From assembly GCA_951406725.2 (NCBI GenBank), contig OX597826.1, positions 3,534,001 through 3,598,000 of the forward strand: a stretch of 64,000 nt of DNA, in the 5' to 3' direction. This document shows positions 1 to 64,000 of the stretch, in pieces. Position 1 is the stretch's first letter; every line of letters begins with the position of its first letter. The position numbers were made by a program, and so were the translations under genes. The notes under the pieces are model-generated. The model made no database searches. It saw only the letters and a list, made by a program, of their open reading frames with translations, and was not told the origin of the DNA. Origin of the DNA: Octopus vulgaris (lineage: Eukaryota).

Positions 1-780
1 TGTATTTAATTTTCGCATATTATTTGTTTCTTAACATTAAATTCAGTAGTTGTCCATACTAGTTTTCTAAATTCACTGTTATATTACTTTATATTAGCTT
101 TTGTGTACTTTTGACATTCTTTGTAGATTATATGCTCCATACATATTGTCTATCATTCCATCAATTGTTCTCAATAGCTGTATACTTTATATTTCATCTT
201 TGTGAAATCATGAATCAATAGGCGCCATTCAATTTTAAAAACACCTCCAGGTCATGTATATCGCATATATTGCTTCTTTTTCCTTTCATTTCGTGTCCAT
301 GTGTTTTCAAAAGATTCCAGTTCATTCAACGAAGCACACAGAAAATTGGAGTTAAACAAATGCGTTAACAGCTACGTTTTCCCTTCGTATTATTAAGGCA
401 CGATTCATTCCTTTACCATACCGTGGCTGATAAATTCTTTCGTTGTTTACTTGGTACTGCTTATGACAAAATTTCTAATTATCCAGCTTTTGCAGACCAA
501 AATGTAAATTTTGTTTTTTATATTGTTCATTGACCATAATTTTCTCTGCAAAGGCTCACACTGGATTGAATCAGTTAAGAACCGCAGCTCACTTTTCATT
601 TGATTATTCCCTGTTTAACTTGCTAGCAATTGGTTTTCATTACTCGGTTCACTTTTTTTTTTTTTTTTTGGTATATATTGCTGGACACAATCATTTTTAT
701 CTAAATGCTGTTAGTTAATTCTCTTGCCATACGTTTTACAGGGGCATAATATTTCGCTAGATGGAAAGTACCTTTTATAC

Positions 781-795
781 TCATCATCATCGTCC

Positions 796-850
<55 letters not shown>

Positions 851-895
851 TATTATTATTATTACTATTATTATTATTATTACTATTTTATTATA
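781..895. repeat. (TCA)n/(TTA)n microsatellite; forms the 3' tail of the adjacent minus-strand LINE
   Basis: Direct trinucleotide arrays abutting the 3' UTR of the Dong-like element. Confidence 0.9.
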
Positions 896-2340
896 TTTTA
901 TGTTTGACTTTTGCTTTACATTTGTAAAAGTTGGCTCCAAGTCTCACCCAGAGACCTCAAGACACAACAAGCTGGAGGTCCATGTTGGTGTTATGCCTAG
1001 GGTGCCATGTATTTGCTTTTGTACATAGTGTTGATCTAGAGAATTTTTAAGAAACCATAAGAAAATAATGTTTGTTTTAAAACTTGAGATTACATAGAAA
1101 GTATTTTGCGTAGGATATGAGCAGTTCCCATGAGCACTATCTTTTGAATTTCTCCCATTTTGCGGTTTCCTGTCATCTGAGCTAGGTTGCAATCATCCCC
1201 TTTTGCTATCATTCCTTATGACAGCAGGTATTGTTTTAGTCTTCAGTTTCTACATTTTATTAATTTGCATTATGTCTGCGTTTATAAGTATTATTCAAAA
1301 TATGATTGATGCTTTCGTCACCTTTCTTACAGATTCTATATTTGCTGTCTGACCGAGTTTTGTCGAGCTCTGCCTCTATCACACTTCATCCGAGTGCATG
1401 TTTCTGAGTGTCTATAATTAACTTTTCTGTCTCTCCTTTCAGGTTTCAATCTGTCAGCCACAGTCAACGATTTCCATTTCGAACATTCTCGGTGTATTGC
1501 CAGAACTGACCATGAAGTTCCGTTTGTGCATTTTGCTGTTCTATTTGTTTCCATTTTTGTTATCCTGTTATTCTTCGTTTTCTTTTTTAGATTCTTATAC
1601 TACTTCAGTCACGTGTTGGATATCCCTGGTTGCCAATAGTATTATTTGTTTACTCTGCACAACATTATCTGTAGACTCAATAACGTTTAGTAATCTACTG
1701 CTTTCAACCTTTATTGCTACGTACAGTGCATCAGAAACGATTTTAGGGTGGAGTGCGCTGTAAATTGTGAGCAACATTCTGGTTCTATCCAAGTACTGTA
1801 GCCCAACCTTAGTCCATTTTTGAAATGAGCAAAGTATCTCAATACGGGCATACTCCATGTATTTTAAAGATATTCCCTCAATATAATTTTTTCTCGAGCA
1901 ATTCGCAAATTCTCATTTTGTACCATTTAGCGACTTCATTTCTCCCTTCATTATCCTAGCGTCTTGCTTCACACCTAGGTATTTACAAACCACCCCGCTA
2001 TTCCACTGTGAACTAATAATGTTGCCCTATTGTAAATTTACGTTCTGCGTGCTTTTCTACCTTAAACTGAACCCCATAATATTTAATGAATACTTATGCT
2101 ATTTGACTAAAAGTGTCTCGCTGTGTCTCATTTATTGTAAATAACATTACATCATCCAAAAGATGTAGGTGATTTATTTTCTTTAGAATTGGTAATCTCT
2201 TAGGCACGCCTGTATTTCTTAGTATTCTTCTCAGAGTGCTCAGTGCAATGATGAAGAGTAATGGAGAGCGCGAGGCGCCTTGGAAAATACCCCTACATAT
2301 TTTCACATTGCCTGGCTATTCATTTCCGCATGTCAGTTCC
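896..2340 (-). mobile_element. Decayed R4/Dong-clade non-LTR retrotransposon (RT, thumb, CCHC knuckle, C-terminus, 3' UTR)
   Basis: Minus-strand translations: RT 'RGIFQGASRSPLLFIIAL...KINHLHLLDDVMLF' (2094-2306); thumb 'LDRTRMLLTIYSALHPK' (1595-1858); 'LHGQFW...LWL...LKGETE'; knuckle 'KYRICKKGDESINHIL'; C-terminus 'EIQKIVLMGTAHILRKILSM*' (~1090-1190). These are followed by a UTR and a (TAA)n tail. Many stops and frameshifts. Confidence 0.85.
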
Positions 2341-2387
2341 AATTTCCACACTCTAATTGCGTATAATTTTTGTTGTTGTTTTTGTTA

Positions 2388-2466
2388 AGGCTGCCAGCTG
2401 GCAGAATCGTTAACTTAGCGGTACTTTGCTCTTCCCTATATTCTGAGTTCAAATTCCGTCGACTTT
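2388..2466 (+). mobile_element. SINE family B head fragment
   Basis: ggctgccagctggcagaatcgtt...ttctgagttcaaattccg matches the head of the copies at 6052, 61747 and 63433. Confidence 0.7.
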
Positions 2467-2589
2467 ATACTTCATACATTTCATACATTTCGTGGTCGAT
2501 AGATAAGTACACCTGAAACACTTCTTTTTTTCGAGCAGCTTCCGGTGTATTCGAGCGGTTTCTTTCTATTTTGTCTTTTATAATCATAT

Positions 2590-2866
2590 CTGTTTTCTGC
2601 AAGTGGTCCACCCTTGTTGCAGGTCTTATTTGTTCCACGTACTTCTCGAGATTTCTGCTCACTGTTCCCAGAGCTCCGATAATTATTGGTACTACTGCTA
2701 CCTTTTCTTGGACCACAACTGCTTAACTTCTCAAGCTAACCTTTCATATCTCACAACTTTTCTTTCTTCCTCATCGCATTCCTTGTTTTAAGCTGGGTAT
2801 GCTATATCTATGATCCAGCATACTTTGTTTTCTTTAAAAATGAAGACTATGTCCGGCTTCGTATAC
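2590..2866 (-). mobile_element. R4/Dong-type restriction-like endonuclease (REL) fragment from a second element
   Basis: 'KPDIVFIFKENKVCWIIDIAYPA...VAVVPIIIGALGTVSRNLEKY...LQKT' is the PD..D REL motif plus the IGALG motif of R4-clade proteins. Confidence 0.8.
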
Positions 2867-2867
2867 T

Positions 2868-2899
2868 GATTATTATTATTATTATTATTATTATTGATG

Positions 2900-2982
<83 letters not shown>

Positions 2983-3000
2983 GTTGTTGTTATTATTATT
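2868..3000. repeat. (TTA)n microsatellite
   Basis: Direct array. Confidence 0.95.
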
Positions 3001-3560
3001 GAGTGAGAGAGCAGTGCATGCCTTCAAAGTGACACTGGGCTAAAATATACGAAGCCAAGTATACCCATCATGTCATCCAGTCTGATAAGGATACACCAGG
3101 CACATGCATCACAACCATATGTACGCGATATGGTGATCTCATATCAAGATAAACAGCACATGACCTTGCAGGTGGGGGCCCAGTTAGAATTTTCTTCTCG
3201 TTGAGTAGCCCATCCCGCTCAAAAGGTCCCTGAATAAGGATTGTTTAAGGATGTTGAACGAAACACCCATGTTTCCAAAGGTGAATTATCCAAACCTCCA
3301 AGAATTCCTTTCAACACAGGGCTATGATGCTCCCGCACTACTTCTGCTCGTGATCAGAGATGCACATTCCGTCAGCCACTAAGGGACATGCTCAACTGGT
3401 TATCGTCAAACAACTGACAAGCAAATCTGTGGTATTGAGCAGAATATTTGCTGTAGCCAATCTTTTATACCAAGGCAAATCAATGTACATGATAACACTT
3501 CCAATCATTTATAAGGTCAGAATCCACGAGACCCACTGCTTGGTACTGCATCAGGGCGTT
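3001..3560 (-). mobile_element. Family C: ~560-bp non-coding interspersed element, full-length copy between two (TTA)n arrays
   Basis: Near-identical copies at 17060, 53688 and 63727. No ORF and no TIR. Strand is inferred by treating (TAA)n as the 3' tail. Confidence 0.85.
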
Positions 3561-3658
<98 letters not shown>

Positions 3659-5056
3659 GTCCAGGTATTTATAGACATGTTTTTCTTCTCAATTTATGTC
3701 CATCATTGTATATATATTTCTCAGCGTTCATAATATTACTCCCTGCTAAGACGGTGAGCTGCTATAATAGTTATCACGCTGGTAGCAACATTTCTTCCGA
3801 CTTTGCATCTTGTCCACAAATGTCACCGGGATCGACTCTACATTAAGCATAAACCCTGTTAAGCATTAGGGGTCTATTTAGTCAAATTAGCCCCCACCCC
3901 ACCCCAGCCCACTTCTATTTCTTGCCTAGCACAAAAGTTTTACATCTATAGTAATATCAAATGGACATAAATGTTGCATATCTTACATTATCTTTTTCGT
4001 TTGGCAAAGAAAACCTCATTTTTTTCCCAATGAAGTACAATATTTATGAGAAAGCTAGCAGTTTTACTTATTTACTTTCGTATAAATATACTTTCCACTT
4101 ATCTGTTTTTATTGCAGATGTTCTTTGCTATTCCTTTAGTTTCGTCTGATCCTTTAGGATTTTATGAAAACAGAACTGTTTTAGATTCTCTTTTTCTTCA
4201 TATATTTTCTCTCATTTCACTGCTTTGTTTCTCACGTATACTGTATTTTTATTATACCTTCCCTGCCATTTACTTATGCTAACTTTGGATTTCTGTTAAA
4301 TATTAATAAGTTCTTCCTTTTTCGCTGTATATATTTCCATATTTCTCTTTGGAATATTTGCTAACTATTCCATTCTTTACGTAATATTCTCTTGCTGCGC
4401 TATCGTTCTTTACAAATGACATTAGCTGTTGCATATTATCTATGATTTACATAGATTATATCTATTACATAATTGCGAAGTATTTATTTTAGTTCTGTAT
4501 TTACATTTTTAAACAATTTTTCTCCATTTTCATTTGTTACTTCTATTACGATATATGGCGTTCTTTAATCAATATTAGCACAGCATAGTCCTACAATTAT
4601 ATTATGGATTTCATTACACATAGTACAACAATTACATTAGATATTTCATGTTCGCTTTTTAGACGCTGATTGTCATGTTTTCTACAGGTTTTTGTTCTTT
4701 GTATTTATTTAGGTTTTATAATATTTATATATTTTTTGCGTTGCTGTTTCTTGTGAAATTCATTGCAGAAATACTGAGAGTTCATTTGGTATACTGTGAA
4801 TTGCATTTATAGCTAAGGTACGCATTGCGTTAAATATAATTTTATTTGGAGAATTTCGTGTTTCTTGTTTCACAAATAGTTGTAATTTTGAGAGCTGTTT
4901 TGTGCGATAAAGTAACCGTATTCAACGATTTTCCCTTTCAAGTATTCTATTGGTTACATCTTCTTGCTTACAATATACCATTTGTAATGAATTATACATT
5001 TGGCCTTTAATTATCTGTCACAACATTACAGTATTCATTCTATTTAAATAACAGTA

Positions 5057-5131
5057 GTGGAGGGGCTATGGCCCAGTCGTTAGGGCAGCGAACTCGCGGT
5101 CGTATGGTCGCGGTTTCGATTCCTAGACCGA
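5057..5131 (+). mobile_element. SINE family F tRNA-like head only
   Basis: gtggaggggctatggcccagtcgttagggcagcg...ggtttcgattcc (A and B boxes); matches the copy at 21347. Confidence 0.7.
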
Positions 5132-6051
5132 CAGATGCCCAAAACGCAAACCTGGTACGACGTATAATACTACTACTGGATAGCACAGGGTAAATCTGAA
5201 AGTGGACGAGCTTTACATTATACACCATTACAGTTTTAACAGAACATTCCTTAACTATATATATTTACTGAATTGAACCGGTCTCAGCACATGTGCTGTG
5301 GCACCACCATTTGTATATGTATGTATGTGTGTGTGTATGTATGTGTGTGTGTATGTATGTATGTATGTATGTATGTATGTATGTATGTATGTATGTATTG
5401 TATTGATATATTATTTTATGCCACTCTGCTATTATTTGGGAATTGCTTTCAGTTCAATCTTGTCTATGAAATACACTGTTACTTTCACGTTACTGTAGCG
5501 AGTACAACATGGAATTAATCGATAGAACAATAACTGCACATCGTTGAAGCCGACAATGGAGGAACTCCTGTTTGACAGACCCCCAACGAGCTTCTTTTAA
5601 TGTTTTGAAACAGGCTATTTCAAGTTTTAAAATAAGATATTTCAAGTTCTATTTCAAGTTACTATAATAGGGCTAGCTACGTTATTTTACATGAAAAGCA
5701 AGACAGGGTACTTTTTTTAACAGCTGCAAAATAAATTTTTCAATTATATTTATAAATAATATTATAAACTACCACACATTACCTATCACTATGTTGTTTG
5801 CTTTGTTTGAGTTTTTGGAGTTTACATTTCTGCAGTAAATAGAGAACTCCCAAAAGTTAACCGTACAATTTGAAAAATTCAGAAAACATTAAATGTAAGC
5901 ATAACTCAGCACAGTTTATTGGTAAAGAATTAAAGATTTATAAGAAACATCAGAACACTTTCATGCGGGATCCAATGTGTGGGATGTAACTTATTTAGAC
6001 CATACAATAGAATTACAACAAATCGTGAAAGTTGTAATGATACTTTATGAC

Positions 6052-6510
6052 AGTCTGGCAGAAACGTTAGCACGCCGGGCGAAATGCCTAGCGGTATTTC
6101 ATCTGCTGTTACGTTCTGAGTTCAAATTCCGCCGAGGTCGGCTTTGCCTTTCATCCTTTCAGGATCGATTAAATAAGTACCAGTTACGCACTAGCGTCGA
6201 TATAATCGAATTAACCCGTTTGTCTATCCTTGTTTGTGCCCTCTGTGTTTAGTCCCTTGTGGGTAGTAAAGAAATAGGTATTTCGTCTGTCTTTACGTTC
6301 TGAATTCAAATTCCGCGCAGGTGGACTTTGCCTTTCATCCTTTCGGGTTCGATAAATTAAGCACCAGTTGCGTACTAGATTCTGTCTAATCGACTGGCCC
6401 CTTTCCCCATAATTTTGGGCCCTGTGTCTTTAGTAGAAAGGTCTGGCCCTTTCCACACTGGCCCCTTCCCCACAAACTTTGGGCCTTGTGCCTTTAGTAG
6501 AGAGCATAAT
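6052..6510 (+). mobile_element. Composite SINE family B (tRNA head plus Meta/MESC-like central domain): B1-tail copy, then a partial B2-tail copy with a duplicated tail
   Basis: B box gagttcaaattcc; the central 'ctttgcctttcatcctttcggg.tcgataaattaag.accag' resembles the MetaSINE domain; multiple copies in the window. Confidence 0.85.
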
Positions 6511-6576
6511 AATCTTGGCTTCAAATTTTTGCATAAGGCATGCAAGATCATGGGAGGGGATATATCGATTGCATCG

Positions 6577-6763
6577 ACCAAGGGAAAGGCAAAAGGGGCC
6601 GACACAGCTTGGCACCTGTGGCGTCGCAGCTCATTTCTACAGCTGAGTAAACTGGAGCAACGAGAAATAAATTATCTTGCTCAAGAACACAACACGTAGC
6701 CCGGTCCGGGATTCGAACTCACAACCTCACGATCGAAAGCTCGACGCTCTAACCACTGAGCCT
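6577..6763 (-). mobile_element. SINE family D (tRNA head plus CORE-like domain), 5' part
   Basis: The minus strand reads ggctcagtggttagagcg...gagttcgaatccc (A/B boxes), then cttgagcaag...gttgctccagtttactcagctg, which is shared with family E. Confidence 0.8.
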
Positions 6764-7235
6764 TCGCATAATACATAACACATAACAGTTATAAGATATC
6801 AGGTAAATTTTTGCGATTAAGAAATTCGCTTCGCAACCACAAACAAAGGGATTCGGTCTAAAGGCATGAATTATTGTACAGGCTACTAAAACTGTAGCTT
6901 TGGAATGACTACTACAACATCCGAGTGTTCACACCGGCCATTTAAAAAGTATACAAAATCTTTCATTTGTCTCAGTCTGTGTTCTCTAAACTAGGCGACA
7001 CTTAAAGCGTGTGAATCAGCAATATCGTTGTCAGTACCATTTCTACAGCTAAGTGTTAAATCAAAGTTATCTATTTATCGCATCATTAAGTTACGGGATA
7101 TACACACATACATCGAATTAATAATAGACAGAATGATACAAATGCACTTACATATACACATATATACAGAGACGTATACATGTATAATGCTTCGTACGTA
7201 TATGTACACAAAAATATGTAAGTATGCTTTCATCT

Positions 7236-7498
<263 letters not shown>

Positions 7499-8999
7499 GC
7501 ACAGTAGATAAGAAAGCGGGCTTTTGTGTATGTTGGTGGAATGTACAGTAGATTATACTTGCACGTTCGTATCTGTCTTAAATTTGCCGATAACAGCAAA
7601 TTCGTTTTCGCCGGCGTCTTAATATATGGTTAAGCGATATGCCGAAATTGCATAATTATAAACTTATATATTGCCTAACATTGATTCTATTACTGAGCGA
7701 ATGTTACAGTTATCGCTAATAATAATGTGTATTAGTCCCTAGTTACTAATACAAAATCTCAATCAATCTTTGATATGTACTGTATTTATTAAAACACCAG
7801 ATTCAATGTAACTCGAAATGATAAACCGCTGGAATATTAACAGTGGAAATGAAGACAAAACAAAATAAAACAAAACGAAGAGAAAAGCAAACAACATATA
7901 CCCCAACAATAATATAATTTAATGAATGCAATTGAGGAAAATAAGGCGGAAACCGACTGGCTGAAATAAATGATGCTTCGCTATTAAACACTTTTCATTT
8001 TACGGTAGCTCTTATTTTCTTTTATTATACAAGGTTATTATTGATTTGCACATTCGTATACAAAGCTACGAGTTGGAATCTGGTGTATTATTAGGTGAAT
8101 GTCTACGAACAAACAAACGGGAATTCTGAATGGTCGCTCAACCTGCTAAGTAGAGCAACTAGATTTCCCTCATATCTGGTTTTAAAGAATGCCTTTCCAT
8201 TACGTGATCACAAACATACTACATTCTTAGAAAGTAGCTCCAAGTGCTGGGTTTTAAATGCTTGAACTCATAGGTCATCGAGAACAACAGGAAGTATACT
8301 TATGAACTTATGGGTTGTCCCTTAAAGTGGGGACGTATCGTCTTGCAATATATAGCAACCATATATTCTGAAAATCAAGTCATACAGACACATTTTATGG
8401 CATAACCAAGTAACGAATGGTAGCAACTATGATCCCACCTTTCTGGGACTCTGAAACGGAATAATGGAAAATAGAAAAGTTTATTACAACAATTGTCTGC
8501 AACTGTAAAGCAGGTAAGAAGCAGATAATTTGTTAAAATAATGGACAATTTAATTTTGAACAAGGGAACGTCACGTGGCAGTATTTTTCTTGTTCCATAA
8601 ACAACCTTGCCCGGACTTGTGCTTCGGAGGGTAACTTTCTAAGTGCAATCGCAGGGTCAGTCATGACCGAAGGGGGTCTCAGTATGTGTTATTTCAAATT
8701 ACTTAGGTTCCAGGCCACCAGTTTTAATTCTGTAAACTTCTATGAAGTATGTATTTAATTCACTTTTCTATGTAAATTCTCTTAATTTAATTTTGAACAA
8801 GGGAATGTCACGTAGCAGTAGTTTTCTTGGTCCCAGATCTTAGCACAGGTCTATTCAATTAGCTTTGCTAAACGGATAGTATTCATTCATTAAGTTGGTT
8901 AAAATGAAAGACAGACGGGCTTGATATTTGGAATTAGCACATTCTGGACTTCTGGATTTCTGCGGTCACAGTGTTCAGGTTTTAGCTCTTGAAAGCAAT

Positions 9000-9340
9000 G
9001 GGATTTCCACAGGCGAAAATTCAATTCTTTATGCATCACCATACGTATTGTGTGTCTTCTTACTCCCTTTCACGAGCTGCTTGAGGTGTTGAATTTTGTG
9101 GGCTGCGATTAAACATTTCCTGCATTGTTGCCCCGTTCTCCGCTGATCGGGATGTGGTTGAACGACCATCTCTTCTTGCATCGCTCACAAAGCCCGTGGT
9201 TATCAGCTTTGCATGAAAACTTTTTATTGTCTTCGGACGTAGAGTTGCATGCTTACCTTTCCATGCACACCAACGTCATTGAACCAAAACAATGGAATTC
9301 CACTCGCTCCTGAACAAACAAGCACCGTCCATTTGGAAAA
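9000..9340 (-). mobile_element. Tc1/mariner-superfamily transposase N-terminal fragment (decayed)
   Basis: Minus translation 'PKTIKSFHAKLITTGFVSDARRDGRSTTSRSAEN...EMFNRSPQNSTPQAARE' resembles the HTH-GRP-HTH region of maT/DD37D-like transposases. Confidence 0.65.
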
Positions 9341-9460
9341 TAAGAAATAAAAATAGAAAAATAGAAAAATCTTCATTAGGGTTGCCTGTTTAAAAAATGT
9401 TTTTATCGTGACACTAAAAATTCTATAAGCAATTTCTGTATATGTATATATGTATATTAT

Positions 9461-9882
9461 TTTATTTGTTTCAGTCATTTGGCTGGAACACCGCTTTTAG
9501 TAGAACGAATCGACCCCAGGACCTATTCTTCGTAAGCATAGTACTTATTTTGTCGGACTCTTCAGCCGAACTGCGAAGTTACGGGGACGTAAACAAACTA
9601 AAATTGGTTGTCAAGCGATGGGTAGCAGGGCACAAATACAGACACCCAAACGCACACACATATGCAAAACCCAAAAACTGAACAAGAATGTAACGGACGA
9701 CAATGAAAATATACGGATATTACAAAAACAGACAGGAAAACCAGAACGAAATATTTTTTCTATTCATCAGTCAATCTTCCAATAATCATTACAGTTTCGG
9801 CCTGTTAAACTTGACACTGTTATATATATATACAATGGGACTGAACCCGGAACCATGTGGTTGGTAAGGAAGCTACTTACCA
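9461..9882 (-). mobile_element. SINE family A, fragmented, with unrelated sequence (~9670-9820) in its internal microsatellite
   Basis: Tail half at 9461-9660 and head piece at 9837-9882 match the full copy at 14592-15049. Confidence 0.75.
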
Positions 9883-9912
9883 AAGGGCAACTGTATATAT
9901 ATATATATATTA

Positions 9913-9948
<36 letters not shown>

Positions 9949-10004
9949 ATATATATATCTATATATATATGTATGTATACACACATACATACATTTAAAT
10001 TGGG

Positions 10005-10260
10005 TACAACTGTTCCGTTGTTGCCTTTATTGAAGTCATAAAGCAAAATGTGCCGAATATGCTCCTTTGTCACTTCCATTATAACTTTGAAAAAATAACT
10101 TATAAAATGGAATTGCACTCTTCAAAACTTGCACTAAGAATAAGTACATGGTAAAATTAAGACCTGCTTTCAAAGCAAGTTGATGCAGGTAGTTAGTCGT
10201 CCCCGCCTATTTTAGTTCATGCAATTGAAAAAACCGCATTATTTATGGGATGACCCAATA
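10005..10260 (-). mobile_element. mariner 5' end (TIR plus start of transposase)
   Basis: TIR ttgggtcatcccataaataatgcggttttt with flanking TA (minus strand from ~10260); ORF start 'MEVTKEHIRHILLYDFNKGNN' is typical of a mariner transposase HTH. Confidence 0.85.
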
Positions 10261-10927
10261 TACTGAAGTTAAAGAAAATAGGGATATTTTTCCAAATGAT
10301 GTGGTCCTTTTTCTTTATAAAGAGGGGTTTTTCGACTAGTGGTATGCAGCTACTTATATTCTTTGCAGACATTTATTCAGAATTTGTTGCAGTAAATCAA
10401 TTCTATTAAATAAAACAGAACCAAACAACATTAATTGTCTCGGGGGGAATAAGATTCGATAAAGCCTGTATAATTTATATGTATACTCATCGACAAAAAC
10501 TAATGTACTAGTAAAAAAAAAATTAATATATCGAGACAAAAAGAGTTGTAATCTGAAGTCACTTTGTCTTACAACGATTATAAATACTTAAATTTAAACT
10601 GAAGTTAGATACAGAAATAGCATTTCACTTAAAAAAGAAGTTGTCTTCACAAAAATACAAACGAAAAAAATATACCTGGGCATACACGCAACACGTGTAC
10701 AAAAGGAGCGCATATGCTTCCATACAAACGTATTGCGCACGTAAATAGGTCGATATGTGGACGTGTGAATATTATGAGAACGAATTTTAAATTACAAATT
10801 TGAAAGTGCTTAAGAATACGAAGTTACACCTCTAACGTTTCATTAGAGTAGGATTTCATACTTTTCAGAAGAAATACATACATGCATATACATCATGCAT
10901 ACATGTCTATATCTATCTATCTCTCTA

Positions 10928-11000
<73 letters not shown>

Positions 11001-11229
11001 GATTTTTACGAAGTGGCATAGCATTACCTTGAATTCTTTATATATATATATACAGCTTTACATAGGCATGTAGCCACAAGAGCACTATCTTAATAAGGGA
11101 GACAAGATCCGTTCGGTGACAAGATCCGTTCGGAGATAACTGCGGTACCACTTTGTGCCCTTGTCATTTTACTGTTGTCCATAAATTTGCCTTAGATTGT
11201 TAAATTGCTTAGCCACCCATATTACATGT

Positions 11230-11360
<131 letters not shown>

Positions 11361-12039
11361 TGACGTAATGTATCAGTCGAGCAATCTTCACTCTGTATGT
11401 ATACCTATACGTGTGGGGGGAGGGGGCTGCGCGCCTGTGTGTGTAATTATATAAGCTTACCTGCCTGCTCGCACACATACGCCTTCCTATGTACGTTTTG
11501 CAGAACACTTCATACAGTGAAGGAGCTTCGTTTCCAAATAAGAATGAGAGTCTTTGTCGTTAGAATTTGGATAACATCAACATTAGTTACCAAATATTAA
11601 ACTGTATACTTGCGCACTTTTACTGTTCTTTGTATAGATTTTATCGGTAAACTGTATGTAGGTGGTCTCTTTCTTATTTCACAAATTTTAGATTTTTTCC
11701 AAATCGCCATTTATTTACATATCCATACATTTACCAACATAACGAAGATCACCAATATTATTGGCATAAATGTGAATCTATAATCAGAGACGAGAGGCAG
11801 CACTTTTTAAAGCAATTTTACATAAATATTCTCTTCGCTGAAATAACTACATCTGAAGTGCAGGTAACCTCTGCGACTGTATATAAGGCTGGTTATGTGA
11901 AAAGTTGCTGAATATGAGTATGCTCTCTTTCCTTGTTAATGATTATATTTTTTCCTCTGAAGAAGTAACTGGATTCAAACACAGATACAAAGCCCCATCG
12001 TTAGAATGAAGGTACAAACGCGTGTCACATTCTAAACTT

Positions 12040-12980
12040 GAGGAAAGTGTTGCATATTTTTACCGTTCCACTTGCAGGTTGTACTTGTAGTGTGCGAGTT
12101 AATTGGTCATCCTAACTTATCCGGATTATAACTTGGGCATTTCCTCACAAAACAAAGTGCTCCAATCATTATTCGTATAAATATGCATGAATATTCCGGA
12201 TCTAGAAGCTGGAGTTTTCCAAGTACTCGTTTATAGTTATCCTTTCTCTCTTTTATTTTCAGGAAGATCTTCACGTCCACATGACAGCTGACCTCTATGG
12301 CGCTACATGTTTTTCTTGTCTGTCCCACACAACAATATTCAGCCTATGATTACACTTGATAGATGTTTGGATGGAAATGTTCCACCATTATTCTTTGTAT
12401 TGTTCCTGTATGAATACCATGACAGGGGTATTCTCTATATTTATTGCAGGATAGCATTTTTGGATGTATTCAATGACAATGGAATTCTCTACATCTATTT
12501 CAGGACAGCCTTTTTCCAGAATAGCATTTGTATATTTTCTTTAACAACAACGTCGTATCACAGAGGGCGGTAGTAGCTTGATGACATGTTTAGGCAGCTG
12601 CTAATCATCTTTGCGATGTATTCCACCGTAATATGACATAATTTACCTTTTCTTGTTGCATCTTGGAGCTCTAAGGGGTTCACTATCTCTTTTGTTGATT
12701 AGGTATTTCGTAGCAATTTCCTATTCTTGTATTGAAAATGCTCAGCCTTTTAGATGTGGTTGCAATGTAACGGTTATGCTTTGTGTTAATATTAATGTCT
12801 TCTATAAGTCTTCGCGAAACATACCCAAGCATGGTCCTTTTTTGGTATGTTCAGTGTTTCACGTCCAGGACTTCTGAGAGGTATGTAATTCCGGCTGCTT
12901 TGGGGTTGTGTGTGAGACTATCAGCAAGGGACTGCCTCCCGAGTAGTTTGCTGCCAACAGGATATGGTTTTCTTCACATT
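12040..12980 (-). mobile_element. Decayed R4/Dong-clade LINE fragment (linker, CCHC region, REL)
   Basis: Minus translations 'AFSIQE*EIATKYLINKR', 'MISSCLNMSSSYY', 'NIVVWDRQEK', 'IEVSCHVDVKIFLKIKERKDNY...IMIGAL'. Confidence 0.75.
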
Positions 12981-14025
12981 ATAGCACTAAGGTAGTGCAT
13001 TTAATTATGATGCGGTTGTTGAGCAAGTGATGCCTTTGACAGACTATACGACATTATGTATGTATGTATGTATATGTATATATATGTATGTATATATATA
13101 TGCATGTATGTATGGTTGTATTTGGAGTGTGTGTACGTGTGAATTCTCCTCAAATACTTGTGTTTCAGGATTATTTCAATCACTTACATTTATCCTGTTC
13201 TCGCGATAATTATTGGAATCCTGCTCCTTCCCCATTTCTACTTTCTCTTCATCGTCCTCATCATCTTCAATCAACATCTTCGGCATCATCGTATTCAAGA
13301 TTAACACAAACCAAAGTAGTTTCCTTTAGAATTGTTTTGCCTCATCTTATTTTTGTAGTAAATAATAAAAATCTCTGTAAATCATGACACTTGTATCTGA
13401 TATTAACAACTTTCACTGTTGTTGACCATTGATTATATGATAAATTTTTCAATGTAAAATACTTAATTAAATCAACATTGTCTCCGCTTCTGCATTAAAG
13501 ACAAAATATGCGTTCCTGTATTACATTTATACTTATTATATAAGCTTGTATTTGCGTCAATTCTTTCGATTGATAGTTGCAGCTGTGTATAAATTTTGTT
13601 CCAAGGCATCTTGCGGGCGTCATTCGTATAGTATTTCTGCATCATGTCCAACGATTCTAATATAATTGGTATACCTATATCTGATATTTGACTTATTTAT
13701 ATTTCAACTCCTTGATCTTAAACATATTCTCTCTTCTCTTCCTATCCATAATTTTGGCAGAACAAATCCATATATCTATAAAAGTGTAGAAGGTTTCATA
13801 TTTTTTTCTTTTTATGTTATTATCTATTTCGTTCGCAACAATTTCACTGTCATTCAAAACAGTTATGCCCAGTAGTCATAGAGCTGTAACAATTTCCCTT
13901 CCTTCAAAACCTGCTTCTCATATATCTTTAACTATCTTTTTTTTATAGATTTAGAAGTGTTGACATATCAATAATTGGATATTGCCACACATGATACCGA
14001 GCCAGCTCATGGACTTAATATGTAT

Positions 14026-14200
<175 letters not shown>

Positions 14201-14308
14201 CGAGGGCAAAATTGTTGCAGGTATTCTTGTTTTAACAATATAGTTAGCACTCAGAAAAAAAAATATATATATTTTTTATATTATTAATAAATTATCAAAT
14301 TTCATAAA

Positions 14309-14505
14309 GCGGTGGGCTGGCAAAACAGTTACTTCAGCAGGGCAAAATGCTGAACAGTATTTCGGCTGTCTTTACGTTCAAAGTTTACATTCCACCGAGG
14401 TTGACATTGGCATTCATCCTATCGGAGTCGATAAAATAAGTAACAGTTAAGTACAGAGGTCGATTTAATGGGCTTACCCTCTCCCTGAAAGGACTTATGC
14501 CAAAA
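14309..14505 (+). mobile_element. SINE family B (B2 tail), diverged
   Basis: Head, and central 'cattcatcctatcggagtcgataaaataagtaacag'. Confidence 0.7.
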
Positions 14506-14591
14506 TATAATGCTAATAAAGCATAAAAATTCTTATTATTGATCATGTGTACTGAATGTAGTTAATTAGGAAAGTAATTTCTCTGCATATT

Positions 14592-14822
14592 TTACTCTTT
14601 TACTCTTTTACTTGTTTCAGTCCTATGACTGTGGCCATGATCGATATCCGCCTTTAGTCGAGCAAATCGACCCCAAGATTTATTCTTTGTAAGCCTAGTA
14701 CTTATTCTATCGGACTCTCTTGCCGAACCGCTAAGTTACGGGAACGTAAACACACCAGCATCGGTTGTCAAGCGATGCTGGGGGAGGGGCAAACACAGAC
14801 ACAGAACCATACACACACACAT

Positions 14823-14881
<59 letters not shown>

Positions 14882-15049
14882 CATACGACGGGGTTCTTTC
14901 AGTTTCCGTCTACCAAGCCCTCTCACAAGGTTTTGGTCGGTCCGAGGCTATAGTAGAAGACACTTGCCCGAGGTGCCACGCAGTGGGACTGAACCCGGAA
15001 CCATGTGGTTGGTAAGCAAGCTACTTATCACACAGCCACCCCTACGCCT
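14592..15049 (-). mobile_element. SINE family A, full length (tRNA head, CORE-like motif, internal (TA/TG)n, (GTAAAAGA)n tail)
   Basis: A box tggctgtg.., B box ggttcagtccc, acct(t/c)gggcaagtg motif, tandem 8-nt tail; more than 10 copies in the window. Confidence 0.9.
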
Positions 15050-15152
15050 GTATACCTGTATATTCACACAGAAAAATATATGAATGTATAAGGCGTGTAT
15101 TTATTACACACACACACTCACACACACATACATATATAGTGTGTGTGTGTGC

Positions 15153-15193
<41 letters not shown>

Positions 15194-15269
15194 TTCTTAC
15201 ATGGTTATTTTCTAAGTAATACCGTCGTTTCCCTTATAGATATACTTTATTTCTCAAACCCCAATCAGT

Positions 15270-16900
15270 TTGTAATTCCTCTGATCTAGAGCAGGTCTTG
15301 CTACTTTATACTTTTGGCCGGCTAAACGGTTACATCCGCTCGGAGCACATGTTGAATATATTCTGTCTACATCCGGTTTCGAAGAATGGCTTGAAAATAT
15401 CTTGTTATTTTTTCTGTTTTTTCTAGCGAGAAAGAATTTCAGTTCATCTCTTTGCAATGCGATGCTACTATTATTGATGGAGGACGCTGAAAATCGGTGT
15501 CAACATATGCAGATGACGTCACGAAGATGTCACTGGGCAGCGCGTAAATTGTGATGTTCGGCACAGTCTTCAATAAATGGATGAAGAGACACTCATATTC
15601 TCATGAATGAGAGTCAGTAGCCTCAAACGCAGTTCTTGGTGCCCTACCGTTGCGTTTTCGAGCTCTATTTGAGATGACTATTGTTTCTCGGTCGCTAGAT
15701 GTCGCCCGATTCAGTTTATAATCATGCTGGATTCTATCAGCTTTTTCGTATTTGCAGGAATACACAGGTGATGGAATTGTTTTTGTGCCAAATTGTCCTA
15801 ATTCGACAACCTTCCAATTCTGCTAAGCGTAGACTTCCCTGCTCATTCCTATTACCGATATAGAATTACGGAGATTGTTTTTTCCGAAATGATAGAGGCA
15901 CATAACTACAAACTATATCACTGTGTGGCAGTAACCGAATTTCTAGATCGCCGCAGTAAGGGAAAATGCTTTACGCATAAATTCCTTCGGTACACTGAGA
16001 GCGCACCCCTACCTACGCTAGTGTTCGCTGAGCCGACTATGCTGTTTTGGGATCAATTTCGAGATGATTTTATTTATTACCTTTCGACTCTGGTGTCTCT
16101 CTCCGGTTCTCATCTAAATCGACTGAAGCATCTGCACTCTTACCACTTTTGTAAGGAAGGGGATCCAATCCTCAGAAAAAAACTTTTTAAAGCCTACACG
16201 CACTGTGCTGAGACAATTACGTAAAATGACTGATAATGTGCAAGCATGCGCGTCGCCTACGATATTTGACGAGATTTCGTTTGTGAAACTGTTTCCTTTT
16301 GTTTGAAGCATATTTTCCTGCAGCTGTCCCTTTGGTGGACATGCGGACCAAATTCTATAGCATTTTCACTCAGTCGTATTTGTCTAATGAACATGCAATG
16401 TTATCTGTAGTAAAACAACTATTTTATTCTAGAAGGAATTGATGAGTCCAATGTAACCAGTCGTTCTGGTAAGTGATGAATATTTCTAAAATCGATTTTC
16501 CATATTAAACTCTATATACTGACTGGAGCCACCATTTTGAAAATTCTGAAATGAACGTTGTACGATAAAATCGTACATGCACAAACTCTGATATAAACAT
16601 GTGTTGATTCTCTGAAAATTGCTGATTTGTAGGAGAGAAGGGAATATGTAATAATTCTATGATGAACATCAATACCAAAAAAAGTATCAGCCAATTTGTC
16701 TGGGAGACACAGTCCACAAACATCAAATTTACTGGCCTTGTGTCTACATAGAGAACCATTAATGGTTGCTAGTTGCCACAATGTTAGAGCGAAAGAAAAC
16801 TTCTATGTACTTGTTCCCGCTTTATACGTACAGAATCCAAGAACTGACGAAATTAACAATGAAGTACCAAATCCTTGCAGGCGAGTTGCCTAAATGAGAG
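15270..16900 (+). mobile_element. Highly decayed Penelope-like element (RT and GIY-YIG remnants)
   Basis: Ordered plus-strand remnants: 'SLDV' (~15690), 'KGKCFTHKF...AP...LFWDQFRDDFI' (RT W.R..DD motif, 15889-16224), 'TVHKHQI' and 'LFPLY' (~16705-16825; GIY-YIG C-terminal part). Confidence 0.5.
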
Positions 16901-16982
16901 ACGATTCATTAAGTCTGGAAGCTGCCAGAATCGCTAGCACGCCGTTGCAAATTTCAAGCCTTGTGCCTAGAAATAGTTGTTA

Positions 16983-17059
<77 letters not shown>

Positions 17060-17482
17060 GAGTAAGAGACCAAGTCATGCCATCAAAGTGACACTGGGGT
17101 AAAATATACGAAGCCTAGTCTACTCATCGTGATTACCCGTCTGATAAGGGTACACTAGGTATATACATCACAATCATATGTGCGCGACATAGTGATCTCA
17201 TATGAACATAAACAGCACATGACTTTGCAGGTGGGGCCCAGTTAGAATTTTCTGCTTGTTGAGTAGCACATCCTGCTCAAAAGGTCCTTGAATAAAGGTT
17301 GATTGAGAATGTCGAACGAAATACCCATGTTTCCAAAGGTGAATTATCCAAACTCCAAAGAATCCCTCTCAACACATGGCTATGATACTCCCTCTCTACA
17401 TCTGCTCGTGATCAGAGAAACACATATCGCCAGCCACTAAGGGACATGCTCTACTGGTTAAGATCAAGCAACTGACAAGCAA
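17060..17482 (-). mobile_element. Family C element, truncated, abutting (TTA)n at 16977-17059
   Basis: Aligns with 3001-3423. Confidence 0.85.
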
Positions 17483-17500
17483 TATTATCATCATCATCAC

Positions 17501-17613
<113 letters not shown>

Positions 17614-18412
17614 TATTATCATTACCTTTGTTGTTGTTTGCTTTTGGTAGTGGTTTTGATGGTGTTGGTGTTGTTATTAATATTTTTATCATTTTGTAGC
17701 AGCAGTGGTAGTATCGGCGGCGCTGGCAGCAGCAGCAGTAGCAGCAGCAGCAATAATAGCATGGTTTTAATTAAATTACCAATAATTATCAATAGAAGGA
17801 AAGCGATGGCGCTAGTAAATTTTTCTTTTATTCTTCTTATTAGATTTTATTCAAATTTTTGATAAATTGCACCATAAACAAAATGGCAGCGAATGATATA
17901 TGAAAGGTGAATCCTAATAAGTCTAATCAACTTCCTGACCTTTATTGCTGTTATTGAAATTAGTCATTAAAAGGATTTCTAGTTTGTTTTGATACCACTT
18001 TATTATGAATAGATATAATCACATCGCTCATGCGAAGAAACGCTACTGAATGTTTTAGTCACACAAATTGTGTAAGAGATTCTTGGAAGTTTCACGTTTA
18101 TTTTTCCTAATTACCCTCCTTATATAGAAAACAATTCCGAACGCCGACACATATTTACCTGTTTGACCACTGCATACTTCTGTAAAACCTGTTGCACCAA
18201 AGTCACAAAAGGTTACATCAAACAACAAAGCCTATAAACGATATTGTATATTGAAAGAAAGTGATTTCATAAATCTGGTGGAATGTCCGTTATTTATCGT
18301 TAATCTTAAATGTAAACTTAATTTCACTGCATAAATACTGGGGTGGATGGATGGATGGTTGGCTGGAAGAATAATCGTCTGGTTGGCTGGATAGACATAA
18401 TATTTACATAAG

Positions 18413-18494
<82 letters not shown>

Positions 18495-18732
18495 GCTAGT
18501 TTACCATGGCTCATATACAAGGACAAGCTGAAGAGTAACCTGTTGGCAGTGAATGTAGATCACAACATCGAGCGAACAGCCTTGCAGTAAATAAAATGGA
18601 TATCGTTGTGTTGAAATGGCATCTGAAACTTTGTTATAATCATGTTTCGAGGTGCAGAGCAAAGGAGAAAAGTGACTGCAAATGCACTGACGTGTAATCG
18701 TCATGCTTGCAGGATTTGTGGACTTCTTTGCA

Positions 18733-18871
18733 ACCCCAGGACTTATTCTTTCTATGCCTGGTACTTATTTTATCGGTATATTTTGTACAACGGCTAAGTT
18801 ATGGGGATGTAAACACACAAACATAAGTTGTCAAGCGATGGTGGGGAGACAAACACAGACATACAAATACA

Positions 18872-18967
<96 letters not shown>

Positions 18968-19400
18968 CATACACAAACACAGACACACACACACACACAC
19001 ACAAAACACACACACACACATATATATATATATACTTTATTTAAAGCAGCAGAAAATTCAACAAAACCTGTTACTCTGAGTTTCGCGTTGCCGTTCATCG
19101 GAAACTCAGAGTAACAGGTTTTGTAGAATTTTCTGCTGCTTTAAATAAAGCATATTACTCTACCACCGGTATTTGACTACTCTTTTTTTCCACCTTGTTT
19201 CACATTTATGTGTTTACTCCGGCATATATATATATATATATATGTACAACGGGCTTCTTTCGGTTCCCGTCTGTTAAATCCACTCACAAGATTTTGGATA
19301 ACCAGAGGCTATAGTCGAATTCGCTTGCCGAAGGTGCCAAGCAGTGGGGCTGAACCTGGGTACAAGAGATTAGGATGCAAGCTTCTTTCCACACAGCCAC
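18733..19400 (-). mobile_element. SINE family A interrupted by a fold-back element
   Basis: Tail half at 18733-18870 and head half at 19246-19400. Confidence 0.75.
19035..19222. mobile_element. Penelope-pLTR-like fold-back element (50-bp arms) with a hammerhead remnant
   Basis: Arms at 19035-19084 and 19101-19150; same family as 46649-46905, including the downstream tail. Confidence 0.75.
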
Positions 19401-19538
19401 GTCAACCAGAAAGAGAGAAAGTGAGAAAAGAGGTAGAGAGAGAGAGAGCGATAGAAAGATAGATGTATAGATAGATACACAAATAGGTAGCTAGCTGGAG
19501 GTAGATAGGTATATATGTATGTATATATATAAAAAAGA

Positions 19539-19853
19539 CTCCGCCGGTTACGACGACGAGGGTCCCAGCTGATACGATCAACGGAACAGCTTGCTCGTGA
19601 AATTAACGTGCAAATGGCTGAGCATTCCACAGACACGTGTACCCTTAACGTAGTTCTCGGGGATATTCAGCGTGACACAGAGAGTGACAAGGCTGACCCT
19701 TTGAAATACAAGTACAACTCATTTTTGCCAGCTGAGTGGACTGGAGCAACGTGAAATAAAGTGTCTTGCCCAAGGACACAACGCGTCGCCGGGAATCGAA
19801 CTCACAACCTTACGATCATGAGCCGAATGCCCTAACCACTAAGCCACGCGCCC

Positions 19854-19857
<4 letters not shown>
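19539..19857 (-). mobile_element. SINE family E (tRNA head plus CORE-like domain), near full length
   Basis: Minus strand: tggcttagtggttaggg...gagttcgattccc...gtccttgggcaagacacttt; second copy at 44831. Confidence 0.9.
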
Positions 19858-19929
<72 letters not shown>

Positions 19930-19952
19930 TATAGAGAGAGATAGATAGATAA

Positions 19953-20033
<81 letters not shown>
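19858..20033. repeat. (TA)n and (ATAG)n microsatellites
   Basis: Direct arrays. Confidence 0.95.
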
Positions 20034-20034
<1 letters not shown>

Positions 20035-20544
20035 TCGAACGTAACAAAATTGAATACTGTACAGTGTGATACGTACATCTAGTATAGAATTACTAGACAG
20101 ATGGAAATAAAAAAAAAGACTTTTTTTTTCATTTGACAACTGACGATGATAAAATCCTTTATGGAAACAAGAGATTCGTTTGTAGTGAAACAGAAGTTTT
20201 TAGGCTTCTTGGATCAGGATGACACAATCCTGAACAGTAGTGCCCCTATGTATTAATGCATCACTTATATGTCAATAACGTTGAATTTTACATGTTACTC
20301 TGTGACGTCGGAGTCTCTGTGATATGACTTATTCTGAAAGGGAAAATATGTATGGAATAGCCATCTAACAGAAAATCAATTATTGGCTAGAATATATATT
20401 AGCCCACGTAGATATGTGCTTTTGTTATTTTTGTGTAATATCTGAATTTATAAACTTTCGCACGTAAATTCTATAGGGGAGGTTTGGGGATGTGAAATGT
20501 CGCCTTTCAGAAAAATATAAGAGAAACAAGGGATATATATATAC

Positions 20545-20591
<47 letters not shown>

Positions 20592-20665
20592 ATGTGTACA
20601 TAGAAAAAAAGATAGATAGACTGATAGATACATAGATAGACAGACAGAGAGACAGATAGACAGAC

Positions 20666-20749
<84 letters not shown>

Positions 20750-20800
20750 GGATGGATGGATGGATGGATGGATGGATGGATAGATAGATAGAGAGAGGGG
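20545..20800. repeat. Compound (TA)/(TG)/(GATA)/(GATG) microsatellite
   Basis: Direct arrays. Confidence 0.95.
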
Positions 20801-21346
20801 TAGATAGACGAAGTTATAATAGAAAGACAAAAGTAAATAAACGACATTATGAGAGAAAGAGTGAGAGAAAGAGAGAGAGAAGAAAATAAACGAAGTTTTG
20901 AAAGAAAGAGAGAAATACAAAAACAGAGAGAGAGAGAAAGAGAAAGAGAAGGCGTTTGAGGTAAAGTAAACTCTACTGAGACTTTTAAAGAAGAAATACA
21001 TGAAAAGTTAGAACTAATTCCGGCAGAACTTACTTGTCATAAACCATGGAAAAGAAACAAGCGCCAGGCTTGGTATGTTGAACAAAAGCTTGCAGAGAAT
21101 ACCATCATATTCCAAACAGTATGGAAGAAATAACTTCATGATTATAGCAAATATTTTTGGCGTACCAATAAGAGTTTATTTTACTGCACCACTTGTCGGA
21201 AACACTTTCGTAATTTCCATTAAATCAAGTCTTGAAATCTTGAAATTAGAAGGACACATAGGATAATATAGCTTTTGAAAGCCCTTACGAAATGAGGTAG
21301 TATGTAGTAATTTGTGTTGCTACTAATTTGTACTATTACTAACAGT

Positions 21347-21579
21347 GTGGAGGCGCAATGGCCCAGGTGGTTAGGGCAGCAAACTCGCGGTTTCGATTCC
21401 CACACCGGGCGTTGTGTGTGTGTCTATTGAGCGGAAACACCTACAGCTCCACGAGGGTCCAGCAGGGGGTGGTGGCGACCCCTGTTGTACTCTTTCGCCC
21501 CAACTTTCTCACACTCTTTCTTCCTGTTTCTTGAGTAACGCTGCGATGGACTGGCGTCCCGTCCAGCTGGGGGGGGGGG
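21347..21579 (+). mobile_element. SINE family F (tRNA head, V-domain-like motif)
   Basis: A/B boxes; 'ctgcgatggactggcgtcccgtccag' resembles the V-SINE conserved motif. Confidence 0.85.
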
Positions 21580-21719
21580 AGCACATCAGGAAAAATGCTT
21601 AGCGGCATTTCTTCCAACGTTGTGTTCTCATTTGAAATGCCGCCGCCATTGACTTCATCTCTCGTCCTTTAACTTTTACAATCTGAATTCAAAAACAATT
21701 CTTTACCACCGCTTTTACT

Positions 21720-21771
21720 ATCACACCTACACCACCATTAACGCCACCACCACTACCACCATCACCGCCAT

Positions 21772-21822
<51 letters not shown>

Positions 21823-22324
21823 CACTACTACTACTATCATACCACCACCATCATTACTGCCACCAACAACAACGCCTCCACCACTACCACAGCTAATACT
21901 ACTACCACCACCACCACCACCATCACCACCACAACTACTACTGCTATCATAACAACACCATCATTACCGTCACCAACACCAATACACCCACCACTACCAC
22001 AGCTACTACTACCACCACCACCACAACCACTACTACTACTATCACAACTACTGCTACTACTACTATCATGCCACCAACATCATTACCTATTTTTTTATTA
22101 CCCACAAGGGGCTAAACTTAGAGGGGACAAACAGGGACACACAAACGGATTAAGTCGATTACATCGACCCCAGTGCGTAACTGGTACTTAATTTATCGAA
22201 CCCGAAAGGATGAAAGGCAAAGTCGACCTCGGCGGAATTTGAACTCACAACGTACCATCACCAACACCAACACATCCACCACTACTACAGCCACCACCAC
22301 CAAAACCACTACTACAACAACAAG

Positions 22325-22357
<33 letters not shown>

Positions 22358-22478
22358 AACTATCATACCACCACATCCACCACTACCAAAGCTACTACAA
22401 TCACCACCACCACCACCACCACTATTACTACTACTACTAACTACTAACACTAACTACTACTACTACTACTACTACTAT

Positions 22479-22516
<38 letters not shown>

Positions 22517-22520
22517 TTAC
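21720..22520. repeat. Degenerate (ACC/ACT)n low-complexity tract containing a family B1 SINE piece (22085-22254, minus)
   Basis: Direct trinucleotide arrays; the SINE piece matches 50300-50520. Confidence 0.9.
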
Positions 22521-22944
22521 TGCACCTTGCTTCTGCCGCCACTTGCTGGTTCTATTATAGCTGTTGCCACTGACTGTACTATTGTCTTCTCTTGCACTTG
22601 GTAGCGGCCAGCTATATCAAATACCCGAGAGAGAGAGAGAGAGAGAGAGAGTAAAAGACGAAGAGAGAGAGGGAAAAATAGTGAGAGACAGAGATAGAGG
22701 GAGAATGCTCGGACCTGCGAAATAGATGACCGATTGAAATACCTTCAAATATATAATACAGAAAAAAAAACAGAAAAAAGAATAAAAAACCCTGGGAAAA
22801 GCATAAATGCCCAAACTTCCCAGTTGTCTCCTGATCATAAATTTACGTTAGATTCCTACGTCACATCCAATTATTGGTAAATGTATTATGTATCGTTCTT
22901 GTTTCTCTTGTTAATGTTAAGTGTTGGGCTTTTTTTTGTGTTTG

Positions 22945-23291
22945 ATGATGATGATGATGGTGGGGGTGGTGGGGGTGACGATGGTGATAATGATTGTGGC
23001 GGTGGTGATGGTGATGGTGATGATGGTGATAATGATGATGATGGTGGTGGTGGTGGTGGTGGTGATGATGGTGATGATGGTGATGATAATGATGGTGGTG
23101 GCGGTGGTGGTGATGATGATGTTGGTAGTATTGGTGGTGATGATGGTGATGATGATGGTCATGATGATGATTGTGGTGGTGGTGGTGGTGGTGATGATGG
23201 TGATAATGATGGTGCTGGTGATGATGGTGATGATGGTGATGAGGATGATGATGAAGATGGTGGTGGTGTTGGTGGTGGTGGGGGGGGGGGG
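22945..23291. repeat. Degenerate (GGT/GAT)n tract
   Basis: Direct arrays; source of the G/D-rich pseudo-ORF. Confidence 0.9.
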
Positions 23292-25242
23292 AAGGTGTTG
23301 TTGGCGGTGCTGGAGGTGACGGTGGTATTTATATTGTCAGCAATGGTGCTCTCTATTACTCCGTATTTATCTAAATATTTTCTTCTATTAAAGCCTCTTT
23401 GAGCTCCATCATATATTTTGTTTTTAAATATGTTTTTCTTTTTTCTTTTTTGTTTCTTGGCAAAAAATACAAAGCCCATTTGTTCGCAGAAGGACATAAA
23501 AAACAACAACCAACAACAGCAAAATAATCACTTTAACAAGATATAAAATAAAACAAAAACAAATGCCTCACCTATTAAAACGTATACATGCGCACGCACA
23601 TTCACACACATTCATTTCTAGAGTCCGACATTTATTCATCCTACACACAAATCAACAAACAGACAAATGGAATGGTCACTAATTTCTAAAACATGATTGC
23701 TTTGTTTGTCTTTCGAGTAGCAAGAAAGATTTCAATTGAAAAAGAGAGAGAGAGAGAGAGAGAGACAGAAATGAATATAAAAAAAAAAGAAGGCGAACGA
23801 GAACACGAGAGATTGGGTATGTGTGTACATGTGTGTGTTTATATGTGAGTCTGAGAGAGGAAAAGAAGAATACGGAGTGAGTGAGTGAGTGAGTGAGTGA
23901 GAGAGAGAGAAAAGATGAGAGAGAGAGAGAGTGAGTGAGTGAGTGAGAGAGAGAGAGAGAGTGAAGGGGTGAAGAAAAAACATTTTCTCTAATTGTTGCT
24001 TGAAACAGATTTTAATAACAATCCGCTGCCTTATTCCACACTTCAATAAGGTGAGGGAATAAGACAGATGGCTATTTAATTTTAGACCGAAACAAAACAA
24101 AGAAACACTTTATTTTGTTTTTTCTTTCTTCCTTACAGTATTTCTCTTTCATTTTAATATATTTTTTCTCTGCAATCACTGTCGAATGTTTAGCTTAAAT
24201 ATTCAAGCAAACTGCGTTCTTATAAAATTCATTAATTGTTTCTGCAGTACACATGTGTTGCTGTATCAGGCGAGGGAATCATAATGGTTATTGTTGCTAT
24301 TAGTTTGTTGTTGTTACTGCTGCTGCTGCTGCTGTTGTTGTTGTTGTTGTTTCGCCTCAAGTTAGCTCAGATGAATCTGGGAATAAACATCGGTTGGTTG
24401 TTTATTCTTACCCATGAAGACTTTTACAAGACGGTACACCAGAACCTCACAAGTCTCATCCCCTAGCAGTCGCTGTTAACCCTTTCACAATTGAAAGGGT
24501 TGCAGCATTGTGATATGCAGTCCTTTAAACAAGAGCATCACGTGTGACCCAGGATGGGAATTTGTTTGCTCTTGCTCGTGTATATGAAACACAGACATTA
24601 TGATAATCTTCCTATGTTAGGATTCATGAACTTGGGCGGCCATGAAACCCACACCCAAGGAGCAGGAATCGCATCTGCCTGACTTTCGCGTCTGGAATGG
24701 CCAAAGTACCCCACACACATAACATATGTTTTCATTAAATATATCTGTGTGAAAGCAAGTGAACTATTTATTACGCGTATTGGAGACACAATTGTAAGGT
24801 TGTGTATTTGGTTTTCGAATCAGGTTGCGCGATTCGTAAGAAAGAATTCAACATCAGTTCCTATAACTCCATTGCTCTCAGATAGAAATAAGTTTTGTGA
24901 GAAGTTGCCGCTGGTTGACATTCCGTGTCGGATTTAGAGAGTCTACAATGCGTTAAACATGGGCTGTTGACAGAGATTAATTTACCAAAGACGAATTTAT
25001 TCAACATTTCTAATTATAACGTAAGCCTTCCTCATGATAACGACCACAGAGAAGTGACCGTCAATGATAAGCATAAACATGTGTGTGTTGCGCGTGCGTG
25101 TGTGTGAGCGTATATGCAGCACAGATTCTCCCTATGGGATGTGAATTTGTGACGAAAAACAGCTTAAGATATTAACACAGTATTTTCTCTACCACTCTCC
25201 CGATCTATGAACACAGTACTGTTTGAATAAATACTGATACGT

Positions 25243-25558
25243 ATTTATTTATTTATGCGCCCCTTTCAAGCCTAGCCAGGTCCATGGGCCTGGTTTCCCG
25301 GTTTCTGTGGCGTATGTGTTCCCCCCAGCTGGAAAGGATGCCAGTCCATCGCAGCGTTACTCAAGAAACAGGAAGAGAGAGTGAGAGAAAGTTGAGGCGA
25401 AAGAGTACAACACGGGTCGTTAACACTCCCTTTTGGAGCCTCTTGGAGCTTTAGGTGTTTTCGCTCAATAAACACACACAACGCCCGGTGTGGGAATCGA
25501 AATCACGATCCTCCGACCGTGAGTCCGCTGCCCTAACCACTGGGCCATTGCGCCTCCA
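25243..25558 (-). mobile_element. SINE family F, full length, with (TAAA)n tail and TSD
   Basis: Complete head-to-tail match; direct repeat aaatactgata at 25229-25239 and 25560-25570. Confidence 0.92.
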
Positions 25559-27691
25559 GAAATACTGATATACATTCTATATAAGTCAGTTTATCTCTTT
25601 ACTAGTCTAAATTACATATACGGACTGTAATTTTACTGCTGTTTACTCGCAGACACAGTGTCGTTGCAGCGTCGTAGTAAATACATTGTAACCTATATAC
25701 CTGCTCTTTGCATTATCAGTTCAAATCAGATCAGGTTCAAGTTAACATTAATCATTTTAGGGTCGATTAAAATGTACAAGTAAAAACCTTTAGATTGCCG
25801 AAACTCTCACGGCATTGGACTTGTATGCTTGTTACAGCTAATCCAACAGTTAGCGTTGTGAATTAAAAATCCCATTGCTGTTCAATTGGATGCTTAATTT
25901 TAATCCAATCCTCAGTATCACAAATCCAAATCCCCTTGAGTAAGTTTAGAGTTGGCCACACTGCTAAAAGGAAAAGTATCGGGTCTCCATTTTGACGTAG
26001 TCTCAACCTTCACTCACAGAGACCTTATCAAGGTTATGAGCAGTGTCCTCTCTTGGTAGACAGGCGATAATATAACACCCAGACCAGCAGAGTATGTTAG
26101 CCTATAAGAAGATAGAAAAAATTCATATTCAGTATGATTTATTCATGAATTGACTTTAACTAATTATTTTAGTTCTTTTAATCTTAGGCTTGTGGCAATA
26201 TTAACGTACCAAATTCGTTGGTCATAAACTATTCAAATTATCGAGTCCATATGGATGAAGTGTAAAGTCATCGTGCCTCTTAATGAGACGTAATCAGTTT
26301 CATAGAAACCGTAAAGAATGAGTTCCTATATATATATATTTCGTTAATTCGTATCTGCATTTTCTGTAGGCCGACCTTACCGTCAGTAGAAGGACCCAAA
26401 TCGTTCTAGCATTGACCCCTATATCTCTATTTCTCTTCTTCCATCTGTCTCCTCTCTCCCCCTCTCTCTCTCTCTCACTCTTTCCCATTCTTAGTATTTT
26501 GCTTGAAACATAGTATATATATATATATATATATATTCTCTTTTATTCTTTTATTCTTTTAATTCTTTCAGTCTTTTGACTACGGCCATGCTGGAGCACC
26601 GCCTTTATTCGAACATGTAGACCCCCATATATATATACGTGTGTATATATACGCACACACATAGATATGTTATAGTTTTCTGGTACGTGGTATCGATCAT
26701 GATATAATTCTGTCAATAATAATTATATTTTATAGTTTATAAGCGGTCCCTTAGTACTGACTAACTAAAATAGTCTAATATTGGGACATATGAGCCCTCA
26801 ACGGAAAATTGTAAGGCTTTCTGTGCGCATGGGACTCTAACACACAGCTCTTGTTTGCGCGATAAGTGTGTTAGCAAATAGGTTTGCAAATCACCAGGAG
26901 GCCTCAAGAGACACATTCCTGTCCGTAGAACATGATTACAGTTTTATTTTTACTGAACCCTCATTTGTCGTTCACGACCAGAGAATCCATCCTATATACA
27001 CATATATACAAGGGATATTTTACACGTGTTTCTTCTATGGTAGAAGGCAATTGGATAATGTTTTAAGCGGCAAAGCTAATCGAACCAGGAACTGGTAACC
27101 ATAGCGCTACCCTTGATGATTTTTTTATAACCTTTTTACTATGAGAGGTTTAAAAATATGACAGAAAGACTCAGAAAAGTGTTACAAATGAAGGTACGAT
27201 GCATTGAGGGCGAACCGATTCACAATGATGACGGCGATGATGATAATGACAATGATGTGATAATGATAATGATGATGATAACAATGATAAGGTTTATGAC
27301 CATTATCATCATCATCATCATGAACATCATCATCATCATCACATAGGTGATAATGACAACGATGGTATTTTTATGTTATAGTCTCGCATGTGTAAACTAC
27401 CTGACGACTCAACCATTTCCTGTTGATTTAATGCTTAACCATCGATTGCCTTTGTCTCCCTCACCTCACATTCTCTAGCATTGTCTTTCTTTTCCGCCCC
27501 TAGCTCTCTCTCACACTCTGCCTCTCTCCCTCACACTTTGTCTCTCTCTTACACTTTGCCTGTCTCTCCAACTCAGTTCTCTTTCTCTCTCTCTCTATCG
27601 CTCTCTCTCTCTCTGGATTTTCTCCTCGCATTTTCGAAAACGCATAATTTCATTGTATAATTTCATTGCTTTTTGTCATACTATTTCTACT

Positions 27692-27739
<48 letters not shown>

Positions 27740-27964
27740 ATAGTAGTAGTAGTAGTATTTGCTGCTGTATTTATTGCTGTTCTGTCATCTTTTTGGTTTT
27801 CGTTAATTTTTATCTGCATTTGCTGTAGGCCGACCTTACAATTAGTAGAAGACCCAAAATCGTTCTAGGATTGAACCCTTATAATCTAGATTTCTCTCCC
27901 TCCAACTGTCTCCTCTCCCCCCTCTCTCTCTTTCTCGCTCTCAGTATTTTGTTTGAAACATAGT

Positions 27965-28008
<44 letters not shown>

Positions 28009-28010
<2 letters not shown>

Positions 28011-28238
28011 TCGTTTATTCTTTTATTCTTTTACTGCTTTCAGTCATTTGACTGCGGCCATGCTGGAGCACCGCATTTAGGGAACGTATAGACCCCAGGA
28101 CTTATTCATTGGTCTCTTTTCTTTCGGTCTCTTTTGCCAAAGCACTAAATTACGGGGACGTAAACACACCAACATCTGACACAGAAATACACACACAAAC
28201 ACACACACGCATGTATATATAACTAAAAGAAGCCCGTC

Positions 28239-28278
<40 letters not shown>

Positions 28279-28431
28279 GACGAGCTTCTTTCAGTTTCCC
28301 TCCACGAAATCCATTCACAAGGTTTTCATCGTGCTGAGGCTATAGTAGAAGACACCCGCGAAAAGTGCCACGCAGTAGGAATGAACACGGAACCATGTGG
28401 TTCGGAAACATGTTTCTTACCACACAACCGC
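28009..28431 (-). mobile_element. SINE family A
   Basis: Matches 14592-15049. Confidence 0.85.
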
Positions 28432-30508
28432 TAAGACGACAGCCATGTGTCTATTTCCCCACATATATCTTTAGCAGGTATAGGGCAAGATTTCAGGAGG
28501 AATTTCAATGTTATTTCTAGCATCTCGATTGGCAGTGAAGTTGTCTTTTCTTCAAGTTGGTTCTTCACTTTACTTAAAATAACTCTCACTCTCTTTATTA
28601 ACTACACTCGACTGGACAACTTACGTTTGGACTCTATCACAATGAAGTATTCGTCGGTTATTTCAATGTCTATAATGAACAATTCGAAGCAAAACTGTCA
28701 CCACCTTCCTTCGTATGAATTATTTTAGCCCAGAAGCACAAACAAAAACCATTTACAAAAGTGGTATGGCTATTTCTTTTTAATTCATTTTATTTTATTT
28801 TACTTTCTTCTGCCTAGTATTCCACTCGATACACAAGCATGTCGGAACAAGTAGTTAGAACACATCAGCTTTTGTTTTCGGTTTACACTTGATGCAATGT
28901 GTTGAATGAGGACGTTTACAATATTTGCTACTAGCGATGGTGCTTTTCATTCATGTATAATTATGTTAAAATTTCTTATTTTAAAACCTCTTTGAATTCC
29001 ATAGTTAAACTTTTACATTGTCTGGGGTGGTGGGGTTAGCTTTATGTTTGTTTGTTTTGTTTTTTTTCATAAATCTAATAAAGGAAACATTTGTTTTATA
29101 GAAACACATTAAACTTAAGCAAAAAACACACATAAATATTGAGATACACTCCAACCCAAACACATACTCAAACACATGGTATATCTCACGTGGGCACATT
29201 GAAGATCCACAGTTAAAAAAAAATTTATTTACAGAAATTACAGCCTTTGGTCTTGAAGAAAAGAGAAGCCATGGTGGATAACGTATAGCAATGTACGACT
29301 CAATGTCACAAAATATGGTCAGAGTTGGAAGAATCTTTCTAGATATTTCTCATGGTCAGTAACGGTTAACCTAGGGTTAAACAATAATACAGCAGCATGC
29401 AAATCACGAAACACTCAGAAAACAATGTTCACCCATTTCCAAGATGATTGCTTTGTCTGACTTGGCAGAACTGAGAATCAATAAAATACGAACACCAAAT
29501 ATTTGGGGAGATAGGAATCAGTAATAATTCCAGTATTCATGTTTCTTTTGTTTTTTTCCAATTTTTAGCCATTTTTATATCCTCACCTTTCTTTTTATTC
29601 ATTTTTACATTTTGCTGGGGGGTTTTGTTATTTTTCTGTTGACTGGTACCAGATCAATTGTAAAAGGTATCCCATCACTGACCATCCCGTCTTTACCCCC
29701 TGTATAATATAGGACAACATTACTTCAAATGTCCTACTTTTTCTCAAAGGAAGCTGAATGTGATTTGCTAAAGATTTACAGATTTCAGCCTTTTTGTGCA
29801 GGATGAATGCGCGATCTCTCCCGCTATTTATTGGTCTTTCCCACCATCTAATACCGCTTTAACTAATTACAAATCCTGCCATTCTTTTCTATGTATTGTG
29901 GTATTTGCCATTATTTCGATATTGTTTCTCCCCGGGGAAAGCATGAATGGGTTGACATATGAACAAAATGCTTACAAGCAATAGGCTTCCTATCGTTTAG
30001 TGCTATCTCCTATCACATTTTGATCTGTTCCTCTTTCGTCGTCTTATGATTATATAAAGCAATTTTAAGAAAATTTAGGTTATATTTCTAGCATCTACAC
30101 CGACAGCATTCAGACACCAACGCTGTCGATGTTGTAAAAGCTCCTGTGCAACATTGAAAAGATAATGAGATATATTAATGTCGCTTTTTATTGTCATGTC
30201 GACGTTCGCAGAAACGTAGTATACGTATTTTATGGGGCTAAATTAATGTAGTCAAATGACTGTAATAATATGCTGCACAGTTTAGCAGGAGACGTATAAA
30301 AATATAGAAAATTATAATATATATAGTAAGAATAAAAACAAAAATAGCATCAAAAATATAAAAGTATAGTTGATATGTTTATTGGGTAACATGCGGGAAG
30401 TAAAATATAAAACGCTGTTTTCTATGTATAACCAAGTTATTAAATAAAGCACAGACGTTGTAAATATAGAGTAAATATAGAGTATATACATATATATATA
30501 CATATATA

Positions 30509-30579
<71 letters not shown>

Positions 30580-30632
30580 TCAGTTTATATACTCAGTATA
30601 TATACTTAGTTGAAGCATTCCTGTAACAACCT

Positions 30633-30676
30633 GGGACCTTGAAGACTGCTTAAATGCAAGAAAGTATACTCGTCCC
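30633..30676 (+). ncRNA. Type I hammerhead ribozyme motif, near-intact
   Basis: gggac | CTTGAAGA (one extra U) | ctgc-ttaaat-gcaa | GAAA gtatac TC | gtccc; helix I is 5 perfect bp; palindromic helix III. Confidence 0.6.
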
Positions 30677-30852
30677 TTAATATTTGATATTCAATATTTC
30701 ATCTCTTCAATAAGATAATTAATACTTCATTTCATTTTACTATATATACTATGTGTTCTACATTAATATTATAAAGAATATAAATAAAACATAAACAGAG
30801 TTGGAATTCCTTTGAATAATATACATCCTTCTATACACAATCATACAAACCC

Positions 30853-30898
<46 letters not shown>

Positions 30899-31036
30899 AA
30901 TAATATTTGGGTAATAAGAATTATAGAAATTAATATTACCAGTGGCTTAGCACAGAAATGTTTTTTGAAAAATTAGGATATACAGGCAACTAGTTTACAT
31001 ACGAATCTAGTTGTGTAAATATTTGAAATCTAAAGG

Positions 31037-31165
31037 CTCCACTCAGCTGGCAAAAGCGAGTAACGCTGCGATGGACTGGCGTTCCGTCCAGCTGGGGAAC
31101 ACATACGCCATAGAAACCGTGAAACCGGGCCCATGAGCATGGCTAGGCTTTAAAAAGGGCGCATT
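31037..31165 (+). mobile_element. SINE family F-related 3' half
   Basis: gctgcgatggactggcg...gaaaccgggcccatgagc.tggctaggct matches the reverse complement of 25260-25360. Confidence 0.8.
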
Positions 31166-32084
31166 TATTTTTTTTATTAATCCATGAGTTCCAGTATGAG
31201 GCTAAACAATAATTTTCATACTCGAGAAACACAGTGCAGACATTCTGTTGTGTAATCTTATTTATGTATACTGACAGTTGAAACTTGTTCCATGTTATAT
31301 AGAGTGGAAATTATTTCTTTGGAATAACTGTTTAGTAAATATTTTACGCCTAACTTAGGTATATTTTCTCGCCAGGGATGCGCAACAAACAATCCGAATG
31401 CCAAGTTTTCGGTGAAATATGAATCACTAAAATGGCTATATTGGTTTTGTTACTGCTGCTTTCGAGTAATACTATGGAAGTCTTTTTATTATGCTTGTCT
31501 TATTTTGTTTTATAACTTGCTTGTTTTGTGGTAAACGTTTTGTTGAAAAATTTCACGTTAGACTGCTTCAAGCATATTTATGATAAAATCTGTCCCAGTA
31601 GCACACACCCCGTCTTTTCTTCAAGTATAATTTAGAACCTTGTTATGTCAATCTTCTTATCCTTTTTAAAAGAAAGTAGAAGGTGATTTCAAGATGATTT
31701 GCAACTCTGTTTTTCAGGTGGATCTTAATATCTCTCGCGTTGAATATTTACTCTCCTTTAGGTATAATTCGGAGCCATTCTGAAACTTGTTAAGTAGATC
31801 AAAATATATTTCCCAACGGAAGAGTATTAATGCTGAAACATATTCACAGCCATTAGAATATTCAAGTTACTCGACGTCAGCTGAGACTACACAGTACATA
31901 CTCTTCGAAACGCAGAGTGACATACAGGCCATTGCCAATCTTGCCATTACGCTGCTAAATGATATATCTAATAAGCAAATTTCACCCAGTTCATTGTCAT
32001 CATCCACAAATCTGTGTATATAACTTAGCCTCAACTTTTGTCCATTTCTCATGAATTTCGGCATCCTGAAACTATTCTCTAACG

Positions 32085-32290
32085 TACGAGAGTTTGCTGA
32101 AAAGTTTTTGGCTTTGGGTAAAAGAAAATACTGGTGGGTCAGTTAATTATGATGTCATTCAACATATTCTCCTCTCAAATTCACGCACTTCAGTTTTTCT
32201 AAGCGCTGCAAAAGAACTCGGAAGGCTGGGCCTCCAGCCAGGCTTTTCGCGATGTCCTTAAAACCTGTAACGTTGTAGCACCCCCTCGTC
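32085..32290. mobile_element. mariner-derived MITE (decayed TIRs)
   Basis: Left tacgagagtttgctgaaaagtt versus right aacgttgtagcaccccctcgt; TACGAGGG-type termini. Confidence 0.6.
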
Positions 32291-33387
32291 TAATGGTAAC
32301 ATAAATCTCCAGAATAATAAGCAGAACCTGTCAAAGTTGCATAAACGTTTAGTACATATATTTCAATATGGCCACAAATTTTCTGGTAGTAAGCGTCAAC
32401 AGTCAGGCGGTAATATACAATATACAACAAGAAAGACATAAGTGTCTGCAACGGCCACATGATATTTAAGACACACTACTTTCCAGCCATTTTTTCAAAA
32501 TTATTGACTACATAAAAAAGAGAACAAGTAGTTAGTTTAGACAATTCTATACTTTTAAATACGTTGCCGATATCTATTAAGCAAGGGGATCAACTACTAA
32601 AGCAGGTTATTTCCCGTGCTTTATCAAACATGTAAACAGAAACCATTATTAATAAATGACAGAAAAAGTACTTCATTTCCTAAGGGAGGAAATCTCCATA
32701 TTCTGTTAAATATTTTACTTATATTACCATTCACAAAGAAACATAGAGAATAGAATAAGCGATTGTTACATAATGTATTACGAGCTATAAAACACCTAAT
32801 TTGTAAAAATATTTTAAATCGACGAAATGTTTAACCATAGTTAGAGAATCTTCTGAATCTATTGTACAATTTCTATATTAATATCGACATAAGAGCATTA
32901 CTAGCGCAATATATCAATGCTAAAGAAAGAAGCGTCTAATTTAATAAAAGTAAAAAGTCTAAGTTTGATTTAGTGACGGAAATCAGGAAATTGCGAAAAA
33001 AAAGTTCCACAGAGAAATTCAGGAGCAACAGGAAACGGACATGATAAACATCCGAAAATATTGGTTCAAAAGAATGTTACACAAGATTCAGATTTATATT
33101 AAAAGTGAAACGTAAGGCTAAATACGATCATTGTTATGTACACATAAACTATACGTCAACATTGCAATATCTTATAATACATTAGACATTATTTGAAGGT
33201 CCTGCAGAGAGAAACGAGGATAACTTATTGCATCATAAACGTGATTATTCCAGATCGTTCCAGTTGGCGATTTGAAAACTACCACCCTCTCCTGATTGAG
33301 CAGCTGTACAGCAGACTCTAGGACCCTATACATTCAGCTTTATGACTTTACTGTCACGGGGGACATAACACTAATTCTCCCATGTTT

Positions 33388-33451
<64 letters not shown>

Positions 33452-33703
33452 ACATAGGTAAATGTCGAACGATGATAATTAGTGCTCAACACCGAGTTGA
33501 CGGATATAATTTCTATATTTGTGAATTAAGGCTACCGATGGTTTCATCATAAGAAAAGTAGGAAAGCATCCCAGAGTCTTAACAATTTTTGAAGCTGATA
33601 ACATGTAGAAAAGTGTTCTCCTCCATTTTGGAATACACACACATGCACACACACATACACACATACACACAAAGAGATACAAACGCGCACACACACACAT
33701 TTC

Positions 33704-34020
33704 TTTTACTTGTTTCAGACATTTGACTGCGGTCATGCTGGAGCACCGCATTTAGTTGAAGAAATCGATCCCAGGAATTATTATTTGTAAGCTTGCTACT
33801 TATTCTACTGGTCGCTTTTGCCAAACCGCTACGTTACAGGGAGGTAAACAAACCAACATCAGTTGTCAAGTGATGATGGTGGGGGGACAAGCACAGACAC
33901 ATGACAGGCTTCTTTCAGTTTCCGTCTACCAAATTCACTGACATGGCTTTGGTCGGCTGGAGGGTATGGTAGAAGACATCTGTCCAAGGTTCCACGCAGT
34001 GGAACTGAACCTGGAACCAT
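33704..34020 (-). mobile_element. SINE family A
   Basis: Matches the family A consensus. Confidence 0.85.
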
Positions 34021-34371
34021 ATATACAAGTCTGCGTGTGTATGTTTATGTGCTATACATATTTATGGAGAATATAAAATAAAACATTTTACACCGTAAAA
34101 ACAGGAGCGAGAGAGAGGAGGGAGAGAGGGGGAGAGAGGCATTGGTGGTCAATGGAAACTACATAGAACAAAGATAATCAGAATCGTATGGGAAAGCAAG
34201 TTATAAGAAGAAGCATTGAGCTCTGTATATAAAGGGAAGACTTAAGCTATAATTTAGTAGATAAAAATAATAGAAACATGTTTACATTCGGAAAAGTCAA
34301 TAATTAAAGAAACGCCTGGAAACACTTAAGAAAAATTAAAAAGAAAATGCTTTCAAATGATCAATATAAGT

Positions 34372-34795
34372 CGCAGGATTGGCTGTGTGATAAGTAGCTT
34401 GCTTACCAACCACATGGTTCCGGGTTCAGTCCCACTGCGTGGCACCTTGGGCAAGTGTCTTCTACTATAACCTCGGGTCCACCAAAGACTTATGAGTGAA
34501 TTTGGTAGACGGAAACTGAAAGAAACCCGTCGTCTCTCTCTCTCTATCTATATATATATATATGTGTATGTATGTATATATATATGTGTATGCGTTTGTG
34601 TGACTGTTTGTCTTCCCCAACATCGTTTGACAACCGATGCTGGTGTGTTTACGTCCCCGTAACTTAGTGGTTCGGCAAATGTGCCCGATAGAATAAGTAC
34701 TAGGCTTACAAAGAATAAGTCCTGGGGCTGATTTCCTCGACTAAAGGCGGTGCTCCAGCATGACCGTAGTCAAATGACTGAAACAAATAAACAGA
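34372..34795 (+). mobile_element. SINE family A, full length
   Basis: Head ggctgtgtgataagtagc...ggcaccttgggcaagtg through to the tail. Confidence 0.9.
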
Positions 34796-35350
34796 AAAAA
34801 AGGGAAAAAAAAGAAAAAGAAAAAGGAATAAAACAAACTAGATAGAGAGAAAATAGTTGAAATAAAAAGACAGCAATGGTTCAAAGTTTTTGGAAAGGAC
34901 GCAAAATAGCAAGATCTGAACTTGGTTGGAAAAGATCAATGCCTAATGATAAAACCAGGCAAAGAGAAAAATAAAACGGGAGACTATCATAAGTTGTAGA
35001 CTAAGCAATCAACTCCATCATTACCTGAAACTTATTTGTCGCGTCGAGTGAATTTATCAACACACATGATTGGTTATGTGGCTGTATCCATTGGGTATTT
35101 CATGTAACGATTCATGTGAACATTGAGAATAAGTCATATATACGCAACAAAAGCTGGATCAAATTGATATATACTGTTTCTGTTTTTTTTTCCTTTGTTT
35201 TTGTCTCGTGTTACTCTTTCTACCAATGTTTACCTAATAAATGTCTGATCTTTTTTTTCCTGCTGCCGCTGTTCTTCCATATCTAAATTATGTAATCAGT
35301 GTGTATAACATATCTGCTCTGATTCACATTACAAGTTTATTTTATATGAC

Positions 35351-35770
35351 GGATCTTTTCGGTTTGAACGGCAGTTTTTCTAGCGGTGTCATATGAAATT
35401 GTCACCCATAATTATGACCCTAGTATCGATCTATTGCATTTCAATCTGTTTTAGGGTTAGGGTTAGTTAGGCTTCGAGTTAGGGTTTATCTTTTTTTCTT
35501 CACAAATGTAAATAAACCCAATCTGTTTCTTAAACGAGGGACATATTCATACGGCACAGAATGTTTTTGACCTCAATAGACGTCAGTGAGTGGTTGAAAT
35601 TGCAGAAATTGAAGAAAAAAGCAACAAATATCTTACAAACCATAGAATTTTCTCAATAAAGCCAAGAGAAAAAGATGTTTTATAAACACATTCAACCAGT
35701 ATACGAAGTTTAAAATTTTTTAGTTACCTAGAAATTATGTTAAAAACTGCCGTTCAAACCGAAAAGGTCC
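35351..35770. mobile_element. MITE, 420 bp, 29-bp TIRs, 8-bp TSD (Merlin- or hAT-type), internal TTAGGG repeats
   Basis: TIR ggatcttttcggtttgaacggcagttttt / aaaaactgccgttcaaaccgaaaaggtcc; TSD tatatgac at 35343-35350 and 35771-35778. Confidence 0.9.
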
Positions 35771-35882
35771 TATATGACAATGATTCCAACACCCTTCGCA
35801 CACGAGCGCGCATTCACACACACGTACACACGCATAATTTAATATAAGTTAATTGGCCCTGACCACGGATAATTTTATATCA

Positions 35883-36240
35883 CTACTTGGAAAATACATT
35901 GAAGTTGTTATTCCAATCATTCATCTGGTTTGAAAACATATATCCAAGTGTAGATGATTTATCTAGAAATTTCTGGAGATATACATCCGGTAACCGTTTG
36001 ACTGTTATGAGACCCTTTCCTCCCCTTATATGTGTTGACATGATTTTAAACAGACCAGAGTCAGTTAAAGTTAAATAGTTCTGGCGTAATGTCATTATGT
36101 GATGCGAGCAAAGATTTGTAGAGGAATAGCGCGGATGAATCTTAAAGCTGATGCCGATATCATGTAGGCGATACTGTTTGAATATTTTATACATCAAGCA
36201 AATGATATAGCGCTCATATCGTTGTTGGAATGAATCAATT
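35883..36240 (-). mobile_element. Decayed R4/Dong-like thumb-domain fragment
   Basis: 'RQNYLTLTDSG...HIRGGKGLITVK' resembles the TRKLLT...R..GGRGL motif. Confidence 0.4.
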
Positions 36241-36392
36241 TTAAGCTTCTCCAGCTGATCCCAATAATCATGACCTGTCGTGTAAATTTTTTCTTTGTGA
36301 GTGATATCTGAGGTTCATCAATTTATATATACTCTTTCGTCTAGGGAGATGATAGTAAACAACAGTGTATTTATATATACATGCATATACAT

Positions 36393-36803
36393 AGGCGTAG
36401 GAGTTGGCTGTGTGGTAAGTAGCTTATTTACGAACCACATGATGTGGTAAGTAGCTTACTTACAAACCACATGGTTCCGAGTTCAGTCCCAATGCGTGCC
36501 ACCTTGGGTAAGTGTCTACCAAAGCCTTGTAAGTGGATTTTGGAGACGGAAAATGGAAGAAGTCCGTTGAATATATGTATATATATGTATGTGTGTATAT
36601 GTTTGTGTGTCTGTGTTTGTGTCCCCACCATCGTTTGACAACCGATGTTGGTGTGTTTACTTAGCGGTTCGGCGAAATAGACCGATAGAATAAGTACTAG
36701 GCTTACAAAGAATAAGTCCTGGGGTCGATTTGCTCGACCAAAGGCGGTGCTCCAGCATGGCCACAGTCAAATAACTGAAACAAGTAAAGGAATAAAAGAG
36801 TTA
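36393..36803 (+). mobile_element. SINE family A with a 32-bp tandem duplication in the head
   Basis: tgtggtaagtagctta.ttac.aaccacatg occurs twice (36412, 36443). Confidence 0.88.
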
Positions 36804-37744
36804 AGAGTAGGTACCCCCACCACACACACACACACGCACACACCCGCGCAGGCATATGTATGTGTCTAAACTCATCCGAATGCACGCACTCAATTAGAGT
36901 AAAACAACTTAAGACGAAATTGAACTGTTGCAAAAGTGACAAGAAATGCTACCCAGCATATTGCAATTCGATACTCTGAGATCTCATGTATTATATTTTT
37001 GTAGCGTATCCGGAATTGAAGTTGAATCTAAAAAGAATGCACAGAAACTTCTTGTCAGTTTGACTGACACGATTAAACTAGTACAGTGTATTCGAAGAAA
37101 ATAACTCTGAACATTCGCTTTTATTTAACGGCAATATCGTGACTTTTCTTAAGTAAACACACCGCCATCATTCTACCTCACACCATGAAAATGTAATTAT
37201 TTTGTCGCTTGATAATTACTAAATCTGACATGTAGTTAAATCACCAAAACCCGTCTTACTAAATTTCAGGCAAAATACTATAGGTCTAATAAATCAAAGA
37301 GACGGAAATATTTTCACTCATTTCACGCCAACACATGCATGAAATGGGAAATGGAATGTTTAGTGTTCTTACAAATGACGCATAACATCGTGTCTAGCAC
37401 ATTTGACTTCTTCCACTTTCATTTCATTGAAAAAAATAAAATAAATTAAAAGAAAAACACCCAAACGAATGCAGTTTTTTTATTCTTTTTTACTTCATGT
37501 AAGCTTTATTCGCGTTGCTAGAATTCTTGCTATTCGTGATGAAAGGTGTTATCCTATTGTCTACATATTTTATCAGTAGAACATTTAATATATACAATAG
37601 AGACTAAATAACAAACTCTGCAAAATATTCTAAAGTTTGTGATTGGCTGTAAGATGGAAAGGAATTTGCATATCGGTTATCGCTAATATTAAACGAACTG
37701 AAATGCTGTTGAACAAAAGTGTGGAACCGATATTAGTATCTAAT

Positions 37745-38285
37745 ATTGGCTTCAGATTTTGGAACAAAGCGAGCAATTCTAGGGGAGGGGTAAGTCGATT
37801 ACTTACTAGTTCTTATTGTATCGGTCCTGAAAGGATGAAAGGTAAATTCGACTCCGGCTGCATTTGAACCCAGAACTTAAAGACAGACGAAATCTCGCTC
37901 AGCATTTTGCACGCCAAGGTATCGATTTTATCAACGCTCTTCCTTTAGTTAGTTTCTAATATTAGCATTAAATTCAAATTCCGCCGAAGTCAACTTTGCC
38001 TTTCATCCTTCCAGAGTCGACAAAATAATTAACTCAGCCACTTCATAGAAACTGCTGGCCTTGTGCCAAAATTAGAAACTAATATTAGCTTTAAATTTTG
38101 ACACAAGGCCAACAATTTCGGGAGAGAGAATAAGTCGATTACATTGATTTCAGTGCTCAACTTATACTTAATTATATCGACACCGAAAGGATGAAAGGAA
38201 AAATGGACCCCGGCGGCAGACGGACAAACTACTGCTAAGCTTCTTAGCGGACGAGCTAACGATTACCCCAGTTCGCCGTCTTCGC
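37745..38285. mobile_element. Cluster of three family B2 SINE pieces in alternating orientation
   Basis: Minus 37745-37940, plus 37970-38085, minus 38090-38285. Confidence 0.75.
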
Positions 38286-39880
38286 TAATTTCTAACATTG
38301 ATAGAATATAACATGAAAATCCAATATTTAAAACAGACATCCACTCAACATTTTTACATTTCCAATTATGCAAATGAATACAATAAAATTTTACTGAAAA
38401 ATCATATATTAAAATTCGTTTCAAACATGCATTTTGTACTATTGTAAAATTGTCCAAAAAAAATGGAACGAAAGCTAACAAAGATAAAGTCAAGTATGGA
38501 ACTGAAGTCAATATAAGTATTTGTTTTCTCTTTCAATATTGTGTTTAAAACGAATCGTATTTGTCTTTGCAATTTAATATTTTATAGTCAAAACATTTCA
38601 ATTACACCTACTCCGAAAGAAATGTTCGTGATTACATTTATAAAATATTTCTTGCTTAGAAAGGCACCATCTAATGCGAAGCATTTGCGGTTGCAACGAG
38701 AACATACGGTATTAGCATCATCATACAGACCTAAATAAAATAGTTGTGATGGAATTAAAGCATTTACTTCAATAGATCAATAAATTTCAAATTACAGCCT
38801 TCAAATTCATCCGAAAACTTTCGTCTTGACTAATTTAAATATCATTGATGTCTAACTAGGAACACTGGTCGATATTACGAATTATGTTTGAGAAATAAAT
38901 AATACCTGTCAGGATTTGAACACAGAACATAAAGAAACAAAAGTGATAACAGACATTACTAAGGGTTTTTGATTGTTCAGCCATATTTCCATTCCACCTG
39001 CATCAGCGATATTAATAGCAGCCGTAGTTTTACTCAAAATCAAAAGCATAAATATTTCCATAAATTGTTAAATAAAGTATTAAGTATTAATACTTAATAA
39101 AGTATAAAGTATTTACAATAGCCTATTTTTGGTAATAGTTTTAATCGATAAACATGTAATCCTATCAGCTTAAGAATATTCGTCTTATCACTCCGTTCTT
39201 CAAAGAACCCTTACATCTATCAACATCAAAGAGCTAATTTAGTATACAAACGGTGCGAGGAAATAACTTATCTAAGTAAATATTTAATAGCCCATTGTGT
39301 AGGGAAATGTTTCTATTTTGAATAAGGCATTTCTTAAATAAGACCTATAATTGCATTTCTTATGGATGTGTGCTCTGCTTGTAGATCATTAATTTTGAAA
39401 GCGTACACTCCATGACTTGGCAATATTGTTGACCTAAATAACGTGTAAGTTATATAATTGTAGATATTTAGCTTGTATTTAATCAGTAAGAATGCAATGC
39501 AACTGGTTAGATATTGCAACGTTAAAGGCTTTGCAGTAATTACTTTTGTTCGTAATAGATCTTACTTTAAATACCACGGGTGTTTATTCTAAATTTTGTC
39601 CATCTCATGATTGTTAGAATAAGTGCCTTCATAATTGTTATTCTTTGCGCTTAATGAAAATATCGTTCATATAGATATAACATATAAATTGTTAATATAT
39701 TATACAAGAGATATATGCAAAAGTGCGTTAGTGGAATCATTAAGGCATCGGTAAAATTATTTGAGCTGAGTGTTCCCGTTCATTGTATCTGAGTTCAAAT
39801 CCCACCGATGCTTTTCAAAATCCCATTCATGCTTTTCAAAACACACACTTTGCTCATTCATATATAGGCCAACAGGTGTA

Positions 39881-39944
39881 GGAGTCTGATGATACGCCAT
39901 AAACGTAAACTCTTTATGGACGGGAAACCCAGGGTAATCCCATA
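39881..39944 (+). ncRNA. Type I hammerhead ribozyme motif, catalytic core intact
   Basis: ggagt | CTGATGA (39886-92) | helix II ccataaa/tttatgg | GAAA (39924-27) cccaggg TA (39935-36) | atccc; outer ggcca/tggcc stem; TA-repeat flanks. Confidence 0.75.
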
Positions 39945-39966
39945 AACTGGCCTTATATATATATGT

Positions 39967-40000
<34 letters not shown>

Positions 40001-40560
40001 AGACTTAGAACTTTCAAAACAAGAGAAAAAGAAACCATGATGGTCGTGTGGTGGACGTTTGTTCTCAGCCCTCTTGATTACTGTTCGCAAATATGGTCAC
40101 CAAACCGTGTAAAAGTAACAACGGAACTCGAGGCGATCCACCGAAGCTATAGAAAGGATATTGACACAATGTAACATATCAACTACTGAGAGAGAGAGAG
40201 CTGTAGAGTTAAGACACTACACTCTGGAGCGAAGGCGGGAAAGATATGTATTAATATATATCTGGAAAATACTCGATTTAAAATCAGGAACCGCAACAGC
40301 TTGAGTTTCAAAAGCCCACAGCTCGTCAACATCCTCCCACAAAGCCTGAGAAATCTGTTGTGTTGTGGATGTAAGCTTTTTCAAATCAGACCTGGATGTC
40401 CTTCTGTCGAGTGTTCTGGATGAACCTACTTCAAGGCAAGAAACACAGATGAGAGCAGCAATGTCAAACACGCTCATCAACCAAATGTCACACATGAGAG
40501 GAAGTTAAGTGGAAGTATAGCAAAGTAAACGGCGGTGACCCGACATGGTCTCAGTCCTTG
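40001..40560 (+). mobile_element. CR1/L2-group LINE 3' fragment (RT C-terminal domain)
   Basis: 'LRTFKTREKETMM...LDYCSQIWSP...LEAIHR...YTLERRRERYVLIYIWKIL...ILPQSLRNL...FFKSDLDVLLSSVLDEP'. Confidence 0.85.
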
Positions 40561-40678
40561 GGCGTTTGAATTCAGAATTTGTATTGAGTAGATAGAAGTT
40601 GACACATTATTCTTGCCCGACGGGACACATGTTAAGCCGCAAGGTACGTTTTTGTACTAATTTCCATATACAGGGAAT

Positions 40679-40740
40679 GTTCTCCTGACGAGAAGAATGG
40701 ATCAAATTTTGGTGCCTAATTCGAAATTGCAATAGAGGGC
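40679..40740 (+). ncRNA. Type I hammerhead ribozyme motif, catalytic core intact
   Basis: gttctc | CTGACGA (40685-91) | helix II gaa...ttc with inner ggatcaa/ttggtgcc | GAAA (40723-26) ttgcaa TA (40733-34) | gagggc; 6-bp helix I including two G-U pairs. Confidence 0.8.
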
Positions 40741-40937
40741 TAACCATTTATTTAAGTTAAATTTTGAATTTTTATATCATGTCGCTCTACGACAGCTTTT
40801 GTGGTTGAGGAGATATAATATGAGTGGTTATAGTGGCTTCATAGCGGTTTTAAGTACCATTTTGAGGCATGTAAGTTTTTTTATAACCCTCCCAGTTATA
40901 ATTGTGAGTTATTCCCAATTATACGTTGTTTTTATAT

Positions 40938-41056
<119 letters not shown>

Positions 41057-42110
41057 CCTGCGCGTATTATGTATCTATATATATACAAACAAAAGGTTGG
41101 AAAAACAAACGAAAAGGGCACTAAAAAAATCAGTTGGAGTTACAGGATAGGATTACCAGCCACAGAGAATGACCCCCACAAATTTTTATATTCCCTGGAA
41201 ACCCTTAATTTCGTCTCCATATACGAGGTATGCACACAAATAAATTCATTTGAAACGCACGCCAGCACACACAAGCACACGCTCTCCCTCTAACGCATTC
41301 GCAGCCGTAAATTCATTGGCTGTCCCTACATACCTTATCATTAATGTACAAATAGTTTTAGCGACCGATTATCATCTTCGTACAGAGACAGATAGTGACT
41401 AAATAAATATAAAAGATTATATCTTGTCGAAAATGCTAAAATGCATACAATCTGAGATTACAGAGTAGAATATCAGCAGGCATTAATGTTTTACTAAAAT
41501 GCATACAATCAAATTTGTTCTGCCACTGTGCAATGTTCCACAACGTACCACCGGGTGTTTTGTGACGAAACCATACAAATGTGTACCTAGGATGCTGAGT
41601 AAGTGTGCATGAGAACACTGAACAGTCTTAAAAGGAAAAGAACGAAAGAGAAACTTAAGAGCAAGTACAGACTCTTTGTTGACACAGCCAAACTCAAATG
41701 CTACAACATGTCATCCAAATATCTGTTGCAAGATCACCAAGAAGGAATACCTGATGCGGTTCCTCTTCTTGCTGTGCACGTAACACTTGTTCAGTTTGGA
41801 GTTCTGCGATGAGAGGTACGAAACAAAATATTATAAATATTAACATTGCTAGTACGTTACTTCATGTATAATTTTGATGGTTTCATTGGGATATTCGCCC
41901 AGCAATATATGCTTCTAATTAGTTGCCAGTTATTATTTGCCCATAGTTATTTTTTCCTTACTATTATTTGGTTAGTTACTCTTCACAACTTCTTATTGAT
42001 TTCATTGAAATTATAGGAACCTGTTCTTTAATTTCACTGTAATCCGCACATGTCAATATATTCCTGTGCTTCTATTGTACCGAACGTATAGTTCGGTCTG
42101 GTTAGATGTA

Positions 42111-42677
42111 TTGGGTTGTCCGGAAAGTTCGTGCCGATTTTTAGAGGAAAGAAAAAGGTCAATAAATACATGCCATTACATTTTTTAATCAACCAAATAT
42201 GAACCATTTTGTTGCACAATGCGTCTCCATCTTTCGTTTAACTTGAAAATACTCTCTTCCTAAAATTGAGGTAGTTTCATGCCAAAGAATTCATCAAGGT
42301 ATCTTTTTACGTCATCCAAGGAATTGCAATTTTTAGCATTAAGATTATTCTGCAGAGACCTGAGTATGTGGAAATCCGAAGGAGCAATATCTGGTAAATA
42401 TGGAGAGTGGGATAACACATCCCAGCCGAGCTGCAGCAATTTTTCTCTGGTTCCCAGAGCGTCAAGTGCCGAAAAGGAACTTTTTTATCTTCTATGTTAA
42501 AGGGTTACATAATTGACGCAGATTATAGGAACATACACTTTCTTCCACGAAAAGACAGCTTAAACTGTGCTCTAAATGAATGTGTTGTCAAATCCTACTT
42601 TAAGGACTTAACCATGTTCTAAAATAACTCGAAAGTTAAGCTACTATAAATCGGCACGAACTTTCCGAAGAACCCAA
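42111..42677 (-). mobile_element. Internally deleted mariner with both TIRs and TA TSD
   Basis: TIRs ttgggttgtccggaaagttcgtgccgattt / aaatcggcacgaactttccgaagaacccaa; minus translation 'LLQLGWDVLSHSPYLPDIAPSDFHILRSLQN' (YSPDLAPSD motif). Confidence 0.93.
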
Positions 42678-43335
42678 TAATATTTTTACCGTCGATTTTC
42701 AACATGGGAATACTTGCCTGTAATTGTTTGCGCTCAATAGCCTTTGTTTACTTGTATTATATTGTTTCACAGGGATTACTATTTTCCAATTATTGTTCCC
42801 TTCAGACTGTAATATGTGAAATATGAGAAAGTCAGAGATAACGTCTGCTTACAATAGAAACAAGTGAATACTGTATTTTATAAAATGACTGGGCTTCTCA
42901 GAACATTACATCTCACCTAAAATTCGTTGGATATTCTTGAATAGTTATTGAATGACAAATGTATATCGAGACTAACAAGTATGTATTTACACATATATAC
43001 AATTATGCATTCAGGCCTAAATAGTTCCGTGGATTCTTGTGTCAGAATTTGCATTTAAACCGAACTCCCATGCGTAACTCTCTCTAACGCATTTGTTTAA
43101 AGCAAAATCAACATCTGTCTACCTTTATACAAGTAAGCTCATACAGTGGTGAAGCATTGCCAGCAAATAGCATTACAATAATTCACGGATAAATATGTGT
43201 CTGTATGTTTGTATTATATATATATATGTGTGTATGCAATTAAACATATGTTCAACTATACATGTATCCATGTATATACACACACATATTCATATTTCTA
43301 CAGAAATACACATGCATGGTAACACATACCTATCA

Positions 43336-43478
<143 letters not shown>

Positions 43479-43560
43479 CAATCATACATATATATGTGTG
43501 TGTGTTTAGCTACTTATTTATATAAATACAAACTTATGAAGATTGAATTGATATTTAAGC

Positions 43561-43629
<69 letters not shown>

Positions 43630-44279
43630 CATACATACATATATATATACATATATATATAAACATGTGTACACGCTGGCACACACATACATATATATAT
43701 ATATAAATATATATGTAGAGATGAATGTATATTTGTACACCCACATTCCTTCCTAAATCACATAAATTTAATCCCTCCTCTGTATTGCATTTGGCCTCGT
43801 TGAGTACATAATAAATAATTTAATACAGCTTCCTTTGTAAGAACGACCTAGACAGGTCTCATATTTGGGCTTACACTTATTTCGCATAGATAATGACGAT
43901 GATGACGACGACAACGATGATGATGGTGATGATGATAATACTTGGGTACAATAGGTCGGTTTTCTCTCTGTTTTTTTATATTTTTAAAATTGCAAATGTA
44001 CACATTTGGAGCAGAATTATGAAGTAACATTATACTTGTCATGTTCATATTGTAACAAAGCAATATTTATTTTAATGTTTACTGCTCTGCTTTGGTTAGA
44101 AATTGCATCCACTTCTGTAGTCCTCCAGTGAATTCCAATCTTCCCAGCGAAACTGACGAGAGTTTGAATAAATAAAACCTAGTATGACTGAGTACGAAAT
44201 AATACAATACGATATAATAAAAACACTTAGACAATTAGAAACGTTGGAAGTGAGTACACGTATACATACATATAGACAC

Positions 44280-44535
<256 letters not shown>

Positions 44536-44544
44536 GCGGTTTAC

Positions 44545-44777
44545 CGGTTTCCTTGGCGTATAGGTTCCTCACCTGGACGATCCGTCGCAGGTGAGCTGCA
44601 AGATGCAGGAGGAAAGAGTGAGAATAAGTTGTGGCGAAAGAGTCAGCAGAAATTTGCCATTACCATCTGCCGGAGCCACATGGGTCTTAGATGTTGCGCT
44701 CATAAACACACACATCGCCCGGTCTGAGATTCGAACCCACGAGTCCGCTGCTCTAACCACTTGGCCATGCGCCTCCA
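44545..44777 (-). mobile_element. SINE family F-related variant
   Basis: Minus strand gtggaggcgcatggccaagtggttagagcagcggactc...ggttcgaatctc; body similar to F. Confidence 0.75.
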
Positions 44778-44830
44778 CACACACAAACACACAAGCACAT
44801 ACATATATAAATATATATATATCAACTGCC

Positions 44831-45100
44831 ACTCCGTCTGTTATGACGATGTGTGTCCCAATTGATCCGATTACCGGAACAGCCTGCTCGTGTAATTAAC
44901 ATGAAAGTGGCTGAGCATCCCACGGACATCCCTGAACGTGGTTCTCAGGGAGATTTAGCGTGACACAGAGTGTGACAAGGCTGGCCCTTTCAAATATAGG
45001 TACTACTGATTTTTGCCAGCTGAGTGGACTGGGGCAACGTGAAATAAAGTGTGTTGCTCAGGGACACAACACGTCGACGTGAATTGAGCTCACCACCTTC
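44831..45100 (-). mobile_element. SINE family E
   Basis: Aligns with 19539-19815. Confidence 0.85.
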
Positions 45101-45199
45101 CGATGAAGAGCCTTCGAGGATAAGAATGAAAGAATATATGGGAACACAGATGAGAATGTCTGATGTGAGTTCGTCGTTTGAAGAGATTTCTCACTGTAT

Positions 45200-45860
45200 T
45201 TTATGCAAGAATCTAAGCGATGTACCTCGTATTTCCCTAACAAAGAACTCCTTGTCTAAACATTTTTGCGTCGTTTCGCAAGTGTTTTCGAACGTTTTAG
45301 CTGACTGCACTCTGTGGACTTACAGATTCAGCATATTTATAAACACACCTGAACCTTCTCTGGGATAATGTCTTTGTAAAGTGCTTGTGGAAATGCCTTG
45401 ATACTGTACGTATATTTCGTGTTATAGTATAAGAGATCTTTGTTGTCATTTCGATATATGTACTCTAGTATTGTATTAACCAACAAGTACAAGATATAAT
45501 CTATAAGTATATATTTCGCATAGATTTTGTAACAACGTATTACCGTTTGTTAGAGAAAATTGAATCGCGTGGAATATGGCTTGCTTCCTTCTTACAATAA
45601 ATTAGTAAACGGAAGGCCTGCTGTAGATACTTAAATCCTCGAACCACTAATGGTACAATTCCATATATAACATTTTGATCAATGATTTGAGATCAATATT
45701 CCAGTAATCGAAGAGTAACACCAGTGCCCACTCTTCTTCCACTCCCCAAACGAGTACTTTCTGAACTGATAGGATGTTATTTTTCAATTACGGTTTAGAC
45801 ATAAACACTTCTGTTTGTTTTTGACAAGAATTTCAATTAGAATAACATCACATGAGAATG
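45200..45860 (-). mobile_element. Possible decayed Penelope-like GIY-YIG region
   Basis: Minus 'KDIIPEK..SGV.YKY' resembles the KD.IP...S.VVYK start of PLE endonucleases; frameshifted. Confidence 0.3.
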
Positions 45861-46648
45861 TGATAACATAAGAAATTAATATATCAAATACATTTAAATT
45901 AATTTTAAGCTTAATAGACTAATCACTATCTAAATATAAAGTTAGATGCTGCACGCCAATTTTAGATGTCACTAAATATTTCATAATTGTTGCTATAATT
46001 AGACGATAAAGTAATATATATTACTGCTATAAATTTCCAGTATCTACTTTGTAGCATACGCCTGCAACATTCATACCCGATTTTTCACTGTAATTTTTTT
46101 ACTTTGCCTTATGAATTTGCGACTCAAGGCAGCAAACAGATGAGAACAGTAAAGAGTTGTAGAAAAAGCCTTGTTATTTCTTCCGGATATTGCCTACCTG
46201 GGTTCAAATTTCAGCGATGTAAATTTTACATTTTATAATTTCAGTACTGAGAAAAATTATACCAGGACATCACTAGTGTAGATGTTACCAAATTGCTGAC
46301 TTTTTCTTTAAAGTCGAAAATAGGAATTTTTAGAATTTATGTATCCTCCGTAGCTGTTTCCTTTGCTTTGTTTCATTTAAATGAAGTTGCTTCGAGATCT
46401 AGTGAAAAACATGTCAAAGATTTACTGTGACCTGTTTGTTGAATGTGCATGAAAGGAAACAAACGTAGCAACGTAGATTCTTGACTCTCACAGAACTGTG
46501 TATTAGTCGCCCTCACAGGCAATTCGAAAGACAACATCCTTAAGAATAACTTCTCACGTGTGAAAATTTATAGATCCTTAAAAGGCGTATGCCGAGATAA
46601 AATGTGTGTGTGTGTGTGTGTGTCCATGTATTTATATATTTATATATA

Positions 46649-46905
46649 CTTTATTTAGAAGCAGCAGAAATATAACAAAAGCTGTTACTCAGAGTTTCAC
46701 GTCCCCGTTCGTCAAACAGTTTTGTTAAAATAGAACAGAAATTTCTGTTCTATTTTAACAAAAATGTCTGACGAACGGGAACGTGAAGCTCTGAGTAACA
46801 GCTTTTGTTATATTACTGCTGCTTTTAAATAAAGCACATTACTCTATCTCTAATATTTGAGTACTCTTTTTTCCACCTTGTTTCACATTTATGTGCTTAC
46901 TCCGG
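46649..46905. mobile_element. Penelope-pLTR-like spacerless palindrome (93-bp arms) with a hammerhead motif in each arm
   Basis: Centre cagaaa|tttctg at 46741/46742; right arm tgt CTGACGA acg-ggaa-cgt GAAG ctctgag TA aca; the left arm read on the minus strand gives tgt TTGACGA acg-ggga-cgt GAAA ctctgag TA aca. Confidence 0.85.
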
Positions 46906-47022
46906 TATATTTATATATATATTGTTATATACGTCTCCTTGCGGGCAGGAAAAGTGTATACATACATACATGCACACACACACACACACACATATATATA
47001 TACACACACACACACACACATA

Positions 47023-47057
<35 letters not shown>

Positions 47058-48220
47058 TATATTCACTATATATTGTTATATACATGTCAGTATACATGTG
47101 TAGTGGTGGGGAATGCTCGTATGTTCTTGCTTTAAAAGGTGGTCTACTTTCTTGTCTAAATCTACAAAATATGTTTTATCACCCTTTTGCCTTTGTCTTT
47201 TTGTAACATTTTTTCCCGTTTCGCCCTTCTATAATATTGTTATTTTCTAACTTCACACATCGCCTCACTGTTATTACATGACGTTTTACTGTTTCGTACC
47301 CAGGTTGTCTTTGACAAAATATGTACAAACATATTCGCACTTTACTTCAAATTATTTACAAATATTTACAAATACATCTCCTCTTATCCTGCCCCAGATG
47401 CAAATATATATTATTATACTTTCTCCTCTCATCACATATCAACATCTCAGATATGTAAGTGCGAAGTGCGATCTCGAAATTTTAAATATGCTTACAATAT
47501 TCTATCTTAAACAATATATCCCACACCATCACACTTCCTGACAGCTTTTATAATGTATCGTCATTGCATTTTAATACGGAAAATTAATTAATAAATAATT
47601 AAATTTCAAAACTTCATTGTCCTTAATGATTTTAATTGAACTATCAATAAAAAATGCTTTGTGGAAATGACCATCTCCCTCGTGTCTTTATATAAATACA
47701 TAACAATAGGATATTACTAATACCGAGACGTGTGACCTACTGCTGGCGTACGAATAAAACCCGCCGTGTTTTACTTACTGATTCTAAGACAATGAATGTT
47801 TCACCTTTTCCATTTACTTGTCACAACAATATCACCAGATTAAAAGACCAAACCATTAGCAATAAGAGTTTCAAAGATGTTTTTCTTATTATGTATTGTT
47901 TTAGTTTATAATGGTGTGCTTTGTTTGCTTATAATTGTTGCTTGCTATATTTCTAGACTTGTTTGTTTATTTATTTACACTGTCGAATTATAGACAAGCA
48001 GAAGAAAATTGCAACCTTAACACCGTGCCTACTATATGCTCGTAAATAATAGATGTAATTGGAGTCTGGCTGCTAAGCAGATTACAATTTACTTAGCGAT
48101 GTTCTTGGCATTTTGAATTACGGATACGGCAAAATCTAAATTTGCTATTGTTTCTAACTACAACTGAAAATTAGCTACCTTATTAAACGTTCTATATATA
48201 CAAATATACATATATATATA

Positions 48221-48293
<73 letters not shown>

Positions 48294-48401
48294 ATGCATG
48301 CATATATATTTGTAAATACAAATATATAGACAGGCACACACACATATATATGTATATGTGTGTACATGTGTGTGCTTACATAGGAATGTGTATGAAGACG
48401 C

Positions 48402-48461
<60 letters not shown>

Positions 48462-49081
48462 TTCTGTGTGTACATACATATATCTTCATATACATATATA
48501 TATATATATATATATATGCACTCTGTAGCTTTTTTCCTATCTTGTTGAAATATATTTACTTGAAATGTGGCAGCTAAATTGTCGATAAACGATAAGAAAA
48601 TCTATTAGACTGACGGCTCATGTGTTCCATGATCAAACACATTTTCTTGTGTTGCGCGTTTGTTGGTTTAATTTTACTGTTAGTGACGATTTTCTGTGTT
48701 TTTTTCTGTTATGCATCAAGATTGTCAGCGAAAGATTGCGGCAATATACTGGATTTATATCCACGTAGATATTTATCTGTCACGCGATTAACAAATATAA
48801 ATCACGTTCCTTACATGTTCTTGTAATTTAAAGAAAAATATATCTATGTAATGTTTTCTTAACTTAATGCCCAGAGTGCTATATAAATTATGTGCAAAAC
48901 TCACTGTATCTTACATTATATTTATGCCTTTCTGTTCCGAGTTAAACTTCCAATTGATTTTGATATTGTCCTTCAGTTTCTGGATTCGGTTTTGTATTCG
49001 GTTTTGTAATACAATTGATGCTATCGAAACAATCGGAGTACACTTAATCTCTTATCCGAATCTCATTACTCAATATATTTT

Positions 49082-49282
49082 GGGTTTCAAATTTTGGCAT
49101 ACAACCAGCAATTTGGGGGAAGGGGTAACGTGATAGTATCAACCCCACTGCTGCTGGATTAGAACTTATTTTGTAAACCCAGAAAGCATGAAATGCAAAG
49201 TCGACCAGGGTGGAATATAAACTCAGAATGTAATGACGGAAGAAATGCTACTGAGCATTTTGTCCGGCGCACTAACGATTCT
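49082..49282 (-). mobile_element. SINE family B2, diverged
   Basis: gcaaagtcgacc...aactcagaa...ctgagcattttgtccggcgcactaacgattc. Confidence 0.7.
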
Positions 49283-49422
49283 TTTACTCACTGTATTTAG
49301 TCAATAAATTATTTATATCCATGAAACAATTTTCAATTCTGAAATCAGAGTAAGAGAAGTTAGAATCACGGATTCGGATTTTCGTTATAGATATATAACA
49401 TCACCCTTTTCAAGCCTAGCCA

Positions 49423-49690
49423 GGCTCATGAGCCCAGTTTCCCGGTTTCTGTGGCGTATGTGTTCCCCCGAGCTGGACGGGACACCAGTCCATCGCAGCG
49501 TTACTCAAGAAACAGGACGAATGAGAGAAAGTTGGGGCGAAACAATACAACAAGTGTCGCCAGCGTCCCCTGCCGAATCCTCGTGAAGCTTTTCGGTGTT
49601 TTCGCTCAATAAACACACCCAACGCCCGGTGTGGGAATCGAAACCACGATCCTCCGACCGCGAGTCCGCTGCCCTAACCACTGGGCACTG
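49423..49690 (-). mobile_element. SINE family F
   Basis: Aligns with 25260-25545. Confidence 0.9.
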
Positions 49691-50299
49691 GGTTTACATT
49701 AAGCATAAACATATCAAAAGAATGAAACACCTTCTAGAATTACTACAAATATATAATGTTTTACATTTGTAACGTCTAACATTCATAGATTTTGGACATT
49801 TATAGGATGTTCTTGTGTTCGGTTTTGGTACGCCTATTATGTTGTAGTGCATATTATGAAGACTATACGATGATGCGTAGAAACTAAAATAAATTACAAA
49901 ACTTGTTTACAGGTATGATATTGTTATCAATCTTCATATGTTTTCTCTTCAAAGCAATCACATTTCCGACTAAAAAAATTGATTTATGTGGATTTTGTTT
50001 TTAACAATGCCTTTGTAGGCAAACTTTATACAAGTGAGAACACATTTCGGCTTAGATATATCGTCGTATTTACGCCATATTGTAAACAAGACAATGTCTG
50101 GAAAAGACGTATAAGGTCTCATTCAAATAATATTTACAATAATAGACCATAGAATAAAAAAACGAGCTCCCTTAAGCTAATTAATGCAGAATCAGTGAAC
50201 CAATTTTACAAGAAAAATATAGAAGTCGGTATTTAAAACAAACAAAAAAATGCTAAAAAGAAACAGAGTAATTCACGTGAAAAACCTCGCACTTATATG

Positions 50300-50520
50300 T
50301 TTCTTTACACAAAGGGCTAAACACGAAGCGGACAAACAAGGACAAACGGATTAAGTCGATTATACCGACCCCAGTGCGTAACTGGTACTTATTTAATCGA
50401 CCCCGAAAGAATGAAAGGCAAAGTCGACCTCGGCGGAATTTGAACTCACAACGTAACGGCAGACAAAATACTGCTAAGCATTTCGCCCGGCGTGCTAACG
50501 TTTCTGCCAGCTCGCCGCCT
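50300..50520 (-). mobile_element. SINE family B (B1 tail), near full length
   Basis: Minus strand begins aggcggcgagctggcagaaacgttagcacgccgggcg and aligns with 6052-6277. Confidence 0.9.
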
Positions 50521-51249
50521 GTAAAACCTGTCGCATATATTTATAGAGAAATATAGCAGGACGATCATGTAACGTCAAAAGATGCTACTGAACTGAAATG
50601 GGAATAGTAAATACTTATCCGTCTCGAGAATGTGTTGTATATTACGTGAAATGCTCCTAATTTTGAGCCTTCTAATTCGAGATTTCTAATTCTCCTGCAT
50701 AGTTTAGTTTTCAAGTTTGACAATTTTTTTTCCGTATCATAATTGAAAATGCATATCATATCGGTGTACTGAGAGCTTATTATGGAACGCTGAGAGTTTA
50801 TAGGGAAGGAAACTAAGTCTGATTTAAAAACACGACCTACTTACACTCAGACCGACTCATGGGAAACATTACTTAAATCTACTTTTAAAAGATTTCTTGA
50901 ATTAGAACTGCTTGAACGGTCCTCTTTTGTCTTCAGACGCGTTCTAAATGCTTCTCAAATATTTTTAATGTAAATTAGCATTTAAACCAATTTTTCTTTT
51001 TTAACAGTCTTTAGATTCGGGAGATATTGCAATGCGTAAGTAACCGTGATTTTCCACGGCACTCTTACCGCTTTTTGAGTGTTGCAAAAATGGCAATGCC
51101 CAATACTCATTTTCGACACATTATCAGAGGTAATTCACTACACTTCGCAAGCTACAGTACTTAGCTGAGGCAACCTGTGGTTGTACGAATCTTGTCTGAT
51201 GTTGGGAGGAGCCTCGGATTTTAAAGGGCAATCAGTAAGAGGTTTTATA

Positions 51250-51291
<42 letters not shown>

Positions 51292-51294
<3 letters not shown>

Positions 51295-51470
51295 GACATA
51301 ATAAATGTAACAACTAATCTCTGTGTGTCATTGTGTCACACTTTGACCCCCCTCTCTCATTATGCAGTGACACTTTCTTGTGTTGGGGTGAGAGTAACAG
51401 TAGACATAGAAACGGTGAGGGCGGTGGCAAAGACACTGAGAAAGAGAGAAAGAGAAACAGAAATTTAGAG
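51292..51470 (+). mobile_element. Family G: possible non-autonomous Helitron-like 5' segment
   Basis: Starts tctgacataataaatgtaacaactaatctctgtgtgtc, resembling TC-start Helitron ends; an inverted homologue lies at 63240-63405. Confidence 0.45.
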
Positions 51471-52158
51471 AGAGCTCATGATGTTTTATTAAACGTAGTA
51501 GTGTGGATGATGGCAATGGGAGAAACTTGCTACGATTACATTTTTTTGTGAACTTCACAACTTCTGACTGAAAGTTTTGTACTGGTCTCTTCAAGCTTAT
51601 AATATGTAAAGAATATACTGTAATATCAAAGATAACATTTTAGTCCTATTCAATTAGCTCACTCATATCTTTAAATCTCCACAACAATATGAAGGATGCT
51701 TAGCATAACACCAGACAAAATCAATATGATTTTTGCGTTCTCGATAACAACACCATCACCAGTTTGACACCGACTCGAGGAAAAGAAGGTACTCAGATTC
51801 AAAATTCGAAAGGTAAGATAAAACACCTGAAACATATCAGCTGTTATTTAGTCAAAGTATAACACAATTAGCGGGAAGGATGTCCGAAATATTGAGCGTT
51901 ATAATGCCATTGTCACTTCTATTCAACATGGATGGTTTATCACCTAGTGTATTTGCACCTTTTTAAGGTCAGCAGAGCATTCAGGTGTTCAGGAAAGTCT
52001 TGTGGGTAATTTTGGGAAATGAAGGTTTTTTTTTCTTGGATTTACTTTGTTTTCTTTGCAGAGTTTGCTTTAGACGTTTATGTATTTATGCGGCTTTACA
52101 TATACGAGACGAACTGCCTTATTTAAAAGAACACTAACGCATTCATCTCCGATATTTC

Positions 52159-52558
52159 TTTACTCTCTTACTTGTTTCAGTCATGTGACTGTGGCCATGC
52201 TGAAGCACCGCTTTTAGTCGAGAAAATCGACCCCAGGACTTATTCTTTGTAAGCCTAGTACTTATTTTATCGTTCTCTTTTGGCGAACTGCTAAGTTACG
52301 GGGACGTAAACACACCAGCATCGGTTGTCAAGCGATGTTGGGGGGACAAACACAGACACACAAACATATACACACGCATACATATATACATATATACGAC
52401 GGGCTTCTTTCCGTTTCCGTCTACCAAATCCACGCACAAGGCTTTGGCCGGCCCGAGGCTATAGTACAGACACTTGCCCTAGGTGCCACACAGTGGGACT
52501 GTACCCGGAACCATGTAGTTCGTAAGCAAACTACTTACTACACAACCACACCTACGCC

Positions 52559-52559
<1 letters not shown>
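52159..52559 (-). mobile_element. SINE family A, full length
   Basis: Matches consensus. Confidence 0.92.
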
Positions 52560-52643
<84 letters not shown>

Positions 52644-52647
<4 letters not shown>

Positions 52648-53027
52648 GTAAATAGCTTGCTTAGCAACCACATGGTTCCGCGTTCGGTCCCACTGCGTGG
52701 CATCTTGGGCGACTGTCTTCTGCTGTAGCCTTGTGAGTGGATTTGGTAGACGGAAACAGAAAGAAGCCTGTCGTATATACGTATATATATATATATATAT
52801 ATATATCTATGTGTGTGTCTGTGTTTGTCCCCCCACCATCGCTTGACAACCGATGCTGGTATGTTTATATCCCCGTCACTTAGCGGTTGCGGCAAAAAAA
52901 GACCGATAGAATAAGTACTGGGCTTACAAAGAATAAGTCCCGGGGTCGATTTGCTCGACTAAAGGTGGTGCTCCAGCATGGCCGCAGTCAAATGACTGAA
53001 ACAAGTAAAAGAGTAAAAGAGTAAAGA
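52644..53027 (+). mobile_element. SINE family A, head-to-head with the preceding copy
   Basis: Matches consensus; tail gtaaaagagtaaaagagtaaagag. Confidence 0.92.
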
Positions 53028-53028
53028 G

Positions 53029-53092
<64 letters not shown>

Positions 53093-53409
53093 TCCTATTA
53101 AGAAACACTACATTCTTGGTCGATATTCATCTACTTTTAGTTTAATATATTACAATTGAAGGTATTCATACATTTTCCCTAAAATATTTAGCAAGAATGT
53201 ATCTATCAAATTGTATTCATGCCATCTATAATGCTCAGTCATTTTTGTGCATTGCACAAGCTCACATTGAAACCAGGTCGTTTCGAGATCAGTTCCACTG
53301 CAAGGCAAGTCTACTTTATTATAACACCGGGCCAACCAATGCTTTATGAGTGAAACTGCTGCATGGTAACTGTGTGGAAGGTTGCTGGATTATAATTTTT
53401 GACAGTTTC

Positions 53410-54640
53410 TGACCGCATTAGTAAGGAATTAGCAACAGCTCCTCGCTTTTGAGGGGATCCAGGGAATGATGTTTGGCTTCTTCCTCGGTGTGTAATCGAA
53501 CATCCACGATTCCATAGGCCTATCTTCTTTATATATTACTTTAGATTCCAGACGGAACGTAAAGCTTGTTGCATTTTAGCCTCTGTGGCTCTTTCCGTTC
53601 TTCTTGACTACAACCCGATTGTACGGTACGTCACTGTCCGACGTATCGTAGCTTCGATTGTCTCAGGTGGGGTATTCAACTTTAGCTACTTAGAATTTTC
53701 TTCAGGTCAAGTAACCCATCCCGCTTAAAAGGTCTCCGAATAAGGGTTGTTTAAGGATGTTGAACGAAACAGCCATGTTTCCAGAGGTGAATTATTCAAA
53801 CCTCAAAGAATCCCTCTCAACACATGGCTATGATGCTACCCCACTATATCTGCTCGTTTTCAGAAATGCACATATCGTCAGCCACTAAGGGACATGGTCA
53901 ACTGGTTAGGGTCAAACAACTGGCAAGCAAATCTGTGGTATTGACACTCTTTCGACTGGGTGTTTAATATATTTCAGTTCTGATGCGAATTGTATTTTCT
54001 GGAGAAATGATTTAGTTACTCCAGCGTAAGAATGCTTTGAAAGGCTGTTCCAAGCCGTTGTATCGGCTTTCATTGATTTTGTCATTGTTGTTGCTGTTGT
54101 TGCTGTTGTTGTTGGGTTTCCTGTTGTTGTTGGGTTTCCTGTTGTTGTTGTCACCTCTGTTATTGTTGATAGAGCTGCTGATGTTGTTGTTGTTGCTGTT
54201 GCTGTTGTTGCTGTCCCCGTTGTTGCTGTTCTTTGCAGCCAACTCATCCGATGCCTGGAACACGGAAGGGCCTCCACCGCTTACACTCTCGAATAATATT
54301 ACTAAAGACAGAGCCTTTGCTTTTCTAAAGATCCTCTGCATGATCTTCATTGAAAACATTGGCTCAGTTGTCCCTCTCGTTCATTTCCTTGAGAAAAATA
54401 CGATTATCGTCTGTTTTGTTCTTTCAGACCAAAGCCGCCTCGCACGCACGCGCCCTCTCTATTTCGGCGCTTGATGACGCTCCTCATTTTCTCCTCCTCT
54501 CTCACGAGCGTCATCGTGTTTTCTGTTTTCTCCATGCTTGTGGGGAAAACGCACACAATTTTGATTAATGTAAGCAAAAACAATTGACCTGTCCCCCAAT
54601 TGTTTTGGGGGTGGGGCAAAATACGAAACTAAGCTCACCA
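53410..54640 (-). mobile_element. Decayed 5' region of a putative LINE (ORF1-like with Asn-rich tract), split by a family C fragment
   Basis: ORF 54012-54359 'GPSVFQASDELAAKNSNN...YNGLEQPFKAFL'; further downstream 'YGIVDVRLHTEEEAKHHSLDPLKSEELLLIPY' (~53420-53516); CpG-richer upstream region. The L1/Tx1 ORF1 assignment is inference. Confidence 0.4.
53688..53944 (-). mobile_element. Family C internal fragment
   Basis: Aligns with 3184-3437. Confidence 0.85.
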
Positions 54641-54767
54641 CTCAACAGCAACTAACGTGTTGTCCACGACATTATAAACTTACAGGGTGCAAATACACTA
54701 TTATGTGATTTTTCTTTATGAACGTCATGGAACGAGGCCAAGCGTGGCTTGCCAGGCTGACGACCAA

Positions 54768-54897
54768 AATAATAATAATAATAACAATAATAATAATGAT
54801 AATAATAATAATAATAATATAATAATAATAATTGCCCTAGAAGTCGAGAAGACACTCGGCAAGAAATGGAAGCAAATTTGAAAGAAGAGAAAAAAAA

Positions 54898-54935
<38 letters not shown>

Positions 54936-55147
54936 TAATAATGATAATGATAATAGTAATAATAGTAATAATGATATTAATATCATAATAATAATAATTC
55001 TTTCTTTATTGGCCACCAGGGTGAACACAAAACATACAGGACGATACACAGACGAGGGACAGTAAGGATAAACGAGTAAACAGCCAACAAACACAACGAT
55101 TAACAAAGAGCTTAAATCAACCATATATGCTTCCCCAATAAGGGCGA

Positions 55148-55207
<60 letters not shown>

Positions 55208-55232
55208 GATGAAGAAGAAGAAGAAGAAAGTA
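54768..55232. repeat. Three (TAA)n tracts enclosing a minus-strand retroelement 3' end (54997-55140)
   Basis: The minus strand ends ...caccctggtggccaataaagaaagaattattatt. Confidence 0.7.
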
Positions 55233-55438
55233 TACTAAAGGCGCAAAGCCTATACATTTTGGAATGGTGGGAGGTCGAATAGTCGGTTACGTAGATGCCA
55301 GAGCTCCAGTGGTACCCATTTTGTCGTTCTCCAAGGCAAAGTCGACCTGGTGGAATTTGAAATGCAGAACGTGACGACGGACGAAATGCCGTTAGGCATT
55401 TTGCCCGCCGGGCCAACGATTATGCCAGCTCACCGTCT

Positions 55439-55440
<2 letters not shown>
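55233..55440 (-). mobile_element. SINE family B2
   Basis: ggcaaagtcgacc.ggtggaatttgaa...gccagctcaccgtctt. Confidence 0.75.
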
Positions 55441-55478
<38 letters not shown>

Positions 55479-57353
55479 GTTGGAGTTGCTTGTGGCATAT
55501 ACAATCACACAGGAATAAACCATACACCCTTCTGTCCTCTTCTCTGCTCTGTATAACTCTCCAGGTGCTTCACTAACTTCTCTATTGAATATTCCTTCTC
55601 CATAGAATTGCCCTCTGTAATTCTCCTCTCCCATAATTTTCCTGCAAACATCGACATAATGATGTTCACACTATCGATCTTTTCAGTTTGCATATATCGA
55701 TCTGCCAATCTCAATGGGCCGACGATGATCAGGAATAAAACCCCATCTCCTGATGAAGCCATATGAAAAAAAAAATAAATAAAAGAATAAGTGAATGAAA
55801 AGACAAAAAGTGAAGTTGAGGTGATTCTAGAGATGCCAAACTCTGTGTTTACACTACAGCATTCCTCTCTAGCCTTGTCATTCGCTCACTTCGCATATCA
55901 CCCTGCAGATGAAAACTTCCCCCCCTCCATAGCTATTTCAAGAATTATAAAACAGAATTCACTACTGCAGGCGCTAATCAACTGCAATAATGATGCCGAT
56001 TATTACAACATAAAACCTGCCTTGCTGTCTTCTAACTGATTAAGTCGACAACGAGAATTTGGTCGTTAGCATATCATTCTCCGTTCGCTTGAACAAATAT
56101 CATATCAGCTCATTACTTGAAAATGATTAACAAATATCGCAATAGGATAATTGGAAAAAGTAAGAAAAACAACAGCATCAATAACAAGATGTAATATATA
56201 AATTGTTTTATTTTTAATGCATGGATTTTGTTTGTTTTTTACCTCTTTATTTGGTTGTATATTTTCGCATGTTTTTTTTTTTTATTATCTGAAAACAAAA
56301 ATATAAATTCATATAATTATTCCTATATTTATTAGATTTGCTTTGTTTTTTCAGTTGAGAATCTGTTTCTCTTCTAGCTTCTATATCGATATTTTTTGGT
56401 TAAATTCTTGCCTGATTTATTTATTTTTTAAAAATTTCTGACGTCATTTATTTTTGAACAACAACAACAACAACATGATTGACTCCTGTTGGTTGTTTAC
56501 TGAGAATTATGTTGCTGAATATTTTCGAAGGGGAAGATGTAAGGTCGATCATATTGGCCACTATCCCTACCCTTGATGTAATATTGTCATCAACATATAT
56601 GACATGACATGGTCCTGTACTTTCACACCAATCGAAAATGCGCTAGAATTGATTATTTCTTACATTTATTTTTAGCTAGGTTTGCAACAGTGGATTTGTT
56701 GCTTTCTTTGTTGCTTTTGGTGCTGAGATCCAGCTTTGCCTTCTGTTCTCATTCATATCACGTAAAGCTTTCCGTACATTTTTCACAAATCCTATTGCTA
56801 ATACTACATTATTCAATCTTGTGATGCGTATGAGGTGTTTCTACGTCTCTCAAGAATATGGTGATTCTTCATGTTAAGTGTGAGTGTGTACTGGACAAGA
56901 TATTATAGAAGAACAGCAATTGCCCAGCGTGCTAATCTCCCTTGACAAAGCTATTGTACTTGTCCAATGGAAAGGCAACACCTGATATTATGATACAGAT
57001 TGGTATTAGTGTTATCTGTGTTGGTCATTGTACTCAGAAAAGAAGAGATGGAACAAGTATCGTAAGTTATAAAATCAAACGTCCTAAAACTCCGCTAAGC
57101 CAAAAATCTCTGCTAATTCTTTTTTTATCGCATCAACAACTTAAAGAATGAAGGTCAAAGTCAATATCATCGGGTTAGAGTTTATTGTGAAAACAGCCGG
57201 AACGAATAACTCCAATAACCCAAAGCAATCATCTCTCGAACACTCCCAGAACCGTATTCAGCAGAACGGGAGCCATCATGTGTATATATATAAATATATA
57301 TGAATATATATATGTATACACACACAGACACACAACACGCAGAGAAACACACA

Positions 57354-57407
<54 letters not shown>

Positions 57408-57643
57408 AAGTTGGACTCCGAGTCCAACTTTGATAGAAATAAGCATTCTTGACTGCTATTTCTATTTTTTCAGTATGCGGTCAAGCAACCTGTTTGCCTG
57501 TCCCTTTTTCTTATATACAATATATATACTGAACTTTACAGAAGTTCCTGCCGGTAATCGGCTATATTTACATACCGAATTCTACCAGTAAATAATTGGG
57601 TTTTTTTTAAAAGCCTTTATAGAAATTATTTACTTACTCTTAT

Positions 57644-57698
<55 letters not shown>

Positions 57699-57904
57699 TA
57701 TCTTAATATTTTGCGATGTATCTATATATAATCAAAAGATGAGAGAGATTTAATGAAAGGTAGTTGAGTGGGGTTTCTCACAGGTCGAACGAATACATAC
57801 AGGTAGGTTTCGATTATGCCTGGAACAAATTTGGAGGAAAAATGATAAAATTTAAGTCTGGTTATTTATTCCTTTGCTAAATCCCATTGAATATCTCTAC
57901 AGAA

Positions 57905-57942
<38 letters not shown>

Positions 57943-57944
<2 letters not shown>

Positions 57945-58285
57945 CGGTTGTATACTGTCAACTTAACGTGACAATCCCATAAAGGGAATCACACCACCGC
58001 TTTTAGCCCTAGGAAGCATCGACGCTTCCTGTCGGCTTTGATACATTTCCTGTGTCCTTATATTTGCGAAGGGGAGACAGGCGTTGATACCCTAGACTGA
58101 TGACGAGCAAGACTCAGAAACATGCATGCCTGGCTGTTGGGGGTGCTTGTCTCCCCTTCGCAAATATAAGGACACAGGAAATGTGTCAAAGCCGATAGGA
58201 AGCATCGATGCTTCCTAGGGCTAAACAGCGGTGGTGTGATTCCCTTTACGGGCCTGTCACGTGAAGTTGACAGTATACAACCGCT
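57943..58285. mobile_element. Fold-back element with ~141-bp inverted arms and a 60-nt loop carrying a degenerate hammerhead motif
   Basis: Arms at 57943-58083 and 58144-58285; loop CTGATGA (58097-103) c-gag-caaga-ctc-a GAAA (58117-20) catgcatg cc; follows a (TA)n tract. Confidence 0.8.
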
Positions 58286-58343
58286 CTATCGCTCCACCAC
58301 TGCTTATATCTCTGAGATATTTAGAAATTTAATATTGCTAATA

Positions 58344-58374
<31 letters not shown>

Positions 58375-58378
<4 letters not shown>

Positions 58379-58505
58379 GGAGAAGAAAATGGATAAAATA
58401 ATAATGGGAAACTCGTGGTTACCCCCAACTCTGCTTCTTCCTTCTTTGTTATCTATTTAATTAAAGACATACCAGTGTAAACCACGAGTTCCCATTGTTA
58501 TTATA
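58375..58505. repeat. Second fold-back, ~48-bp imperfect arms (right arm extends to ~58524)
   Basis: tataggagaagaaaatggata...gggaaactcgtggttac versus gtaaaccacgagttccca...tatccattttcctctcctata. Confidence 0.75.
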
Positions 58506-59028
58506 TCCATTTTCCTCTCCTATATAACCTAAATTCCCGTCTACCAACCGAATCACTTGCTACTGTACAACCTTACAAAAGACTATACCTACGGAGCTAA
58601 TAACCAGGAGCGCCTGTAGATTTAATCATCCCGTTGGGTATTAAACCCCTCTAACTTGATATCTATCTATATATAGAGTGATCATCTTCCTATTTCTTCA
58701 GTGCTATCTATCGATTCCTATCTATCACCTCTTCTATCTTTTCTCTTGTCAAAGACGATATTTCTTCAGCCCCCACTGCTTTACCCCGTCTGGTCTATCG
58801 ACCCTGCTTCTTTGTTTTCGATCGGTTTCTTTGTATGTCTCCACTGTCCTATCTTTGTTACCAGCTTTGACCCTCCGCAAATCCCAAATTTTATTTTGGT
58901 TCTCGGAAGCAACTGCCTTCAATTTCTTATATTGTCGTTCAATCCTCAAAATATGGAGTAGAAGGACAGCCGACAACTGATGAAGGGTCGTTCTTTGTGT
59001 TACTTGTCTTGTTTTCCATGTGTTTCTC

Positions 59029-59423
59029 TGCGTGGTAAGTAGCTTGCTTACAAACAACATGGTTCCGGGTTCAGCCCTACTGCGTGGCACCTTGGGCAAG
59101 TGTCTTCTGCTATAGCATCGCGCCGACCAAAGCCTTGTGAGTGGATTTGGTAGACGGAAACTGAAAGAAGCCCGTCATATATATGTATATACATATAATT
59201 ATGTGTGTATATGTTTCTGTCTCTGTATTTGTCCCCCCCCCCCCCAGCATCGCTTGACAACCGATGCTGGTGTGTTTACGTCCCCGTCACTAGCGGTTCT
59301 GTAATAAGAGACCGATGGAGAAAGTATTAGGCTTACAAAGGATAAGTCCCGGGGTCGATTTTCTCGACTAAAGGCGGTGTTCCAGCATGGCCGCAGTCTA
59401 ATGACTGAAACATATAAAAGAGT
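59029..59423 (+). mobile_element. SINE family A
   Basis: Matches consensus. Confidence 0.9.
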
Positions 59424-59428
59424 AGAAA

Positions 59429-59705
<277 letters not shown>

Positions 59706-60324
59706 TGATTGAACGCCACGCATCCATTTCCAAGTAAGATTCATCTTAATGTGTGTGTCTGTGTGTGTGTCTGTGGGTGTGCGGGGCGGTGTAAAAACGG
59801 TAGCTATCACTAGATTTCTTGTCGTGTCACCAATGGTTCCTTCACAGAAATCCAACAATTTCGCTGCACTAGATTTTAATTTAAATGCAGCAGCTTTTGT
59901 TGAATTATATTAATTCTATCGTCTATTTCAGCTGCATCTGTACATTACAAGTTCTTATTTAATAAATTTCATTGGCGATACAGAGAGCGGAATTTTTGTA
60001 ACAGAAATATTCGTTTGAATACAATAATAACAATTTTATCGATCCACATCTATAGGGAGATAACTTCAATACTTTATAGATTGCAGATCAATAGTCTTAG
60101 ACGTGAGTAGCATTACCAGATGAGAGGAGTTGGTGTAAAAGAATGCTAAAACTACTCAGACAGTTGGAACTGTCTTACAATGGAATAGACGGCTTGAATC
60201 CCCAAATTGCAACAAGTTATCCACCTCTTGTTAAATAAAGAATTCAATAAATTCTTCCTTTACGTTGTTGTTTTTATCTTCAATGCACTTGTTGTTGTTC
60301 TTTATGATGTAAGTGTTGGTGGGG

Positions 60325-60458
<134 letters not shown>

Positions 60459-60571
60459 CATTAATAGCGGTGGACCGGCATCAGTGTTCCAACCGCTGTC
60501 GTTTAATGCTGTTTTCAGGTGTTGCATTTAGGATTAACTTTTATATTTACATTCTAAATATTTCACTCATT

Positions 60572-61045
60572 GCAGTAAGGTCATGCTGGAGCACCGCCTT
60601 GAAAAACTTTAGTTGAATGAATCGACTCCAATACTAATTAAAAAAAAAATTACTTTTTAAATTTACGGAGATGTACTTGCATAGCAAATGATCTGATCTG
60701 ATTTCGTGTGCTGGAACGAAAACAATTGCAGTGTGTAAGGTGATTTCGTGCAGCACGAAGTTTTTTCAGTGAACAGGTCGCGGTCTCAAAGCGACGAAAA
60801 TATTTTGACGAATTAAATTTAAATGTTGAAGTGAATCTAACGGTTTTTGTGTGTTTCTTAAATGGCTTATAAACACCTTCCACGCTGCAATTGTTTACTT
60901 TTTAAAGCTTTAAACTTATTCTATCTAATACTTTTGCCGAACCGCTAAGTTATGGGGAATTAGACTCACCAACATCATCCATCAAGCGGCTGTGTGTATA
61001 AATACACACACAAATCCACCCATCACACCACAGACATACACAGAC
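60572..61045 (-). mobile_element. Old SINE family A tail half interrupted by a ~250-bp insert (60650-60900)
   Basis: catgctggagcaccgcctt...tcgactcc resumes at cttattctatc...ttttgccgaaccgctaagtt. Confidence 0.7.
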
Positions 61046-61746
61046 AATATATGTGTATGCATGTATATATTCGATTTGTACTTCTGTTACCTAGCCATTC
61101 TCTTATATTTGTCTTACTCGGTCACTTAATATCTGCTGGGTAACATGAAATATTTCCATTTCAAGCCATATCTCTCTCATTCTGTCTATATAGCCATATC
61201 TGTTGTTTCACTTCGGACGTAACATTCTGTCACACTTGCGTTCAGTCTGCTCAAGTCGTACTGCAGTAAATGGACGACGAACGAGCCAACTCTGAAAATC
61301 ACTCGAAGAATTTATCACTTCATGGTCATGATCTGAATATTGACCAATCATCTCCAGGCTGTGTCATGGACGGTCTCTCGAATATTCAGGAGATTGACAT
61401 CTTTTTACTCTAGTTTTGGTCTCATCCACACAGGTATTCACTATATTTGTATTTGACATGCCACTCACAGTGAGGGCCGTGGCGATGAGATGACACAACC
61501 ACAGCTGTTTTTAATGAGACATCACTAGAGGTGTCACCGACCAAAACTGAAGAGGCCTCATCACCACATGAGATAGAAATTATCCTGCCAAACACCAACC
61601 TGGAATCTCATGGTTTCGGCGTGAGCTTACAGTTAATACTTAAGAGTGACCTGCAGGTAATTATGTTTAGGGGTAGACTCATTATTCCCATGCCGAGAAT
61701 CCACAAACGGATACGGTGTAACGTCATTATGATTTGCTTGTATTTA

Positions 61747-61965
61747 AGGTGGCGAGCTGGGAGAATCGTTAACATGCCGGCCAAAATGATTACCGGCATT
61801 TCGTCCCGCTTTACGTTCTGAGTTCAAGTGACACCGAATTCGACTTTGTATTTGATCATTTCAGAGTAAATACATTAAATACCAGTGAAGCACTGAGGTC
61901 GATGTTATCGATTCGTTGCTTCCTTCAAAATTTTAGGCCCTGTGTCTTTAGTAGAAGGGATTATT
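61747..61965 (+). mobile_element. SINE family B2
   Basis: aggtggcgagctgggagaatcgtt...ggccctgtgtctttagtagaagggattatt. Confidence 0.85.
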
Positions 61966-62398
61966 CGCAGGTATTGTTGTTGTCGATGATGATGGTAGTT
62001 CTGTTGTTGTAAGCTGTATTGTTACTTTTGGAAAGTCTTTGTAATTATTTTCGTTATTCTGTCAAAATTCTGTAGCCACGATGACTCTGTTGTCGTTGAT
62101 GTTATAATTGTTTTTATTTCTATAGTTTTTGCTGACGTTGTTCTTTTGGGACTTGTATATATTGTTTTATTTTTGTTATTCTTGCTGCCGTTGTTGCAAT
62201 GTTGGCAGAAATGTAGGCAATCTAGAGAAAATACTTGTCTGTATGTAGCCCGTATTTGTGTTCAGAAATTCCGCCGAGGATACTGTGCTTCAGCAATGTG
62301 GGGTCAATAAAATAAGTACGACAAGAGTACCACAGTGAATATATTAAAACAGCCTCCCTACCCCAAATCCATACTTTCTATATATATATATATATATA

Positions 62399-62802
62399 CA
62401 GGAGTGGCTGTGTGGTAAGTAGCTTGCTAACCAACCACATGGCTCCGGGTTCAGTCCCACTGCGTGGCATCTTGGGCAAGTATCTTCTGCTATAACCCCG
62501 GGCCGACCAATGCCTTGTGAGTGGATTTGGTAGACGGAAACTGAAAGAAGCCTGTCGTATATATGTATTTATATATATATATATATATGTATGCGTGTGT
62601 GTATTTGTGTGCCTATGTTTGTCCCCCTAGCATTGCTTGACAACTGATGCTGGTGTGTTTACGTCCCCGTCACTTAGCGGTTCGGCAAAAGACCGATAGA
62701 ATAAGTACTGAGCTTACAAGTACGGGGTCGATTTGCTCGACTAAAAGCGGTGCTCCAGCATGGCCGCAGTCAAATGACTGAAACAAGTAAAAGAGTAAAA
62801 GA

Positions 62803-62803
<1 letters not shown>
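62399..62803 (+). mobile_element. SINE family A inside (TA)n
   Basis: Matches consensus; TA repeats on both sides. Confidence 0.92.
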
Positions 62804-62847
<44 letters not shown>

Positions 62848-63239
62848 CCCACCGCCATCACAACTATCTTTCACACCACTTACCCTCACCGTCATCCCTG
62901 ACCACTTTGGCTACCACGACGACGACCACCCCCACCACCATCACCGCCACCTCTGCCTCTTTCACGGCTACAGCTTATACTACTACCATCATCCCATTAC
63001 CATCACAAAAAGGCTAAGTGCGTATAAAGGAATTCTGTTAGTTCAGTATGTTGGTTCGATGTTTAAGCCCTCTTTCTCCCACATAAACACTTTTTCTCTC
63101 TCTCTTTCTCTTATTACTCTCACCATCCACACCACTACCTTTAATAAAACCATCATCAACTCTCTCTAAATTTCGTTCTTTCCCTCCGTTTTTCTTTCTT
63201 TCTTTATCTCTTTCTTTCTTTCTTTCGTTCTTTCTTTCT

Positions 63240-63405
63240 TTCTCTCTCTCTTTTTCTCTCTGTCTTCACCACCACCCTCACCGTCTGTATGCCTATTATT
63301 TCTCTCACCCCAGCATTAGCAATAGTAGAATTTTCAATCACTAGTGAGAAATGAGTCGAAGTGTGACACACTGACAAACAGAAATTAGTTTTCACATTTG
63401 TTATT
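63240..63405 (-). mobile_element. Family G second copy
   Basis: The reverse complement aligns with 51300-51460. Confidence 0.55.
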
Positions 63406-63432
63406 TTGTTATTTTGATTATTAGTAATACTA

Positions 63433-63625
63433 AGGCGGCGAGCTGGTAGGTTCATTAAACGCTGCACAAAAAACTTGGCGGTATTTCGCCCGTCAATGCG
63501 TTCTGAGTTTAAATTCCGCCGAGGTCGACTTTGCCTTAAGTACCATTGAAATACTGGAATCGATGTAATCGACTTTTCGCTTCCACACATATTCCAGGTA
63601 TTGTGCCTTTGGTAGAAAAGATTAT
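63433..63625 (+). mobile_element. SINE family B2 with (TTG/TTA)n tail to 63726
   Basis: aggcggcgagctgg...ttgtgcctttggtagaaaagattatt. Confidence 0.85.
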
Positions 63626-63642
63626 TGTTGTTGTTGTTGTTG

Positions 63643-63726
<84 letters not shown>

Positions 63727-63728
<2 letters not shown>

Positions 63729-64000
63729 TGAGAGAGCAGTGCATCCCATCAAAGTGACACTGGGGTAATATATACGAAGCCCAGTATACCCATCATGACT
63801 ACTCGTCTGATAAGGGTACACTAGACACATGCATCACAACCATATGTGCGCGACATGGTGATCTCATATCAAGATAAACAGCACATGACCTTGCAGGTGG
63901 GGCCCACTTAGAATTTTCTTCTAGTCGAGTAGCCCATTCTGCTCAAAATGTCCTTGAATAAGGATTGTTTAAGGATGTTGAACGAAACACCCATGTTTCC
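63727..64000 (-). mobile_element. Family C element (runs off the window)
   Basis: Aligns with 3001-3277. Confidence 0.9.

Follow-up and report, generated by a model that had tools for sequence, protein, structure and literature searches.

A solo hammerhead of the Penelope type, probably a worn terminal-repeat tip, between TA repeats of octopus DNA

We analysed 64,000 nucleotides of Octopus vulgaris DNA (contig OX597826.1, positions 3,534,001 to 3,598,000), called the window below, with positions numbered from its first letter. A short unit between TA repeats carries a hammerhead motif that is real and of the type found in Penelope-like elements (PLEs). Our preferred reading, held with moderate confidence, is that the unit is what remains of a PLE terminal repeat, a solo tip at a (TA)n target that has likely decayed. 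The tip might instead come from a retrozyme derived from a PLE; taken jointly, the two sources are likely. Judged by its sequence, the unit is a PLE dimer type in design, yet it lacks the 10.1-11.1 pair of that type, and nothing seen here places it in a named PLE family. The lack of this pair suggests that it is likely a relic of the PLE type rather than an intact member.

A type I hammerhead between TA repeats

A preliminary description of this locus named CUGAUGA, helix II, GAAA, stem III, helix I, and a distal stem, and all were present on the plus strand where it had placed them (Table 1). It also proposed a hammerhead, which is of type I, with cleavage 3' of A39936, and this is supported by the anatomy of the motif and by simulation. 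However, the cassette was said to be 100 nt long, and the part that is not TA repeat measures 87 to 88 nt (39866/7-39953). It is TA bounded on both sides, but unevenly, with ATATATA on the 5' side versus a run of 22.5 units on the 3' side. Of all window positions, 1.4% have a long TA run no more than 20 nt downstream. Any TA target duplication would be illegible inside the flanking repeats.

Table 1. Positions of features in the unit and downstream of it
Feature	Position	Strand	Remarks
5' TA flank, ATATATA	39860-39866		Short; this 7-mer was seen 102 times in 58,931 non-microsatellite bases
5' terminal AGGCCA	39866-39871	+	Arm of the distal stem, an inverted end, or one of the two copies of a duplicated GGCC target
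GGUGUA	39875-39880	+	Partner of UACGCC (39893-39898) in the minimum-energy fold; blocks helix II
Helix I, 5' strand, GGAGU	39881-39885	+	U-A, G·U, A×C, G-C, G-C
Core box C3-A9, CUGAUGA	39886-39892	+	
Extra base U39893, irregular helix II base, helix II, and loop II	39893-39923	+	
Helix II, CCATAAA/TTTATGG	39897-39903/39913-39919	+	7 of 7 pairs Watson-Crick
Loop II, CGUAAACUC		+	9 nt; closes helix II
GAAA box (G12-A13-A14-A15.1)	39924-39927	+	
Stem III, ACCCAGGGU	39927-39935	+	Near-palindromic; A-U, C-G, C-G closed by CAG
GUA site	U16.1 = 39935, A17 = 39936	+	Predicted cut 39936/39937
Helix I, 3' strand, AUCCC, then internal-loop strand and terminal TGGCCT	39937-39953	+	Internal-loop strand is the second copy of CCATAAAC
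(TA)n microsatellite	39954-39998		22.5 units; likely insertion target
Broken 3' fragment of a probable LINE	39999-40565	+	Seen in translation; stops and frameshifts; starts at the TA run; outside the unit
Second PLE-type hammerhead	40679-40740	+	About 800 nt downstream of the unit; from the relaxed scan

The type I core is present, with CUGANGA and GAAA boxes, the A15.1-U16.1 pair, and H17. The core had been called intact. This holds for the invariant single-stranded bases but not for the conserved 10.1-11.1 pair: A39894 faces G39923 as a mismatch if U39893 is the extra base, and otherwise U39893 wobbles with G39923 and an A is bulged. A39920 is also bulged at the helix II base, and helix II consists of 7 bp plus 2 proximal pairs. 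Helix I had been described as imperfect. Its two strands are there, but beside the core they form a wobble and a mismatch, with 4 of 5 positions pairing (one as G·U) and a predicted probability of 0.000.

Two features had gone unnamed, the missing 10.1-11.1 pair and the palindromic character of stem III. In that stem 8 of 9 positions are self-complementary, with a self-duplex of -11.6 kcal/mol against +0.4 kcal/mol for the isolated hairpin. This palindrome points to the PLE dimer type. The consensus for PLE hammerheads is CUGANGA, H, helix II, GAAAN, a palindrome, and NUH (PMC4209133 Fig. S3), and five traits define them: one base after A9 is unpaired, helix II is long, helix I is short, G10.1 pairs with C11.1, and helix III is palindromic (PMC4209133). 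Four of these five traits are seen in the unit, and G10.1-C11.1 is the exception. By our own count of the PLE alignment in PMC4209133, the extra base is H in 54 of 56 rows, which U39893 matches, and positions 10.1 and 11.1 are paired in all 56 (43 G-C, 8 G·U, 3 A-U, and 2 U-A). In the Hydra Poseidon row of that alignment, stem III has a comparable 7-nt insert and the site is GUA, as in the unit.

An arrangement of hammerhead-like words by chance is extremely improbable. The window does hold 24 CTGANGA boxes, 14 of them on the plus strand, and Rfam gave no support. In 231 Mb simulated from an order-4 Markov model, trained on the microsatellite-masked window, descriptors written after the motif was seen matched 0 times (strict), 6 times (medium; 0.003 per 64-kb window), and 87 times (relaxed; 0.048 per window). 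Prokaryotic genomes gave 23 matches to the same two boxes versus 28 expected by chance; no hammerhead helices were found among the 23, and helix II exceeded 4 bp in none of them. The absence of strict matches in the simulation and of long helices II among the prokaryotic matches therefore makes a chance origin very unlikely. Rfam at the gathering score gave 0 matches over the 64 kb, and at E up to 10 the sequence around the unit gave 27 and 3 subthreshold matches, none of them a hammerhead. A hammerhead on the minus strand of the locus was rejected because that strand has no CUGANGA there.

Predicted folding and the inverted ends

The predicted ground state is not a hammerhead (-27.4 kcal/mol, z = -1.84, with 9 of 200 shuffles folding as well). 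In it, GGUGUA pairs with UACGCC and the core is looped out. In these energies, which omit tertiary contacts and protein help and have no active-hammerhead control, the active monomer fold exceeds the ensemble by 8.8 kcal/mol (P is about 6e-7 for the unit of 100 nt and ranges from 4e-7 to 5e-6 across five other context lengths), and the active tandem dimer lies 14.6 kcal/mol above the best dimer fold. Among 168 single changes in helix regions the median gap was 9.2, and it fell to 3.7 only for two changes at the helix I mismatch. Folding the unit as a circle left the off state unchanged. The unit is predicted to self-cleave poorly, and only as a pair.

Two further pairings, at 39897-39910 and 39940-39947, could compete for TTTATGG. 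CCATAAAC occurs twice in the unit, which offers one rival partner. ATAAAC/GTAAAC resembles a local duplication into loop II and offers a second.

The missing 10.1-11.1 pair, the folding gaps, and the helix I mismatch are likely signs of decay. Decay is something we infer, because the gap was computed without an active-hammerhead control and the second hammerhead, described below, also has a gap.

Loop contacts go with a loop II that has a purine first and A last, and CGUAAACUC departs from this pattern. The preliminary description had suggested that an extended helix I with an internal loop could provide a loop I/II tertiary contact. Helix II of 7 bp with an irregular base, and a proximal helix I that is predicted not to form, argue against this. 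Canonical loop contacts occur where helix I has 6 bp and helix II has 4 (PMC4209133), and PLE hammerheads are usually without loop I/II contacts (PMC6155905). The contact is not supported; a novel one could lie beyond what modelling captures.

The wider view of that description, an active stand-alone monomeric hammerhead in which the internal loop of an extended helix I docks on loop II, is distinctly unlikely. The invariant bases are intact, GUA works as a site in natural hammerheads (PMC1636495), an extended helix I can be drawn under constraint, and nearest-neighbour energies ignore tertiary contacts. However, positions 10.1 and 11.1 are unpaired, the pairs beside the core include the wobble and the mismatch, proximal helix I has the negligible probability given above, and Rfam has no match. 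Also, the canonical geometry has no room for so long a helix II, and a single Schistosoma PLE-type motif did not cleave when tested (both PMC4209133).

The distal stem had been drawn as tataggcca/tggccttata. Its TA pairs are trivial, but the 6-bp AGGCCA/TGGCCT is informative and gives the unit inverted ends. Inverted GC-containing ends of at least 5 nt were found in 1 of 89 TA-to-TA intervals (40 to 400 nt), namely this unit. The pairs between 39866-39871 and 39948-39953 have probabilities of 0.53 to 1.0 (0.85 to 1.0 for five of the six), which makes the distal stem the best-supported helix of the unit. GGCC, itself a palindrome, stands at both ends (39867-70 and 39949-52), and the 3' end is 17 nt past the predicted cut site. 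Three readings agree with these ends: an inverted PLE end of very small size, a closing stem conserved in a self-contained unit, or a palindromic GGCC target that was duplicated. A classical MITE was rejected: terminal inverted repeats of MITEs are about 10 bp or more, and here they are only 6 bp.

That insertion itself gave rise to the distal stem, through a 4-bp GGCC duplication in a TATA-GGCC-TATA-like site around a shorter insert (about 39871-39948), is highly unlikely. GGCC does stand at both ends, a duplicated palindrome in a TA context mimics an inverted repeat, and plant LTR retrozymes have flanking 4-bp duplications (bioRxiv 10.64898/2026.07.22.740005). However, no other TA-GGCC junction was found at long TA runs in the window, the duplications of animal retrozymes are said to exceed 4 bp (PMC7229834), and the extra A-U pair would go unexplained.

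The ends could also mark a complete mini-retrozyme, a fixed 87-nt unit with pairing ends that is copied whole into TA repeats by PLE enzymes. We hold this to be a possible but doubtful reading. Its route would possibly run through a circle of about 90 to 100 nt in which the competing fold holds the ribozyme off. The ends do close an extended helix I, no other of the 89 intervals has such ends, and both the strength of the distal stem and the persistence of the off state in the circular fold agree with it. Retrozyme units of 51 to 972 bp and dispersed monomers have been reported, and an origin of retrozymes from PLE terminal repeats has been argued (bioRxiv 10.64898/2026.07.22.740005). Against it, BLAST of the 64-kb window for a paralogue or tandem copy gave the self match alone, the defects of helices I and II suit decay better than design, and 6 bp centred on a palindrome is thin evidence. 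The described invertebrate retrozymes are tandem repeats of about 170 to 400 nt, and those of corals have canonical hammerheads (PMC7229834). A self-contained "cassette," as the preliminary description put it, is possible, but the window holds no paralogue of it. The fuller claim, that there is a family of 87-nt mobile units with one hammerhead each, self-pairing fixed ends, and an aim for TA microsatellites, moved by Penelope enzymes, passing through a circle of less than 100 nt, and held uncut by a built-in competing helix until two copies pair, we regard as rather unlikely.

Neighbouring sequence and the search for copies

The relaxed scan also found a second PLE-type hammerhead downstream. 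It has CUGACGA at 40685-91, G12 at 40723, a perfect palindrome (AUUGCAAU), and a predicted cut 3' of A40734, with a possible G-C pair at the helix II base. In Rfam it scored 18.3 bits for Hammerhead_1 (E 0.035 in 131 nt), under the cut-off of 34, and its dimer gap is 7.4 to 8.2 kcal/mol. The two hammerheads have no common sequence and are separated by a TA run and by what is probably a LINE fragment. Their stem IIIs are not complementary, so that a heterodimer is unlikely, and together with the lack of common sequence this makes it likely that they are separate insertions. A second such motif 800 nt away suggests that relics of this type recur here. The second motif may be part of a fragment at 40566-40935, about 370 bp long, with a TA/CA microsatellite at its end.

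Intron-like signals stand ahead of helix I of the second hammerhead (GTACGT at 40644, CTAAT at 40657, and CAG/G at 40671, within 40644-40674 on the plus strand). The candidate intron would be very short (31 nt). These signals are reminiscent of Drosophila Penelope, in which an intron ends at helix I (PMC4209133).

The LINE fragment between the two hammerheads has what we take to be CR1/L2-like motifs. It had no match in Pfam, and a homologue search with the LINE-like frames found nothing. In Atlas it fell with unnamed eukaryotic clusters (0.93) and with ALKBH8_N (16% of members; 0.85).

A scan of the window that allowed one core mismatch gave the unit and a weak candidate at 9770 on the minus strand, with CTGATGA and GTAA for GAAA, which is probably chance. 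The open minus-strand frame of the unit gave 3 matches among 1.84 billion proteins. These were rejected as paralogues, being translations of short tandem repeats with scores summed over 6 to 49 stretches; the two closest have Y-Q or N-Q where the core box requires H-Q. A word-based protein search for paralogues gave no candidate. Three of four short motifs had no match in the PLE consensus sequences of the PMC8557442 supplement. The fourth, CCCAGGGT, had 4 matches there and was also rejected, the flanking motif being absent in the 2 displayed. Among the matches listed in searches of the octopus and cephalopod hammerhead literature, no title or abstract described such an element. A sigma-70 promoter scan found nothing and is irrelevant to animal DNA.

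The window is animal repeat DNA, with SINEs that seem similar to those of Octopus. It is AT-rich (GC 0.31 to 0.41) and dense in microsatellites (119 tandem-repeat rows), and no recognisable intact gene was found in the 64 kb. Pfam searches of 300 of the 302 non-repetitive ORFs of at least 55 aa gave 8 weak matches, every one below the cut-off. They included a reverse transcriptase remnant at 2097-2315 on the minus strand (RVT_1, E 3e-5) and a Mos1-type (mariner) HTH remnant at 9876-10121 on the minus strand (HTH_48, E 9e-5). The single RT match lies about 37 kb from the unit, and no PLE RT or GIY-YIG remnant was found among these ORFs.

Other repeats were also seen in the window. Inverted repeats of 29 bp (42109-42137 and 42651-42679, 93% identical) enclose about 570 bp, and 42109-42679 is likely a deleted mariner-type DNA transposon. 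There is a perfect 22-bp palindrome at 39078-39099 and an imperfect 72-bp hairpin at 38048-38119. A SINE-head-like box, TCTGAGTTCAAATCC, lies within 39788-39841 on the plus strand, with weak E-values at 6 other sites in the window, and is followed by a 21-bp tandem duplication (39797-39841).

Proposed origin and comparison with known systems

If the unit is a PLE tip, then the endonuclease of its parent would have nicked AT-rich DNA and its reverse transcriptase would have copied the RNA. The copy spans the cut site, so the template would have been uncut or re-ligated. Synthesis would have ended after about 90 nt, and this 5' truncation would have left the tip alone. In the transcript of the parent, two hammerheads would pair via stem III and cleave after GUA, probably aided by the protein of the element. 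The lone copy, with no partner nearby and with a competing fold, would show little or no cleavage.

Several reports are consistent with these steps. EN+ PLEs insert preferentially into microsatellites, are frequently truncated at the 5' end, and often carry an inverted piece there (PMC8557442). A PLE of Anolis nicks AT-rich DNA, uses uncut RNA, and requires its protein for hammerhead cleavage (PMC11167929). Most PLE-type motifs occur singly, probably as remnants of truncated PLEs (PMC4209133), and the dimer design of hammerheads with a palindromic stem III has been summarised (PMC6765202). In cephalopods, 235 Hammerhead_1 loci are annotated in the giant squid (PMC6962438), and Octopus vulgaris has 30 recently active Penelope families (PMC13282606).

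Other observations count against a PLE tip. Rfam has no hammerhead match, and no parent element, paralogue, or PLE ORF was found in the window. The link to PLEs is drawn from anatomy and context, since no RT or GIY-YIG remnant of one was found there either. Random 5' truncation is unlikely to end just where 6 bp complement the 3' end, as the 1 in 89 intervals indicates. Also, the Anolis element starts reverse transcription about 85 to 90 nt past the cut site (PMC11167929), versus the 17 nt of the unit.

A lone Penelope-type hammerhead relic is ordinary and matters little; PLE-type hammerheads number thousands per genome in other animals (PMC4209133). It does illustrate that Rfam overlooks motifs of this kind and that an unrelated pair of them can occur inside 900 bp. 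Should paralogues have the same two ends, the unit would rank among the smallest mobile elements that bear a ribozyme and would offer a simple means of studying the role of PLE hammerheads. Their function has been called unclear (PMC8557442), and hammerhead cleavage is dispensable for insertion in vitro (PMC11167929). An 87-nt family would amount to a minimal ribozyme retroelement that resembles a MITE and is scattered in a cephalopod genome instead of being arrayed in tandem.

The unit shares its type I topology with the hammerheads of PLE terminal repeats (PMC4209133), which are mostly single dispersed motifs. In both, A9 is followed by an extra base, helix II is long and helix I short, and the palindrome of stem III implies cleavage as a dimer. 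Unlike those hammerheads, the unit is without the 10.1-11.1 pair and an attached PLE ORF, and it has 6-bp inverted ends. Animal non-LTR retrozymes share with it a short non-coding sequence and a type I hammerhead, and their dispersed monomers are known (PMC7229834; bioRxiv 10.64898/2026.07.22.740005). However, the unit is single in the window, is shorter than 170 to 400 nt, and departs from the canonical helix lengths and loop contact, with a helix II of at least 7 bp and a 9-nt loop. Of nine retrozyme dimers tested in the bioRxiv study, one cleaved. With the Schistosoma-type Hammerhead_1 of Rfam (RF00163) it shares the core boxes, the U16.1-H17 site, and the three-way junction, but it has a longer helix II and a weaker helix I and gives no match to that model at E up to 10. 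Octopus Naiad PLEs share its preference for (TA)n insertion (PMC8557442 supplement). They are described as being without canonical hammerheads, unlike the unit (PMC8557442), and are therefore unlikely parents. The parent would more likely belong to a Penelope/Poseidon, Neptune, Nematis, or Hydra family.
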